Assembly (NCBI GenBank): GCA_965226795.1
Contig: CBDDDZ010000002.1
Location: 384,001-448,000, forward strand
Reading direction: 5' to 3'
Source: Candidatus Latescibacterota bacterium
Lineage (GTDB): Bacteria > Latescibacterota > UBA2968 > GCA-2709665
Length of the DNA: 64,000 nucleotides
In this document: in pieces, positions 1-64,000 of the stretch
Numbering within the stretch: position 1 is the stretch's first letter
Layout: the number at the start of each line of letters is the position of its first letter
Notes under the pieces: generated by a model
The model's input: the letters and a program-made list of their open reading frames with translations, nothing else
What the model was told of the DNA's origin: nothing
Databases searched by the model: none
Made by a program: the position numbers and the translations under genes

Positions 1-302
1 CAATTTCGTCGGAATCACGGCCGTGCTTCAGACCGTTGTCCTTTTCGGAATCGCCATGGAGGCGCAATCCTCAACGGGCGCAGCGATGGATTTGCGTACT
101 CTGGACGACGCGTTTGCATATGTAGAACTCGACGAGCCAATAGGCTCGACGGGTCTTTTTATCAAACCAATTGAACCATGGCAACGTGGACCTGGAAATT
201 AACCTCTACATGAGCAAGGGCGGGCTGCAAATGGAGTTCGTCAACACAAGAGAGAACAGCACGCAGCGCAATACAGTCCCCTGGAAGGATCTGCTGAAGT
301 AG
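1..302 (+). other. Possible 3' fragment of a hypothetical CDS, perhaps frameshifted near 165-200
   Basis: An open frame runs from the window edge to a TAA near 200. An overlapping frame (HGNVDLEINLYMSKGGLQMEF...WKDLLK*) ends at TAG 300-302. No recognisable motif. Confidence 0.25.
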
Positions 303-407
303 TAGGCTGGTGGATTGAGGTGTGCACGGTGAGATTCGGTTCGAGCGGCTGTTTAGGACGGAAGGCGGAATTCGAGGAAGTTATCCCCGATCACATTACG
401 TGGGAGA

Positions 408-424
408 TGTCGCAATTTGCGACA
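408..424. promoter_or_regulatory. Palindromic operator TGTCGCA-N3-TGCGACA, candidate sigma54 activator binding site
   Basis: Perfect inverted repeat TGTCGCAATTTGCGACA, with degenerate copies at 2815-2831 and 2834-2850. Confidence 0.5.
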
Positions 425-632
425 CTTGGCGTGTGTTTAAGAGAAATGACAACCGCGACGTCGTAAGGGGCGGTTTTGCCCGGTCCCTGTAAGGAAGCGC
501 GGGGGCCCGCGCAGGGAACGGGAGGCGTGCCGGGTACCGGGCTGAGAGGGGAGAGAGCCAGATTCTGTGTCGAAGGCGAGATGCCATCGATGCATCGTGA
601 GGAGGCCTCCCAGCCCGGATGCCGTGCGGGAT

Positions 633-2576
633 TCAATCTCCGTAAAGATTGTATTTTTTCAGTTTGCGATGCAGGGTCGACCGATGGATGCCCAGGGCCT
701 GTGCGGCCCGCGTAATGTTGTCGCCAGCGGCTTCCAGTGCCAGGAGCAGGGCCTGTCGCTCCACCTCGGCGAGAGGAAGGATCGCCGTTGGCGCGGCGCG
801 GTCGTGTCCGGACGCAATGGCCGGAGACAGCTGTGGCGGCAGATTGCCCGCCTGAATCACCGGTGACGCCTCTAACAGCACGGCGCGTTCGATGGCGTTT
901 TCCAGTTCGCGTACGTTTCCCGGCCAGTTGAACTGTAGCAACAGGCGCAGAGCGGCGCTGGAAATGCCTTTAATGGGCTTGTTCAGGCGTTTCGTGTATT
1001 TCTCGAGGAAGTGTTCGGCAAGCACGGGAATATCCTCTCGCCGGTTTCTGAGCGGCGGAATCATGATGGGAAAGGCCGCAACGCGATAAAACAGATCTTC
1101 GCGGAACTCGCCGGTCTTTACCGCGCGGTCCAAGTCTTTGTTGGTTGCAGTAATCACCCGGATGTCGACGGATAATGGAGTTGTTCCACCGATCCGCTGG
1201 ACTTCCCGCTCCTGCAAAACGCGCAATAGCTTGCCCTGAAGGGCGTACGGCAGGTCGCCGATTTCGTCAATGAGAATGGTGCCGCCGTCCGCGCGCTCAA
1301 AGGCCCCGATTCTCCGTGTGGTTGCGCCGGTGAAAGTTCCTTTTTCATGTCCGAATAACTCGCTCTCCATGAGCGTTTCGGGTATGGTGGTGCAATCGAG
1401 TGCCACGAACGGGCCCTTTTTTCGCGAACTGTTGAAGTGAAACGACCTGGCCACCAGTTCTTTGCCGGTGCCGCTTTCGCCCCGGATCAGCACGGTAATG
1501 TCGCTTTCCGCGGCCTGTTTCATGAGCGCGTACACTCGCCGTATACCTCGGCTGGTTCCTACCATCCCGGCAAAGGAATAAGTCGTTTCCAATTCGGTGC
1601 GCAGGCGCAGTACCTCGGCCTTCATTTGCGCGGCATCGATTTCCCGCGACACGTCCCGATATAAGACGAGGTTGCCGATTACATGTCCCCGTTCGTCGCT
1701 CACCGATGCGGTTGAACGGTAGAACAGCCGTTGCTTCGGCAGCCCGCCGGCGCCGGTTGTTTCCACCACGTCGCCGTCGTCGAGGAGAAACCTGCTCTCG
1801 ATGTGGCTAAGGTCGGGTTTCCGGAACCGCTTCTTGAAACGTGCCGCGAGATCGCCCGGCCGAATACCCGCCATGTCGATCCCCTGGAGACCCAACAGGT
1901 TCTCGAACATCTCGTTGGCGAAAACAAGGCGTCCGGCAGCGTCGTGCATTGCAATAGCGTCGCCGGTCGCGTTGAGCACCGCTTCCAGTCGGCCATGACT
2001 GGCGGCGAGTTGTCGCCGTTTTTCCGCCAACTCCTGTTCGACGTTCCATTTTCCCACGAGGGAGAGTGTAATCTGCTGAATTTCCTCGTGGGTAAAAGGC
2101 TTTCTTATATACAGCAGCTTGTGCAGCAAATCCATTTCGTAGACGATTTTGGGCAACGACATATCGGTGTACGCTGTCATAATGACGATTTCGATTTTGC
2201 GATCGATTTCCCTCACGCGGCGCACAGTCTCGATTCCGTCGATTCCCGGTGGCATTCTGATGTCAATGTATGCCACGGCAACAGGCTTATTCGATTCCCT
2301 TCCCGCCCGGATGATGTCATATGCTTCCTGCCCGTTGCTCGCATGCAGCAACTCGAACTCCGGGAGATAACTGCCTTCCTGCTCCCGCACGAACGCAGCC
2401 GCCAGATCGTCAGTCGACGGTATCGCGACATTGGTACAGAGCATTTCCACAAAGTCGTCGTGTATCTCGGGCTGATCATCGACGATTAGAACGCGGTTAT
2501 TTCCGTGATTAAAGGGTTCCATCGACCACCTTCGTCCCCTGCCGGTTGACAAGTTACCTGAAAACGATACACTCAT
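633..2576 (-). CDS. Sigma54-dependent response regulator (REC-PAS-AAA+-Fis HTH, NtrC family)
   Basis: RVLIVDD..YIDIRMP receiver, PAS-like segment, Walker A GESGTGKE, GTFTGA variant of GAFTGA, WPGNVREL, C-terminal HTH. Alternative start at 2522. Confidence 0.95.
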   Translation of the reverse strand: MSVSFSGNLSTGRGRRWSMEPFNHGNNRVLIVDDQPEIHDDFVEMLCTNVAIPSTDDLAAAFVREQEGSYLPEFELLHASNGQEAYDIIRAGRESNKPVAVAYIDIRMPPGIDGIETVRRVREIDRKIEIVIMTAYTDMSLPKIVYEMDLLHKLLYIRKPFTHEEIQQITLSLVGKWNVEQELAEKRRQLAASHGRLEAVLNATGDAIAMHDAAGRLVFANEMFENLLGLQGIDMAGIRPGDLAARFKKRFRKPDLSHIESRFLLDDGDVVETTGAGGLPKQRLFYRSTASVSDERGHVIGNLVLYRDVSREIDAAQMKAEVLRLRTELETTYSFAGMVGTSRGIRRVYALMKQAAESDITVLIRGESGTGKELVARSFHFNSSRKKGPFVALDCTTIPETLMESELFGHEKGTFTGATTRRIGAFERADGGTILIDEIGDLPYALQGKLLRVLQEREVQRIGGTTPLSVDIRVITATNKDLDRAVKTGEFREDLFYRVAAFPIMIPPLRNRREDIPVLAEHFLEKYTKRLNKPIKGISSAALRLLLQFNWPGNVRELENAIERAVLLEASPVIQAGNLPPQLSPAIASGHDRAAPTAILPLAEVERQALLLALEAAGDNITRAAQALGIHRSTLHRKLKKYNLYGD

Positions 2577-2603
2577 GTCTCATCCTGCCCTTCGCGGTTT
2601 ATC

Positions 2604-2618
2604 GCACAATCTGTGCCA
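2604..2618 (-). promoter_or_regulatory. Sigma54 -24/-12 promoter
   Basis: Minus strand TGGCACAGATTGTGC (GG-N10-GC), about 30 nt upstream of the 2576 start. IHF-like TTTCAATAATTTA at 2636-2648. Confidence 0.65.
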
Positions 2619-2814
2619 ACTATTTCTAAAGTAACTAAATTATTGAAATTAATGGAGTTAGAATATATGGGCGATTCACGGCCAATCTTCCGAATGTTGT
2701 ATAATGCGTCGCCGCAGACCGTCACAATGGCGGTGTGCCAACCATGACAAATAGGCCATAAATAGCTGTTTGAAAATGATTTATGAGAATCACTATCGGA
2801 AAATACTCACTGGA

Positions 2815-2850
2815 TGTAGCATTTTGCAACTGAAGTCGCTATTTGCAACG
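2815..2850. promoter_or_regulatory. Tandem upstream activator sites (candidate enhancer)
   Basis: TGTAGCATTTTGCAACT and AGTCGCTATTTGCAACG start 19 bp apart, about 200 bp upstream of the sigma54 promoter, and resemble the 408-424 palindrome. Confidence 0.5.
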
Positions 2851-3081
2851 CCACGGTTGGGCTTTCCGCATGGAAATCTGATTGCGAACCCACGTTGTCC
2901 CGTGCCCGGTGCCGGAGCCACCCGTATCCGGGGGAGGAGACTTCGGGGTGCGCACGCCAATACCGCTTCCACCGGAGACTCCCGTGGCGAATATGATGTT
3001 CATGCTTCCGATTCTGTGGGGTCATCGGCGCGTTCGTTCGTCATGGGCCGGATTCGAGCGTAAGGGGCCGCTTTTCGGGGG

Positions 3082-5241
3082 CTATCCAGCTGCCACGTGC
3101 GGGATCACTGCAGAAAGAGGCAGCTGGACGCGCATGGTCGTTCCATTGCCTTTGCCTTCGCTCAACGGTTCGATTCGTCCACCGGAAGCAATGACGAAGT
3201 TGGCGGCCGAATGGAGACCGAGACCGCTCCCCGATTTTTTCGTCGTAAATCCCGCGGTAAAAAACATCCGGGTGTCTTTGTTCTCGATACCGATGCCGTT
3301 GTCGATTACTTCAAGGTTAAGGAAGCCTTCCGAGGCGCAGGCCCTTATCCTGATGCGGGGCGCTTCCTGTAGTCCGAATAAAACGGCATGTTCGTCGATG
3401 GCTTCGATCGAATTCTTGACCAGGTTGACCAGCATCTGGTGAAACTGGCTTTCACGGATGCGAATCTCCTGCGGCGCGTTCCCGCAGTCGACGTCGGTCT
3501 GGATCCCCCTTTTATTGAGGGAATCTTTCAATACCCTGAAAGCACCCGAGAGTGCATCGTAGAGGTCGATATCTTTTCGATCCATATCGGAACCGTCGAG
3601 GGCCTTTTGGGTGCGGATGATATCGGCGATTCGATTGGCACGATCCCTGACGCGTCCGACCGTTTTCATCAGTTCGTCGTTCCGACGGCCAAAGTCTTCC
3701 GCGAGCTTTATAATGAACGGCATCACCTTTCGACCCTGCGGGTCGTTTGCGATGTAGTCGACCCAATCGGTCCGGCGAGCGTCTATAGCACGGGCGAGTG
3801 CGAAGAGACGGCGACCGGCACGGTCATTCTCAAGATTCCTGCGCACAGTTTCGATTCCCGTCGTGACACTGTTCATCGCGTTGCCAATGTTGTGGAGAAT
3901 GGTATCGACCATCTCCAACCGCCCCTGGTCGAATGCCCGCGCCAATGCCTCGTCGGCGAGCACCCGCTCGGTAACGTCACGGAATATGACCACGCTGCCC
4001 CTGATTTCGCCCATGTTGTCGAGAAGTGGCCGTCCGCTCATCCGGATGTAGACACCGTCAGGCTTTTTCCTGTTCCGTATGAAGACGTCTTCTTCATCCG
4101 TGGATTCGCCCCGGTGTATGGCTCGGATGAGGGGTAGGTCCTCAATCTTCATGGGTGTTTCACGATCAGGGAAGTATACACCGTAACCTTCAGCACATTC
4201 GTCCTGAAAGCCATCCTTTAGGTCCATGCCGACTATCTGTCGAGCCCCTGGGTTTACGTAGAGGAACTTCCCCGCGGTATCCGTGACAATGATGCCGTCG
4301 TTGATACTCTTGAAAGTGGTCTCCACGAGTTCGCTCTGATCGCGCAATTCCCGGATCGTCGTCTCCAGTACTGCGGCCGCCTTTTTCTGCATGGCGATCG
4401 ATCGTTCCAATTCGGCCTCCGCCTGTTTGAGCATTGTAACGTCGCGGATGACGGCCACACCGCCTTTTACAGATCCCGCTTTATCCAACACGGGTCGCGC
4501 GCTGACGCTGATATGAACGCCTTCGGGCCTCTGTTCGTTGCGAATCAGCAACTCGGTTTCTTCGGTGGACTCGCCTCTGCAGGCAAGCACCAGCGGATTC
4601 AGATCCTCGCTCAGAATGGTTTGTCCGTCGGCCTGAAAGACCCCGTATTTTTCGGGCCACCTGGCGATATCTTTTTCCAGGGGATGGTCGCCGGCGATGC
4701 GTAGCCCGCTTGAATTATGAAATAGAACCGTACCGTCTTCGTTGATGGAAAACACGCCCTCACTCATGCTGTTGAAGACGGTCTCCATGAGTTCAGCATG
4801 ATGTTTCGATTCACCGATGGTTCGTTCCAGACCGATTCGAGTCTCTCGGTGTTTGTGTTCCCTCTCGTGCATGGAGACTGCGGTCTGGATGTTCAGGTGG
4901 AGTTGCCCAGCGTCGAAAGGCTTAAGCACGTAGCCGTACGGATTCGTTGCCTGCGCGCGTTCAAACAGATCTCCCCGGGTGGTGTCAGTCAGGTACACGA
5001 CGGGTACATCGTGCCGGCCGCCAAGCAGTTCGGCGACTTCAGGACCGGTTTGGTCCCCGACAAGCCCGAGATTGACCAGCGCCAGGTCGGGTCGGGCGTT
5101 CGCGGCGATTTCGACAGCCTCGCGCGAGCCCTCAACCGTCGCGGATACTGTGTATCCCATATTCTTCAGGCATTCCCCCAAATCCCTTGCCAGGGTCTGG
5201 TCGTGTTCTACAATCAGAATCTTTGGAATTGGATTCGACAT
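3082..5241 (-). CDS. Cytoplasmic sensor histidine kinase: degenerate receiver, 2 PAS domains, HisKA/HATPase
   Basis: KILIVE..YVLKP receiver, two PAS/PAC-like repeats, H-box ILHNIGN, NLVKNS, DNGIGI, TTKKSGSGLGL. Start MSNPIPK at 5241 preferred over 5370. Confidence 0.92.
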   Translation of the reverse strand: MSNPIPKILIVEHDQTLARDLGECLKNMGYTVSATVEGSREAVEIAANARPDLALVNLGLVGDQTGPEVAELLGGRHDVPVVYLTDTTRGDLFERAQATNPYGYVLKPFDAGQLHLNIQTAVSMHEREHKHRETRIGLERTIGESKHHAELMETVFNSMSEGVFSINEDGTVLFHNSSGLRIAGDHPLEKDIARWPEKYGVFQADGQTILSEDLNPLVLACRGESTEETELLIRNEQRPEGVHISVSARPVLDKAGSVKGGVAVIRDVTMLKQAEAELERSIAMQKKAAAVLETTIRELRDQSELVETTFKSINDGIIVTDTAGKFLYVNPGARQIVGMDLKDGFQDECAEGYGVYFPDRETPMKIEDLPLIRAIHRGESTDEEDVFIRNRKKPDGVYIRMSGRPLLDNMGEIRGSVVIFRDVTERVLADEALARAFDQGRLEMVDTILHNIGNAMNSVTTGIETVRRNLENDRAGRRLFALARAIDARRTDWVDYIANDPQGRKVMPFIIKLAEDFGRRNDELMKTVGRVRDRANRIADIIRTQKALDGSDMDRKDIDLYDALSGAFRVLKDSLNKRGIQTDVDCGNAPQEIRIRESQFHQMLVNLVKNSIEAIDEHAVLFGLQEAPRIRIRACASEGFLNLEVIDNGIGIENKDTRMFFTAGFTTKKSGSGLGLHSAANFVIASGGRIEPLSEGKGNGTTMRVQLPLSAVIPHVAAG

Positions 5242-5436
5242 ACCTTGCACTTTCTCTATTGGCTTGTCGTATTCGCGGGTGAATCGATGCCGGCGCCCAA
5301 CGTGGTTTTGAACCTCACCGGTCGGAACGCCAGGACAAAACGCATGCGTACGTAACAAGGGCGCCGCCAAACTCGTACGCCTTCCTGACGCCGCCCTGGC
5401 CTACGCATCTAACACCGCCCCGCCCCGACCCCACCC

Positions 5437-6669
5437 TCATTCCGCCTGCGGCTTTTCCCAGGACACCCGCATCCCCCGCTTTCGAAATTCGGCAATATGC
5501 GTATCGATTGACTCCCTCGAAAGGGGATTGCCGCGGACAAACAGCCTCCCCAGGTTGTTGAGCCCGGAAAGGGCGGATATGTCCATGACGCGGTTTTGGC
5601 CAAGATTCAGGGTTTCCAGGTTAACCAGCCCAAGCAAAGACTTTACGTCGCTGATGGCGTTGTTGTTGAGATACAGGTACTCGAGATTGGTCAACCCGGA
5701 TAGGGGCGACAGGTCCGTAATGCCGTTATGCCCAAGATACAGCCTTTTCGGGTTTCTCAACCCCGCCAGGGGCCGTAAGTCGCTGATGCCGTTCCTGTCA
5801 ACGTACAGCCGGGTCAGATTGGTCAATCCCGACAGGGGCGCCAGGTCACTGATGCCGTTTCTATCCAGGTCCAGTTCTTTCAGGTTCTTCAACCCGGACA
5901 GAGGTTTCAGGTCACTGATCCCGTTGCTGTCGAGACGCAGTCCCGCCAGATTGGTTAGTCCCGACAGGGGCTCCAGATCGCTGATACCGTTGCCGTCAAG
6001 GTCCAGTTCTTTCAGGTTTTTTAGCCCGGACAGAGGTTTCAGGTCACTGATCCCGTTGCCTTCGAGGCGCAGCCCCGTCAGGCTCGTCAGCCCGGACAGG
6101 GGTGAGAGGTCGCTGATCCCATTATTGTCGAGATCCAGTTCCTTCAAATTCTTCAGTGAGGACAGAGGCGTTATTTCACTGATGCCATTGCCTTCAAGAC
6201 GCAACCTTTTCAGGTTGGTCAGCCCCGACAGGGGCGAGACGTCACTGATGCCGTTATCAGCCAGATACAGCCTTTCGAGGTTTTTTAACTCGGATAGAGG
6301 CGTTATGTCGTTGATCCGATTGCACTCAAGACGCAGCCTTTTCAAGTTCTCCAGCCCGGCCAGGGGAGTAAGATCGCTGATGTCGTTGGCGTCAAGATTC
6401 AGCACGACCAGGTTCTTTGTAAACTCAAGCCCGTCCAGGTGAACAATGCTGTCACGCTGCGCTGCCAGATGGGTTAGTCTTGCGAGGTCGCCCACGGTGA
6501 TCGGCTCACCGTCCGGCTTGTTCAGGGAATCCCGAACAACCGATCGCAAGCGGTCATCCGGAATCAACGAGTGTGTGGATTGGGGAGCCGGGGGTTGCGC
6601 GACCTGGCGCGGGCCGGCGCAACCGAACACGCCAAAAACGGCCATCATCAAAATGACTCTGCAGGACAT
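5437..6669 (-). CDS. Internalin-like leucine-rich-repeat lipoprotein
   Basis: Lipobox VFGC, IPDDRLRSVVRDSL cap, about 15 22-aa LRRs (LxxLxLxxNxIsDlxPLsgLxn). Confidence 0.93.
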   Translation of the reverse strand: MSCRVILMMAVFGVFGCAGPRQVAQPPAPQSTHSLIPDDRLRSVVRDSLNKPDGEPITVGDLARLTHLAAQRDSIVHLDGLEFTKNLVVLNLDANDISDLTPLAGLENLKRLRLECNRINDITPLSELKNLERLYLADNGISDVSPLSGLTNLKRLRLEGNGISEITPLSSLKNLKELDLDNNGISDLSPLSGLTSLTGLRLEGNGISDLKPLSGLKNLKELDLDGNGISDLEPLSGLTNLAGLRLDSNGISDLKPLSGLKNLKELDLDRNGISDLAPLSGLTNLTRLYVDRNGISDLRPLAGLRNPKRLYLGHNGITDLSPLSGLTNLEYLYLNNNAISDVKSLLGLVNLETLNLGQNRVMDISALSGLNNLGRLFVRGNPLSRESIDTHIAEFRKRGMRVSWEKPQAE

Positions 6670-6733
6670 GATTTACCTTATATAAACTTCTGTTTCGCCG
6701 CAACGTAGGTATTGCGGCCGATAGATCAGACAC

Positions 6734-7226
6734 AGTTGTGCCTACTCGATCCCGGAAGGCGGGGCATCCGGCAAGCGGCTTGTCTGAGCGGGGAAACGCC
6801 TGGTCGTACAGCTTCCGCGGCCGCGCGGGATACGGGCGTAGTTGTGCCCACTCGATCCCGGTAACCGGGGTCTCCGCGATCACAGATGCGTACGCCGAAC
6901 TGTGAAGAGATGGTTAGGCTGAAGATTCGCCTGTGAAGATACGGTGAAAGCGAGGCGTTTACAAACCAAAACCGGAACGGCCCGGGCCGTTCGGTATCGG
7001 GCCGACTGAACAGCGGGAGAAGGGGTCTGGTGGGGAAGTGGCAACATGGGAGAGGGGAGGTGCGCGCCTCTCCGCAATCGACTTGCCAGGCCACTGAGGA
7101 AGCATTTACGAGGGTGGGGCAGACATTCCTGTCTGCCCGTAACATTGCACTTCTCCCCCAATGCAGACAAACGAAAAGCCGGCGCTGCCCCACGTGATTC
7201 TGGTACAGTCGTGCCCACTCGATTCC
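6734..7226 (+). repeat. Three ~20-22-bp direct repeats AGTYGTGCCYACTCGATYCC(GG)
   Basis: Copies at 6734-6755, 6840-6861 and 7207-7226. Confidence 0.7.
7114..7137 (+). repeat. REP element GTGGGGCAGACATTCCTGTCTGCC
   Basis: Identical copy at 15584-15607 with similar flanks. Imperfect palindrome. Confidence 0.8.
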
Positions 7227-7317
7227 TAAATGCAGGGACCCGGCTTTCGAGGCATCGCGTTGTTCAGCCGCAACCCGATGGATGAAAGTGAACGTGCCAA
7301 CCCATTTGAAGGTCCAA

Positions 7318-7740
7318 TCACTCCCCCCTTGAGGGGGAGTCGCCTGCCTGCGTCCGCAGGACAGGCAGGTAGAAGCCGAGCCGGACCCCTGAGCCTGCCT
7401 GCATTGAGCTTGTCGAAATGTCGGAAAAATGCAGCGTTAATTTTTCTTTCTCGCCGCCACGGAAATAATCCGACTCAAAAATAACGGTCAAAGACTTGGG
7501 TCCAATTGTTTCGATTTTACCTTCGATCACTTCACTTTTGATCGGTGCATGTATACCCTCGCGAATCTTAATCCTTGCGCGCATGCCCTCTGTGAGTTTC
7601 CCCAGAACCTGGTCTCGCATCGTAGCCTGTCTGTCATCCCCGGGGACAACGTTCGTGCGTGCCAGGGGTTTCCAGGTACTGCATCCGACTGTCTGTAACG
7701 CAATCGCAACAATCAAGACGATACTCATGGCGCGTGTCAT
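7318..7740 (-). pseudogene. Tandem lipoprotein array copy 1, 3' end replaced by palindromic repeat insertions
   Basis: Same N-terminus (AIALQTVGCSTW). Homology stops after LHFSDI, and the C-terminal hydrophobic helix is replaced by REP-like palindromes at 7320-7416. Confidence 0.75.
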
Positions 7741-7902
7741 CTTTCAGCCTCCTCCCAATTTGAGACGGCGACAGAATTGTCCAAGGTCACACGGGCGGTT
7801 ATCCTTCCGGCTATCGGAAACCACGAAATCATCCTCATGGGTTGGTCCCTATTTGCGCAGGTCGCCAAATATGCGCTTCAGGTGTTCCAAGCAACTGTCT
7901 TG

Positions 7903-8350
7903 TTAGTCAAGCGTGAGCTGAGAAAATCCATAGACAATAAGGACAATAATCACCATCGCTCCGACCGCAAAGCCCTCCACAAACGCACCACGTTCACGAT
8001 TGGATTCACGATATTCGATGCTCGCGATGTCAGAATAGTGCAACGTTAACTTCCGACTGACATTACCCGGGGCATAAAACGACATTGGGGTTACTGTCAG
8101 CGATGTTAGCCCGATTTTTTCAATAATACAGTCGATAACTCGACCCTTGATCGACAAATGGGTACCCTCAAGGATCCTTAGCCTTACAGCCATCCCTTCT
8201 TTGAGCTTCCCCAGAACCTGGTCTCGCATCGAAGACTGTCTGTCATCCTCGGTGACCTCGTTCGCGCGAGCCACGGGTCGCCAGGTGGCTGCATCCGACC
8301 GTCTGCAGCGCAATCGTTACGATCAGGACGATATTGATGGCGCGCATCAT
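7903..8350 (-). pseudogene. Tandem lipoprotein array copy 2, +1 frameshift just after the lipobox Cys
   Basis: ATG at 8350 gives MMRAINIVLIVTIALQTVGCS, then one extra base at ~8287. Span 448 = 3n+1. Confidence 0.8.
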
Positions 8351-8508
8351 ATCAAAAGCTCCTCACTTCATTACAACGTGGCGGCGTTGTTCCAGACCCT
8401 AGGGGCCGTTCGCGACGAAATGGAAACACCGGATCGAAGTTCGTGGGACGGTCGCGATTGGCGTGGGTCGCCATATCTGCCCTTTGCATGTTCCGGGCAG
8501 TTTTTTTG

Positions 8509-8946
8509 TTAGAGTTGAGAAAATCCATAGAGAATAAGGACAAAAATCACCATCGCTCCGGCTGCTACGCCCCCCACAAACGCACCACGTTCACGATTGG
8601 ATTCACGATATTCGATGCTCGCGATGTCAGAATAATCCAGCGTTAACGTCCGAACGATATTACCGGGGGCATAAAAGGTCGTAGGGGTTACTGTCAGCGA
8701 TGTTGGCCCGATTTTTTCAATAATACAGTCGATAACTCGACCCTTGATCGGCAAATGGGTACCCTCGAGGATCCTTATCCTTACGGCCATCCCTTCATTG
8801 AGCTTCCCGAAAACATGGTCTCGCACCGATGACTGTCGGTCATCGTCCGCAGACTTGGCCACGCGAACCACCGGTCGCCATGTACTGCATCCAGCTGTCT
8901 GCAGCGCAATCGCTGCGATCAGGACGATACTGATGGCGCGTGTCAT
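8509..8946 (-). CDS. Tandem lipoprotein array copy 3 (hypothetical lipoprotein, C-terminal TM helix)
   Basis: RBS GAGGAGG, lipobox TAGC, paralogous to neighbours. Confidence 0.88.
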   Translation of the reverse strand: MTRAISIVLIAAIALQTAGCSTWRPVVRVAKSADDDRQSSVRDHVFGKLNEGMAVRIRILEGTHLPIKGRVIDCIIEKIGPTSLTVTPTTFYAPGNIVRTLTLDYSDIASIEYRESNRERGAFVGGVAAGAMVIFVLILYGFSQL

Positions 8947-9111
8947 TCTGCAGCCTCCTCATTATGAGACAGCGTTACAGCATCTTAACAAGCACGACGG
9001 GCAGTTCCCGATCGCGACGATGAGGAAACCCCGGACGGAAGATCGCGGGGTGGTCGCAAATGGGCTGCGCCGCGAGACCGGCACTTCAGGAGTTCCTGGA
9101 CAGTTGTTTTA

Positions 9112-9558
9112 TCAGTCCAACGTAATCCCTGAAAGTGCCCAAGCCACAAGTAATAAGCCCAATACCGCTCCGACTCCAACACCCGCCAAAAAAGCACGTA
9201 ATCCACCCTTCGATTCACGAAATTCAATGCTCTCAATGTCGGAATAATGCAATGTTAACTCCCGACTGACGTTACTGGGTGCATAGAACGTCATAGGGAT
9301 TACTGTAAACGACGTTTGACCGACCCTCTTTATGATTCCGTCGATAACTTCACCCGTGGTCGGCACACGTCTACCCTCGCGGATTCTTATCCTTACGCGC
9401 ATGCCCTCTTTGAGTTTCCCGGGGAATTGACCTTGTATCAAAGTCTGTTTGGCATTCTCGGGCACGTCGTTCAAGCGGGCCAGAGGTCGCCACGTACTGC
9501 ATCCGAAAGATTGCAGCGCAATCGTTACGATCAGGACGATACTGATGGCTCGTATCAA
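9112..9558 (-). CDS. Tandem lipoprotein array copy 4
   Basis: TTG start with RBS, SFGC lipobox, Gly-rich C-terminal helix. Confidence 0.88.
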   Translation of the reverse strand: MIRAISIVLIVTIALQSFGCSTWRPLARLNDVPENAKQTLIQGQFPGKLKEGMRVRIRIREGRRVPTTGEVIDGIIKRVGQTSFTVIPMTFYAPSNVSRELTLHYSDIESIEFRESKGGLRAFLAGVGVGAVLGLLLVAWALSGITLD

Positions 9559-9726
9559 TTTAAAGGCTCCTCACATTACAACTGAGTGGTGGAATTGTTC
9601 TGATCCACAGGGGCGATTCGACTTTGTAGCGGTAAGGGAACCCGGAGTTGAGGTTCGTGCAGTAGCCGCAAATGTAATGCGTCGGCATATTTGCCCTCGA
9701 GGTGTTCCGGGTAGTTGTTTCTCTAG

Positions 9727-10155
9727 TCAGAACAATGACAGTCCAATAACGAAGATAGCCAATATCGTTCCGACTGCTACGCCCCCGCCAAAAATAGCCA
9801 AGTCATTGGTGTCACGATATTCAATGCCGACGATGTCGGTATATGGCAACGTGAACGGCTTTTTTTCAGTATTACGTAAATAAAACGTGACAGGGGTTAC
9901 TGTCAGCGACGTTTCCCCGATCTTTTCAACAACACACTCGATAGCTCGACCCGTGATCGGTGCATGGGTACCCGCCCGAATTCTTATCCTTACGCGCATG
10001 CCCTCTTTGAGTTTCCCCAGAGCTTGTTCTCGCATAGAAGTCTGGTTGTTTTCCTCAGAGACCTCGTTCGCGCGAGCAAGGGGCCGCGTTGTAGTACAGC
10101 CGATTGTGTGTAACGCAATCGCTGCGATCAAGACGATGCTGATGGCGCGTATCAT
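9727..10155 (-). CDS. Tandem lipoprotein array copy 5
   Basis: RBS, TIGC lipobox, paralogy. Confidence 0.88.
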   Translation of the reverse strand: MIRAISIVLIAAIALHTIGCTTTRPLARANEVSEENNQTSMREQALGKLKEGMRVRIRIRAGTHAPITGRAIECVVEKIGETSLTVTPVTFYLRNTEKKPFTLPYTDIVGIEYRDTNDLAIFGGGVAVGTILAIFVIGLSLF

Positions 10156-10319
10156 TCTGTAGCCTCCTCATATAAATACAGCTGACGGCAAAGTTCAAAG
10201 CCACAGCGGCGGTTCGCCTTCGCGACGAAGAGGAAACCCCGGTCGGACGTTCGTGGGACGGTCGCGATTGGCGTTCCGCCGACACGGCGGCACTTCAAGT
10301 GTTCCGGGCAGTTGGCTTG

Positions 10320-10760
10320 TTAGTCAAACTCGAGCCCAGAAAATGCCCAATACAACAAAAAGAATGCGGTTGCCGAGACCGCCGCCAACACAACAAGGGT
10401 TTTCTCAGAATCAAATTTTCGAATTTCGATGCTCTCGATGTCAGAATAATGCAACGCTAACTCCCGGCTGACATTACCCGGGGCATAATACGTGAAAGTC
10501 GTTACTGTCAGCGACGTTAGACCGACCTTTTCAATAATACCTTCGATAACTTCACCCTTTGTCGGTCCGCGGGTACCGTCGCGAATTCTTATGCGTACAG
10601 CCATACCCTCTTTGAGTTTCCCCAGAACTTGCTCTAGCATCGAAGTCGGATTGTTATCCTCGGAGACCTCGTTCGCACGAACCAGGGGTCGCCATGTACT
10701 GCATCCGACCGTCTGTAACGCAATCGCTACGATCAGGACGATGCTGATGGCGCGCATCAT
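10320..10760 (-). CDS. Tandem lipoprotein array copy 6
   Basis: RBS, TVGC lipobox, paralogy. Confidence 0.88.
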   Translation of the reverse strand: MMRAISIVLIVAIALQTVGCSTWRPLVRANEVSEDNNPTSMLEQVLGKLKEGMAVRIRIRDGTRGPTKGEVIEGIIEKVGLTSLTVTTFTYYAPGNVSRELALHYSDIESIEIRKFDSEKTLVVLAAVSATAFFLLYWAFSGLEFD

Positions 10761-10934
10761 TCTAAAGCCTCCTCACATTGCAACAGAGTGGCGGAGTCGA
10801 TCTAGTCTCGCATGTGCGATTCGACTTCGCAGAGGTCAGGGAACCCTGAGTAGAAGTTCGTGCATCGGTCGCATATGGAGTGCGTCGCTATATCGGTCCT
10901 TCAGGTGTCACGGGCAGCTGTTGTTTTGGTCCAA

Positions 10935-11372
10935 CTAGAACCCCAAAAGTGCAAGGCGTAAGAGATAGTAACTCAATATCGTTCCGGCTGCAAGACCCGC
11001 CATAAAACCCTTCGATACACCGGAAGTTGCACGAAATTCAATACTCACGATGGAAGAATAATGCAACGTCACGTCCCAGCTTGTATTGATGATTCCATAA
11101 AACGTCTTAGGGATTACTGTCACCGACGATGGGCCGACCTTCTTAATGATTCCCTCGATAACTCGACCTCTGATCGGCGCAGGGGTATCCGGCCGAACCC
11201 TAATCCTTACGCGCATGCCCTCATTGAAATTCCAAGGAAATTGTCCTCGCATCGAAGACTTTCCGTTTTCGTCGGGGTCTTCGTTCACACGAGCCAGGGG
11301 CTGCCATGTACTACAACCGACCGTTTGCAGCGCAACCGCTGCGATCAGGACGACACTGATGGCGCGTATCAT
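10935..11372 (-). CDS. Tandem lipoprotein array copy 7
   Basis: RBS, TVGC lipobox, paralogy. Confidence 0.88.
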   Translation of the reverse strand: MIRAISVVLIAAVALQTVGCSTWQPLARVNEDPDENGKSSMRGQFPWNFNEGMRVRIRVRPDTPAPIRGRVIEGIIKKVGPSSVTVIPKTFYGIINTSWDVTLHYSSIVSIEFRATSGVSKGFMAGLAAGTILSYYLLRLALLGF

Positions 11373-11548
11373 TCTATAGTCTCCTCACATTTCGACAGAG
11401 TGACGGCGCTGTTCCAAGCCATGGGGGCAGTAATTCTTCTCGACTGCCAGGAAACGACGGACGCACGACTGAGAGGTGATCGCAAATGGGGTGCGTCGGC
11501 AATTATATTCTTCAGGAGCTCCTGCGTTGGCGTTATGTAAGTATTATT

Positions 11549-11983
11549 CTAACCCTGATGTCCGACAGCAAACAACACGAAGCCCAACCAAGCTCCGGCC
11601 GCCACCCCAATAGTGACGTGAGTTAAACCACGATTGAATTCGCGATTTTCGATGTACAAAATGTCAGCAAAATGCAACCTGAACTCTCTCTTGACCGTAC
11701 CGCGGACATGGTCCGTAATGGGGATCAGGGTCAGCGACTCTTGCCCGATCTCTTCAACTATGCAGTCGATTTCTTGCCCTTTGACCGGCGCAGGGGTACC
11801 CTCGCGAATTGTTATTCTTACAGCCATACCTTCCTTGAGTTTCCCCATAAGTTGCTCACGCATATAGGTCAGTCTGTCATCCTCCGGTACCTCGTTCGCG
11901 CGAGCCAGGGGTCGCCAGGTACTGCATCCGACCGTCTGTAACGCAATCGCTACGATCAGGACGTTGCTGACTGAGCGTATCAT
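11549..11983 (-). CDS. Tandem lipoprotein array copy 8 (first in transcription order)
   Basis: RBS GAGGAG, TVGC lipobox, paralogy. Confidence 0.88.
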   Translation of the reverse strand: MIRSVSNVLIVAIALQTVGCSTWRPLARANEVPEDDRLTYMREQLMGKLKEGMAVRITIREGTPAPVKGQEIDCIVEEIGQESLTLIPITDHVRGTVKREFRLHFADILYIENREFNRGLTHVTIGVAAGAWLGFVLFAVGHQG

Positions 11984-12245
11984 TCTGTTGTCTCCTCAGT
12001 TCGTGGGAATACGACAATTCCATAGATCATCGAATCGGCCATTCGTGTGTGTTGGCCGACGGACATCGCGGCGTGAATTCGGGCGTCTAGTCGACGCCTA
12101 AAATTCGAACGGGCGCGGCAGGTTTCACGTAACGTCCTTTGGATGATGGGTTTTCGGTGCGCTCATTGGGGTCAGTACTATCGCCCAAATTGAACAGTAC
12201 TCCCGCTGCTGATTCGATAAGCAGGACATCCGAGATTTTCTACGC

Positions 12246-12282
12246 AATAACGCTTGACGTTATTACCCGAAGTCGCTATGCT
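12246..12282 (+). promoter_or_regulatory. higBA sigma70 promoter with overlapping operator palindrome
   Basis: TTGACG(12254)-17 nt-TATGCT(12277). Inverted repeat AATAACG-N5-CGTTATT at 12246-12264. The GTG start lies 6 nt after -10, so the transcript is likely leaderless. Confidence 0.75.
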
Positions 12283-12288
12283 TAACGA

Positions 12289-12571
12289 GTGATCAGATCC
12301 TTCAAGGACATGGAAGCCGAGAGGATATTTCACGGCAGGTTTTCCACCAGGTTACCGCACGATATTCAGCAAAACAGCCGCACGCAAGCTTGAGCCGTTA
12401 AACGCCGCGACGATCCTTGATACCCTTCGAATTCCTCCTGGCAACCGACTTGAAGCGTTATCCCACGATCGACATGGGCAGTATAGCATTCGCATTAACG
12501 ATCAGTGGCGTGTGTATTTCGTGTGGCGTGACGATAATGCCTTTGACGTGGAGATCGTCGATTATCATTAA
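12289..12571 (+). pseudogene. higB: HigB (RelE-family) toxin with a +1 frameshift
   Basis: MIRSFKD..., and after removing one A of the run at 12371-12374: ARKL..LRIPPGNRLEAL..GQYSIRINDQWR..EIVDYH*. Span 283 = 3n+1. Confidence 0.9.
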
Positions 12572-12580
12572 GGAGAGACA

Positions 12581-12880
12581 ATGACCACGCGCGACTTTCC
12601 GCCGATCCATCCGGGTGAGATCCTGTTCGAAGATTTCCTCAAGCCGATGCAGATGAGTCAATATCACCTGGCTAAGGCAATCAATGTGCCGCCACGCCGC
12701 ATCAATGAAATCATTCACGGGAAGCGGCGCATCACTGCAGATACGGCCTTGAGACTGGGCCGCTTCTTTTCAATGGAAGCACAGTTCTGGATGAATCTGC
12801 AAACCCGGCACGACCTTGAAACTGCCCGCGATACCCTGTCTGGCAGGCTGGATCGCGAGGTCCGCATACACACGGCTTAG
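12581..12880 (+). CDS. higA: HigA antitoxin (XRE-family HTH)
   Basis: PIHPGEIL..RINEIIHGKRRITADTALRL..FWMNLQ, RBS AAGGAG. Confidence 0.95.
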   Translation: MTTRDFPPIHPGEILFEDFLKPMQMSQYHLAKAINVPPRRINEIIHGKRRITADTALRLGRFFSMEAQFWMNLQTRHDLETARDTLSGRLDREVRIHTA

Positions 12881-12939
12881 AGGAATCCCGGTGAGCTTGG
12901 AATCCAATTTGCTCTCTGGTTTTTCTGCCCTCTTCCGTT

Positions 12940-13851
12940 TCACGTCTCCCCGCATTTACCCTCCATCCCACGCACCGGATACGTCTCTCTGAACCTCTGA
13001 AATTCCATCCATGCATGGTCCGCCGCGTACCCGTTGGGAACCGCCTCGGTTCTTTCGGGGCGCTTGTAAACCACCCGGACGTGAAGCGTTACTGGTTCAT
13101 CCACCCTGAGTCCACCCACCTCCCACGCAAAATCCCAGGCCGGGCTGCTCTGGTCTGGCAGCAACGATTGCCCTGCGCCCGAAGGTGATATGTAGAACCT
13201 GAAGCCGGGATAGTCGTCCGCCATAATCTGGAACATCATCCCGCGGATCATCCCGAAATAGAACGGATAATCAAACGTACGTCCGGAATCCGAGTGGCTG
13301 AAGTTTCGCTGTCCATCCAGAAATGCCGTGGCCGGATCCCTTCCCCAGGGTTCCCGATCGGCCACGTCCGGATCGGTGGGAAAAATCATCGCACCCTGTC
13401 CGTGTACCGGATTGAAATAGTAGGTCCACAGACCCTTTTCGATAAAATGGATACCCTTTTCTGTTGGGGAATTTACATAACAGCACCAGCTGAAAGACGT
13501 GCGGTCCTGCGTCCGGTGCCCGGACCGGGCAGTCGCCGTCATCTCGTAATCGATATAGTGCGGCGCTTGGAGGCGATACGTCCCCCGCGTTTCCACGCAG
13601 TTGTTCGCCTCACATGCCTCATTGAACAGTTCGACCGACACGCCGTCTACCCGCCACACCGAAGGCCGCGTGCCTCTGTGGTGGCCGAAAAGCAGCACGC
13701 CGTTCCCCTGGGACACGGCCGTATGCCTGTCCTTGATCGACGTCAGAAACCAGACCCCGCTGTGTTCGTCCTTTCCTGCACCATGGTCCGTATCGTCCCC
13801 CACAATCGCCCGCAACTCTCCGGCGGATATGAAGTAACAGTGTTCACTCAC
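12940..13851 (-). CDS. Hypothetical protein (aromatic-rich, probably beta-rich)
   Basis: GTG start at 13851 with RBS AAGGAG, 303 aa, no recognisable motif. Confidence 0.75.
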   Translation of the reverse strand: MSEHCYFISAGELRAIVGDDTDHGAGKDEHSGVWFLTSIKDRHTAVSQGNGVLLFGHHRGTRPSVWRVDGVSVELFNEACEANNCVETRGTYRLQAPHYIDYEMTATARSGHRTQDRTSFSWCCYVNSPTEKGIHFIEKGLWTYYFNPVHGQGAMIFPTDPDVADREPWGRDPATAFLDGQRNFSHSDSGRTFDYPFYFGMIRGMMFQIMADDYPGFRFYISPSGAGQSLLPDQSSPAWDFAWEVGGLRVDEPVTLHVRVVYKRPERTEAVPNGYAADHAWMEFQRFRETYPVRGMEGKCGET

Positions 13852-13945
13852 GATATTCTCCTTGTCTTGTCTGAACCGCGTTGACGTCGCCGCGTTACGT
13901 TGCTCGCGGGCCGGGCGTCGTGCCAATTTTCTCTTCGGACGCCCG

Positions 13946-15439
13946 CTAAAATCGATACGTTGCGACAGCGGATAAGCTACCGTTTCTTCGGGGCGCCAGG
14001 CCGACCGAGAAAGCGGGTGCGCCAGGCAGTTCTCGTGAAATCTGGGACGTGATCGTTGCAGCAATAGTCGTTACAGAGATGTACCCGAGCCATACCTTTG
14101 CAATCCCGGCGTATCCACCCGGCGTGTTCATGAGGACAACAGTGGAAACCGCAGCGCACCCTAACATGCTTCCCGCGAATGTATGTTTGTATCGGTCCCT
14201 GGGATCTAATTTGCTAACAACCCAGGCTGTTGCAGCGGCATGAAGAATGGCGGGTGGGATGACCTCCTTTACCGAAGGATCGGGCGTATTCCCGCCGTAA
14301 AGGTCCGGGTAGTGAATCAGAGCCACGGGTGCGGCCGTAATGGCACCAAATACCGTCCCGAAAATTAACTTTGCGGCGATGCGCTCACCAGAGGCAGCAT
14401 CGCGTCCTGAAGCAAACTCGAAGTAATTTCTCGCTCTTTGAAGGTCCCGCTGATCTCTTGAGACGATGACGGTCACGACGTCATCATAGGCTATTTCCAA
14501 TTTTTCTGGTTGCGCCCAAGTGGCCTTGCCGCCGACCCGGTATTGAATCACAATGCGATCGGCAAATCTGTCAACGATCCTTCCGGTTGCTTTCCGTTTT
14601 GCGCCGCCGGAAACGTAGACGACGTGAACGTACAATCCCTCATTGAGTATAGAAGGGTTCAGGTCCCAGCGTGACATTCTGACGATGCCGCTCTGCGTCC
14701 ACCGCCGCCACCTCTCCACGGCCTGTAAGGTTTTAGCGAATGCGAGTGTGTCGATTTGCGTAGTCTCTATTTTCCACGTTTCCGGCTGTTCGGCCCCTGA
14801 TTTAATCACAATGCCATCCGCATCTATCTCCAGAACCTTTCCGGATGCGGTCCTATTGAGACCTCGCCACGTGTAGACCACGTGTGCATACGATCCGGTC
14901 GCGAGTTTCGAAAGGTCGAGATCTTTACGGGACATGACAGTGATTTTCTCCGCGGCCTGTCTTGCCTCTCGCCACGTTTCCAGCGTGAGCCGATCTTCCG
15001 CGATGGCGAGCATGTCGATGTCGCCAATCGCTATTTTTCCCGTTTCCGATGGCGTGGTCCCGGCTTCAATCACGAGACCATCCGGATCTATCCGCGAAAT
15101 AACGCCCCATGCCGCCCCTTCGATCCCTTCCGTCGTGTATACAACATGCGCATAGGATCCCGTCTTAAGCGTCGAGGGGTCCACTTCTCCGCGCGACATC
15201 ACGGTGATGCCCGTCTCCCCGCTCCGACTGCCGGACCGCTCCTTCTTATCCGCCCCACGATCGTCTTCGGTGTCCTGCTTGTCATTCGCAAATTCTCCGC
15301 GGGACGCGGTACGCGTCGAATTAAATGGCACGTTGCCAGCTGTCTCCGCAGGGGACAGTTGTCGTGCGGCGTCCGAACCGGTCGGAGCGGAGATGGTCGC
15401 TAGGATGGCTGCGAGCAACAACAGCGCGGATGACTTCAT
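13946..15439 (-). CDS. Secreted repeat protein: 3 internal ~85-aa repeats, hydrophobic helices, C-terminal ..SAVATYRF
   Basis: Signal peptide MKSSALLLLAA; motif G(S/L)Y(A/V)HVVY..G..A.G.(I/V) three times. Confidence 0.88.
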   Translation of the reverse strand: MKSSALLLLAAILATISAPTGSDAARQLSPAETAGNVPFNSTRTASRGEFANDKQDTEDDRGADKKERSGSRSGETGITVMSRGEVDPSTLKTGSYAHVVYTTEGIEGAAWGVISRIDPDGLVIEAGTTPSETGKIAIGDIDMLAIAEDRLTLETWREARQAAEKITVMSRKDLDLSKLATGSYAHVVYTWRGLNRTASGKVLEIDADGIVIKSGAEQPETWKIETTQIDTLAFAKTLQAVERWRRWTQSGIVRMSRWDLNPSILNEGLYVHVVYVSGGAKRKATGRIVDRFADRIVIQYRVGGKATWAQPEKLEIAYDDVVTVIVSRDQRDLQRARNYFEFASGRDAASGERIAAKLIFGTVFGAITAAPVALIHYPDLYGGNTPDPSVKEVIPPAILHAAATAWVVSKLDPRDRYKHTFAGSMLGCAAVSTVVLMNTPGGYAGIAKVWLGYISVTTIAATITSQISRELPGAPAFSVGLAPRRNGSLSAVATYRF

Positions 15440-15583
15440 GGATTCTCCTCGTTGAAATATTCGGCGTACTGTTTTTGTCGTGGTAGGTTAGAAGCAACTC
15501 TCAGCAGTCAGCTCTATTCGCGAATCAATCAACTCCACCCCCGCACAGTGGCGTGTCGAGCCGTTGAGGAAGCACGTGTGAAG

Positions 15584-15958
15584 GTGGGGCAGACATTCCT
15601 GTCTGCCGTTCTCATCGCCGGTCTCTCGGAATGCAGGCAGAAGAAGGGCTTCCGCCGCTTGTATAGCGTAGGGGCGACCGGCCGGTCGCCCCTACGCGTG
15701 GTCGCGCAGTCGGGCCTTTGCTGGGTTTTCCGCGATCGAGCGGACGAAGCGCCAATACTGTCTTTCGCTGCGTACCATGTGGTAATAGAATTCCTCGAGC
15801 CGGAACGTCTCGGTGACACCCGTGAGTTTAAGTTGATCCAATAGATGGCGCCGTCCCTCTTCGAGTGGGGGAGACGGCGGCGACTCGTGGCGTGCCCGGT
15901 CACAGGATTCTGAGATTTCGGTTTGATGTCTATGAGCAGACAAGAATGTCTGCTCCAC
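15584..15958 (-). mobile_element. Internally deleted REP-associated tyrosine transposase (RAYT) remnant flanked by inverted REPs
   Basis: Fragments RRRLPH..GAIYWI and TFRL/EEFYYHMVRSE..IAENPAKARL. REPs at 15584-15607 and 15934-15958 (inverted), plus perfect palindrome GTAGGGGCGACCGGCCGGTCGCCCCTAC at 15668-15695. Confidence 0.72.
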
Positions 15959-16069
15959 CTTTTCAAGCTTTTGTCCGAATTATCGCTTGCGAGCAGCAAA
16001 TCTTGCGTCTTTCTTCTCACCGCATTTCCCGTCTTTTCTCCGGTCTCCCCTCTTGCCTCTCACCGCCTT

Positions 16070-16690
16070 TTAGAATTCGAACGAGAGCGCGGCGCGTATA
16101 CCTCGGTTCTGTGTGTAGGCGACGTTCGGCTTGAGACCGTGTGGGGAGACTTCGACCCATTTGTCAGACTTGGTTACCGCACCAATGAGAGTGGAAGACA
16201 GAAAAATCGCGGCTGATGCAGACCTGAGATCCAGTATATCCGCTTCGTCCAGAAAAACCCCTGGGAAGAAATAGGCGCCCGCTAGAACAACACCAAATAA
16301 CATTCCTTTTGCCGTGTTTCTGGACCGTTTGATGCTGACTTCGAAATTCTCAACTGAAGACAGCGGCATTCGTTCTTCCCGACCCCGTTCGGATAGGATA
16401 ACAAGTGCGTGTTGATTTACACGGACAAACCGGCCGATGATCGGGCTTTTCGAGATCATCGGCGCTTCGACTCGAACTCTGGCCCTTTCTTTGTGAAGCC
16501 AACGCTCCACAACGCTTTGATCCTTCGAGTCTTTTTTGTAACGCTCGTTGCTATTTGATGAGGGAATGGTAAACCGCCCCGTGATGGGTTCGACCCGCGC
16601 GCCCTTCCGTCGCCCGGATGCACAAGAGAGAACTGGGACCATAATCTGAAAAAGCAGGCTCGCGATCAAAACTACGGCGGTTGACTTCAT
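16070..16690 (-). CDS. Secreted paralog, short form (C-terminal module only), ends RGIRAALSFEF
   Basis: Signal peptide; shares RVRxxAP..GRF..FEVS..RNTxKG..TLIGA..WVEV with the next two genes. Confidence 0.88.
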   Translation of the reverse strand: MKSTAVVLIASLLFQIMVPVLSCASGRRKGARVEPITGRFTIPSSNSNERYKKDSKDQSVVERWLHKERARVRVEAPMISKSPIIGRFVRVNQHALVILSERGREERMPLSSVENFEVSIKRSRNTAKGMLFGVVLAGAYFFPGVFLDEADILDLRSASAAIFLSSTLIGAVTKSDKWVEVSPHGLKPNVAYTQNRGIRAALSFEF

Positions 16691-16894
16691 GGACCCACCT
16701 CTTTGAAATACTCTGCCTACTGCTCTTGTTGACGCAGGTTAGAGGTAAGAGGGTAGAAGGAAGAGGAAAACGCGGTAAACTTGAAGCGCGAGAGATCCCT
16801 GTCGCACCTTTCGTTCTTGGTTTTTTCTCACATCTTACTTCTCCCCGTCTTTTGCGGTTTTTCTACCCTCTTCCGTCTCCCCTCTCAACGCCTT

Positions 16895-18115
16895 TTAGAA
16901 TTCGAATGACACCGCGGCTCCCAGTCCTCTGTTCTTTGAGGGGTCGACGTTAACGTTGAGACCCTTGATTGGAACGTCAACCCATCTGTCGGATTCGATC
17001 CCGGCCCCTATGAGAGTCGAAAGGGCAACTATGGGCAGAGATATGCAAAACCCTGTATATACTGTTCGCAACCACCTATGTCTCCCGGAACTCTTTGCGT
17101 CAACATAAACGACGGGAGCAAGGACACCTAGTCCCAGCAGAAAACCGATTCCCAAACCCTTTATTGTATTTCGATTGCGACCGATGTTTATTTCGAAATT
17201 GTCGATCGAATATATGGGTACCCTGAAGACTTCGTGCCTGGATAGGCCGACGCCAATAACGAGCGTATCCTGACTCACATCAAGCAGCCTGCCAACCAAT
17301 GATTTAGCGTCAGACCCCCTATTCGCGGACCTCGACGCGTTGAATCGGATCCTGGGATTCAACGGCAGGTGTCGTATGACTTGCCTCGCATGTCTCCATC
17401 CCGTTATGTCGCCCCGATTCTCCGCGGCAACGACGATAACTATATCGTCGTGTGCAATTCTTCCATCTGCCCAGAATTGGTCCCCACCCGCGTAATTGGA
17501 TCGGATCACAACATGTTCCGCGTCAATATCGGTTATCTTGGTCAGTCTGGCTCTCGTTCCATCCTCGAATTTATAGACCAAGTACGCATGCCAACCCTTT
17601 TTGAGCTTCGACAGGTCAAGATTGCCCTGTGACATTATGAGGAAGCGGCCTTGTGCACGCCTCTGCCATCTTTCAAGCGCTCGCCGGTCTTTGGCGACCA
17701 CGAGTGTGTCTATGTCGGCATATTGTACTTTTTCTTTTCTCGGGACTGTTGACGTTGATTTAATCCCAATACCGTCCGGGTAATTGTCGAAGATGACGCC
17801 GGTTGCCGTGCCGGAGGCGCCTTCCTTCCTGTGGATCACGTGCGAGTAGAAGCCCTTCGTTACTTTCGATAGATCCAGGTGCCGCCGTGACATCACCCAA
17901 ACATCCATCTCATACAGCGATCTTATGATCCTTGCCGCATTCTGCGCTGCGCGATCTTCCTCCGACCGCTGCCTGCTCTGAATACTGCCGGCCGCTTTCG
18001 GCCAATCGACGCCATCAGTCTCCTCGCCTTGAAGTTCCTGCGCGGCTATCGAAAAGCCCGGCACCAGGATCTCAATCAACATAATTGCGATCAATGTTAC
18101 GGCGGTTGGCTTCAT
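16895..18115 (-). CDS. Secreted paralog, 2 repeats plus C-terminal module, ends RGLGAAVSFEF
   Basis: Signal peptide; LDLSKxxKG repeats. Confidence 0.88.
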   Translation of the reverse strand: MKPTAVTLIAIMLIEILVPGFSIAAQELQGEETDGVDWPKAAGSIQSRQRSEEDRAAQNAARIIRSLYEMDVWVMSRRHLDLSKVTKGFYSHVIHRKEGASGTATGVIFDNYPDGIGIKSTSTVPRKEKVQYADIDTLVVAKDRRALERWQRRAQGRFLIMSQGNLDLSKLKKGWHAYLVYKFEDGTRARLTKITDIDAEHVVIRSNYAGGDQFWADGRIAHDDIVIVVAAENRGDITGWRHARQVIRHLPLNPRIRFNASRSANRGSDAKSLVGRLLDVSQDTLVIGVGLSRHEVFRVPIYSIDNFEINIGRNRNTIKGLGIGFLLGLGVLAPVVYVDAKSSGRHRWLRTVYTGFCISLPIVALSTLIGAGIESDRWVDVPIKGLNVNVDPSKNRGLGAAVSFEF

Positions 18116-18528
18116 GGATTCACCTCGTTGAAATAGGCTTCGTACTGTCCTCGTCGATGAAGGTAAGAAGTAAGAAGGAAGAGGCGGTCGCCTAGTGGCG
18201 GCGGATCGGTAAAATCCCTATCGTGCCATTCGCGAGCGGGGCAGGCTCAGCCCCGGCCCATGTTCCCTGGCAAAGTGCACTACGAGGTGGGGCTCATTCT
18301 CCCGTCTTCTGTCTCCCGTTTCCCCGCATCTCGGATTTTCCTCCCCTCTCACCTCTCCCCTCTCCCCGCGTTCCTGCTTTTTTCTACCGTCTCCCGTCTA
18401 CCTTCTCCCCGTCTTTGCGGTTTTTCTACCCTCTTCTGTCTCACGTCTCCCCGCATTTGGCGTCTTGCCATTTAGGCTGTTGACCTTTCGACATAGTAAT
18501 AGCGACATCCGGGCGCCCTGGCACACGC

Positions 18529-19650
18529 TCAAAAATTGAATGATACCGCGGCTCGCAGTCCCTTGTCTCTTGTCGGCGCAATGCTCAGATTGATCCGCGA
18601 CGGGGAAACTTCGACCCATTTTTCGGTTGTTGTCGCGGCACCAATGAGGGTGCCGACAAGTGTCATTGCAGGTACGCCCACCAACGTGACGTAGGCATCG
18701 AGCAGTTTTTCTTGACCCAGTTTATCAGCGTTTGTCGTGTCACTGGGTTTTGACAATATTGCGGCGGCAGCCCCCACAAGTAGACCGATTGCCATGCCTT
18801 TCTTTGTTTTTCGATGCCGCCCCATGCTGACTTCGAAATCGTCTACGAAAGCACGGCGTATTCGTTCGGTGCCACGTTCGGATAGGATCTCAAGTGTGTC
18901 CTGGGAGGAACCTATAAACCTCCCGGTCATCCATTCCGGCGATATCGAGGGTGCCTTTAGGCGGACCCTGGGACCCTGGAGTTCACGCATTGCTTTTCTC
19001 GCTCTCCGCCAGCGATTCATGTCTTTGCGTTTACGGGTTACAACAATGCGCTCGATATCCTCCGCTCGGATTTTTCGTTGGCTACCGTTCCTTGATCTAA
19101 TCACGATATGATTCGCGCTTTTGCGCGTAATCACTCCCGTGGCGGTGTGGCTGACACCGGAGGATCGGTACTCGACGTGTGCGTGCCATCCGATTCTCAG
19201 CTTCCCGAGGTCTAGGTTTTCGCCGGACATCACCGACTCTTGAACCTGCAACATCTCACGCCTTGACATTCGCCACTGCTCGATGCCGCCTGGGCCGTCG
19301 GCGACGGCGAGGATCTTTATATCGTTGCGGGCAATTTCCCATCCCTTCCCTGTACCAGGCACGATGACGATGCGATTCGAATCGAAGTCGACGATTCGGC
19401 CCGTTGCCGCGCTCTCCACGCCCTTCGAATTGAACACCACGTACGCATACAATCCGGGCGAAAGCTTTTTCACATCAAGTTCCTTACCGGGCATGACCGT
19501 AACCGCCTTCGCGTGGAGCCTTTGAATGGCCCCTGCAATAGCCGGATCCCCCTGCTGCGCGCCTCGAAGTTGTGTGGCCGCGTGCGCAAGGGCGGGTGCA
19601 ATCGCGTTTGACATCAGGGTCGCGGTCAAGATGAGTGCGATAGATTTCAT
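18529..19650 (-). CDS. Secreted paralog, 2 repeats plus C-terminal module, ends KGLRAAVSFNF
   Basis: Signal peptide ending AHA; repeats LDxxKLxxGxxAxVxx..ATGxI. Confidence 0.88.
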   Translation of the reverse strand: MKSIALILTATLMSNAIAPALAHAATQLRGAQQGDPAIAGAIQRLHAKAVTVMPGKELDVKKLSPGLYAYVVFNSKGVESAATGRIVDFDSNRIVIVPGTGKGWEIARNDIKILAVADGPGGIEQWRMSRREMLQVQESVMSGENLDLGKLRIGWHAHVEYRSSGVSHTATGVITRKSANHIVIRSRNGSQRKIRAEDIERIVVTRKRKDMNRWRRARKAMRELQGPRVRLKAPSISPEWMTGRFIGSSQDTLEILSERGTERIRRAFVDDFEVSMGRHRKTKKGMAIGLLVGAAAAILSKPSDTTNADKLGQEKLLDAYVTLVGVPAMTLVGTLIGAATTTEKWVEVSPSRINLSIAPTRDKGLRAAVSFNF

Positions 19651-19712
19651 GATTACCCTCCACAGGCTCTTACATGGCGATTTCTGCAGCGTTCGAGACG
19701 TTCTCCGGACGC

Positions 19713-20744
19713 TTATCCCTGGTGCAACGGCGCCGCGGTTTCCATTCGCTCGAGGCCGTCTTTCTCCTTCGGCGCTCCGAACCGTATCGTGCGCGATCCG
19801 AGCAGGAGCAGGAGCAGGCCCAAAAGCATCCAGAAGATCTTTCGGATTCGACGGATAATTCCCACGGCCAATCCGGTACCCGGTTCCAGTCCCATCATAT
19901 GAAAGAGGAATACGTGCCCGCCTTCGAAGACCCCCATGCCGTAGGGAACGAAACCGAATACCACGTTGATCACCATCATCAGTGAATGGAACAGGTACAC
20001 CGAAACGAACGGCAGCGGTTCACCAAGCACCTGGAGAATCACGTAAATTTCCAGCGTGCCGAGGCTCCATGTCAGCAGATGGAGTCCCAACAGGCCCGCC
20101 AGCCTCCATGGGTTCAGCCGGTAAAACGCGGCCAGGTTCCGATCGATTTCGGCCGCCCGGTCGAGGTGCCTTTCCACAAACCTGATCCGCATGCGCATCA
20201 ACAGGTTCACAAGCCCGGTGAACGGATTTCGGCGCTGTCTGACGACGGTCAGAACGACGCCGAACACGGCGACTGTCAGTACGCCGAAGAGGGTCCAGCG
20301 CATCTCCTCCGGAAACGCGAACCGATTGAGACCCGCTATGACGCCGCCCAGGACGAATATAACGCCGCTGATCATCTCGCCCGTTTTATTGAGGACAAGC
20401 GACGACACGCCGGCCGTCACGCCCATTCTCTCTCGCAGCATCATCACTTTGGCCACCTCTTTGCCAATCTGCGACGCCGGCATCACATTGCCCAGCGCCT
20501 CGCCAACCAGTTTCACCCAGAGCAACGGTCTCAACCGGGGCCTCTTTGCCCCTCCATCAAAGCACCTGCGCCAGACCCAGACGTTGTTCGCATACGCCGC
20601 CAGGGTAATTCCTATAATCGGGATATATCCCCAGCCCATCATCAACACGTGCTGCCACACGTCCGGTTCGCCAAGCTGATGCAGCAAAACGCCGAGGCAG
20701 ACGAAGCCCAGCAGCCAGAGCAGTATATACGTTTCCTGTTTCAT
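19713..20744 (-). CDS. Lysylphosphatidylglycerol synthase TM-domain / flippase-like protein (UPF0104)
   Basis: Multi-TM; GNVMPASQIGKE, VPYGMGVFEG, IIRRIR motifs; RBS GAGGAG before ATG 20744. Confidence 0.85.
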   Translation of the reverse strand: MKQETYILLWLLGFVCLGVLLHQLGEPDVWQHVLMMGWGYIPIIGITLAAYANNVWVWRRCFDGGAKRPRLRPLLWVKLVGEALGNVMPASQIGKEVAKVMMLRERMGVTAGVSSLVLNKTGEMISGVIFVLGGVIAGLNRFAFPEEMRWTLFGVLTVAVFGVVLTVVRQRRNPFTGLVNLLMRMRIRFVERHLDRAAEIDRNLAAFYRLNPWRLAGLLGLHLLTWSLGTLEIYVILQVLGEPLPFVSVYLFHSLMMVINVVFGFVPYGMGVFEGGHVFLFHMMGLEPGTGLAVGIIRRIRKIFWMLLGLLLLLLGSRTIRFGAPKEKDGLERMETAAPLHQG

Positions 20745-20769
20745 CAAATTCTCCTCGAATACCTGCTTG

Positions 20770-21417
20770 TTAGATGACAACCCTTTTGGCCGCCGTGATG
20801 ACGGGAATACCTCTTATCGCGCACAGGGCGACGGTCAGGTAGGCCGCCGCCAGTGCGACCATCTCCACACCCGGTTCGATCCCGGCCGCGAGGTTCGACG
20901 AATGTTGCACCGCGTTCAGGATGAACAACGCGACGAACGCGATCACCTTTGCAACACCGTACGTCGCCCGGCTTGCACGCGAGGCAACCAGGGCGCACCC
21001 GATGGGCGACCGCATCATCGATGTCTCACCGAACGCGGTCTCACCGCGGGCCAGCGCGCAACTCCGGATCGCGTCCGTCACGAATCCCCTGCTGAGTACC
21101 ACCAGCGGAACCCAGAGGGGGATCAGATGCAGCCACGCGAACACCACCCACCACACGTTCTCCGCAATCCGGTCCCCCACAATGTCGAGCAATCCGCCGA
21201 CCTTGCTCTCGCATCCCAGCCGGCGTGCGGCGTACCCGTCCAGCCAGTCCATCAGCAGTGCGGCGAACGCCAGGGGTACCGCAATCCAGGCCAGCACGGA
21301 ATTTCCGGTGACCGCAAAGGCCGCCGCCAGAAACAGGCAGACGACCCGGAAGGCGGTAATCAGGTTGGCAACGTGGCGCTGAAGGGTGGCTGCAAACGTC
21401 AATGTGTGTGTTGACAT
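20770..21417 (-). CDS. CDP-alcohol phosphatidyltransferase (PgsA-like)
   Basis: ANLITAFR, DWLDGYAARRLG..GGLLDIVGDR signature; RBS AAGGAGG before ATG 21417. Confidence 0.92.
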   Translation of the reverse strand: MSTHTLTFAATLQRHVANLITAFRVVCLFLAAAFAVTGNSVLAWIAVPLAFAALLMDWLDGYAARRLGCESKVGGLLDIVGDRIAENVWWVVFAWLHLIPLWVPLVVLSRGFVTDAIRSCALARGETAFGETSMMRSPIGCALVASRASRATYGVAKVIAFVALFILNAVQHSSNLAAGIEPGVEMVALAAAYLTVALCAIRGIPVITAAKRVVI

Positions 21418-21447
21418 ATCGTCCTCCTTCCATGCAGCACCCTTTTC

Positions 21448-21462
21448 GCAAACCCCGTGCCA
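21448..21462 (-). promoter_or_regulatory. Sigma54 -24/-12 promoter
   Basis: Minus strand TGGCACGGGGTTTGC matches TGGCAC-N5-TTGC exactly, 30 nt upstream of the ATG. Tandem GC(A/C)A-N8-TTGC sites at 21528-21543 and 21548-21563. Confidence 0.85.
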
Positions 21463-21666
21463 TAACCGTCTGGAGCCGAAATCAGCGCGTTTCGATGGTT
21501 TTTGGCCCCCAAGAACGCCCGACAGGTGCCATCCTTTACTTGCACCCGCAATTCCGGTCTTGCAGGCAACAGAAGAGAAATACAAAAAAGATCCCGACGA
21601 CACGAGATGTGTCGTCGGGTCGGCTTGGAGAGATGACGATCCAACTACATTGCTTATTGTTATAAT

Positions 21667-21892
21667 TTTACGTCCTTTTTCTTGTACGCCCAAGAAAAAG
21701 GACCAAAAAGAACGGCGCCTGCCTGCCGAGGACGGCTCGGCGCAGGCAGGCCGCTCGGCGCGGAGCCGGTTTTTCCGCGAATTACCACAGGGGTCAAAAC
21801 GAGCGTCGTTGCCCTGTCAGGACAGCCGGTGATCAAGTGCGTCGTTGCTGAATGGAATGACGCGGAAAAACCCTCAACGCCGCCACCGGGTG
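21667..21892 (+). repeat. Non-coding repeat, copy A (contains a ~118-bp insertion)
   Basis: Matches 26194-26296: TTTTTCTT..CGCC..AAAAG..CCAAAAAGAA.GGCGCCTGCCTGCCGA..ACGGCTCGGCGC, then GCGGAAAA..CCGCCACCGGG. Confidence 0.75.
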
Positions 21893-22569
21893 GCCGGGAG
21901 CCAGATCTTGAGGGGCCACAAGGCGGTTGGCGAACCGGCCATAAAAAAAATTCCGTACGCGGTTCCGTACAATGATGATGGAAGACGTTAAAGCGCGGAG
22001 AATCCAGCTTCACCCGCAAAGCGGGTGAACTGTTGTTACGGTGATTTTTCGGGACACCAGGGGACGCCTGGTTCTGGGGTTCGAGCTTGATGGTGAGCGG
22101 TGCGATTCATACCGCGAACAAACCCCCCGCCGAGCGGCGACTTCTAAAAGTGGAAAGAAGAGAGAGGGAAGAAGGGAGACGGGTGGGTAACTTTGTCATA
22201 GGACACCTTCGGAACCGGAGTCTCGCCAACTGAAAATAAGAAGTGGATCAGGAAAGAAGGCGCGAAACCGGTGGTTGGCGGAGCGGTCGTCTCACTTCTC
22301 CCGTCTTACTTCTCGAGTTTTTTCGGAACCCGCCGGAGGCAGGGAATCTGGGGAGATGTGGATGTTGAATTTTGGTTTTTCCCGTTTCCTTTCGACCTCG
22401 CGCCGAATGCATGTGAATTAGGGGTCCCGAAGGGACCCGTATTGGGGGGTGATTGGGTCGTCTTCGGATTTTCGCTTTTTGCTTCAAGTTCAAGATGTCC
22501 GCTGAATGCTGATAGCTGGCGGCCGGGTTGCGGGGTGGTCTTCTTCCGTCTTCCGTCTCACGTCTCGCC

Positions 22570-23967
22570 TTATCTGTAGATCACGGGGTCGATCCCGAGT
22601 TCTTTGACTTTCTGCTGCAGCGCCTGGCGTTTCATACCGATGGCCGGCGCAGTGCGGCTTATATTTCCGTTGTGGTGTTCCAGCGCCGATCGAATAAACC
22701 TTGCCTCGAAGTCCTGTACGACCTCCTGTTTGGCGTCCTGAAAGAAAACACCCTCACTCCATGCGGGCGCGCCGGCGCCGGTGGATTCCGTACCGCCCGC
22801 CCGGATTTCCTCCGGAAGCAGATCTCTGCTCAGGACGGTACCCTCGGCGAAAATGACCGCACGCTCGACCGCGTGCATCAGTTCGCGAATATTGCCCGGC
22901 CAGGCGTATGCCACCAGCAGTTTCATCGCATCGGCAGGCAGTTCCGTTACGGTCTTTCCATGCCGTCGGTTGAATCGCTCCAGGAAATATTGCAAAAGCA
23001 GGGGAATATCCTCGCACCTGTCGCGCAGCGCCGGCAGGAAGATATCCACTACTTTCAATCGATAAAAGAGGTCCTCCCGGAACCGCCCTCGCGCAATCTC
23101 ATCGGAAAGGTCGCGATTGGTGGCGCTGATCATCCGAACGTCCACAGCCACCGTCTCGGTGCCGCCCAGCCGCTCGAATCGTTGCTCCTGGAGCACGCGG
23201 AGCAGCTTTGCCTGGGTCTCGACGTGCATGTCCCCGATTTCGTCCAAAAAGAGCGTTCCGCCGTCCGCAAGCTCGAATCTGCCCTGCCGACGAGACGCGG
23301 CTCCCGTAAAGGCGCCCTTCTCATGGCCGAACAGTTCGCTTTCGATCAACTCGGTGGGAAACGCCGCGGCATTCACGGCGACAAACGGTCGTTCCTTCCG
23401 CCCGCTGTGTTCGTGAATGGCCCGCGCCACGAGTTCCTTTCCGGTCCCGCTCTCACCGTGAACCAGAACGGCGGCATCCGTTCCGGCCACCTTGCCGATC
23501 ATGTCGTAAACCCGCTCCATGGTCCGGCTCCGTCCAATGAGCATTCCGAACCCGGACTGCCGCCGAATCTCGTCGCGGAGCGTTTCGTTCTCTCTGCGCA
23601 ACCGAACGGTCTCGAGGACATTTTGAACCAGGCAGCGAAGTTCGTCCACGTCGTAGGGTTTGCTAATGTAGTCATACGCGCCCGCCTTCATCGCCTCCAC
23701 GGCAATCCGCTCCGATCCGTACGCTGTTATGACAATGACCGGTGGCGCGTTTCCCTGTTCGCCCAGCCGCTTCACCAGCGTCAACCCATCCATTTTCGGC
23801 ATCTGAATGTCGCAGATCAACAGATCGGGACCGCTGCGCGCGATTTCCTCGAGTGCCGCCGTTCCATCACCCGCTTCGACAACCTCGCAGGAAAGCACCG
23901 CCAGTGCCCGCTTCAGCCCGTGCCGCGCGGCCGGATCGTCGTCTACAACCAGAATCTTATGCCGCAT
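22570..23967 (-). CDS. Sigma54-dependent response regulator (REC-AAA+-HTH)
   Basis: KILVVDDD, CDIQMP, GESGTGKE, GAFTGA, LDEIGD, WPGNIREL; start overlaps the kinase stop. Confidence 0.96.
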   Translation of the reverse strand: MRHKILVVDDDPAARHGLKRALAVLSCEVVEAGDGTAALEEIARSGPDLLICDIQMPKMDGLTLVKRLGEQGNAPPVIVITAYGSERIAVEAMKAGAYDYISKPYDVDELRCLVQNVLETVRLRRENETLRDEIRRQSGFGMLIGRSRTMERVYDMIGKVAGTDAAVLVHGESGTGKELVARAIHEHSGRKERPFVAVNAAAFPTELIESELFGHEKGAFTGAASRRQGRFELADGGTLFLDEIGDMHVETQAKLLRVLQEQRFERLGGTETVAVDVRMISATNRDLSDEIARGRFREDLFYRLKVVDIFLPALRDRCEDIPLLLQYFLERFNRRHGKTVTELPADAMKLLVAYAWPGNIRELMHAVERAVIFAEGTVLSRDLLPEEIRAGGTESTGAGAPAWSEGVFFQDAKQEVVQDFEARFIRSALEHHNGNISRTAPAIGMKRQALQQKVKELGIDPVIYR

Positions 23968-26080
23968 TGTCCGCTCCAGGAAGTTGAACTTCGAACACCG
24001 CACCCGATCGATGCCCGTTCGCAGCGGCAATCGTTCCCCCAATTCGCTCCACGTCGCGCTTTACAATGGCAAGCCCAAGGCCCGTTCCCGAAGCCTTTGT
24101 GGTAAAAAACGGCTCGAAAACGTGGGAAAGGGCCTCTTCCGAAATTCCCGGCCCGGTATCCGAAACACGCACCGCGACCCGCCAGTCAGAACGCTCCGCC
24201 CGCACCGTCAACCGCCGCTCCGTCGTTTGTTCCGCTTCGTCCATTGCCTGGATGCCGTTAAGGATCAGATTGAAAAACACCTCTTTCAAATCCTCAGGAT
24301 CGCTTGTAACCACAAGGCCTTCCGCAACCTCGGCCCGGATTTCCACCTTCCGTCGTTCCGCCTCGTGCGACAGGATCAACACCACGTCATCGAGCACGGC
24401 CTTCATGTCCACGGGCTGAAACGTATCGCCCTGTTTCGGCTGCGCAAACCTGAGAAGCCGGTCCACCACGCGGCCCAACCTGTCGATTTCGTTCAATACA
24501 ACGGTCAGATCACCGGACTTGGCGGGGTCGTTCCCCAGGTCTTCCCGCAGCACGGTGGTAATCGCTTTGATCGAACTCAACGGATTCTTCACCTCGTGCG
24601 CGATGCTCGCCGATAGCAGCCCCAGCGCGGAGAGCCGTTCTGCCTCGTACATGCGCCGTTCAAGTTGCAGGCGGCGATCCACCAGGCGCGTATTTTCCAC
24701 GGCCAGCGCAATCTGATTGCAGAGCGTACCGAGCAGCTCCCACTCCTCCGAGGAAAAGGGCACTCCCCGTTTTTTCTCTCCAAGGCACAGAAACCCGGCG
24801 AGCTTCTCCTCCTGCATCACCGGAATACACAGCCTGACCCCCTGCACGGCGAGGATCGAGGCGAGGGCAGGACGATGCAATTCGCCCACGTCCAGTGCTC
24901 GCCGGTGTGACAACATCCAATCCGCGACCTGCTCAATATGCGTCCGATTGTCTTCACTTCGACTGAACGGCGCTGTGGGCGGATCGAACCCCGTGAGCCC
25001 GCTCCCGGAAATTACCCGAAGTTCGCCGACGTGGCCCTCGTCGTAATCGAACAACACAAGCGAGACGAGGTGTACCTTGAGCACCGTTCCCACTGCGTCC
25101 ACCACCGCCTTCAACCGACTCTCGAGCGCGTCCGGCACGTTCAACGTCTGGCTCAGCGTACCCAGCAGGTGCTGATACTCGTAGCGCGCGTTAAAGAACA
25201 GGCGATTGATCGCGCCCTGTAGCCGATTCTTGACCGGCTGAAAGAGAAAGATTAACAGGGAAATCAACACCGCCTCAACGACTTCCACCCGGAACCCGCC
25301 GCTCAGGCGGCCAAACTCTTCAGCAACGCGTCGGATCACAAGCAAGTAGACCGTCAGGACGATGCCCGTAAGCGCGGAATAGAGCAAAGCCGGATTCACC
25401 ACGATCCGGAAAAAGCTGTACCTGTAAATATAGTAACCGAGAATATAGGCAGGCGCGATCGGCGAGAGAAACAGCGCGAGGTCGAGCGCAGGACCCACTA
25501 TGGCGAGTTTGATTCCCCCCATCGGATATGCCGCGCCGGCCAGAACGGCGATGGCGGCAAGCGCGAGAGCGGTCAGCCGGTAGAACGACCTCTGCACCTC
25601 CGTTGCCAACCGCCCGGCAAATACCCGGCAAAACCACGCCGAATACAGCAGCGCCAGAATGGTGTAGAGACTGAAGCCCACGCGCTTCAGTGGCATTTCC
25701 CACAAACCTATAAGGAATATGATCAGACCGGGCACAACCGCGAACGGAACCAGATTGCGGCGCATCCAGGCCGCGATCCGCGTCTTTTGCTCATCCGCGG
25801 AAACCAGCACCGTGGCCAGCAGCGCGGACGGTAGAAAGCACTGCCCGAATCGCGCGACCTGGGCCGCATAGGCCGCCGCGCGAGCGCCGGGTGACGCCTG
25901 TTCTATCAGAATGCGCAATGCGTCTCCCGTGTACCAGAGCGCCCCCGCAAGAATCAATAACAACAGCGGTAGCGGCGTGCCCCTGCGCTTAATGGCGGAT
26001 ACAAAAATGCCCCAGAGCAGCGCTGCGGCGACCGCCCCGCCGACCAGCCAGATCGTGTCATATAGCGAAAGGTCAATCAT
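23957..26080 (-). CDS. Multi-TM GAF sensor histidine kinase
   Basis: About 9 N-terminal TM helices, GAF-like domain, AHEVKNPL, DTGPGI, FFTTKASGTGLGL. Confidence 0.95.
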   Translation of the reverse strand: MIDLSLYDTIWLVGGAVAAALLWGIFVSAIKRRGTPLPLLLLILAGALWYTGDALRILIEQASPGARAAAYAAQVARFGQCFLPSALLATVLVSADEQKTRIAAWMRRNLVPFAVVPGLIIFLIGLWEMPLKRVGFSLYTILALLYSAWFCRVFAGRLATEVQRSFYRLTALALAAIAVLAGAAYPMGGIKLAIVGPALDLALFLSPIAPAYILGYYIYRYSFFRIVVNPALLYSALTGIVLTVYLLVIRRVAEEFGRLSGGFRVEVVEAVLISLLIFLFQPVKNRLQGAINRLFFNARYEYQHLLGTLSQTLNVPDALESRLKAVVDAVGTVLKVHLVSLVLFDYDEGHVGELRVISGSGLTGFDPPTAPFSRSEDNRTHIEQVADWMLSHRRALDVGELHRPALASILAVQGVRLCIPVMQEEKLAGFLCLGEKKRGVPFSSEEWELLGTLCNQIALAVENTRLVDRRLQLERRMYEAERLSALGLLSASIAHEVKNPLSSIKAITTVLREDLGNDPAKSGDLTVVLNEIDRLGRVVDRLLRFAQPKQGDTFQPVDMKAVLDDVVLILSHEAERRKVEIRAEVAEGLVVTSDPEDLKEVFFNLILNGIQAMDEAEQTTERRLTVRAERSDWRVAVRVSDTGPGISEEALSHVFEPFFTTKASGTGLGLAIVKRDVERIGGTIAAANGHRSGAVFEVQLPGADNAA

Positions 26081-26193
26081 CTCGGATTATCCAGTATCCT
26101 GCCGAAGGCATGGTAACACCGGAAAACGGCGAATGATGGGTTGTGCTCTGGGCCCAGCAGGTCATTTTCTTCCCTTCATAATTGTTTTTTTTC

Positions 26194-26296
26194 TTTACGC
26201 CCTTTTTCTTTCGCGCCAAAGGAAAAGGGCCAAAAAGAATGGCGCCTGCCTGCCGAACACGGCTCGGCGCGGAAAAGCCCCCCACTCCGCCACCGG
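26194..26296 (+). repeat. Non-coding repeat, copy B
   Basis: Direct-orientation homolog of 21667-21892. Confidence 0.75.
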
Positions 26297-26497
26297 GCGG
26301 CGGTGAGTTTTATCGCGAGGGACCGCCGCGCGGTTTGTCGTCGTACCGCGTTTTGACTGACTGCTGATCGCTGTTCTTCCAATATGAAATTAGTGAAAAC
26401 AGGGTGGGATTTCAACTCAAACTGCGGGTAGACCCCGTGAGAGGTTCACCCGGCCACCCTCGTTGAAGGGGAGTCGGGTTGGGGGGTACGCAGTAGA

Positions 26498-27302
26498 TCA
26501 ACTCCCGGTGGAACAATAGTGGCGGACCCCTCGATTCCAGACGCGGAGGGCGATGAGCAGGAAGACCACGCCCGCCGCGGGTGACAGCCACTGGATCAAC
26601 AGGGTGGATCCGAGGGGGTCGGTTCGCCCCAGGATGGCCAGGGCGAGGAGGTAGGTGATCCCGGCCAGGGGGACGACGTATGTAAAGAAGCGGCGGAACC
26701 AGGGTGGGTAAATAACGAAGGGGAACTGGGCGGCCTCGGTGCCGCCGTTAGTGAGGGCGTTGGCGATTTCCAGGCCCTCAGTCGTCCAGAAGGCGAGGGT
26801 TGCCTGAAGAACGAAGAGACCGAAAAAGAGGCAGACCCCGCCCATAATGGCCCCCGTTGCGAGGGCGACTGTGGCTGCAGACCAGTCGATCTGGAGGGCG
26901 TACTGAGCCCAAAGCAGCACGGCGAGGCCCTGGAGGAACCGGCCGATTCGCAGGAGGTGGAGTTCCTGGCCGACCAGTTGCAGGGCGGCACTTCGGGGGC
27001 GTAGCAGAAGGCGGTCGAAATCGCCGCTCCTGACCCATGTGCCAAAGGTGTCAAACCCCCGTGCGGCGCCCTCGGCAACGGCGAAGGCGATGTTGACCAT
27101 GCCATACAGCAGTCCCACCTCGGGCAGCGTCCAGCCCTGGATGCTGCCCGAGGTGGCTGAACAGCACCCAGAGAGCGGCGAAGTCCAGACCGGTTAACAG
27201 AAAATATCCCGCGGTCAGCATAACGAACGAGGCTCGGTACTGCATCTGGCCTTGAATGGAGATCGCGGCATAACGAAAGTACAGACGCAGGGCGTTGCGC
27301 AT
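26498..27302 (-). pseudogene. ABC-2 family permease (DUF990-like), +1 frameshift at ~27148
   Basis: MRNALRLYF..QYRASF joins GSIQGWTLPEVGLLYG..GDFDRLLLRP..YCSTGS after removing 1 nt. Span 805 = 3n+1. Confidence 0.85.
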
Positions 27303-27306
27303 ACTG

Positions 27307-28098
27307 CTATCCTCCCTGAATGACCAGCCGGCGGATTCCCCGGGCGAGCAGAAGGCGTCCCACGACGATCAAACCGAGGGTCCAGGCCAACTGGTGTGCG
27401 AAGAGCGGAAGGATTTCCGACGGAGGGATGTGGCCGATGTAGAGGCGAAATGGCACATCCATGAGTCCCCGGAAGGGCAGGATATCGAGGACGGTTCGCG
27501 CCCAGGCGGGAAAAAAGGGCAGGGGGACATACATGCCGGAAAAAATCGCCACGGCGGCGACCATGAGCGAGGAGATGCCCTGGCCCGAGACCGTCCAGAG
27601 CATGGAGATGTTGAGCAGATTCGCAATCGCGGTGCCCAGGAGAAGGGCCCCGAGGGTTGCGAGCGCCCAGGCGCCCGCGGAAGCCCAGGAGGCCGGGGGT
27701 TGAAGGCCGAAGAAAAGCCCGGCGATCACGAACATCGGGGCCGCCCGCAACAGCGTGGGGGCGGTTCGCCTGGCGAGGTCCCGGCAGAACCAGAACGCGC
27801 ACAGGTCCAGGGGCCGAACGAGTTCGTAAACCACCTGGCCCGACCGGATCATCGCGCGCATTTCCCTGTCTATGATCCAGGGCAGCATGCCCAGGAGCGC
27901 CTGGCCCAGCCAGATGTAGGTGATGACGTCCGTAAGGCTCATCGGCTGTGGAGCCGTGGTGGAGCGGTAGAAGGCGGTGAAGAACATCATGCGAATCAGG
28001 CCCCAGAATACCTGGGTACCCAGTCCGGCCAGGGCCGCTACCCGGTATTGCAGCAGCATCCGGAACCGGGCGCTGACCACGGCTGCATAGGCTTTCAT
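27307..28098 (-). CDS. ABC-2 family permease (DUF990-like)
   Basis: QYR, YIWLGQ, IRSGQVVYELVRP, C-terminal IQGG. Confidence 0.92.
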   Translation of the reverse strand: MKAYAAVVSARFRMLLQYRVAALAGLGTQVFWGLIRMMFFTAFYRSTTAPQPMSLTDVITYIWLGQALLGMLPWIIDREMRAMIRSGQVVYELVRPLDLCAFWFCRDLARRTAPTLLRAAPMFVIAGLFFGLQPPASWASAGAWALATLGALLLGTAIANLLNISMLWTVSGQGISSLMVAAVAIFSGMYVPLPFFPAWARTVLDILPFRGLMDVPFRLYIGHIPPSEILPLFAHQLAWTLGLIVVGRLLLARGIRRLVIQGG

Positions 28099-29080
28099 AG
28101 TCGCTCCTGTTCGTACATCCTGGCGATGATTTCTTCGATGGGCGGGCTTTCCACAAAAAGGTCCCGGACGGGGTGCCGGGCGGTGATGCGGCCGATGAGG
28201 GTTGCGGCAGAGACCCGCTCCGGGTCAAAGCTGAGGTGAACCCGGTGCCCGTCCCGCCGCACGACTTCGGCGTCCGGATCGGTAATGGTTCCGGCTTCGT
28301 CCACCAGGTCCACGGTGAGGCGCCGTTCCCGGGTAACGCGGGCTGTCAGGTCCTCCAGGGCGCCGTCAGAGAGGATCCGGCCATGACCGATGACCATGAC
28401 GCGGGTGCAGAGGGCTTCGATGTCGTCCATGTCGTGGGTTGTGAGGATGACGGTAACGTCCCGCTCCCGATTCAGGCGTTTGACGAAGTCCCGGACCCCC
28501 AGCTTGGAGACGGCGTCCAGGCCGATGGTGGGCTCGTCCAGGAAGAGAAGGCGCGGAGAATGGAGCAGGGCCGCGGCCAGGTCGCAGCGCATGCGCTGGC
28601 CCAGGGAGAGTTGGCGCACCGGAGTGTCCAGGAGCGGCTCCAGGACGAGGAGGGCGATGAGTTCGTCGCGGGCGTGCGCGTAGGCCCGTGGGGGGACGCG
28701 GTAGATATCGCGGAGCAGGTCGAAGGATTCGACGACGGGCAGATCCCACCAGAGCTGGGTAGCGCTGTCCGAATACAACGCCGATGTCTCTGACGTGGGG
28801 GGATGCGTTCCCTCCAGGGAACGCGGCCCAGGATCTCGCAACGGCCCGAATCGGGCACGAGAATACCGGAGAGGACCTTGACGGTGGTGGACTTGCCCGC
28901 GCCGTTGGGACCGATGTAGCCGACAAGCTCTCCCGGCTGAATCGAGAATGAGATTCCGTCCAGGGCGTTGACGTGGCGGTAGCTGCGGTGAATCACGCCT
29001 CTGAGCGCGCCCCACATGCCGGGCTTCCGTTCAGCAATGCGAAAGGTCTTCACCAGATTCTCAACGACAATGTGGGGCAT
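28095..29080 (-). pseudogene. ABC transporter ATP-binding protein with two +1 frameshifts (~28800 and ~28761)
   Basis: Walker A GPNGAGKST, HVRDIGVVFGQR and TQLWWDL..LSLGQRMR..LDEPT lie in three different frames. Span 986 = 3n+2. Confidence 0.88.
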
Positions 29081-29125
29081 TTTCGGTCTCCTTCTCCACC
29101 CATGGGCAGGGCAGCCGCCGTAGAC

Positions 29126-29166
29126 AAACAAAAAGCCCGCCGTCGAGATAACCTCGACAACGGGCA
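29126..29166 (-). terminator. Intrinsic terminator within the 5' leader of the ABC operon
   Basis: Minus strand GCCCGTTGTCGAG-GTTAT-CTCGACGGCGGGC-TTTTTGTTT, about 50 nt upstream of the ATG. Confidence 0.75.
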
Positions 29167-29334
29167 CTAGCCGATAACCGTGCGTGGCCTTCGAAAGGCC
29201 GCCGTATGTTTAGCCTCCAGGATACTTCGGTTTTTCCCCGGAGGCGCGTGTAGAAATATTCATGTTTATTATTTTCAAAGGCTTATAGGTAAAATCTCAC
29301 ATGATTCGGGCATTTGTTTATGGCAACACGGAAA

Positions 29335-29363
29335 AATATAACACGGCGGGGAAGCGCAGGCAA
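29335..29363 (-). promoter_or_regulatory. Sigma70 promoter for the ABC operon leader
   Basis: TTGCCT-17 nt-TATATT. Confidence 0.55.
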
Positions 29364-29677
29364 GGTTAATTTATCCGGGAACATTGAAGGCCTCTATGTC
29401 CGTATACGCCGTGCCGATTGTTCGCGAGCCGTCGCGTAGGGTCTGCAGACGTACGTCGACACCCTCGACGAACGACGCCCGGACACGGCGGCGCGCAACC
29501 TGGATTCTCTCTAAACGCCAGTCCGTAAAACACTTGCGTGTGTGCAGGGCACTAGTTATAATTGCTTAAACTCGTGTTGTGGAGATGCCGCGAAAGGGAA
29601 GGAAGGATCCGTATCTTAACGTGTCCGGCGGTGACGGAACGAAAGAGGCGTCCGGTCTTGCGTTGAAGGGATGGACG

Positions 29678-30688
29678 ATGAACTACCACGCGTACATAAC
29701 CGTTTCCAGCGATGACAGGATCCTGAAATACCGGATGGATCCGGACACGGGCGATCTCGCTTTCGAATACAGCATCCACGCCGAGGGCGGGCCGGGCCCG
29801 CTTGCGGTCGACCCGCATCAAAAATACCTGTACCTGAGCAGACGCGGCGCCCGCGAAATCTCGGCCTATTCCATCGATCCCGTCACCGGCGGCGTTTCCC
29901 TGCTCGGCGCGGTCTCCGTGGATGCCGACGCGTGTTATGTGAGTACGGATCGAAACGGACGCTTTCTGCTCTCTGCCTCGTACGGCGGGGGGGTGGCGGC
30001 CGTCCATGCCATTCGGGCAGACGGTACGTTAAGCGATTTGCCCGTCCAAACCGTCAAGACCCTGCCAAAAGCCCACTTCATTCTCACGGCCCCGTCGAAT
30101 CGCCTGGCATTTTTGCCCCACGTCGGAGAATCAAACACCATTGTCGGATTCCGTTTCGATGAAGACGTGGGCACGCTCAAGGAGGTCTCGCGAACCACCC
30201 ACGAACCCGATGTGGGTCCCCGCCACCTCGTCTTCCACCCTGGCCTGCATATGGTTTACGTCTCAAACGAGCAGGGCAGCAGCGTAACTGCGTATGCGTT
30301 CGACGTCTGTTCAGGCGTTCTGGAACCCGTGCAGACCCTTTCCACCCTGCCAGAGGGCTTCAGCGGCGAAAACACCTGCGCGCAGATCCACATCCACCCC
30401 TCGGGCAGGTTCCTTTATGTTTCCAACCGGGGCCACGACAGCATTGCGTGTTTTTCGGTTGACCGGACGGGCTTCCTCACGGGTATCGGCAATCAACCCA
30501 CGGAACCAGTTCCCAGGGCTTTCGGGATCGACCCCTCGGGCAGTTTTCTCTACGCCGGCGGCCAGGAGTCCGGCGAACTGGCATCGTACCGTATCGACGC
30601 ACAGACGGGCCGGCTGCGTCCCCTGAAGACGTATACCGTCGGCAAACAATCCATGTGGGTCCTGATGCTGGCGCTTCGAGGCCGATGA
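29678..30688 (+). CDS. pgl: 6-phosphogluconolactonase-like 7-bladed lactonase
   Basis: SASYGGG, KAH, GPRHLVFHP, YVSNE, YVSNRGHDSI, PRAF motifs. Confidence 0.9.
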   Translation: MNYHAYITVSSDDRILKYRMDPDTGDLAFEYSIHAEGGPGPLAVDPHQKYLYLSRRGAREISAYSIDPVTGGVSLLGAVSVDADACYVSTDRNGRFLLSASYGGGVAAVHAIRADGTLSDLPVQTVKTLPKAHFILTAPSNRLAFLPHVGESNTIVGFRFDEDVGTLKEVSRTTHEPDVGPRHLVFHPGLHMVYVSNEQGSSVTAYAFDVCSGVLEPVQTLSTLPEGFSGENTCAQIHIHPSGRFLYVSNRGHDSIACFSVDRTGFLTGIGNQPTEPVPRAFGIDPSGSFLYAGGQESGELASYRIDAQTGRLRPLKTYTVGKQSMWVLMLALRGR

Positions 30689-30886
30689 GCTCGGCGCCAT
30701 ACCCTAATCGTCTGCATTTTTCGCGACGCTTGCCGCCGGGATATCCGGCGAAACGGAAGCGGGTTTAACCGGAGACAGGATGGCGCCTGCGGGGGCTGAT
30801 GACGGGTGCAAACGGCCATCCGTTGACAAAGCCGGGAAGACCAGCGCTAAATGTCTGATTTTCCGTCAATAACCTCAAATATCCTG

Positions 30887-30915
30887 TTGACAAACACGTT
30901 TTGGTGGCGTAATAT
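30887..30915 (+). promoter_or_regulatory. Sigma70 promoter of the cell-wall operon
   Basis: TTGACA-17 nt-TAATAT. Confidence 0.7.
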
Positions 30916-30953
30916 ATGGTGTAGTATATACTTCAAGATAACAATATGTTGGG

Positions 30954-31691
30954 ATGGCCGTGTTCTATTCGATTTCAAGAAGATTCGGATGCCTCTGCTT
31001 GGGAGGGTTGCTGGTTTCACTGGTGGCGTGCGCGACTCCCAGCCGGAGAATCGCTCCACCGGTAACGGCCGCCACAGAGGATTTCGATCCGCAAAGCCTC
31101 AACGACGACGACTTCCTTCTGAAGCCGCCTGCCGCGGCAGTGCCTCCCGTCTTTCAATTCGACGGATTTCGCGTCCAGATCGCGGTGGTATCGAGTCTTG
31201 AACGGGCAGAAAACTTCAAGAATGAAGCTGAAACGAAATTAGGCGTTCCGGTTCATATCTACCGCGATCCTGACACAGGTCTGCATAAAATCCAGGTGGG
31301 AAACGGCCGGACGGCAACGGAGGTCGAATCCCTGCGTCACGAGGCCAAGAGCGCGGGGTACACGGAAGCCTTTATTGTACGTGCCAAGATAGAAATCTCT
31401 CGTGCTGCGGTTCACGGTCCGGATTCAATGGCCGGTTTCAGCGTTCAGATCTTTGCGGCATCGAACCGGGCGGCTGCCGAAAGTGAGATGGCCAACGTCC
31501 GGGACACCCTCGGACAGGACGACGTTTACATAGAATCCGAACCGCCGTACTTCAAGGTTCGGATCGGCAACTTCCGAACGCGGGAGGCCGCTGAAGGACT
31601 CATGGAAAGGCTCAAGTCATACGGATACGATACTCCCTTTGTGGTTCGGACACGCATCGATACATCCACGGAACCGACAACCGACAACTGA
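30954..31691 (+). CDS. Lipoprotein with two SPOR domains
   Basis: LVAC lipobox; GFRVQI/GFSVQIFA..PYFKVRIGNF..REAA motifs. Confidence 0.88.
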   Translation: MAVFYSISRRFGCLCLGGLLVSLVACATPSRRIAPPVTAATEDFDPQSLNDDDFLLKPPAAAVPPVFQFDGFRVQIAVVSSLERAENFKNEAETKLGVPVHIYRDPDTGLHKIQVGNGRTATEVESLRHEAKSAGYTEAFIVRAKIEISRAAVHGPDSMAGFSVQIFAASNRAAAESEMANVRDTLGQDDVYIESEPPYFKVRIGNFRTREAAEGLMERLKSYGYDTPFVVRTRIDTSTEPTTDN

Positions 31692-31831
31692 ACGCGTACA
31701 GGGTTGAACGCGAGCGGTCCTGTTGCCTTGACCGCCGCGAACATAGGCCTGCTTTGCGCGACCGGTCCGTCACTCGTTCATCGGTATTGCCGGTGGCCGA
31801 GACCTTGAATCGACTTCTCCATAGTGCCCAG

Positions 31832-33691
31832 ATGAAAGTTAGCCCGCTGTCCCTGAGCGTTGCGTTTTGCAGCCTTCTCCTGCTGTTTCTGCTCCCGGGA
31901 TGTTCAACCACGAAGCAGGTTGCGACATTTCCCGAAGCGGAAGCACCGGTCCTGTTCGGGAAGGCGTCGAAGACCGCCGAGGATTCCACGGCGGTGAAGA
32001 CGGACCGCCCGCCGCCGAACGACGATCGGCTCCGGCGGTCCGCAGAGGAACTGGAAAAAGCCCGGCTCGATAACGCGGCGTTTTCCGTGGAACGCGTGTG
32101 CATTCTGCTCACCGATTCCACCGTAACCAGAACCCTTCCGCCGGGGCGTCACCTCGAATTGCTTCGCACGACCCTCAAGCGCTATCGGGAAATGCTACCG
32201 CCGTCCGCACTCGTACGGCCAAACTCCGTTATGTCGCGGTTGCTCGAATCCATCCCCGATAGCCTCCTTTCACGCTTGCGCGACGACGTTCACTACAGGG
32301 AACTCTATGTCCGCAAACTGGCAGGCTCCGCCGATGTTCCCGTGGACTATAATTCCGAGGTCGTCAAGACAATCCGTTATTTCCAGACTACGGCCCGGAA
32401 GGCGTTTAAGGTCTGGCTTTCACGCTCACCCCTCTATGTCCCGATGATTCGAAAGGCCCTGCGTGAAGCGGGTCTGCCGGAGGACCTGGTTTATAAGGCG
32501 ATGATCGAAAGTGGCTTCAACCCGAGAGCCTTTTCGCGGGCCAGGGCCGCTGGAATCTGGCAGTTCGTGAGAGGCACGGCGCGGCTTTACGGTCTCAAAA
32601 ACAACAGCTGGATCGATGAACGCCGGGACCCGGAAAAATCGACGCGTGCGGCAATCCAGCATATCCATCACCTCTACGAGTTGTTCGACGACTGGCGCCT
32701 TGTGATTGCCGCGTACAACTGCGGGCAGGGTCGTCTCCAACGCATTATTCAGCGTTCAGGTACAAACGATTTCTGGAAGTTGCGGGGGCTTCCCCGGGAA
32801 ACAGGCAGACATGTTCCCCGATTTATGGCGGCCCTGATAATTTCCAGAGATCCGGAGTGGTTCGGTTTTGGAGACGTGGTCTATAGAGCGCCGCAAGAAT
32901 TCGATGTGGTGCCCATATCGGAATGCGTCGACCTTCGGGTGGCCGCCGATTGCGCGGGTACAACCTACGAACGCATGCGAAGCCTCAATCCCGAACTTCG
33001 CCTGGGTTACACCCCGCCGCCCGTGCGCGGACCCTATTCCTTGAGAATTCCGGCCGGTACTGCCGATAGATTCAAAGTCAACTATGCCCGAATCCCCGCC
33101 AGCCGAAAACGACAAATGGTTGAATACCTGGTGCGCCCCGGCGACACGCCTTCCGGCATTGCAAGGCAGATGGGTGTTTCCACCCGCGTCGTTCTCGAGG
33201 CCAACAACATATTGAATCCCAAACGCGTACGCGCAGGCAGACGGCTGAAGATCCCAATCCATCCGAATGCCAAACCCAAAAGAGCCGGCAGAGCGCCTGA
33301 GCGCGTCGCCGCGACGCCCGATCCGGACACGAACCGGAAAGTCGCGTACCGGGTAAAGAAGGGGGACACCCTGTGGGGAATCGGACTTCGGTATGGGGTC
33401 ACCCCGAATCAGATCCGGAAATGGAACAAGCTCAAGAAGCATATCACGCCCGGCGACCGTCTGGAAATCTGGAGGCCGGAGGCTTCCCAGGTTGTCCTGG
33501 CCGATCGTTCGGACCTGCGTCGCGGCGATTTCTACATTGTGCAGTCTGGGGATACGCTCTGGGACATCGCCCGCAGTTTTCGCATACGCGTAAACGACCT
33601 CAAGAAATGGAACCGTATCCGGAAACCAGGAAGCCTGAGGGTGGGCGCCCGGCTCCTGTTACGTCCGTCCGGTTTCCAGGCGGTCGACTGA
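31832..33691 (+). CDS. mltD: MltD-like lytic transglycosylase with 3 LysM domains
   Basis: AMIESGFNP, AAGIWQF, DERRDPEKST, AAYNCG; three GDT(P/L) LysM motifs; LPGC lipobox. Confidence 0.92.
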   Translation: MKVSPLSLSVAFCSLLLLFLLPGCSTTKQVATFPEAEAPVLFGKASKTAEDSTAVKTDRPPPNDDRLRRSAEELEKARLDNAAFSVERVCILLTDSTVTRTLPPGRHLELLRTTLKRYREMLPPSALVRPNSVMSRLLESIPDSLLSRLRDDVHYRELYVRKLAGSADVPVDYNSEVVKTIRYFQTTARKAFKVWLSRSPLYVPMIRKALREAGLPEDLVYKAMIESGFNPRAFSRARAAGIWQFVRGTARLYGLKNNSWIDERRDPEKSTRAAIQHIHHLYELFDDWRLVIAAYNCGQGRLQRIIQRSGTNDFWKLRGLPRETGRHVPRFMAALIISRDPEWFGFGDVVYRAPQEFDVVPISECVDLRVAADCAGTTYERMRSLNPELRLGYTPPPVRGPYSLRIPAGTADRFKVNYARIPASRKRQMVEYLVRPGDTPSGIARQMGVSTRVVLEANNILNPKRVRAGRRLKIPIHPNAKPKRAGRAPERVAATPDPDTNRKVAYRVKKGDTLWGIGLRYGVTPNQIRKWNKLKKHITPGDRLEIWRPEASQVVLADRSDLRRGDFYIVQSGDTLWDIARSFRIRVNDLKKWNRIRKPGSLRVGARLLLRPSGFQAVD

Positions 33692-33742
33692 GTCAACCAG
33701 AAAGATTATAGTGAAGATGCGCCCACGCCCCATCCGTCGCTC

Positions 33743-34252
33743 ATGAAAATCATTCGAGACCTTCTGCTCATCGTCCTTGCGTTGCTTGTTCAGACCTCCT
33801 GGGCGCATTCGGTCCGAATACTGGGTGTCGGCCCCGACATTGTCATCATCGTGCTGGTTTACCTGGGCATAGGCAGCGGGCAGCTTCAAGGTACCCTGTA
33901 CGGATTCGCGTCGGGCTTCCTTCTGGATGTCTACAGCCCCGAGACGATGGGCATCAACGCGCTGGCAAACAGCGTGGTTGGATTCTCCGTCGGTCATTTC
34001 CGGACGGGCGTCTGCACCGAAGATTTCCGCGTGCAGGCCCTGCTGCTGTTCCTGGCGGTCCTGTTGCACGATCTTATCTATTTTCTGTTCGCTAACGCCC
34101 TCTCGAATCCAGACGCGATTCTCGGTTTGATCGTCCGGGTCGGGATCGGGACGGCATTTTACACCGCAGTGGTTGGAGTCGGCATTTCGTTGGTATTGTG
34201 CATTCGCTTCAACAAGGGAATTTACCTCGATGCGCGACGACTTCATGGATAA
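33743..34252 (+). CDS. mreD: Rod shape-determining protein MreD
   Basis: Hydrophobic 169 aa, PDIVII..GF..GFLLD motif, directly upstream of PBP2. Confidence 0.9.
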   Translation: MKIIRDLLLIVLALLVQTSWAHSVRILGVGPDIVIIVLVYLGIGSGQLQGTLYGFASGFLLDVYSPETMGINALANSVVGFSVGHFRTGVCTEDFRVQALLLFLAVLLHDLIYFLFANALSNPDAILGLIVRVGIGTAFYTAVVGVGISLVLCIRFNKGIYLDARRLHG

Positions 34253-36122
34253 TGGCTTTCGGAAAGCCCGTGCGCGTTCCATGATGACGGTGGTGATTGC
34301 TCTATTCGCCGTTCTATTTGTCGGGCTGTTTCGGTTGCAGATTGCTGACAGCGAACGCTACCGCATCCAATCCAAGAAAAATACGATGCAGGTCGTGCCT
34401 ATCGAAGCCGGCCGGGGTCTTATTCGAGATCGCAACGGCGTTATTCTCGTAGATAATCGCCCTTCGTACACCATCTCGGTGCTGCCGCAGCGACTGCGCC
34501 AAAATACCGGTCCGACCGTTCGCGGGCACGTGGTCAACCGCCTCAGTCAGGTTGCGGGTCTGCCGGTACAACATATCAACCAAATGCTCACGAACCGAAA
34601 CCGTCGCTTTCACGAGCCGGTAAGGCTCAAACGTGACGTTGGATTCAACATCGTGTCTGTCCTGGAAGAAGAACGGTACGATCTGCCGGGCGTGGAAGTA
34701 CAGTTTGAAGTCAGGAGAGGATATCCGAGCTTCAACGGCGGTCTCCCCCTGGCGCCTCATATCGTCGGATATGTCGGCCTGATGGATGCGGAGACATATA
34801 AACGGAAGCGGGAGTTCGGGTACCGTCTGGATGACCAGATCGGGAAACGGGGCGTCGAGCGGCTGTGCGAGCCAGTGCTGAGGGGTCAGGAAGGCGTGAG
34901 ATTCATCGAGGTCAATGCCTTCGGCAGGGAGGTCGGCGGCTTTCCCGAAAAAACTGTCCTGCCCACGCGTGGCAACGACATCCTGCTGACCCTGGACTGG
35001 CGATTGCAACAGGCGGCGGAGCTTGCGTTCGCGGATTCTTTGAGAGGCAGCCTGGTGGCGATGGATCCGAACAACGGGGAGATCCTCGCCATGGTCAGCA
35101 AGCCAGGGTTTCATCCGCGGTCCATCCGCAGCGTGCGCGAATGGCGGACCCTGCAGGCCGACACGTCAAATCCCCTCCTGAACCGAAGCATGAAGGGCGA
35201 ATACCCGCCTGCCTCGGTGTTCAAAATGATCACGGCGATTGCCGGCCTCGAAGTGGGCCTGATCGATTCGGAAACGGCACGTTACCGATCCTGCAGGGGC
35301 AGAATGAAGTTCGGAGACAGGGTTTTCCGGTGCCATAAAGCCTCAGGGTGTGGTCGGCTGTCGCTCCGGGGTGCGCTCATCCGGTCCTGCGACGTCTACT
35401 TTTACCAGTTGGGGCGCAAGGTGGGCATTGCGAACTGGAGTCGCTACACCAGAATGTTCGGATTCGGTCAACCCACAGGGATCGACATCGCTGCCGGTGC
35501 CGACGGCGAGGCCGTCGGCATGGTAACCGACCGTTCATACTATAAGGAACGTTACGGACACTGGGCGGAGGGATACATGCTGAATCTGACAATCGGCCAG
35601 GGAGAAACCTCCGTGACGCCCGTCCAGATAGCCCGTTACATCAGCGCGCTGGCCGTCGGTAAGCTACCCCGACCCCATGTCCTGAAAAGCACGGCGTCTG
35701 AGTCCACGCCGGTTCAGATTTCCGCCCAGACCCTGAAGACGATACGAAGCATCATGCTGGATGTTGTCGAGGATCCTTACGGTACCGGGAAACGCGCCCG
35801 GGTGAAAGGCGTCCGTGTGGCTGGCAAAACCGGAACCGCGCAGAACTCTCACGGCGACGACCACGCCTGGTTCACCGCCCTTGCTCCGGCGCATCATCCT
35901 GAAATCGTGATCGCCGTTGTGGTCGAGAACGCAGGCCATGGCGGCGCGGTGGCCGCCCCGATCGCCGCGCGGGTTCTGGAAACCTATTTCGATCTGGCGC
36001 GGCCCGAACGGAAGGCGGACATCATCGTAGCGGAGCACGTTGACACCGAATCCTCTCCGGAAGCGAACGACTCCAAGCCCGCGCCAGCGGGCAATACAAC
36101 CCCCGCCTTGGTCTTGCGTTAG
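34245..36122 (+). CDS. mrdA: Penicillin-binding protein 2
   Basis: RGLIRDRNG, SVFK, SCD, KTGTAQ motifs. Start may instead be 34230. Confidence 0.95.
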   Translation: MDNGFRKARARSMMTVVIALFAVLFVGLFRLQIADSERYRIQSKKNTMQVVPIEAGRGLIRDRNGVILVDNRPSYTISVLPQRLRQNTGPTVRGHVVNRLSQVAGLPVQHINQMLTNRNRRFHEPVRLKRDVGFNIVSVLEEERYDLPGVEVQFEVRRGYPSFNGGLPLAPHIVGYVGLMDAETYKRKREFGYRLDDQIGKRGVERLCEPVLRGQEGVRFIEVNAFGREVGGFPEKTVLPTRGNDILLTLDWRLQQAAELAFADSLRGSLVAMDPNNGEILAMVSKPGFHPRSIRSVREWRTLQADTSNPLLNRSMKGEYPPASVFKMITAIAGLEVGLIDSETARYRSCRGRMKFGDRVFRCHKASGCGRLSLRGALIRSCDVYFYQLGRKVGIANWSRYTRMFGFGQPTGIDIAAGADGEAVGMVTDRSYYKERYGHWAEGYMLNLTIGQGETSVTPVQIARYISALAVGKLPRPHVLKSTASESTPVQISAQTLKTIRSIMLDVVEDPYGTGKRARVKGVRVAGKTGTAQNSHGDDHAWFTALAPAHHPEIVIAVVVENAGHGGAVAAPIAARVLETYFDLARPERKADIIVAEHVDTESSPEANDSKPAPAGNTTPALVLR

Positions 36123-36191
36123 TCAGATCCAATCGACCAAGCTCAAATCCGGATTTCCATTTCCTGACGCACGTTTCACAGGAATCTTCGC

Positions 36192-37412
36192 GTGGTCCTT
36201 TCCCGTTTTTTAAAACAAGAACTCGACCTGCCGCTGCTGCTTGCAGTTGTACTGGCCACCCTGTTCGGGATTGGTGCAATCTACAGCGCCACGTACAACT
36301 GGGAACAGGGCGCTGCCGGCAAGATCTACCAAAGGCAGATCATCTGGAGCGCGTTTGCCCTCGGCGCCCTTCTGTTTACCCTTTTCGTCCCGCCCAAGTT
36401 TTATTATGCCTTTGCCTATATTCTGTACGGCGTCTCCATCTGTCTGCTCGTGCTGGTTCTGTTTTTCGGGGATAAACGCTGGTTCGATCTGGGTCCTTTT
36501 CATATGCAGCCTTCGGAATTGGCTAAAATCGCAACCATTCTGGCTCTGGCAAGATACCTCTCCGCGCGCAACCTGAACCTGGACCGGCCCCGCTCACTGG
36601 TCACATCGTTTCTTCTGGTATCGCTTCCGGCCGTCCTGGTATTCAAGCAGCCCGATCTGGGCACCGCGCTGGTTTTCGTCTCCGTACTTCTGCCTATGTT
36701 CTACTGGGCCGGCATGAAACCCATCGTTCTGTTTTTCCTGATTTCACCTTTTTTTAGTCTGATCTGCGCCTTCCATTACGTGGCGCTCGTTATCCTTGTA
36801 CTGACGATTGGGGGGGTTGTTTTCCTGGTCCGACCAGGTCGATTGATGATTGCCGCCATTGTCGTGGTCAATCTCGCAGTCGCGGTCGGTGCGCCTTATC
36901 TCTGGGAAAACAAGCTGCACGACTATCAGCGCCGGAGGATTCTGACCTTTTTGAATCCGGACATGGACAAACTCGGCTCGGGTTACCAGGTCATGCAATC
37001 CAAGGTGGCAATTGGCTCCGGCGGCCTCAACGGAAAAGGATACCTGCAGGGTACACAGACCAAACTCGCCTTCCTCCCCGAACAACATACAGATTTTGTT
37101 TTTTCCGTGATCGGTGAGGAGTTCGGTTTTGCAGGCGCGATCCTCGTACTCGCCATGTTTTTGCTGATTATCTGGCGCGCCATCCATATCGCCGGTCTGG
37201 TCAAGAGCCGTTTTTCAAGTCTTGTTGCCATTGGTCTGGCTGCCATGCTGACCTTTCACGTTTTCGTGAATATAGGCATGACCGTCGGCGTCGTGCCGGT
37301 TACCGGCCTGCCGCTTCCGTATTTCAGCTACGGGGGCTCGCAGCTCGTGGTCAATCTGATACTCGCAGGCCTGCTGCTCAATATTTATGCTTACCGGCAC
37401 GAATATTATTAA
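36192..37412 (+). CDS. rodA: Rod shape-determining SEDS protein RodA
   Basis: QPSELAK, QPDLGT, PEQHTDF, SYGGS. Confidence 0.95.
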   Translation: MVLSRFLKQELDLPLLLAVVLATLFGIGAIYSATYNWEQGAAGKIYQRQIIWSAFALGALLFTLFVPPKFYYAFAYILYGVSICLLVLVLFFGDKRWFDLGPFHMQPSELAKIATILALARYLSARNLNLDRPRSLVTSFLLVSLPAVLVFKQPDLGTALVFVSVLLPMFYWAGMKPIVLFFLISPFFSLICAFHYVALVILVLTIGGVVFLVRPGRLMIAAIVVVNLAVAVGAPYLWENKLHDYQRRRILTFLNPDMDKLGSGYQVMQSKVAIGSGGLNGKGYLQGTQTKLAFLPEQHTDFVFSVIGEEFGFAGAILVLAMFLLIIWRAIHIAGLVKSRFSSLVAIGLAAMLTFHVFVNIGMTVGVVPVTGLPLPYFSYGGSQLVVNLILAGLLLNIYAYRHEYY

Positions 37413-37442
37413 AAGACTTCCGGATGAGGTACATCTACGTGC

Positions 37443-37468
37443 AAAAGGCGACCTTCCGGTCGCCTTTT
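37443..37468. terminator. Bidirectional intrinsic terminator
   Basis: AAAAGGCGACC-TTCC-GGTCGCCTTTT between convergent rodA and dnaE. Confidence 0.85.
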
Positions 37469-37560
37469 GTGTTTCCTTCCATACGTGGGCACGCGCGTCC
37501 AAAATATGAACGGGTCGCCGTGAACGCCGGACGCCAACCGGACCGTCGGATGTTACACTC

Positions 37561-40500
37561 TCATGATTTCTGGGATACCCAGGTGCGCCGTTCTCCCAGA
37601 AACGCGCCAATTTCCGAGATCAACGCGTCAGAGGGCGCCACGGTAAGCGCCCGGGAACGAATGACCTCCGTTCTTCCATCGCCCAACTCAAGGTGCAAAT
37701 AAAGTGTACACCCACCCCGGTGACCCTCCAGCATCGCTTTCAGCTGTTCCAGCGGCTCCGGAACCAGCATCTCCGCGGGCAGCTTTACGTTCAGCGCGTC
37801 CGCAAGCGTCTCTCTGGCGTCCTCCATCGACAGAACCTTCTCCACCCGCAACGATTGTCGACCGTTGCGTCCGGAGAGCCTACCCTGGATTACCACCATC
37901 GCGTCGGTCACAAACGCAGCCTTGACTTTTTCGAATGCATCGGGAAATACAACCAGATCCACGGCGCCATCCGGATCTTCAATGGTGCCGAACGCCATCG
38001 GCCGTCCGTTTCGGTCGGTATGCGACCTTGTTTCGGAAATCACCCCACCCAGTTTCACTTCCGCGCCCTCCGACAGACTACCGATATCCTGCGACGAAAG
38101 AATGCCCAGCGCAACCAGGTCCGCCCGGTACCTTTCCAGCGGATGCCCGGAGAGATAGAACCCAAGTACGTCCTTTTCGTGTGCCAGCCTTTCACGTTCC
38201 GTCCACTCCGGTTCGCCGGGAAGCACGTGGTTGTTGATGACTGCCGTCTGGTCCGCAAGGCCTTCCATGTCGAAGAGCGAAATCTGACGTCGCTGACGGG
38301 CCGCCTGCGCGGACTGACCCGCGTCGAGAGCCCGGTCGAGGCCTACCAGAAGCTGCGCGCGATGTCCGTTCAGACAGTCCATAGCTCCGGCGCGGATCAG
38401 GCTTTCGATGGCCCGGCGGTTGACCGCGCGCAAATCCACGCGTTCGCAGAACTCGAACAGCGAACTGAACGGTCCGTCAGCTTCCCTTGCGGTTACAATG
38501 GCCCCAACGGCGCCCCGCCCCACGTTTCGTACCGCCGCCATTCCAATCAGAATTGACGTTTCTGCAGCCACGAAATCCACGTAGGAAGTATTCACGTCGG
38601 GTGGCAGAACCTCCAGCTTCATTCGCCGGCATTCTTCAATCACGACCACCATTCGCTCTATGTTGCCGATCTCGCCGTTCATGCTGGCGGCCATATATTC
38701 CTGAGGATAATTCGCCTTGAGGTAGGCGTTTCGGTATGCGACAACGGCATATGCCGCCGCGTGCGCTTTAGGAAATGCATACCCTGCGAACACTTCAATA
38801 TCGGCGAAAATCTTCTCGGCGAGATTAAGGTCCACACCGTGTGTTTTGCACCCGTCGATAAACGCGTCTTTCTGCCGCGCCATTTCTTCGGGCTTTTTCT
38901 TGCCCATTGCGTCCCGAAGGATATCGGCCTGGCCGAGGCTGAACCCGGCCAGGACCCGCACAATCTGCATCACCTGCTCCTGGTACACCATGATCCCGTA
39001 GGTATCCTTCAGAATGGGCTCCACCTTCGGATGGGCGTAGACCACGTCTTCCTGTCCATGCTTGCGTGCGATAAAATTCGGGATGTACTGCATCGGCCCC
39101 GGGCGGTAGAGCGCGTTCATCGCGATGATGTCCTCGATACAGTCGGGCTTCAGCTTCATCAGGTATTCCCGCATTCCCGGGCTTTCAAACTGGAACACGC
39201 CCACGGTTTCGCCACGTCCGAACAGATCCAGGGTTTTTCTGTCGTCTTCAGGAATCTTCGTCAGGTCAAACGCCGGTACTTTCGTCTTTATCAGATCCAC
39301 CGTTTCGTCGGCAAGCGAGAGTTCCTTGAGGCCAAGGAAGTCCATTTTCAGAAGCCCGATATCCTGGCAGGTCGGACCGTCGAACTGGGTGGTCACTTTG
39401 CCGTCTTTCGGGGCTTTGTAAAGCGGCACGAAATTCGTGAGATTATCGGGTGCGATAATTACCGCGGCCGCGTGGACGGAGGCGTGCCGCGCCAGCCCCT
39501 CCAGGGCTCGCGCATGCTTGATCAGTTGCGCCTCCGGACCGTCGCCGTCGGCCATTTGTTTCAACTCCGGCACCTGTTGGATCGCTTTGTCCAGCGTTAT
39601 TTTCAAATCGTTGGGAACGAGCTTGGCAATCCGGTCGACCTCGCCGAACGACATGTCATGTACGCGGCCCACGTCCCTGATCACCGCCTTCGCCTTCATT
39701 GTTCCGAACGTGATAATCTGGCAGACATTGTCTTCGCCGTACTTCTCGGTAACGTATCTGATCACCTGGTCGCGTTTCTTGTCCGAAAAATCAATATCGA
39801 TGTCAGGCAGGCTCACACGCTCGGGGTTGAGAAATCGCTCGAACAGCAGATTGTACTTCATCGGATCCACGTCCGTAATCCGCAACGAATACGCCACCAG
39901 GCTCCCCGCGCAGGAGCCCCGCCCCGGCCCCACCGGGATTTCGTGCTCCTTTGCGTAATTGACATAATCCCAGACGATCAGGAAGTATCCGGCGAATCCC
40001 ATGCTTACGATCAGATCCAGTTCGAATTCCAGGCGATCCCGAATATTCTGCGTAATTGGATCGAAACGTCTCTTCAGTCCCTTGCGGGCCAGATGTTTAA
40101 GGTATTCGTCGGCCGACTCAAACCCCTCCGGCAATGGAAACTCCGGCGCAAGGTAGTTTCCGAATGCGAGTTCTATATTGCTTTTTTCAGCAATCTCCAG
40201 TGTCCGCTCCACCGCATGTGGCATATCCGAAAAGAGCGTGTGCATTTCATCCGCAGACTTGAAGTATACGTCTGTCGGATAACACATCCTTCCGGGATCG
40301 TTGAGGGTCTTCCCGGTCTGTAGAGCCACGAGAACGGCGTGGGCTTCGTGATCGTCCGCTCCCAGAAAATGGGAGTCGTTCGTCGCCACGAGCGGTACCC
40401 CCATTTCACCGTGAAGCCGCATCAGTCCGTCGTTGATTCTGGGCTCTCTATCGATGCCATGCCGCTGGATTTCCAGGTAATAGTCGTCGCCGAAAATGTC

Positions 40501-40995
40501 GAGATATTCTTCCACCGCGGACATCGCGGCGGGCACGCCTTCCCGTTCGATCAGATGCGGCACTTCGCCGCTCAGGCATCCCGAAAGGCAGACGAGGCCC
40601 TCCGAGTGTTCGCGCAACAGTTCCTTATCGATCCTGGGATGATAGTAAAATCCTTCCAAGTAACCGGCCGAGACCAGCTTTACGAGGTTGTAATACCCGC
40701 GTTTATTCTTCGCCAGCAACACCAGATGGTTGGATCCGCTGGGGACGCCGCGGGCCGGCTTTTTTTCGAACCGGCTTCCGATCGCACAATAGACCTCGCA
40801 TCCGATAATGGGTTTGACGTCTACCGCTTTCATAGCCCTGTAAAAATCCAAGGCGCCGAAAAGATTGCCGTGGTCTGTAATAGCGGCCGCGCGCATCCCC
40901 CACTCGGCGGCCCGTGCCGCCAATTTGTCAATTTTGCAGGCGCCGTCCAGCAGGCTGTACATGCTGTGGCTATGGAGATGCACGAATTCGGCCAT
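37561..40995 (-). CDS. dnaE: DNA polymerase III alpha subunit
   Basis: FVHLHSHSMYSLLDG PHP domain, GPGRGS, PDIDIDF, KMDFLGL. Confidence 0.98.
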   Translation of the reverse strand: MAEFVHLHSHSMYSLLDGACKIDKLAARAAEWGMRAAAITDHGNLFGALDFYRAMKAVDVKPIIGCEVYCAIGSRFEKKPARGVPSGSNHLVLLAKNKRGYYNLVKLVSAGYLEGFYYHPRIDKELLREHSEGLVCLSGCLSGEVPHLIEREGVPAAMSAVEEYLDIFGDDYYLEIQRHGIDREPRINDGLMRLHGEMGVPLVATNDSHFLGADDHEAHAVLVALQTGKTLNDPGRMCYPTDVYFKSADEMHTLFSDMPHAVERTLEIAEKSNIELAFGNYLAPEFPLPEGFESADEYLKHLARKGLKRRFDPITQNIRDRLEFELDLIVSMGFAGYFLIVWDYVNYAKEHEIPVGPGRGSCAGSLVAYSLRITDVDPMKYNLLFERFLNPERVSLPDIDIDFSDKKRDQVIRYVTEKYGEDNVCQIITFGTMKAKAVIRDVGRVHDMSFGEVDRIAKLVPNDLKITLDKAIQQVPELKQMADGDGPEAQLIKHARALEGLARHASVHAAAVIIAPDNLTNFVPLYKAPKDGKVTTQFDGPTCQDIGLLKMDFLGLKELSLADETVDLIKTKVPAFDLTKIPEDDRKTLDLFGRGETVGVFQFESPGMREYLMKLKPDCIEDIIAMNALYRPGPMQYIPNFIARKHGQEDVVYAHPKVEPILKDTYGIMVYQEQVMQIVRVLAGFSLGQADILRDAMGKKKPEEMARQKDAFIDGCKTHGVDLNLAEKIFADIEVFAGYAFPKAHAAAYAVVAYRNAYLKANYPQEYMAASMNGEIGNIERMVVVIEECRRMKLEVLPPDVNTSYVDFVAAETSILIGMAAVRNVGRGAVGAIVTAREADGPFSSLFEFCERVDLRAVNRRAIESLIRAGAMDCLNGHRAQLLVGLDRALDAGQSAQAARQRRQISLFDMEGLADQTAVINNHVLPGEPEWTERERLAHEKDVLGFYLSGHPLERYRADLVALGILSSQDIGSLSEGAEVKLGGVISETRSHTDRNGRPMAFGTIEDPDGAVDLVVFPDAFEKVKAAFVTDAMVVIQGRLSGRNGRQSLRVEKVLSMEDARETLADALNVKLPAEMLVPEPLEQLKAMLEGHRGGCTLYLHLELGDGRTEVIRSRALTVAPSDALISEIGAFLGERRTWVSQKS

Positions 40996-41146
40996 AGAGA
41001 GTTTCTCCGAATGTGCCGGTTGGACAGATTTCATTCAGGGAAAAAGCGCCGCCTGGGAAGGTGGACATCCCGGGGGAAAGCGGGGAATGTTAAAACACGA
41101 GGGCGCGCCGGATGCGCGCGAGCGCCGATATCCCGGCGTCGGAACA

Positions 41147-41175
41147 ATCTTACTTCCGGCTCAACCAAAAGTCAA
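41147..41175 (-). promoter_or_regulatory. Sigma70 promoter upstream of dnaE
   Basis: TTGACT-17 nt-TAAGAT. Confidence 0.6.
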
Positions 41176-41462
41176 GCGACAGATTGACAGGTTGGCTTGC
41201 CAAAAACCGCCTGGAATAGACTACGGGAACGACGGGCACGAAAGGCAACGGTGTCAGGAAAATGGACCGGCGAAAGCCGGGAACCAGGATCTCTCGCAGC
41301 ACTTGATAGCGAGGATCGCCGCGAACTATACGGACTCTGCGGCGCGGCGGTCCCGGTTTCGGGGAGCGTTTTTCAATTGAACTTCCCTCGCCTTTGCGGT
41401 ACCTTATTTCAAGCCAGAATGAAGTCGCCACGACTCCCGTCACTGATTCAAGAGTCCTGATT

Positions 41463-42743
41463 ATGTCCGAAAATCTGGAAATCCGCCCGCTCCGCCGTCC
41501 CGTCGACGCCGACGTGTCGGTACCCGGATCCAAGTCCTACACCAACCGGGCGCTGTTGATCGCGGCGCTGGCCAACGGCCGGAGCCGGCTAACCGGCGCT
41601 CTTGAAAGCGACGACACCCGGTATATGGCCGGCGCACTTTCGGCCCTCGGCGTCGACATTCGGGTCGAATGCGAAAGCATCTTCAGCATCGACGGCGCGG
41701 GAGGACGTATTCCCGTCTCGAGCGCAAAACTCTTCGTGGGCAACTCAGGCACCACCGCCCGGTTTCTCGCCGCCTACGCGGCGCTGGGTAACGGCAGCTA
41801 CACGCTGGACGGAGCGCCGCGGATGAGAGAGCGGCCAATCCAGGATCTGATCGACGGCCTTCGTCACCTCGGGGTTCGCGCGCGGAGCCTGGCGGGCAAC
41901 GGCTGTCCGCCGGTTGTGGTCGACGGATCCGGCCTCGAGGGCGGGCGCACGCATATGGCGGGAGACCGGAGCAGCCAGTATCTCACGGCCCTCCTGCTGG
42001 TTGCGCCGTACGCGCGGAGGGACGTCGAGATCCGCGTTACCGGCGCACTGGTCTCCAGGCCCTACATCGACATGACCGTTCGTATTATGCGCGACTTCGG
42101 CGTCTGCGTCGACGTGAAGGACGATAACGTCTTCCAGGTGAAAGCCGGGCAGCGTTTCAGGCCCTCCGAATACGCCATCGAACCGGACGCCTCCAACGCG
42201 TCGTATTTCTTCGCTGCGGCGGCGCTAACCGGCGGTCGGATCAAGGTCCGTAACCTTTCCCCGGAATCGGCACAGGGAGACGTGCGTTTCGTGGACGTCC
42301 TGAACCGAATGGGCTGCGCCGTGAGCAACCGGCCGGACGGTATCGAAGTCCGCGGCCCTGAACGGCTCTCCGGCATCGATGTCGACATGAACGCCATGCC
42401 GGACGTGGTTCAGACCCTCTGCGCCCTCGCCCCGTTCGCCTCCGAGCCGGTCACCGTGCGCAACATAGCCAACCTGCGCATCAAGGAAACCGACCGCATC
42501 GCCGCTGTCGTTGCTGAACTGAACAAACTGGGCGTTCGCGCAGACGCCCGGCCCGACGCGCTGACAGTCTATCCTGCCGCGCGCATCCGCCCGGCCGAAC
42601 TCGACACGTATGACGATCACCGCATGGCCATGAGCATGGCGTTGATCGGCCTGAAGGCTCCGGGTATCGCAATACGGGATCCTGCCTGCGTCAATAAGAC
42701 CTTTCCGTCGTATTTCCAATGCCTCGACGCGTTGCGGAGGTAG
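41463..42743 (+). CDS. aroA: 3-phosphoshikimate 1-carboxyvinyltransferase (EPSP synthase)
   Basis: PGSKSYTNR, GNSGTTARF, SSQY, RIKETDRI, DDHRMAM. Confidence 0.98.
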   Translation: MSENLEIRPLRRPVDADVSVPGSKSYTNRALLIAALANGRSRLTGALESDDTRYMAGALSALGVDIRVECESIFSIDGAGGRIPVSSAKLFVGNSGTTARFLAAYAALGNGSYTLDGAPRMRERPIQDLIDGLRHLGVRARSLAGNGCPPVVVDGSGLEGGRTHMAGDRSSQYLTALLLVAPYARRDVEIRVTGALVSRPYIDMTVRIMRDFGVCVDVKDDNVFQVKAGQRFRPSEYAIEPDASNASYFFAAAALTGGRIKVRNLSPESAQGDVRFVDVLNRMGCAVSNRPDGIEVRGPERLSGIDVDMNAMPDVVQTLCALAPFASEPVTVRNIANLRIKETDRIAAVVAELNKLGVRADARPDALTVYPAARIRPAELDTYDDHRMAMSMALIGLKAPGIAIRDPACVNKTFPSYFQCLDALRR

Positions 42744-42770
42744 CGCCTGCGTACAGGTTTAATCGTACTT

Positions 42771-43634
42771 CTATCGTCGTCGCCGTCGTTCCTTCGCACC
42801 CGCTTTATTCCCGCGACGGGCCCGCTCACTCTCCAGGATCCTTTTCTTGATCGCCTGGAACCCGCGGGAATCCCTTGATAGACCCGCTTTGGGGGGCAGT
42901 CCTCCAATCTGCGCCCGCACGTTCTCGATCCGCTCGCGGCTGGGAGGATGTGTGGAAAACAAGACCTCCAGCCGGCCCGCCTCCTTTTCCTGCATCGCCA
43001 TCAGCTTTTCGAAAAACGTGGCCGTTCCCTCCGGATCGATGCCCGACTTGTAAGTCGCGTCAACGGCAAACCCGTCCGCCTCCCGCTCGGCGTCGCGTCC
43101 GTACTTCAACTGTCCCATACCGGTAGAAATCGCGGCGACCTGCCTGAGCACCCGGCGCTGCACGTCCGCGTCCTCTCCACCCAGGGTTGCGTCGAGAATC
43201 ACGGCCGCGCCGAACTGCCTGCTGATTGCCCGGGCGCCGTGCCTTCCATCCACGTGGCCGATTTCGTGGCCGATAACCCCCGCAAGTTCAGACTCGTTCT
43301 CCGCGGTTGTGATAAGCCCCCGGTTCACGTACAGCCAGCCGCCCGGAAGGGCGAAAGCGTTTACGTCATCCGTATCCACGACCTTGAAATAGTAGGTCAG
43401 ATTCGAGCGGCGAGAATGCCGCCCAAGCCTCCGGCCCAGACTGTCGATGTACGCCGCCACGGCAGGGTCGTTATAGAGCTTGAGATTTCGCTCGACGTCT
43501 CGCGCCGCCTGTCTGCCGATCTCTACTTCCTGCTCCGTACTCAATATATTGAAACGGCCAACCGCCGCGCAGGATGCTATCGATCCCACCAGGCAGACAG
43601 TTACCAACAGCCGCAAGCAAGACATCTTCGACAT
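42771..43634 (-). CDS. M48 family zinc metalloprotease lipoprotein
   Basis: IASC lipobox, NAFALPGG, HEIGH, EREAD, STHP. Confidence 0.93.
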   Translation of the reverse strand: MSKMSCLRLLVTVCLVGSIASCAAVGRFNILSTEQEVEIGRQAARDVERNLKLYNDPAVAAYIDSLGRRLGRHSRRSNLTYYFKVVDTDDVNAFALPGGWLYVNRGLITTAENESELAGVIGHEIGHVDGRHGARAISRQFGAAVILDATLGGEDADVQRRVLRQVAAISTGMGQLKYGRDAEREADGFAVDATYKSGIDPEGTATFFEKLMAMQEKEAGRLEVLFSTHPPSRERIENVRAQIGGLPPKAGLSRDSRGFQAIKKRILESERARRGNKAGAKERRRRR

Positions 43635-43806
43635 TGCCAGAATAGCCTTTCACTACGTTTCGATTGCCGCCGGGCTGTTCCCGGAATCCGAGCGCGCCAG
43701 CAAGAAACACTTGGCACTGCATGTGGACGTCAGTACCTGGCGGACCCTTTCTTCCAGTGCTTACCCGCAGAAGGGCGCCCTCACCCATTCCACGTGATAT
43801 GGACCG

Positions 43807-44736
43807 TTATCTGTCCATATCAATTTGAAGCGTCCCCCGTCTTCCGTCCACGACAGCCGGGAGTCCGATCGGCAGAACGCGACGACCGGATCCGTGCCCA
43901 TACGGGAGCCCACAGAAGACCGGAACGACAACTGAAGTCGAAAAATCACGGAGAACGTCGTCCATGGTGCCCTCCTCTTCCCGTTCCGGTTCGCAGCCTT
44001 CGAACTGCCCGAATACCACACCGGCGACCCGGTCGAAGACACCCGCCATCCGGAGTTGGGTAAGCATGCGGTCCACCCGGTAGGGCGCCTCGTTCACGTC
44101 TTCCAGAAACAGCACTGCACCGTCGGTATCCGGAAAATATCCTGTACCCGCGAGCGATGCGACCACGGACAGGCAGCCACCCAACAGCCTCCCTGCCGCG
44201 GTTTGTCCCCGCAGCGCCACGACACCGGCCATCGCGTCATACCGCCCCGACGTGAGCGCGTTCCACAGAGATGTTTCCGTTGCTTCCGGCATTCCAGACG
44301 GCGAAACGTCTCCGCACAGCGTTACGCCCGAGTAACTCACCATTCCGGTACGGGCGTAGATTCCCAATTGCAGCGCGGTCGTATCGCTGAACCCCACCAG
44401 GGGCTTCGGACATTTCCGGATTGCCTCATAGTCAAGAGACCCCAGCACCCGCGCGGCACCGAAACCACCGCGGGCCGCAAAGATAGCCCTCACCTCGGGG
44501 TCGGCGAACATTGCGTTCAAATCCGTCGCCCTGGCGAGATCGTGTCCCGCCAGGTACCGATCCCGATCGTAGACCGCCGAACCGACCCGCACCCGGTATC
44601 CCCGATTCCGCAGGTATGCCAGGCCCGGCCGCAGACGTTCGCTTTCAAACGATCCCGAGGGCGACACGACCCCGATCAGGTCGCCGCGTCGAATATACGG
44701 TGGAATAACCAAATGACTTTTCCATCTCCAAGTCAC
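43807..44736 (-). CDS. ldcA: LD-carboxypeptidase (peptidase S66)
   Basis: ARGGFG, GFSDTT, LFLEDVNE, YGH motifs. Confidence 0.93.
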   Translation of the reverse strand: MTWRWKSHLVIPPYIRRGDLIGVVSPSGSFESERLRPGLAYLRNRGYRVRVGSAVYDRDRYLAGHDLARATDLNAMFADPEVRAIFAARGGFGAARVLGSLDYEAIRKCPKPLVGFSDTTALQLGIYARTGMVSYSGVTLCGDVSPSGMPEATETSLWNALTSGRYDAMAGVVALRGQTAAGRLLGGCLSVVASLAGTGYFPDTDGAVLFLEDVNEAPYRVDRMLTQLRMAGVFDRVAGVVFGQFEGCEPEREEEGTMDDVLRDFSTSVVVPVFCGLPYGHGSGRRVLPIGLPAVVDGRRGTLQIDMDR

Positions 44737-44795
44737 ACGACTGCGGAAGCGCCGTTGTCGTAAGGACGCCGCCGGCGGACAGCGGACACCGGACG

Positions 44796-46160
44796 TCAGG
44801 GCGCGAACGACTTCAATATTCCGGTGGCGAAATCGGTCAGTGTGTCGTCACGCGCTCCCATAATCACCACCCTGTCGCCGGGTCGCGCCTGTTCCGAAAA
44901 CCAGCATGCAATCTCTTCTCTCTCCTGGAAAAACGCCGCACGAATACCACGTTCGCAAATCGCGTCGATCAATTCTCCGGACGAGATATCCCGCACCGCC
45001 GTTCCGCCCGCATAATATATTTCCGGCATCGCAAGCAGATCCTGCTTTTCCATCCCATCCGCAAGAGCGGCTATCAGCCCATCCTTGAGAAACCGCGTTG
45101 GAGCGAATCCGGTTGGCTGGAACATCACCAGCAGCCGCCCCGGCTGTTCCTTGAGTGTCGCGAGAGACGCCGAAATCTTGTCGGGATTGTGCGCGAAGTC
45201 ATCGATCACCGTCACGCCGCCGGCGGTCCCCAGTACCTGCAGGCGCCGCCGGATGCCCGCAAAATCAGCCAGCGCGTCCGCCGATTGTCTGATCGTGACG
45301 CCCAATAACGAGCAGGCGGCCACGGCTGCTGCTGCATTGGAAACATTGTGCCTGCCAGGCACCATCAGGCGAAATCCGACCCCGCTGACTTCAAACGCCA
45401 CGCCATCCGCAAGGGGTTGAATCTTCTCGGCGCAGACCTGCGCACGGTTATTTTTCACGCCAAAACCAATGCCCTCCACGCCAAGGGCCACGGATGACTC
45501 GCAGTCCATATTGATTACCGCAGCCCGGCGGGCCTTTTGCACGAATTCCCGAAACATCCCGAACAAAACCTCGAGCGGCTTGTGGTCCTGCGAAATATTG
45601 GTCAATACCGAAATCGAAGGCTCGTACAAGACAATCGTGCCGTCGCTCTCATCCGCCTCAATCACCGAAAGGCCGGGATCGCCGCAGATTGCGTTGCCCG
45701 TGAGCGATGGCGGCTCATTCAGGAGCGCACCTCCCAGAATCACGGTTGGGTCTCTGTCCGTCCTCTTCAGAATGTGACCGATCATGCCAGCCACAGTGGT
45801 TTTTCCGCTCGTGCCGCCAACGGCGACCCCCTCCGCCCGGTTGAATAGCTCCGCCAGCACCTCCGCGCGCTTCCGAACGGGTATCTTCCGACGCAACGCG
45901 GCGCGCACGTCGGGGATGTGTTCCTCCACCGCTGCGGATACCACCAGTTCGTCCACGGTGTCATCCACACCCGAACCATCCTGGGGGTACAACGCGATGC
46001 CCCGCGCCTTGAGCTGTTCGAAGAGTCTGTGGTTCTGTCCCTGGTCCCGGCTGCGGTCGGACCCGCGTACCGCGTGGCCGTGATGCCACAACACTTGCGC
46101 CAGCGCGCTCATTCCGCTGCCGCCGATCCCGCAGAAAAAGACCGTTTTCCAGGCCGCCAC
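44796..46160 (-). CDS. MurC/Mpl-family Mur ligase
   Basis: GIGGSGMSALA, GTSGKTT, EADESDG, DDFAHNP. Confidence 0.9.
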   Translation of the reverse strand: MAAWKTVFFCGIGGSGMSALAQVLWHHGHAVRGSDRSRDQGQNHRLFEQLKARGIALYPQDGSGVDDTVDELVVSAAVEEHIPDVRAALRRKIPVRKRAEVLAELFNRAEGVAVGGTSGKTTVAGMIGHILKRTDRDPTVILGGALLNEPPSLTGNAICGDPGLSVIEADESDGTIVLYEPSISVLTNISQDHKPLEVLFGMFREFVQKARRAAVINMDCESSVALGVEGIGFGVKNNRAQVCAEKIQPLADGVAFEVSGVGFRLMVPGRHNVSNAAAAVAACSLLGVTIRQSADALADFAGIRRRLQVLGTAGGVTVIDDFAHNPDKISASLATLKEQPGRLLVMFQPTGFAPTRFLKDGLIAALADGMEKQDLLAMPEIYYAGGTAVRDISSGELIDAICERGIRAAFFQEREEIACWFSEQARPGDRVVIMGARDDTLTDFATGILKSFAP

Positions 46161-46209
46161 GTCCTCTCCTTCCGCCGTCTGTCAGAAACGCACACTCGGA
46201 GTTGATTCC

Positions 46210-46238
46210 ATACTAAAGACCCATACCGGTTTTGTCAA
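46210..46238 (-). promoter_or_regulatory. Sigma70 promoter
   Basis: TTGACA-17 nt-TAGTAT upstream of the Mur ligase gene. Confidence 0.65.
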
Positions 46239-46486
46239 GCATACAAGAAAAACAAAGGACTCCGGAGAACCGGGCATCGACCATCGGCGTACCCCGGCCA
46301 GCCGGGAACCCGCAGACTGCCCGGCCTGCCGAAGAGATCATTCGAGGCATATGGCCGATATCTTCCGCGAAGCAGAGACCGCGCCCGTCCCGGTTTCTGA
46401 TCTACGGAACGTAGGGCGGTGTACTCGGCAATTTGGAAATCGTCTCAGGCGCCAGTCCCTATATGGGAATCGCGGGGCTTCTTCCA

Positions 46487-46515
46487 TTGACACACGGCCG
46501 GGTGTACAGTATATT
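46487..46515 (+). promoter_or_regulatory. Sigma70 promoter
   Basis: TTGACA-17 nt-TATATT. Confidence 0.7.
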
Positions 46516-46576
46516 TCCACTTCTGGATCTGCAGCGAATTTCGTATTACAACCTCCTATTATACAAGGAGTTCTAC

Positions 46577-47779
46577 ATGGGCGGCAAGTTTCGTTACGTG
46601 CTGACCGACGTAGATCGCGCCCTCTGGGTCGAGTCCGGATATGTAGATGAGGAAACCCTGTCCATAGGGACAGGATATTCGTGGAGCGTGAAAAAGAAAA
46701 CCCTTCAGGGTGGCCTCCAGGCGGGCATCGACCTTATTGAGGTGGACAACGGCGCATTCTCTTTTTTCATAGTGCCGACACGAGGCATGGGCATCTGGAA
46801 AGGCATCTACCGGGGTATCCCGATCGGATGGGAATCCCCGGCCCGCGACCTGGTTCATCCGGCCCACGTCGACGCCAACGACCGGGGAGGCCTCGGTTGG
46901 CTGAAGGGCTTCAACGAATGGATCGTTCGCTGCGGCCTGGAAAGCAACGGCGCGCCGACGAACGACGTGGTAATAGACAACAACGGAAACGAGGCCACGG
47001 TTTTCCTCCCGCTTCACGGAAAAATCGCAAACATTCCTGCGCGCCACGTCGAGGTGTGCATCGACCTGGCACCCCCACATCGCATCACTGTGATGGGGGT
47101 TGTCGACGAAACCATGATGCTTGGTCCCGCGCTGCGGTTGACCACCTGTATTTCCACGTTACCAGGCGCCAACAGCCTCACTGTTTCGGATAGGATTACC
47201 AACCTCAATAACAACCCCGCCGAAATGCAGATGCTATACCATTGTAACTATGGGCCTCCGCTGTTGGAAGAGGGGAGCGCCCTCGTGGCACCCATCAGAT
47301 CCGTATCCCCGAGAGACGCCAGGGCGCAGAAGGGCGTGGACGCCTATAACAGTTTCGGGGCGCCGGAGCCCGGTTTTGTTGAACAGGTCTATTTTTACGA
47401 GCTGGCAGGAAAGAGGGGAAGCGGGCAGACGGCGGTCCTGCTCAAGAACGCCAAGGGAGACCTTGGATCCAGCCTGCACTGTTCGCTAAACCAGTTGCCC
47501 TGTTTTACGCTCTGGAAGAACACGGCGGCAACCGGTGTCGGATACGTCACCGGTCTGGAACCCGCTACCAACTACCCCAACCCCAAGCCGTTCGAGCGTA
47601 AACATGGCCGCGTCGTCAGGCTCGAAGCCGGTGAGACCCACAGAATGGACCTTACGGTTGCCGTCCACGACAGCAGAAAAAAGGTCCGGAACGTGGAACG
47701 GGCTATCAAGCAGATTCAAAAGAACGTAAAATCCAGCGTTTCCCGGACGCCCCTCAAGAGGTTTTCCGCTGCCGGTTAG
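46577..47779 (+). CDS. Aldose 1-epimerase-like protein (DUF4432 family)
   Basis: [47 protein letters not shown]. Confidence 0.85.
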
Positions 47780-47877
47780 AGCGACCCGATACCGGCGTTC
47801 AAAAAACGGGCTCGGCGCGCACGTTCGGCACCAGCGCCGACGGTCTCTGCAGGTCGTCAGGTGGAAACACCGAAAGG

Positions 47878-50800
47878 ATGCCATTCGTGAGTTCCACACC
47901 AACTTTCCAGGAACTCATTCTCCGCCTCCAGCGATTCTGGGCGGATAACGGGTGTATCATCTGGCAGCCGCTGAGCGAAAAGGTGGGCGCAGGTACGTTG
48001 AACCCGAGCACCGCACTTCGCGTGCTCGGACCCGAGCCCTGGAAGGTAGCCTACGTTGAACCCAGCTTCCGTCCGGACGACGGCCGATTCGGAGAGAATC
48101 CGAACCGGATGCAGATGCATACGCAGTACCAGGTTGTTCTCAAACCCGAGCCAGGCAACCCCCAGGAACTCTACCTGGACAGCCTGGAAGCGTTGGGTCT
48201 GAATCGCCGGCAACACGACATCCGTTTCGTGGAAGACAACTGGGAATCGCCCGCGCTGGGCGCGTGGGGCCTGGGTTGGGAGGTCTGGCTGGACGGCCTG
48301 GAAATCACCCAGTTCACGTACTTCCAGCAGGCTGGAGGCCTGTCGCTCGATCCCGTGCCCGTGGAAATCACCTACGGCATGGAACGAATTGCCATGTATG
48401 TTCAGGACGTGCGCGAAGTCTGGCAACTCCGCTGGAATGAGCACGTCTCCTACGGGGACATTCTCAGGCAGCAGGAAGTGGAGTATTGCAACTACGAGTT
48501 CTTTTACGCAAACGTCAAGCGCCTGCAGACCATGTTCAATCTCTTCCTCGAGGAAGCCAGAGCCGCAATAGACCGCGATCTCGTCATTCCCGCACATGAC
48601 TACGTGTTACGGTGCTCTCACACGTTCAACCTTCTGGACACCCGGGGGGCCATCGGCGTTACCGAACGTGCGCGGTACTTCGCCCAAATCCGCGATCTGG
48701 CAAGACAGGTCGCCGAAGGCTTTGCCAGACAGCGCGAAGCATCCGGTCACCCCCTTATCACGAAAACCGAGGACGCGGCTGCCCCGCAACCGCGACGGGA
48801 CTTTGAATCTCTGGAGCGGGCCGACCTACTTCTGGAAATCGGATCCGAGGAACTTCCGCCCCACGACGTGCGGTCCGGCATCGAACAACTCGAAAGGCGC
48901 CTGCCCGAGCTTCTTCGGGAACAGAGGCTTGGATACGACGGCGTCGAAATTACGGGCACACCCAGACGGCTGGTCGCCAGCGTCAGGAACCTTGAGGGCC
49001 GGCAGCCGGACCAGGAACGCGAAGTGCGCGGACCGGCTGTCAAGGCCGCCTACGACGGCGAGGGAAAACCCACGCGCGCCCTTGAAGGATTCTGTCGCGG
49101 TCAGGGCATTTCTCCAGGTTCCGTGGAACACAGGAAAGACGACAAAGGCGTTGCATACGTCTACGCCCGGCGCCACGAGCCCGGACTTGAAACGCAGGAA
49201 ATCCTGACGGAACTCCTACCCAAACTGATTGCGGGCCTGAACTTCCCGAAAACGATGCGCTGGGACTCCGACGGATTCGCCTATCCCCGACCTATCCGAT
49301 GGATTGTCGCCCTTTTTGGAAACCAGATTATCCCGTTCCACTTCGCCCGGATCCGGAGTGGACGTACCAGCCACGGATCGAGGCCCGAAGGCGCCCCGCG
49401 CGTTCGGCTGGAATCTGCCGATAGGTATCATCTTCAAATGGAAGCACGCGGCCTGATCGTGAACCGCGGGCGGCGAAGAGAGGCTATCTGGAAACAGGTT
49501 CTCGAACAGGCGCGTCTGGTGGGTGGTAGCGTACAGGAAGATCCGGATCTACTCGACGAGGTTACCGACCTGGTCGAAGCGCCCTGCGCGTTGCGCGGCG
49601 GTTTCGATGAATCCCATCTTGAACTACCGGAGGAGGTCCTGGTCACGGTACTCAAGAAATACCAGCGCTACTTCCCTATAGTTCACCCGCAAACAGGCCG
49701 GCTTATGCCCTATTTCGTGGCCGTATCCAACGGCCGGTCGGCCGATTCCGGCCCCGTCATTCGCGGGAACGAGAATGTCGTTCGCGCCAGATATGCAGAT
49801 GCCGCCTTTTTCTACCGGGAAGATGGCCGAAAGCCCCTGGAAGACTACCTGCCGCGGTTGGATACGCTCACCTACCAGGAAGAGCTGGGCTCCGTGAGGG
49901 ACAAGAGCGAGCGAATCGAGCGACTGCTCACGGTCGTCGCCAACGATCTGGGTCTGACGGCATGCGGTACGAACACGGCGAAAAGAGCGGCCCGTCTTTG
50001 CAAAGCCGACCTGGCCACCGGTATGGTCGTCGAAATGACGGCCCTTCAGGGCGTGATGGGCCGCTACTACGCCTTGTTGTCCAACGAGACCGACGCAGTG
50101 GCCACGGCCATCCAGGAACATTATCTCCCCCGGTTTCCGCGCGATATGCTGCCGGCAAGCGAATCCGGTTTTGCGGTTTCCGTAGCCGACCGGCTGGACA
50201 GCCTGGCCGGCCTGTTCTGCGCTGGAATCAAGCCCCGGTCTACCGCCGATCCCTATGGGCTGCGAAGGGACGCGCTGGGCCTGCTGGCACTGCTTATCGG
50301 GAAACGGTGTCACTTCTCCCTTAAGAAGGGCCTCGAGGCCGCGGCAACGGGGTTGCCGATCCGAATCGATACCGATCGATTGAACGACGCTTACAAGTTC
50401 ATCCTGCGCCGCCTGGGCGTACAACTGAAAGAGGAAGGTTTTCGCCACGACGTGGTCGAGGCCACCCTTGCCGGCGGATGCGACGACCCTTTCGGGCTCC
50501 GCACCATTGTGGAGGGCCTCGATCGGATGGTACGTTCGGAAAACTGGACGGAAACGCTTCATGCATACGCACGGTGCAAGCGGATTGTTCGGATCCTCGA
50601 TGAAATCCATCCATTGAATCCGGACGCGGATCCAATCCCTTCCTCGCGCAGCTTACATCAGAATTGGGGGGACGCCCGCCGCAGCATGGACCGTTCGGAA
50701 GACAAGATCGACACCCTGGAAAAAGTGTTGGCCGACCTGCGCGAACCTATAAACAGCTTCTTCGAGGAAGTGCTGGTGATGGACGAAGATCCCGTGCTTC

Positions 50801-50883
50801 GCCGGGCCCGCCTGGCCCTGGTTCAGCGTATCGTCTCTCTCACGGACGGCATTGCGGACCTGAGCAGGCTGGAGGGGTTCTGA
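47878..50883 (+). CDS. glyQS: Glycine--tRNA ligase, fused alpha and beta subunits
   Basis: Alpha motifs [23 protein letters not shown], then beta motifs [26 protein letters not shown], all in one 1001-aa ORF. Confidence 0.97.
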
Positions 50884-51030
50884 GGCGGAAACACGTCGCG
50901 CATTCGTCGGATTGATTCGTACCGGAATACCTTCCAACTTACCTTGAATTCGATCGAGCCCACCGTGGCGCGACATCCGGCCTCAAGGGGCACCAACGCC
51001 GACCGACTCTTTAGCTAATTTTTCGTTCTC

Positions 51031-51612
51031 ATGCGCATCATCACGGGCAAACTCAAAGGCCGGACCATTCCGTTTGACGTCAGGAAACACGGCAACGCCC
51101 GCGTAACGCCGGGAAGGATCAAAGAGGCCGCATTCACGATTCTGGGCACCAGACTTGAACATCTTCATTTTCTCGACCTCTTTTCCTGTTCGGGCCAGAT
51201 CGGACTCGAGGCGTACAGCCGCGGCGCCAGGGTGCTTCTGAACGAACCGAATCGTGGCAGGCACGGCTTTATTTTAATGCTGTTGAAGGACTGGGGTTTG
51301 GAAAAACAGATACGCCTGCTGAATCAGCCCGCCGAGAGACTCCTGCCTCTGCTTGAGTCGGAACAACGGCTTTTTGACGTTATATACGCGGATCCGCCGT
51401 ACCTGCAACGACTGGACGACGTTCCGTTCGCCCTCGCCATGCTCATCCGTCTGAGCGGATCCGCCCTCGTTGCTCCATCGGGACATATCCTCATTCAACA
51501 CTTCGCAGGCCTGGAGTTGCCCGCCACCGTCCGGCATCTTTCATTGCGCATGCGTAAGACCTACGGCGTCACTTCGTTATCCATCTACCGAAAGGTGGGC
51601 CGAGGCCAGTAA
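51031..51612 (+). CDS. rsmD: 16S rRNA m2G966 methyltransferase (RsmD family)
   Basis: MRIITGKLKGR, LDLFSCSGQIGLEA.SRGA, DPPY, YG.T.L. Confidence 0.88.
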   Translation: MRIITGKLKGRTIPFDVRKHGNARVTPGRIKEAAFTILGTRLEHLHFLDLFSCSGQIGLEAYSRGARVLLNEPNRGRHGFILMLLKDWGLEKQIRLLNQPAERLLPLLESEQRLFDVIYADPPYLQRLDDVPFALAMLIRLSGSALVAPSGHILIQHFAGLELPATVRHLSLRMRKTYGVTSLSIYRKVGRGQ

Positions 51613-51633
51613 GCCCCTTTTCGAAATATCCAT

Positions 51634-51662
51634 TTGCTTTTGTACCCTGTTGCGTGTATTCT
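51634..51662 (+). promoter_or_regulatory. Sigma70 promoter of the small UGA-containing gene
   Basis: TTGCTT-17 nt-TATTCT. Confidence 0.5.
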
Positions 51663-51700
51663 TTTAACATCCAACCCCAATTCGGAAAGGAGCCGACCAC

Positions 51701-51979
51701 ATGAATACCATGCACGAGTCCATCGAATTCCGTCCCCGCGGGCGAACGCTTGCCATAGGCGGTATCCCCTGGCTGCCGCGGATTACGGACAAAGCCCGGG
51801 CAATGCTGCGGAACAACATCGGCGACTATATCTACCCCTGACCCGCCGACCAGAAGTTCCTGGAGGAACTCGGCATGCCGGCGGAAAAATTCACGCAAAT
51901 CGTTTCCGAATGTAAACTGGATGAGGAAGTCATCGAACGCGTCCGCCCTTATTACGAAAAGTCACAAAAGGTAAAATAG
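51701..51979 (+). CDS. DUF5069-like small protein with in-frame TGA (candidate selenocysteine, codon 47)
   Basis: RBS AAGGAG; MNTMHESIEFRPRGRTLAIGGIPWLPRITDKARAMLRNNIGDYIYP-TGA-PADQKFLEELGMPAEKFTQIVSECKLDEEVIERVRPYYEKSQKVK*; hairpin 51845-51874 directly after the TGA. Confidence 0.75.
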
Positions 51980-51987
51980 GAATATAA

Positions 51988-52014
51988 AAGCCGCCATGCG
52001 CTGCGTGGCGGCTT
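51988..52014. terminator. Hairpin / probable terminator
   Basis: AAGCCGCCATGC-GCT-GCGTGGCGGCTT, 8 nt after TAG 51979. Confidence 0.55.
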
Positions 52015-52213
52015 CGCTCGTTTGTCTCCGAAAAATGCTTTCATCTCCCATCTCCCGATTTACGCCCCATAGAATCCGGCCTCCCGTCGCCGGTCGTCAG
52101 ACCCTGTCAAACCAACCTGGCATTCAAGCTCCTCTATATCAATCGACAACCGTTGCATTTCATCCACGCCGTCCTTCATCAGGCGTCCACCCAGATTCCT
52201 TCGCTGCATCGCG

Positions 52214-53158
52214 CTAGCACCTCCCGCCCTCCGGCAGGGCCTGCCGTGCCAGCGCACGAACTTCGCCGGACCCCATACGAAGCAACCCGTCGATTCCGAT
52301 CACGTCGGCCCCTAAGAGCTGCGGACATTCCTGGGCAGCCAAATCGTAAGCTTCCAGGACATCGTAATTTACACCTCTGTATCGGTAGAGATGGCCCAGG
52401 CTCTCCAGCTGTCCGCTTCGTCTGAGCGAATTCGTTACGCCCATCTTGAAATAATACAACTGCCGATCTCTCTTGTCTCCCCACCTCAACGTATCCGGCT
52501 CAGGGATATACGCCATCAACCTGTCCAGTTCCGCCTGGAAGGCCTCGATCTGGCCATCGACCATCTCCAGCAGCCCCCGAAGGACCTCCCTGCGAGCGGC
52601 TTCTTTTTCATCTTGAAGCATATCCTGTAGCACCAGCGCAGCCTTGCCGTAAAACACGTAACGTTCACGCTTCCCCTCTCCGAACAGATCCATTTCAATG
52701 GCTTCGGCTTTGCGCGCCAGCTCCTCCAGGTCAAGGTGGTCATCGCCCACACCGGCGTAGTCGTCATCCGCACGCGCCACCTGAATTCCCACCAGCAACG
52801 CCCGCTCGACAATCTGCATCATGTTTTCCGCCGGATCAAAAGCCCTGAGGTTCCGGGACTGTTCTTCATGGGCGCCCATTCCGCCGGCGCCGTGTGTAAA
52901 CCCCCGACTGACCAGTACCTGTTCCGCCTCTATCCCCAGGCGGACCAACAATTCGCGCAGCACGCCGCCCAATATCGGATGGCTTGCGGCCGGCAGGTAT
53001 TCCTCACGGCCTTCGGTCACCAAATCCGCCACTTCTGCCGCCAGTGCTTCGTCGCCCTCAGGATGCACCTCGCTTCTCAAACCCCTTCCACGTGTCAGGC
53101 TGAAAACAACCACGAGAATCAACAGGACAATCAGAACGACATAGACCATTTGCGGCAT
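52214..53158 (-). CDS. Hypothetical protein with N-terminal membrane anchor
   Basis: 314-aa ORF, hydrophobic N-terminus, RBS GAGGGAG. Confidence 0.75.
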   Translation of the reverse strand: MPQMVYVVLIVLLILVVVFSLTRGRGLRSEVHPEGDEALAAEVADLVTEGREEYLPAASHPILGGVLRELLVRLGIEAEQVLVSRGFTHGAGGMGAHEEQSRNLRAFDPAENMMQIVERALLVGIQVARADDDYAGVGDDHLDLEELARKAEAIEMDLFGEGKRERYVFYGKAALVLQDMLQDEKEAARREVLRGLLEMVDGQIEAFQAELDRLMAYIPEPDTLRWGDKRDRQLYYFKMGVTNSLRRSGQLESLGHLYRYRGVNYDVLEAYDLAAQECPQLLGADVIGIDGLLRMGSGEVRALARQALPEGGRC

Positions 53159-53457
53159 TCTCCCTCTTACTGGTCAACATGACCTTCGGACGCAAAGAAG
53201 CACGAAAATTGTCGTTTTAACCGAAGGGTGATCCTCCAAACGTCCAGCATTCAGCGGTCAGCCCCCTCCCACCGGACCCCAACATTCGGTAAGAAGGTAG
53301 ACGTAGGGCGCTAGACGACCACACCCGGCCCCAACGGGCTTTCGCGCTTTTGCTTTTCTAACTTCCTCCGTCTCACGTCGTGCGTCTTGCCGTGGGTTGA
53401 GTAGGATGGGTGGGCCGACGGCGGACAGCTTGTATTCAAACCTGAATTACGCGGTTG

Positions 53458-55155
53458 CTACGCGCGGAACAGCTCCCCCAGGCGCCGGCCCAGGAACCGT
53501 CCGGCCATAAAGAGGCTGAGCATGAGAAGCAACATTCCCAGCATGCCCATTGCGCTGGCAATATATGGACCATCCGCGATCCTGCCCATCAGTGCGTAGA
53601 TTGCTTTTGTAATGGGGTAATATTGCGCCTTCAGCGCAAGTATCAGGCTATCACTGACCTCAAGCATGGCGAAAGAAAAACAGAGAATGGCCCCGGCGAC
53701 CAGATTGGCCAGAATGAGCGGGAAGGTAATCTGTAAGGTCGTCCGAAAGGGTGAAGCGCCCATATTCCGGGCGGCTTCCTCAAGGGCTACACTCGTTTGC
53801 TGGAATCCGGCGTAAGCCGACCTGACCATATACGGCAGCCGTCTAACCGTGTACGCTATAACAAGCAGTGGCACGGGATTGTGTCTTGCATCCAGAAAGG
53901 TGCCCGAATATCCCGCCAGATATCCGAAGGCCAGCACCGGACCCGGCAGGGCCAGCGGCAACATCGCAACCGCATCAAGCGCCCCCCTGAACGGGACGCG
54001 GGTGCGGGTAAGCAGATAGGCAATGGCTATGCCAAGTATCACGTCGCAGATTGTGCTCAACGTACTCAACATCAGGCTCATTGTAATGCTGGGGCCGGCT
54101 ATCGGATGCCGATAAACCAGCGGATAGTACTTGCCTGTGATTTCCTGGGGCCAGATCGACATAAACCAGCGCTCGGAAATCGAGGTAAGAAAAACGCTTA
54201 CGTGAGGGATCAGCGCAATAACCGTCAACGAAACCATAGTCGCATAGATTAGCGCGGTCATCCTGGTGGATGCACGACGCGTTGCTGACCCCACGTGTCC
54301 ACGCGCCACCATTTCGTACCGTTTATTGCCGAGTAATAGTTTGGACAGGTAGAAAAACAACACGGTCAGCAATACCAGGAATACCACGAGCGCGTATGCC
54401 ATGGGATTTTCATTGATGTCTGAAATGGCGTTGAATATCTCGACCATGACCACCTGCCGATAGTTGAAAATCAGCGGTGTCCCAAGGTCCGTAAACGCCC
54501 ATATGAAGACAATGATCGCGCCGGCAAAATAACCTGGCAACATCAGCGGAAAGGTTACGGTGCGAAACAGCCTGAAACCGCTGGCGCCCATATTGCGGGC
54601 GGCCTCCTCGAGGCTGGGGTCGATATTCGCCAGCGCCGCAGCCACGTTCAGGAACATGATGGGATAAAGGTGCAACACCTGCAGAATGACCACTCCCGTA
54701 AACCCGCCACCGAACCAATCGATCGGTTGATCGATGATTCCCAGTTGGATTAACAGCAGGTTGATGGATCCGAATCGGGCGAACATCTGTTTCATCCCGA
54801 TCGCGCCCACGAACGGCGGCAGGACCATCGGCACCAGGATCAGACCGTTCAGGAGGTTTTTCCCCCTGAAGTCGTACCGTACCAGCAAGAAGGCGATGGG
54901 CAGGCTCAGGAGTGTGGTTGCAATCGTCGTGAACATGCCCAGGCGGAAACTGTTCAGGATCATCTCCCGATAGACCGGATTGCTTGCCATCAGCTCAAAA
55001 AACACGAGCGAGATTTCTCCGTTCACCCACAGGGCCCGCACAAAAGCATACCAGAGCGGATAGAACAGAAAAAAAACAAAAAAGGCAAACAATCCCCCAA
55101 GAAAGAGGATCCTGGACCAGTTCAAGTCGTAACGATTAAGCAGTACTGTTTTCAC
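53458..55155 (-). CDS. Fe3+/thiamine-type ABC transporter permease (FbpB-like, duplicated domain)
   Basis: Two LEEAARNMGAS EAA motifs, about 12 TM helices. Confidence 0.93.
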   Translation of the reverse strand: MKTVLLNRYDLNWSRILFLGGLFAFFVFFLFYPLWYAFVRALWVNGEISLVFFELMASNPVYREMILNSFRLGMFTTIATTLLSLPIAFLLVRYDFRGKNLLNGLILVPMVLPPFVGAIGMKQMFARFGSINLLLIQLGIIDQPIDWFGGGFTGVVILQVLHLYPIMFLNVAAALANIDPSLEEAARNMGASGFRLFRTVTFPLMLPGYFAGAIIVFIWAFTDLGTPLIFNYRQVVMVEIFNAISDINENPMAYALVVFLVLLTVLFFYLSKLLLGNKRYEMVARGHVGSATRRASTRMTALIYATMVSLTVIALIPHVSVFLTSISERWFMSIWPQEITGKYYPLVYRHPIAGPSITMSLMLSTLSTICDVILGIAIAYLLTRTRVPFRGALDAVAMLPLALPGPVLAFGYLAGYSGTFLDARHNPVPLLVIAYTVRRLPYMVRSAYAGFQQTSVALEEAARNMGASPFRTTLQITFPLILANLVAGAILCFSFAMLEVSDSLILALKAQYYPITKAIYALMGRIADGPYIASAMGMLGMLLLMLSLFMAGRFLGRRLGELFRA

Positions 55156-56227
55156 CTTCGTCCTGTAGTATGGAAATCGCGTCCTGAGCGAACCGGATGG
55201 TGACCCGATCGCCCGGGAATGCTTTCTGAACCAACGGGTGGCGGTCTAACAGTTTCACCTGCGTCCCGTCGGGCAGGTCCACAACATACTGTTCCATCTC
55301 GCCAAGATAGATCGTGTTCCGGATCGTTCCGGATACGACATGATCTGCTTCGCCCGGCCTCCCCACGAGGAATTCCATGGCTTCGGGCCGAATGGCGCAT
55401 AACACGCGGTCGTCTTTCCGGATGCCGTCGTAACCCGGCCGGCCATAGAGCAACCCCGCAGGCGTCTCTACGCCGACTTTTTCGCCCAATCGCACAACCT
55501 TGCCCGAAAGCAAATTTATTTCACCGATGAAATCCGCGACAAATCGGTTGTTGGGCCGCGAATACAACGTCCGTGGAGCGCCCGATTGCACCACCCGCCC
55601 AGCCTGCATCACGGCGACACGATTGGCCATCGCAAGCGCCTCTTTCTGATCGTGGGTCACATAAATCATGGTGACGCCGAGGTTTCGATGGAGCGCCTGG
55701 ATCTCCTCCCGCATCTCCAGTCGCAAACGGGCATCGAGATTGGAAAGCGGCTCGTCCAGCAACACCACGTCGGGTTCGATCACCAGGGCCCGCGCCAGCG
55801 CCACGCGCTGCTGCTGTCCACCCGACAGCTGGTTGGGGGACCTGTCCCTGTAGGCTTCCATGCGCACCATTTGCAAAGCCAACCGGATCCGTTCAGCGCG
55901 TTTTTGGGGTACAATGTTGCGCATGGAAAGGCCGTATTCCACGTTTTTCCAGACCGTCATGTGCGGCCATAGGGCATAGTTCTGGAAGACCATTCCCGTG
56001 TTCCGCTTTTCGGGCGGTACGTCGGTGACGTCCCGGTCGTCAAAAAACACCCGGCCGTGTTCCGGTCTGTAGAATCCGGCGATCAATCTCAATAACGTGG
56101 TTTTGCCGCATCCTGAGGGTCCCAGCAGAAAGAAAAACTCGCCCTTTTCGATTTCCAGATCGACGCGTTCCACAGCGACGACGCTGCCGAATCGTTTTGA
56201 GACATCCTTCAGGCGAACACGAACCAT
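55136..56227 (-). CDS. ABC ATPase (FbpC/PotA-like)
   Basis: GPSGCGKT, FQNYALWPH, LSGGQQQR, LDEPLSNLD, TOBE-like tail. Confidence 0.95.
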   Translation of the reverse strand: MVRVRLKDVSKRFGSVVAVERVDLEIEKGEFFFLLGPSGCGKTTLLRLIAGFYRPEHGRVFFDDRDVTDVPPEKRNTGMVFQNYALWPHMTVWKNVEYGLSMRNIVPQKRAERIRLALQMVRMEAYRDRSPNQLSGGQQQRVALARALVIEPDVVLLDEPLSNLDARLRLEMREEIQALHRNLGVTMIYVTHDQKEALAMANRVAVMQAGRVVQSGAPRTLYSRPNNRFVADFIGEINLLSGKVVRLGEKVGVETPAGLLYGRPGYDGIRKDDRVLCAIRPEAMEFLVGRPGEADHVVSGTIRNTIYLGEMEQYVVDLPDGTQVKLLDRHPLVQKAFPGDRVTIRFAQDAISILQDEGENSTA

Positions 56228-56304
56228 GGTTTGTCCTCAAGTCCGGAATTACTGGAGTCATTCCAATGGAGGACGGTCGCCGCCGGAGCCGAAACCCTTC
56301 TCCC

Positions 56305-57867
56305 TCAGGAACCGGAGTGTCGGCGACGGAACTCCCGCCAATACATGACAGATGCGCACGAAATGATCAACAGCACCAGAATCGGTGTTGGAACAATGAA
56401 GATGTCAAGGGCACTCAGTAGAATCACAACGCCGAGTACCGCGGGTACGAGGTACCGTCGAACCGTTCGGGGCGAGATCTTTTCGAGGTAGAGTACCATG
56501 GCGCCTGCAAGGCTCAGCGGAAACAGAAGTGTCAGCCAGTCCAGAAGACGCGTTTGAATCGGAGGCTGAACATCGCCGTATTTGTTGCGGGCGAATTTCG
56601 TCCATGCCGCCAGGGTTTTGTTGCGCAGTTCCGAGTCCCGCCAACGGGCACCCAGGCGGCCGCAGGCTTCCTCGCTGACGGGTACAGCAGAGAGCCGGCC
56701 AACGCTCCCGGGAGTAATTCCTTCTCTGATTGCCGTTTTCCAGGCGGTTTGAAGCTGTTCGTGGGAATCGATCACCATAACTCCGATCAGATCGTTTAAC
56801 ACGCGCCACCGGGCGGACGCTTTTTCCGAGTCATAGACGAGATCCGATGTCCACTCGAACGGGTTAAGCGAAACGGCGGCTTCATCGCTGTACCGCCGAT
56901 AAAGGTCGGGCAATACCGTAAACCTGTTCAATGCGGTTTCCACTGGGCCACCCGAAACTCCTTTTTTCAGAAACCAGAGTTTCTGGCCCGCATCCGACAT
57001 GACAAACTCGACGAATCTCCGCGCCGCCGGCAGGTTGGGTGCGCCCTTAAGGATGGCCAAACCGTCGGGATTGACGATGGTCAAATTGTCGGGCATCGTG
57101 AATCCAATGTATTCTTCTCCTACGTGGCTTACCTGGGCCCAGGCATAGAAGTCGATGGACAGACCGTAGGCCACCTCGCCAGCGGCAACATCCTTGGGCG
57201 CCTGGGAGCCGCCGGAGGCGAAGTTGCGGACATTGGCCCCCAGCGTGGTAATGACCTCCCAACCCCGCTCCCAACCGTATGCCTGCAGCATCAACTCATA
57301 AGCCATGTGCACGCTGCCACTGCTTCTGGGATCTCCCGACCCCACCCACGAAAACAACCTCGGATCTCCCAGATCGGCCCAGGTTCGGGGTATCGGCAGT
57401 TTCACAAGCTTGAGTACGGCCCGGTTGTACACAATTCCGAAACCCGCCAGGGTGGCGCCGTACCAGCGGTAATCGGGATCGTATAATGGCACGCCGCCGA
57501 TCTTTTGTGGCAAACGATCCAGTAGATCGAACGGAAGGCGATGAGCCGAGCAGAGGCCCAAATCGGCAATTTCCATAAACGGATCCATGCCTCCGCCGAA
57601 GAAAATATCGATACCGATTCCACCCGGCGCCCGTTTGTACTCCGATTTGATATACCTCAGAATCGAACTCGTGCCGCCTCCGACGTTGAGCCATTCCAGG
57701 ACGATCTCCCGGCCGGTCAGCCTGGCATAGTGAGATTTAAACGCCGTCTCGAATTCGTTCTGTACGCCGTCCGGATGTGGCGAAATCAACACCAGCCGAT
57801 CCATCGCGAAAGGAGTGGCGGGATAGAGGGCACAGAAGCAAATCAATGGTAGAATTCGAAACTTCAC
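56305..57867 (-). CDS. ABC substrate-binding protein (Fe3+-type) with C-terminal TM helices
   Basis: ISPH, DIFFGGG, PRTWADL, DPRSSGS; hydrophobic C-terminal segments; GTG start 57867. Confidence 0.88.
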   Translation of the reverse strand: MKFRILPLICFCALYPATPFAMDRLVLISPHPDGVQNEFETAFKSHYARLTGREIVLEWLNVGGGTSSILRYIKSEYKRAPGGIGIDIFFGGGMDPFMEIADLGLCSAHRLPFDLLDRLPQKIGGVPLYDPDYRWYGATLAGFGIVYNRAVLKLVKLPIPRTWADLGDPRLFSWVGSGDPRSSGSVHMAYELMLQAYGWERGWEVITTLGANVRNFASGGSQAPKDVAAGEVAYGLSIDFYAWAQVSHVGEEYIGFTMPDNLTIVNPDGLAILKGAPNLPAARRFVEFVMSDAGQKLWFLKKGVSGGPVETALNRFTVLPDLYRRYSDEAAVSLNPFEWTSDLVYDSEKASARWRVLNDLIGVMVIDSHEQLQTAWKTAIREGITPGSVGRLSAVPVSEEACGRLGARWRDSELRNKTLAAWTKFARNKYGDVQPPIQTRLLDWLTLLFPLSLAGAMVLYLEKISPRTVRRYLVPAVLGVVILLSALDIFIVPTPILVLLIISCASVMYWREFRRRHSGS

Positions 57868-58044
57868 GGCTGGTCCCCTGGCATCGATTCTGGTGTTAAT
57901 TCCCTTCCTGCAAACCCGGTCGGAATGGTACCGAAGCGCCCCATCCATGTCAATTTCTTTTTATGGTCATCCGGCTTTGCGCAAAATAAAAACGTCTCAG
58001 TCCGCAGGACTGAGACGTGTGTGCCAGGCGATGAGACAGACGAT

Positions 58045-59235
58045 TCAGGGTCCGATATCCTCGACTCTTCCGATCTTGTTTCCGGATGGATCGGTAAACC
58101 AGATCCCGCCGTGCCGATCAACCGTCAGCCGTCCGACGCCTGAGACCGAAGACGGCAACTCAAGAATCCGAACGCTGGACGACTCGGGATCGAATCGCGC
58201 GATATATTTCGACTCATCACTCGCATACCAGATGCGCCCGTTCAGGTCCACGGCCAGGGAGAGTGGATCGGGCCCATCTTCAGGCAAGATATAGCTCACG
58301 AAATTCCCGGTCGCCAGGAGGTCCCACATGTGCAGCTGATAGGAATTCGTGGAAAACCAGATCTGTCCCCCGGCATCCAATACGAACTGTCTTATGGTCA
58401 AATCCTGGACGGGTACCGCAATCTCCACGATCTCTTTCGTTTCCGGATTCATCCGGCCGAATTTCCCGGCGGTGCGTTCCACAAATACCAGCACGCCGTC
58501 ACTATCGATCAGAATCTCGTCCAGACCTGCAGAGGAGGTGAACACAGGATACTCATCGAACGTACCGCGATCGGGATCGAAACGACCAATCTGGTTACCC
58601 GATTCCTGCGGGAACCAGAGATACCCCTTGCGGTCGAAAACGAGACCGCTCGGCCGGCTTCCCGGCGTGGGTACGGAATACATCCGGATTTCTTCGGAAA
58701 TCGGATCGAGCCGGCCGATCGCGTTTGCAACGATATCCGTGAACCAGACAATCCCGCGGCCGTCAACGGCAAGCCGGGCCGGCCGGCCGCCGGGGGTCGG
58801 CAACGGATATTCAGCGAATGTTTCAGTTGACGGATCGAAAAGGCCGATCTGGTTTGCGCCCATCTGCGTGAACCAGACGCGGCCCAGGACGTCCACCACG
58901 ATATCCTGAGGCTGGCTTCCCAGCGTTGGCAACGCATAGACATCCACGGAACCTACAGCGGGTTCCCCATCTATATGAGAATGCATCACCGTATGCTGGG
59001 CTTTGTCGTAAAGGCGCGCGAAGATCAGGAAATCCTGCAGATCGACGGAGCCGTCGCCGTTGAGGTCAAACCGCGTGTCCCCGGTTCCGAATGCCTGCGC
59101 CAGGAGGACAAAATCCCCGAAGTCGATCACGTCGTTATCGTCGAAATCGATGTCGGTAGTGGTCTGCGACAATGCGCTCGATATCAGGATGCCGACCGAA
59201 AACATCCATACCAGGATTTTTGGACGGATACTCAT
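58045..59235 (-). CDS. Secreted Vgb (virginiamycin B lyase)-like beta-propeller with N-terminal dockerin/EF-hand-like domain
   Basis: DFDDNDVIDFGDF..DLNGDGSVDLQDFLIF; about 7 repeats of GxVWFT..NxIGRxDP. Confidence 0.85.
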   Translation of the reverse strand: MSIRPKILVWMFSVGILISSALSQTTTDIDFDDNDVIDFGDFVLLAQAFGTGDTRFDLNGDGSVDLQDFLIFARLYDKAQHTVMHSHIDGEPAVGSVDVYALPTLGSQPQDIVVDVLGRVWFTQMGANQIGLFDPSTETFAEYPLPTPGGRPARLAVDGRGIVWFTDIVANAIGRLDPISEEIRMYSVPTPGSRPSGLVFDRKGYLWFPQESGNQIGRFDPDRGTFDEYPVFTSSAGLDEILIDSDGVLVFVERTAGKFGRMNPETKEIVEIAVPVQDLTIRQFVLDAGGQIWFSTNSYQLHMWDLLATGNFVSYILPEDGPDPLSLAVDLNGRIWYASDESKYIARFDPESSSVRILELPSSVSGVGRLTVDRHGGIWFTDPSGNKIGRVEDIGP

Positions 59236-59286
59236 CTGTTGTTCACACTCGAATTCCGCGCGATACGTGGATAAATGACTCCAGAG

Positions 59287-60768
59287 TCAACCGGGTCGGT
59301 TTCCGGCTCGGGCCAGTTCAAAGATTCCCCTGGCGGCTTCCAGGCGCACGCCCGGTTCCGCGTTATTGAGGTATGACCGAAGCGTCTCCAACTGTTTCAA
59401 ATCGCGCGACTGTGCCAATCCTCTCAGAGCCGCTGCCTGAAGGATCGCTTCTTCGCTCTGTTCAAGGATTTCCTTCAACGCCCTGTGCGCCTCCCGGAGC
59501 GTCATCTGTCCAAGCGCTTCAACAATGGTTTCTCTGGTTTCCAGCGACACGTCCTGTTGAAATGCCCACATTAGAACTACGACCGACTCCCCATCGTTGA
59601 TATTACCCAGAGCCTGCACTATCGCCCGCCGAACGGAATATTCCTTGCTGTTGGAGAACGCATTTTTCAGGGCCGGGATCCGCCTTGCATCACCGATGAT
59701 TCCCAGGATCTCAGCCGCCCGCCGTCGAAACGGACTGTGCACACTCTGCAAATCGTCTTCCAGTTCCTCTGAAATCCCGGCCCCGTGGCCGAGCGTTGCC
59801 AGGGACCACGCCGCGCTGAGCCGGAACGGTTGACTCTCGGGGCTGTAAAATGCGGACCGCAGGAGGTCCACGGCCGTTGAATCCTGAATCCACCCCAATC
59901 CCTCCGCGGCCAGCTCCCTGTCGAGCGCGTTTCCCTCCTCCAGCAGCCGCTCCTTGAGATAGGCGCCAATCGAACTTGCGGACAGTCCCCCCAGCGCTTC
60001 GAAACAGCGGATACGCAGGGACTGTTGCCAGGTGCTCTGTTTCGCCACCACCTCCAGGTGGGTCCTTGCTTCCGCCGTCCCGAACGTCTCCAGAGCCTCC
60101 ACCATGACCAGTGCCGTTGAGAGCTGTTTCGTCGAAATCAATGTATCCGCAATTTCGGGCAGGCTTTGCACGTCTGACAGTCCTGCAAGCGCCAACACGG
60201 CGGCGGACCGCACAACCGGATCCTGATCGTCCCGGAACGCCTGCCGCAGCGCCGGGGTGGTATCCCGGCTGCCCAGTTGACCGAGCGCGGCGGCGGCATT
60301 GAAACGGACCATGCTAAACTCGCCATTCCGGAGCGTCTCGGACAGCCACGGAATCATTGTACCGGGATTCAAGCGTTCAAGCGCCGCCGCTACCTCCACT
60401 TTCACGAAAGCGCTCCCGGTTCTTTCGAACAGACCCTGGAGAGCGCCAACGGCCTCCAGAACATCATGCTTACCCATTGCCTCGACCGCTCGCAGGACCA
60501 CGATCTCATCGGGATGGTTCAACAGGCCGGTAACTGCCGCTCCCATGTCCGCGCCGTCCAATTCCCCCAGCGCCGTTACCGCTTCCGCAACGAGGGCGCC
60601 GTCCAGTTCACCGTTGTGAACAAGACCGCGCAATGCGTTTAATGCGTCGTTTTCGGCGAGTTCCACGTCCTGTCGGCTTACGCCGCAACTCCACGCCGCA
60701 ACGCAGAACAGAATCATCCACACACACCGCGAACCCGGCCTCGGCCGCCCCCGTATTGGCTCACACAT
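59287..60768 (-). CDS. HEAT-repeat (PBS lyase-like) lipoprotein
   Basis: AWSC possible lipobox; repeated VRxxAAxALG. Confidence 0.85.
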   Translation of the reverse strand: MCEPIRGRPRPGSRCVWMILFCVAAWSCGVSRQDVELAENDALNALRGLVHNGELDGALVAEAVTALGELDGADMGAAVTGLLNHPDEIVVLRAVEAMGKHDVLEAVGALQGLFERTGSAFVKVEVAAALERLNPGTMIPWLSETLRNGEFSMVRFNAAAALGQLGSRDTTPALRQAFRDDQDPVVRSAAVLALAGLSDVQSLPEIADTLISTKQLSTALVMVEALETFGTAEARTHLEVVAKQSTWQQSLRIRCFEALGGLSASSIGAYLKERLLEEGNALDRELAAEGLGWIQDSTAVDLLRSAFYSPESQPFRLSAAWSLATLGHGAGISEELEDDLQSVHSPFRRRAAEILGIIGDARRIPALKNAFSNSKEYSVRRAIVQALGNINDGESVVVLMWAFQQDVSLETRETIVEALGQMTLREAHRALKEILEQSEEAILQAAALRGLAQSRDLKQLETLRSYLNNAEPGVRLEAARGIFELARAGNRPG

Positions 60769-60770
60769 CC

Positions 60771-62165
60771 CTATTCCACTCCCACCGTGCAGCGAAACCC
60801 GACATCGGACCGTCTTTCATTGGGTTCTGCCCAACTCGCGCCGGTACATTTCGCCCGTTTTTCGTCGTCAAGCCACGACCCGCCGTATATGGCACGGAGT
60901 TCTCTGTTTTTCCCATACCATCCGTCCACCCACTCCCACACATTACCCACCATATCCTGAACGCCATAAACGTTGGGGGCTCCTTTTGCCACTTCCGCGG
61001 CCCCCGCGTCCCAGGCCAGACCGGTCCGGCCCCTGGAGGGATCGTAACGCTTGCCGTAGGAATAGATATTGCCCGCCTCACCCACACAGGCCGCGACCCA
61101 TTCTTCCGACGTAGGCAGCCTCTTCACGAGTGAGCCGCAGTAGGCCTGCGCCTGTTCGTGCGTTATTCCGGTGGCCGGCATCCTTGCAGCGTCGGAAAAT
61201 TCATCCGGCCTGTAAGACGCGTCGAACGCCCGAAACGCCTCGACGCTGACTTCGTGCGGATCTATATAGAAAGTCCGGAAAGCAGAGGTCTCGATTTTCA
61301 GCATGCCTTTGACCGTTTCAGCAAAAGCAGCTGCTTTCCGCTCCGCCTCGGCCGCCCGGGTCTGTTCTTCCGCAAGTTCGGCATCCCGGGCAGTTTTTGC
61401 CTTTGCTTCAATCTTGGCCATCCGGGCCGCCTCTGCGGCCTTAATCGTGGCCTTGCGGCGGGCGGCTTCCCTGCGGACGCGCGTCTGAACGCTTCGCCGT
61501 GCGTCTGCCTCCGCCTCGGCCAAGCGAATCCGATCGGCGCCCGTCAGCGATCGGGCGCACCGAAATCCGTAATTGATCGATTTCAGTTCGACTTTCGCCC
61601 GCCTCGCGGAACCGCACCGCGTCGACCTGGGACCATCCGTCCACGAACCGCCGTACACCTTCTGCATCTCACCTTCGCCGTCGTCCACCCACTCCCACAC
61701 ATTTCCAGACATGTCGTACAGCCCTACCCCGTTTTTTTCGAAGCTCATCACCGCTTTGGGTCCGTCGGTCCAGGTTCTCCGTCCCACACGCGCCAGATTG
61801 GGGTCGTAATTGTTTCCGTAGGAGTACGCCGATCCCTCCAGGCCGCCGCAGGCCACGACCCATTCCTGGGACGTAGGCAGCCGTTTGCCCTGCGCTTCAC
61901 AGAACGCTTTCGCCTGTGTGAACGGGATTGCGGTGGCAGGTATTTTCGCATCATCGAAATAGGTGTATGCCGGGTGATAGTCGGGATCGAATGCCTTCAT
62001 CTGTTTGACCGTCACCTCGTGCCTGCTCATGTAAAAGCGTTCATGTCCGGTCTGCACCAAAACCATTTCTTCTCCCCGCGACTGAGCAGGAATCGCTGCC
62101 GGGATGAATCCAACCGAAATTGCGATCGCCAGACGTACCGCCCTGTTCCAAAAATATGTCACCAT
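60771..62165 (-). CDS. Secreted protein with two FGE-sulfatase (SUMF1/EgtB-like) domains joined by an Ala/Arg-rich coiled coil
   Basis: Twice HEV..KRLPT..EW..DM.GNVWEW..GGSW..GFRC. Confidence 0.92.
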   Translation of the reverse strand: MVTYFWNRAVRLAIAISVGFIPAAIPAQSRGEEMVLVQTGHERFYMSRHEVTVKQMKAFDPDYHPAYTYFDDAKIPATAIPFTQAKAFCEAQGKRLPTSQEWVVACGGLEGSAYSYGNNYDPNLARVGRRTWTDGPKAVMSFEKNGVGLYDMSGNVWEWVDDGEGEMQKVYGGSWTDGPRSTRCGSARRAKVELKSINYGFRCARSLTGADRIRLAEAEADARRSVQTRVRREAARRKATIKAAEAARMAKIEAKAKTARDAELAEEQTRAAEAERKAAAFAETVKGMLKIETSAFRTFYIDPHEVSVEAFRAFDASYRPDEFSDAARMPATGITHEQAQAYCGSLVKRLPTSEEWVAACVGEAGNIYSYGKRYDPSRGRTGLAWDAGAAEVAKGAPNVYGVQDMVGNVWEWVDGWYGKNRELRAIYGGSWLDDEKRAKCTGASWAEPNERRSDVGFRCTVGVE

Positions 62166-62181
62166 TCTCCCGCCGATGCAT

Positions 62182-62253
62182 CCCGGCTCGCTGCGTTGCC
62201 TTCGCTGGCCGATCTTGCACAGGTCGCCTCGCTCAGGCGCCTTGCGAGCCGGG
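62182..62253. repeat. Intergenic palindromic element
   Basis: Arms CCCGGCTCGC ... GCGAGCCGGG enclosing inner short stems. Confidence 0.5.
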
Positions 62254-62306
62254 CGACTCGTCGGCCGAATTTCGGCAATCTATTCCCGGGACAGAACAGC
62301 CGCACC

Positions 62307-63302
62307 TCAAAATTCCCCGAGCAATTCCTGACGTTCGTCGCCTTCGCCCAGAATCAGGCTGATATCCCATTCGGATTGGCCGTTTGCCGGCACCACCCCG
62401 CAGGCTTTCAGCCCCCACGCTGTATCAAGGCGGTCAACCTGCGACGTAGAGGGCTCCAGAGCCACGTGGTGGAGGTTGTTCCAGCCGCCCTCATTTATCC
62501 ACAAGCCCAGATGCGGGAGTTTTTTTGCCGGAAACAGAAAACCGATAAACTCCCCGTTCGGGTAGACCAGCGCGCATCGGCCCTGCTCGAGGCGCGTGGA
62601 AAAAAGCTTCTCGGCCTCTTTGGTACGGCTGGATCGAATCGAAGATCGGTTATAGGCCTTGTCCAGGGTCAGGTCCGTCACTTTGGGCCAGGCATGCCGT
62701 GTCATTGGCGGCCCCAGGCGGTCTTCTGTACTCAGGTACGAAACCACATCCGTGCCGGAAGGCATCAGGATACGCGCGCGGGTTTCCGCTTTGAAAAGTG
62801 GGTGGAACGCATAGACGAACGGCATTTCAAACGGGCTCTCATTCTCGACAGTGTAGGAAAACCGAATGTAGGGTTTTTTGCCGCGCGCCAATGTCTCGAA
62901 GCGGATGTCGCGTTTAAACACATACGGAAGCCGCACGCTTCTGACCCACATCTGCAGGCGACCCGGTTCGACTTCGTACTGCCATGGAAGCGTCCAGACC
63001 TCTCCATGGTCCGGTACCGGCACCCCTTCCCACGGAAAGACAGGATACGGACACCCTTCGACGGTGGGAAAACACTCGTCGGCCCCGTCGCGTTCGTAAT
63101 TCTCGAAGCGATCCCCATAGGTCCGGCTTCGGTAAGGTATATTGGTGCGCGAAAGAAATTCCCGGCCGGTCGTCTTATTGACAAGAGAGGTTATCTTCCC
63201 ACCCAGTTCGGGTACGACAACGAGGGAGAAAAAATCGGTGTCCAGCTTTATTCCCGAGATGTCCGGCGTCAGCTTCACCTCTTCCAGCTTGAATTTAGCC
63301 AT
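62307..63302 (-). CDS. Galactose mutarotase-like protein
   Basis: PELGGKITSL, GADECFPT, PDHGEVW, YAFHPLF, ALEP. Confidence 0.82.
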   Translation of the reverse strand: MAKFKLEEVKLTPDISGIKLDTDFFSLVVVPELGGKITSLVNKTTGREFLSRTNIPYRSRTYGDRFENYERDGADECFPTVEGCPYPVFPWEGVPVPDHGEVWTLPWQYEVEPGRLQMWVRSVRLPYVFKRDIRFETLARGKKPYIRFSYTVENESPFEMPFVYAFHPLFKAETRARILMPSGTDVVSYLSTEDRLGPPMTRHAWPKVTDLTLDKAYNRSSIRSSRTKEAEKLFSTRLEQGRCALVYPNGEFIGFLFPAKKLPHLGLWINEGGWNNLHHVALEPSTSQVDRLDTAWGLKACGVVPANGQSEWDISLILGEGDERQELLGEF

Positions 63303-63407
63303 ATATTCGTATCCTTTTCTTCTGTATACGGACCGAGCGGCCGGACATTATTCTCGCGAACGCTCTATGCTGACGCATCGCGCAGCAGTACCGTTCCACG
63401 AATCCTC

Positions 63408-64000
63408 CTACGGACCTCGTTCGGGAATTCTCTGTTGAACCAAACGGGAGATTTGTGCAACACCCAGCAGATCGAAATATTCTCGATCGTCGTCTCTGTG
63501 GCGAAATGGAACGTATTCCAGCATCCGGGCCAATACGCTGTTCTGTTTGGCAACTTCCTCCGGGATGGGAATATTGAGTCGTCCCATCACGTTTTTCAAT
63601 CGCACCCTTCCTTTACGGACCCATCCACCGTCGTAAGTGATATCGAGTGATCCCTCCGCCGTGCGAATGATCGGGACCGGATGCTCGGCCATTTTCAAGT
63701 CTTGAAGTGAGGTCTGGTATACTGCAATCCTGTAGGCATTGGGACTCCCATGCGCGTCGTAACCGTCCGGATAAAGCGGTTCCTCGGCCACCATTTTTCC
63801 CAGTTTGGCGTACAGTTCCTCTGTGCCCAGCGCAGTCGCTTCCAGCCTGTAGAGCGATTCCTTGCTCTCGACGTGGAAGAACTCCGCCCTGAGATTCAGA
63901 TGCATACCCTCGAACGGAGACGACCAGCTGAAGCCGTCGAAATTGCCGATCCTGTGGCTGCGCTTTATATAGTAGTGCGCCACACACACGGCGTCCACGT
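63408..64000 (-). CDS. Hypothetical protein, 5' end outside the window
   Basis: Open frame from the window edge to TAG at 63408. Confidence 0.7.
   Translation of the reverse strand, partial: VDAVCVAHYYIKRSHRIGNFDGFSWSSPFEGMHLNLRAEFFHVESKESLYRLEATALGTEELYAKLGKMVAEEPLYPDGYDAHGSPNAYRIAVYQTSLQDLKMAEHPVPIIRTAEGSLDITYDGGWVRKGRVRLKNVMGRLNIPIPEEVAKQNSVLARMLEYVPFRHRDDDREYFDLLGVAQISRLVQQRIPERGP

Follow-up and report, generated by a model that had tools for sequence, protein, structure and literature searches.

Catalogued bacterial selenoproteins carry an in-frame UGA that is read by SelB with the aid of an intragenic SECIS hairpin. Table 1 of a 2026 catalogue lists 119 selenoprotein families (PMC13188914), and the SECIS model of the same source describes a loop of 3-9 nt with a G in position 1 or 2, a stem of 4-16 bp, a spacer of 16-37 nt and an MFE of -7.5 or lower. 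DUF5069 (PF16798) has no row among the 119 families of that table, in agreement with the initial annotation of the locus described here, which was not aware of the family having been described as a selenoprotein. The structure of one DUF5069 protein, PDB 3OMD, an uncharacterised protein of Leptospirillum rubarum, is solved but unexplained.

The window analysed here, i.e. the whole stretch of 64,000 nucleotides from a Candidatus Latescibacterota bacterium, contains a short DUF5069 gene that, judged from sequence comparisons, is almost certainly a selenoprotein gene with its UGA read as selenocysteine. The read-through frame of 92 aa behind the ribosome-binding site AAGGAG, as originally proposed, was confirmed in the sequence: the ATG at 51701 is followed by 46 codons, the TGA (codon 47), 45 open codons and a TAG at 51977-51979. 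The locus comprises the following features.

51031-51612, +, rsmD-like methyltransferase gene (PF03602, E 3.9e-29; TIGR00095 below cut-off)
51634-51662, +, putative promoter TTGCTT-N17-TATTCT (7/12 consensus bases)
51687-51692, +, ribosome-binding site AAGGAG, 8 nt 5' of the ATG
51701-51979, +, short DUF5069 gene, 92 aa with a predicted Sec at residue 47 in the motif Y-I-Y-P-U-P-A-D
51839-51841, +, in-frame UGA, presumed to be read as selenocysteine, aligned to the family Cys and kept in orthologues
51843-51884, +, lower stem CCGCCG/CGGCGG, in the fold of the window gene only and variable in orthologues
51855-51870, +, candidate bacterial SECIS upper hairpin AGUUCC-UGGA-GGAACU with a 19-nt spacer from the UGA
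51988-52013, strand not assigned, GC-rich hairpin, probable terminator, between the DUF5069 gene and a convergent ORF

The upstream AAAGGAG was present by eye in 21 of 22 loci compared and an AAGGAG-like sequence in the remainder. The flanking transcription signals fared less evenly. The promoter recurs as TTG-N20-TAT in 13 of 15 genus genomes (by eye), but its match to the consensus is partial, and the terminator-like hairpin, stable (z -3.99) and shared by 14 of the 15 genus genomes, lacks a clean U-tract; neither was called by a promoter and terminator scanner run at the locus. The hairpin may also serve the convergent gene, a 314-aa ORF (52214-53158, -) whose N-terminus is hydrophobic, which matches nothing in Pfam and which is kept beside the DUF5069 gene across the genus. 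Contigs from RNA libraries span the DUF5069 gene, which indicates coverage alone and not transcription. The rsmD-like gene lies 5' of the DUF5069 gene in 38 locus rows of the Latescibacterota families f1 and f2. As functional partners, rsmD and glyQS in f1 and f2, like UPF0182 and pheA in Poribacteria, were rejected as lineage synteny. In the window itself, the glycyl-tRNA synthetase alpha and beta subunits are fused in one 1001-aa ORF (47878-50883, +). Other window genes are ordinary: a DUF4432 protein (46433-47779, +), a HEAT-repeat protein (59287-60768, -) and a Vgb-lyase-like propeller with a dockerin-like domain (58045-59235, -).

The TGA at 51839-51841 is not a sequencing error, because contigs from all four of the public runs compared span the site and show no other letter (one run, X3, is possibly the source sample). 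When coding potential was scored on both flanks, this codon ranked third of 860 genome-wide candidates. Nor does the host use a variant code in which UGA means Trp or Gly, since TGA ends 537 of the 1077 host ORFs of at least 500 codons. The selABCD complement on which the selenoprotein proposal depends was found: the host genome (95.9% complete) has selA, selB and tRNA-Sec clustered on its contig C5, the tRNA-Sec has the anticodon tca, selD contains an in-frame TGA of its own, and selA, selB, selD and tRNA-Sec all score over curated cut-offs. According to the proposed mechanism, SelB and tRNA-Sec would read through the UGA under the guidance of the intragenic UGGA hairpin to yield the 92-aa selenoprotein.

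The hairpin at 51855-51870, with a 4-nt loop (51861-51864), a stem of 6 pairs, G at loop position 2 and a spacer of 19 nt, satisfies all constraints of the SECIS model (PMC13188914), as had been claimed for it. The minimum-energy fold of 51839-51890 reaches -18.7 kcal/mol (z -2.4; 2 of 200 shuffles equally good). Fold energy alone is modest evidence, because two other fold windows gave weaker values (z -1.26 and -0.28); the strong part is the conservation of the hairpin. At spacer 19, 160 of the 165 distinct UGA genes show a UGGA loop with 5 or more stem pairs, versus 0 of 55 Cys genes. In four further UGA genes the hairpin is intact but moved by a one-codon insertion, and the shifted copies have an A-U pair. 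At the pair +15/+28, 120 genes have G-C and 41 have C-G, counts that represent clade-level events and are not independent, and the changes at this pair appear to be compensatory. The initial annotation had included a lower stem GCCG/CGGC, which, in contrast to the upper hairpin, is not conserved among orthologues. Codon use within the hairpin differs from that elsewhere in the same genes: Leu+7 is CTG in 160/161 UGA genes versus 182/652 elsewhere, Glu+8 is GAG in 160/160 versus 361/746, and the hairpin codons TTC (159/161 versus 168/302) and GAA (154/159 versus 385/746) behave alike. Such freezing of synonymous codons in the hairpin only points to selection on the hairpin. A like stem with GG at the same spacing accompanies 94 of the 146,588 TGA triplets in the host genome. 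Counting against the assignment, the hairpins of the host FdhA-like, Prx-like and SelD genes have the loop GGUC and a spacer of 18, unlike the UGGA and spacer of 19 seen here. These GGUC hairpins belong to host UGA genes at C5:1515570 (+), C5:1052168 (-) and C4:335819 (+), the first two of which are by their motifs FdhA-like and Prx-like, and the third of which is SelD. Further candidate selenoprotein genes lie at C5:656664 (-) and C5:1421522 (+), by motif an AhpD-like CxxU and a UxxC protein.

Membership in DUF5069, at first proposed from motifs, was borne out by a PF16798 match with E 8.3e-15 and 55.6 bits versus a gathering cut-off of 27. The match places residues 12-82 of the read-through protein on positions 4-74 of the 133-position model and spans the UGA, so that a short subfamily and not the full domain is represented. 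Full-length homologues have Cys at the UGA column and similarity on both sides of it, and 3OMD aligns with E 6.5e-11, its Cys facing the UGA. Of the 86 single-domain relatives 77 have Cys at this column, as do 45 of 45 short Cys forms; across 179 aligned domains, however, there are 134 Cys and 26 Ser, a variability of the column that counts against the explanation favoured here. K31 and D50 are invariant in the 86 single-domain relatives and R27 and D30 nearly so; together with R13 and R33 they are kept in 75-86 of the 86. The AlphaFold model (pLDDT 86.5) consists of four helices (25-36, 48-57, 61-70 and 74-91) and a short hairpin, residue 47 lying immediately ahead of helix 2, and has the fold of 3OMD (Foldseek TM 0.78, rmsd 2.1; VIA Z 11.7, rmsd 2.5, 85 residues aligned). 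Beyond 3OMD, fold searches gave nothing clear (next best Z 4.3, E 2.2 or worse) and structure searches no enzyme of known function with a shared fold; the protein atlas returned DUF5069 clusters only. As modelled, the fold does not appear to be thioredoxin-like.

DUF5069 domains also occur in other arrangements. A paralogue in the host genome (contig C3, 216487-217731, -, locus L027) has three tandem domains, of which only the middle one keeps Cys-Pro, the others having Ser-Gly; in similar tandem-repeat proteins from two genomes of Poribacteria, every repeat has Ser. Histidine-kinase proteins with a C-terminal, Cys-containing DUF5069 form five clusters (P0270, P0272, P0280, P0267 and P0271), and in P0268 DUF5069 is joined to a peroxiredoxin-like domain; these joins may represent true fusions or genes that adjoin in frame. 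No evidence was drawn from the fusions to histidine kinases, peroxiredoxin, hydrolases and others, most being single sequences and several keeping their own start. In the Chloroflexota loci L270 and L293 (also L265 and L280), short Cys DUF5069 genes adjoin beta-ketoacyl synthase or MaoC genes, and L270 and L293 carry in addition a long DUF5069 copy without Cys. No shared neighbour of the long Cys forms was found among about 10 loci.

As anticipated, relatives in two phyla share the UGA and the hairpin. In the Latescibacterota, 119 of 168 genomes have the short gene, 104 with TGA and 15 with Cys, counted at a best E of 4.6e-16 or lower, a cut placed at a gap in the ranking; six weaker matches that were fetched proved to be long forms. 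In Poribacteria the gene is present in 117 of 121 genomes, with TGA in 113. UGA carriers have selA in 102 of 104 Latescibacterota and 110 of 113 Poribacteria genomes; the two Latescibacterota carriers in which no selA was found are 80-81% complete. A pattern scan of GTDB yielded at least 113 matches. Among 80 listed with flanks, 73 are true members, all from these two phyla or unlabelled MAGs, one odd title apart, and 7 are chance matches, none with the hairpin; 30 of the other 33 listed are also members. The listed matches outside the two phyla belong to the chance class, including L155 (E 7e-6), which lacks the upstream half. A record titled Planctomycetota was likewise rejected as evidence of a third phylum, its protein being identical to one of a family f4 Latescibacterota. 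In one genus, the Cys genes of genomes G084 and G091 are placed among UGA genes, and selA is retained by 12 of the 15 Latescibacterota Cys carriers; Sec is therefore dispensable there. A tree of 118 rows and 84 columns, with the codon masked, requires at least five Sec/Cys changes and fits both one gain with losses and several gains. A single origin with reversions is favoured because the hairpin is identical in all UGA clades.

A gene for a kinase of the APH fold lies directly 5' of the DUF5069 gene in 39 of 46 f4 Latescibacterota and 31 of 35 Chloroflexota loci. It ends at or near the DUF5069 start, and the kinases of different phyla share about 27% identity (E down to 1.6e-9). Four further loci were inspected, three of which have the kinase directly 5' (two Limnochordia MAGs and one titled Brocadiaceae); it is not 5' of the DUF5069 gene in the Bacillota locus L361. 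The linkage spans three named phyla, Latescibacterota, Chloroflexota and Bacillota. In another set of five genomes, a kinase homologue was found in four and not in the Bacillota draft genome G289; L361 and G289 are exceptions that count against the module. One Limnochordia protein, P0231, is an in-frame kinase-DUF5069 fusion (hhalign 99.2%, E 8e-20), which represents a single lineage (378 of 379 members identical), keeps a start of its own in the DUF5069 part and may result from a recent stop loss. The kinase has the motifs D-x-N-x-x-N and F-I-[ED]-F, P0231 matches PF01636 with E 2.1e-7, and the atlas neighbours of the kinase are APH clusters; most kinase members fall under every Pfam and NCBIfam cut-off. 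Among 132 genomes of families f1 to f4, 115 have both genes, 10 neither, 4 the DUF5069 gene only and 3 the kinase only; the Fisher p of 8e-10, computed for this gene pair alone, overstates the co-occurrence, as the genomes are kin and not independent. Four of the 10 genomes with neither gene consist of 1-2 contigs and are 93-97% complete. Both genes are missing from 36 other genomes of the Latescibacterota phylum. Poribacteria have the kinase in 38 of 41 genomes, and the three without it also lack the DUF5069 gene. Counting against the module, in the window genome the DUF5069 gene stands alone behind rsmD, and the kinase homologue lies on another contig (C5:109923-110981). A complex prediction for the kinase and a short Cys protein of one f4 genome scored 0.02 (mark 0.32), which speaks neither for nor against an interaction. 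The gene linkage makes it likely that the DUF5069 selenoprotein works in one module with the APH-fold kinase.

The kinase genes have neighbours of their own. In the host (locus L336, 5723-10203, on C5, -) a UbiA prenyltransferase, a DUF362 protein, the kinase and an AIR-synthase-like protein are grouped. In three Chloroflexota genomes (L354, L355 and L356) a lumazine synthase gene (checked against PF00885 in L354) immediately precedes that of the kinase, and in two of the three ribBA-like genes lie upstream.

A lone Cys at the N-terminus of a helix near conserved Arg and Lys is a typical low-pKa nucleophile. Sec47 would probably serve as the one centre of redox or nucleophilic chemistry and would presumably lie near the invariant Arg, Lys and Asp residues. 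Its Sec or Cys state might be reset by a flavoprotein reductase, and the small protein would then act as a switch or carrier that controls or serves the kinase. In at least 11 of 46 f4 loci an FNR-type reductase gene starts at the DUF5069 stop, in the operon order kinase, DUF5069, FNR, glycosyltransferase, a Grx-TrxR fusion is encoded upstream in six Poribacteria loci, two of which are the same record, and two loci have a rubrerythrin gene ahead of the kinase. Counting against a fixed reductase, these neighbours vary by lineage. The explanation as a whole, in which a Sec protein provides a redox centre within a kinase module, is given a probability of about 0.6. What exactly the module does is a more speculative matter. 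A Sec/Cys switch that gates the APH-fold kinase, or a selenoenzyme that acts on the kinase product, in a two-gene module with a non-thioredoxin fold, is put forward tentatively; if it were true, the module would occur almost throughout the Poribacteria and four families of Latescibacterota, and Chloroflexota and Bacillota would have versions of it with Cys. The redox switch or carrier that serves or controls the kinase is the single most likely reading, itself a doubtful one, and is ranked slightly above an enzyme acting on the kinase product, which is followed by a metal or haem ligand.

The enzyme reading, which we regard as unlikely, assumes that Arg and Lys bind the phospho-group or oxyanion of the product phosphorylated by the kinase, with Sec47 as nucleophile and electrons supplied by the FNR-type neighbour. 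The conserved R13, R27, K31, R33, D30 and D50, the single Cys/Sec before a helix and the f4 operon order would suit such an enzyme, but 92 aa is small, the FNR gene is unlinked outside f4 (tblastn of the window genome found no FNR homologue), no enzyme of known function has the same fold, and in tandem-repeat copies Ser or Gly mostly replaces Cys yet the charged residues are retained. Cys-Pro is a haem motif. In a less probable alternative, Sec/Cys-Pro would bind metal or haem in order to store, sense or chaperone it and not for redox turnover. All 55 short Cys genes encode Pro after the Cys, 16 of the 35 Chloroflexota loci have a gene for a Nif3-like metal protein downstream, a rubrerythrin gene precedes the kinase in two loci, and tandem forms with two or three domains exist; against this, Gly, Ala, Ser or Arg replaces the Pro in 39 of 165 UGA genes, the aligned relatives have no second conserved Cys or His, and the title of 3OMD names no ligand. 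That the UGA is a true stop, leaving a pseudogene or a 46-aa peptide, or is decoded as Trp or Cys by some route other than Sec, is highly improbable. The ten database proteins that end at ...YP and the two that read Trp at the site reflect calling conventions and not data, i.e. the gene callers' mishandling of a Sec codon. The downstream half, on the other hand, has retained its length and sequence in both phyla, codon-level hairpin constraint occurs in UGA genes only, TGA is the commonest stop of the host, relatives have Cys at the site, and 212 of 217 UGA carriers also have selA.

A full-text literature search for DUF5069 found no paper. Searches for PF16798, 3OMD and 'DUF 5069' gave, among the matches listed, only unrelated uses of '3OMD', and those for Poribacteria with selenocysteine and Latescibacter with selenoprotein no relevant title among the matches listed. 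The available supplements of PMC12013277 contained no DUF5069 match, and the available text of PMC13745706 no mention of the DUF. In NCBIfam 20.0 the window protein had no match at E 0.1 and five relatives none at E 0.01. Within the sources searched here, DUF5069 is an uncatalogued selenoprotein family. The prokaryotic selenoproteome gains a family and a fold from it, the DUF5069 cysteine, present also in 3OMD, is marked as the likely reactive residue, and a gene model is put right that public catalogues cut short or misread in both phyla. The function can be tested directly by way of the kinase partner, which is conserved, and of the Sec and Cys versions that occur naturally as pairs among close relatives.

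The decoding mechanism is known; the family and fold are new to selenoproteins. With catalogued bacterial selenoproteins the DUF5069 gene shares the in-frame UGA on a Cys column, the SECIS constraints, a selABCD host and Cys homologues, but its motif is Y-x-[YF]-P-U-[PGA]-x-D, with no CxxU or UxxC. Thioredoxin-fold thiol oxidoreductases differ from DUF5069, which has neither a CxxC-type motif nor a second conserved Cys. Compared with PF16798 and 3OMD, among whose members none has a known function, the window protein lacks the C-terminal helical extension of about 55 aa, and Sec stands in place of Cys. The partner kinase shares its motifs with phosphotransferases of the APH/choline-kinase fold, and nothing points to a resistance role. 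Close counterparts are the short Cys-type DUF5069 genes of Chloroflexota, Bacillota and some Latescibacterota and Poribacteria, which have the same length, motif and upstream kinase gene; they differ in having a TGC or TGT codon and a decayed hairpin in place of the UGA and the intact hairpin found here.
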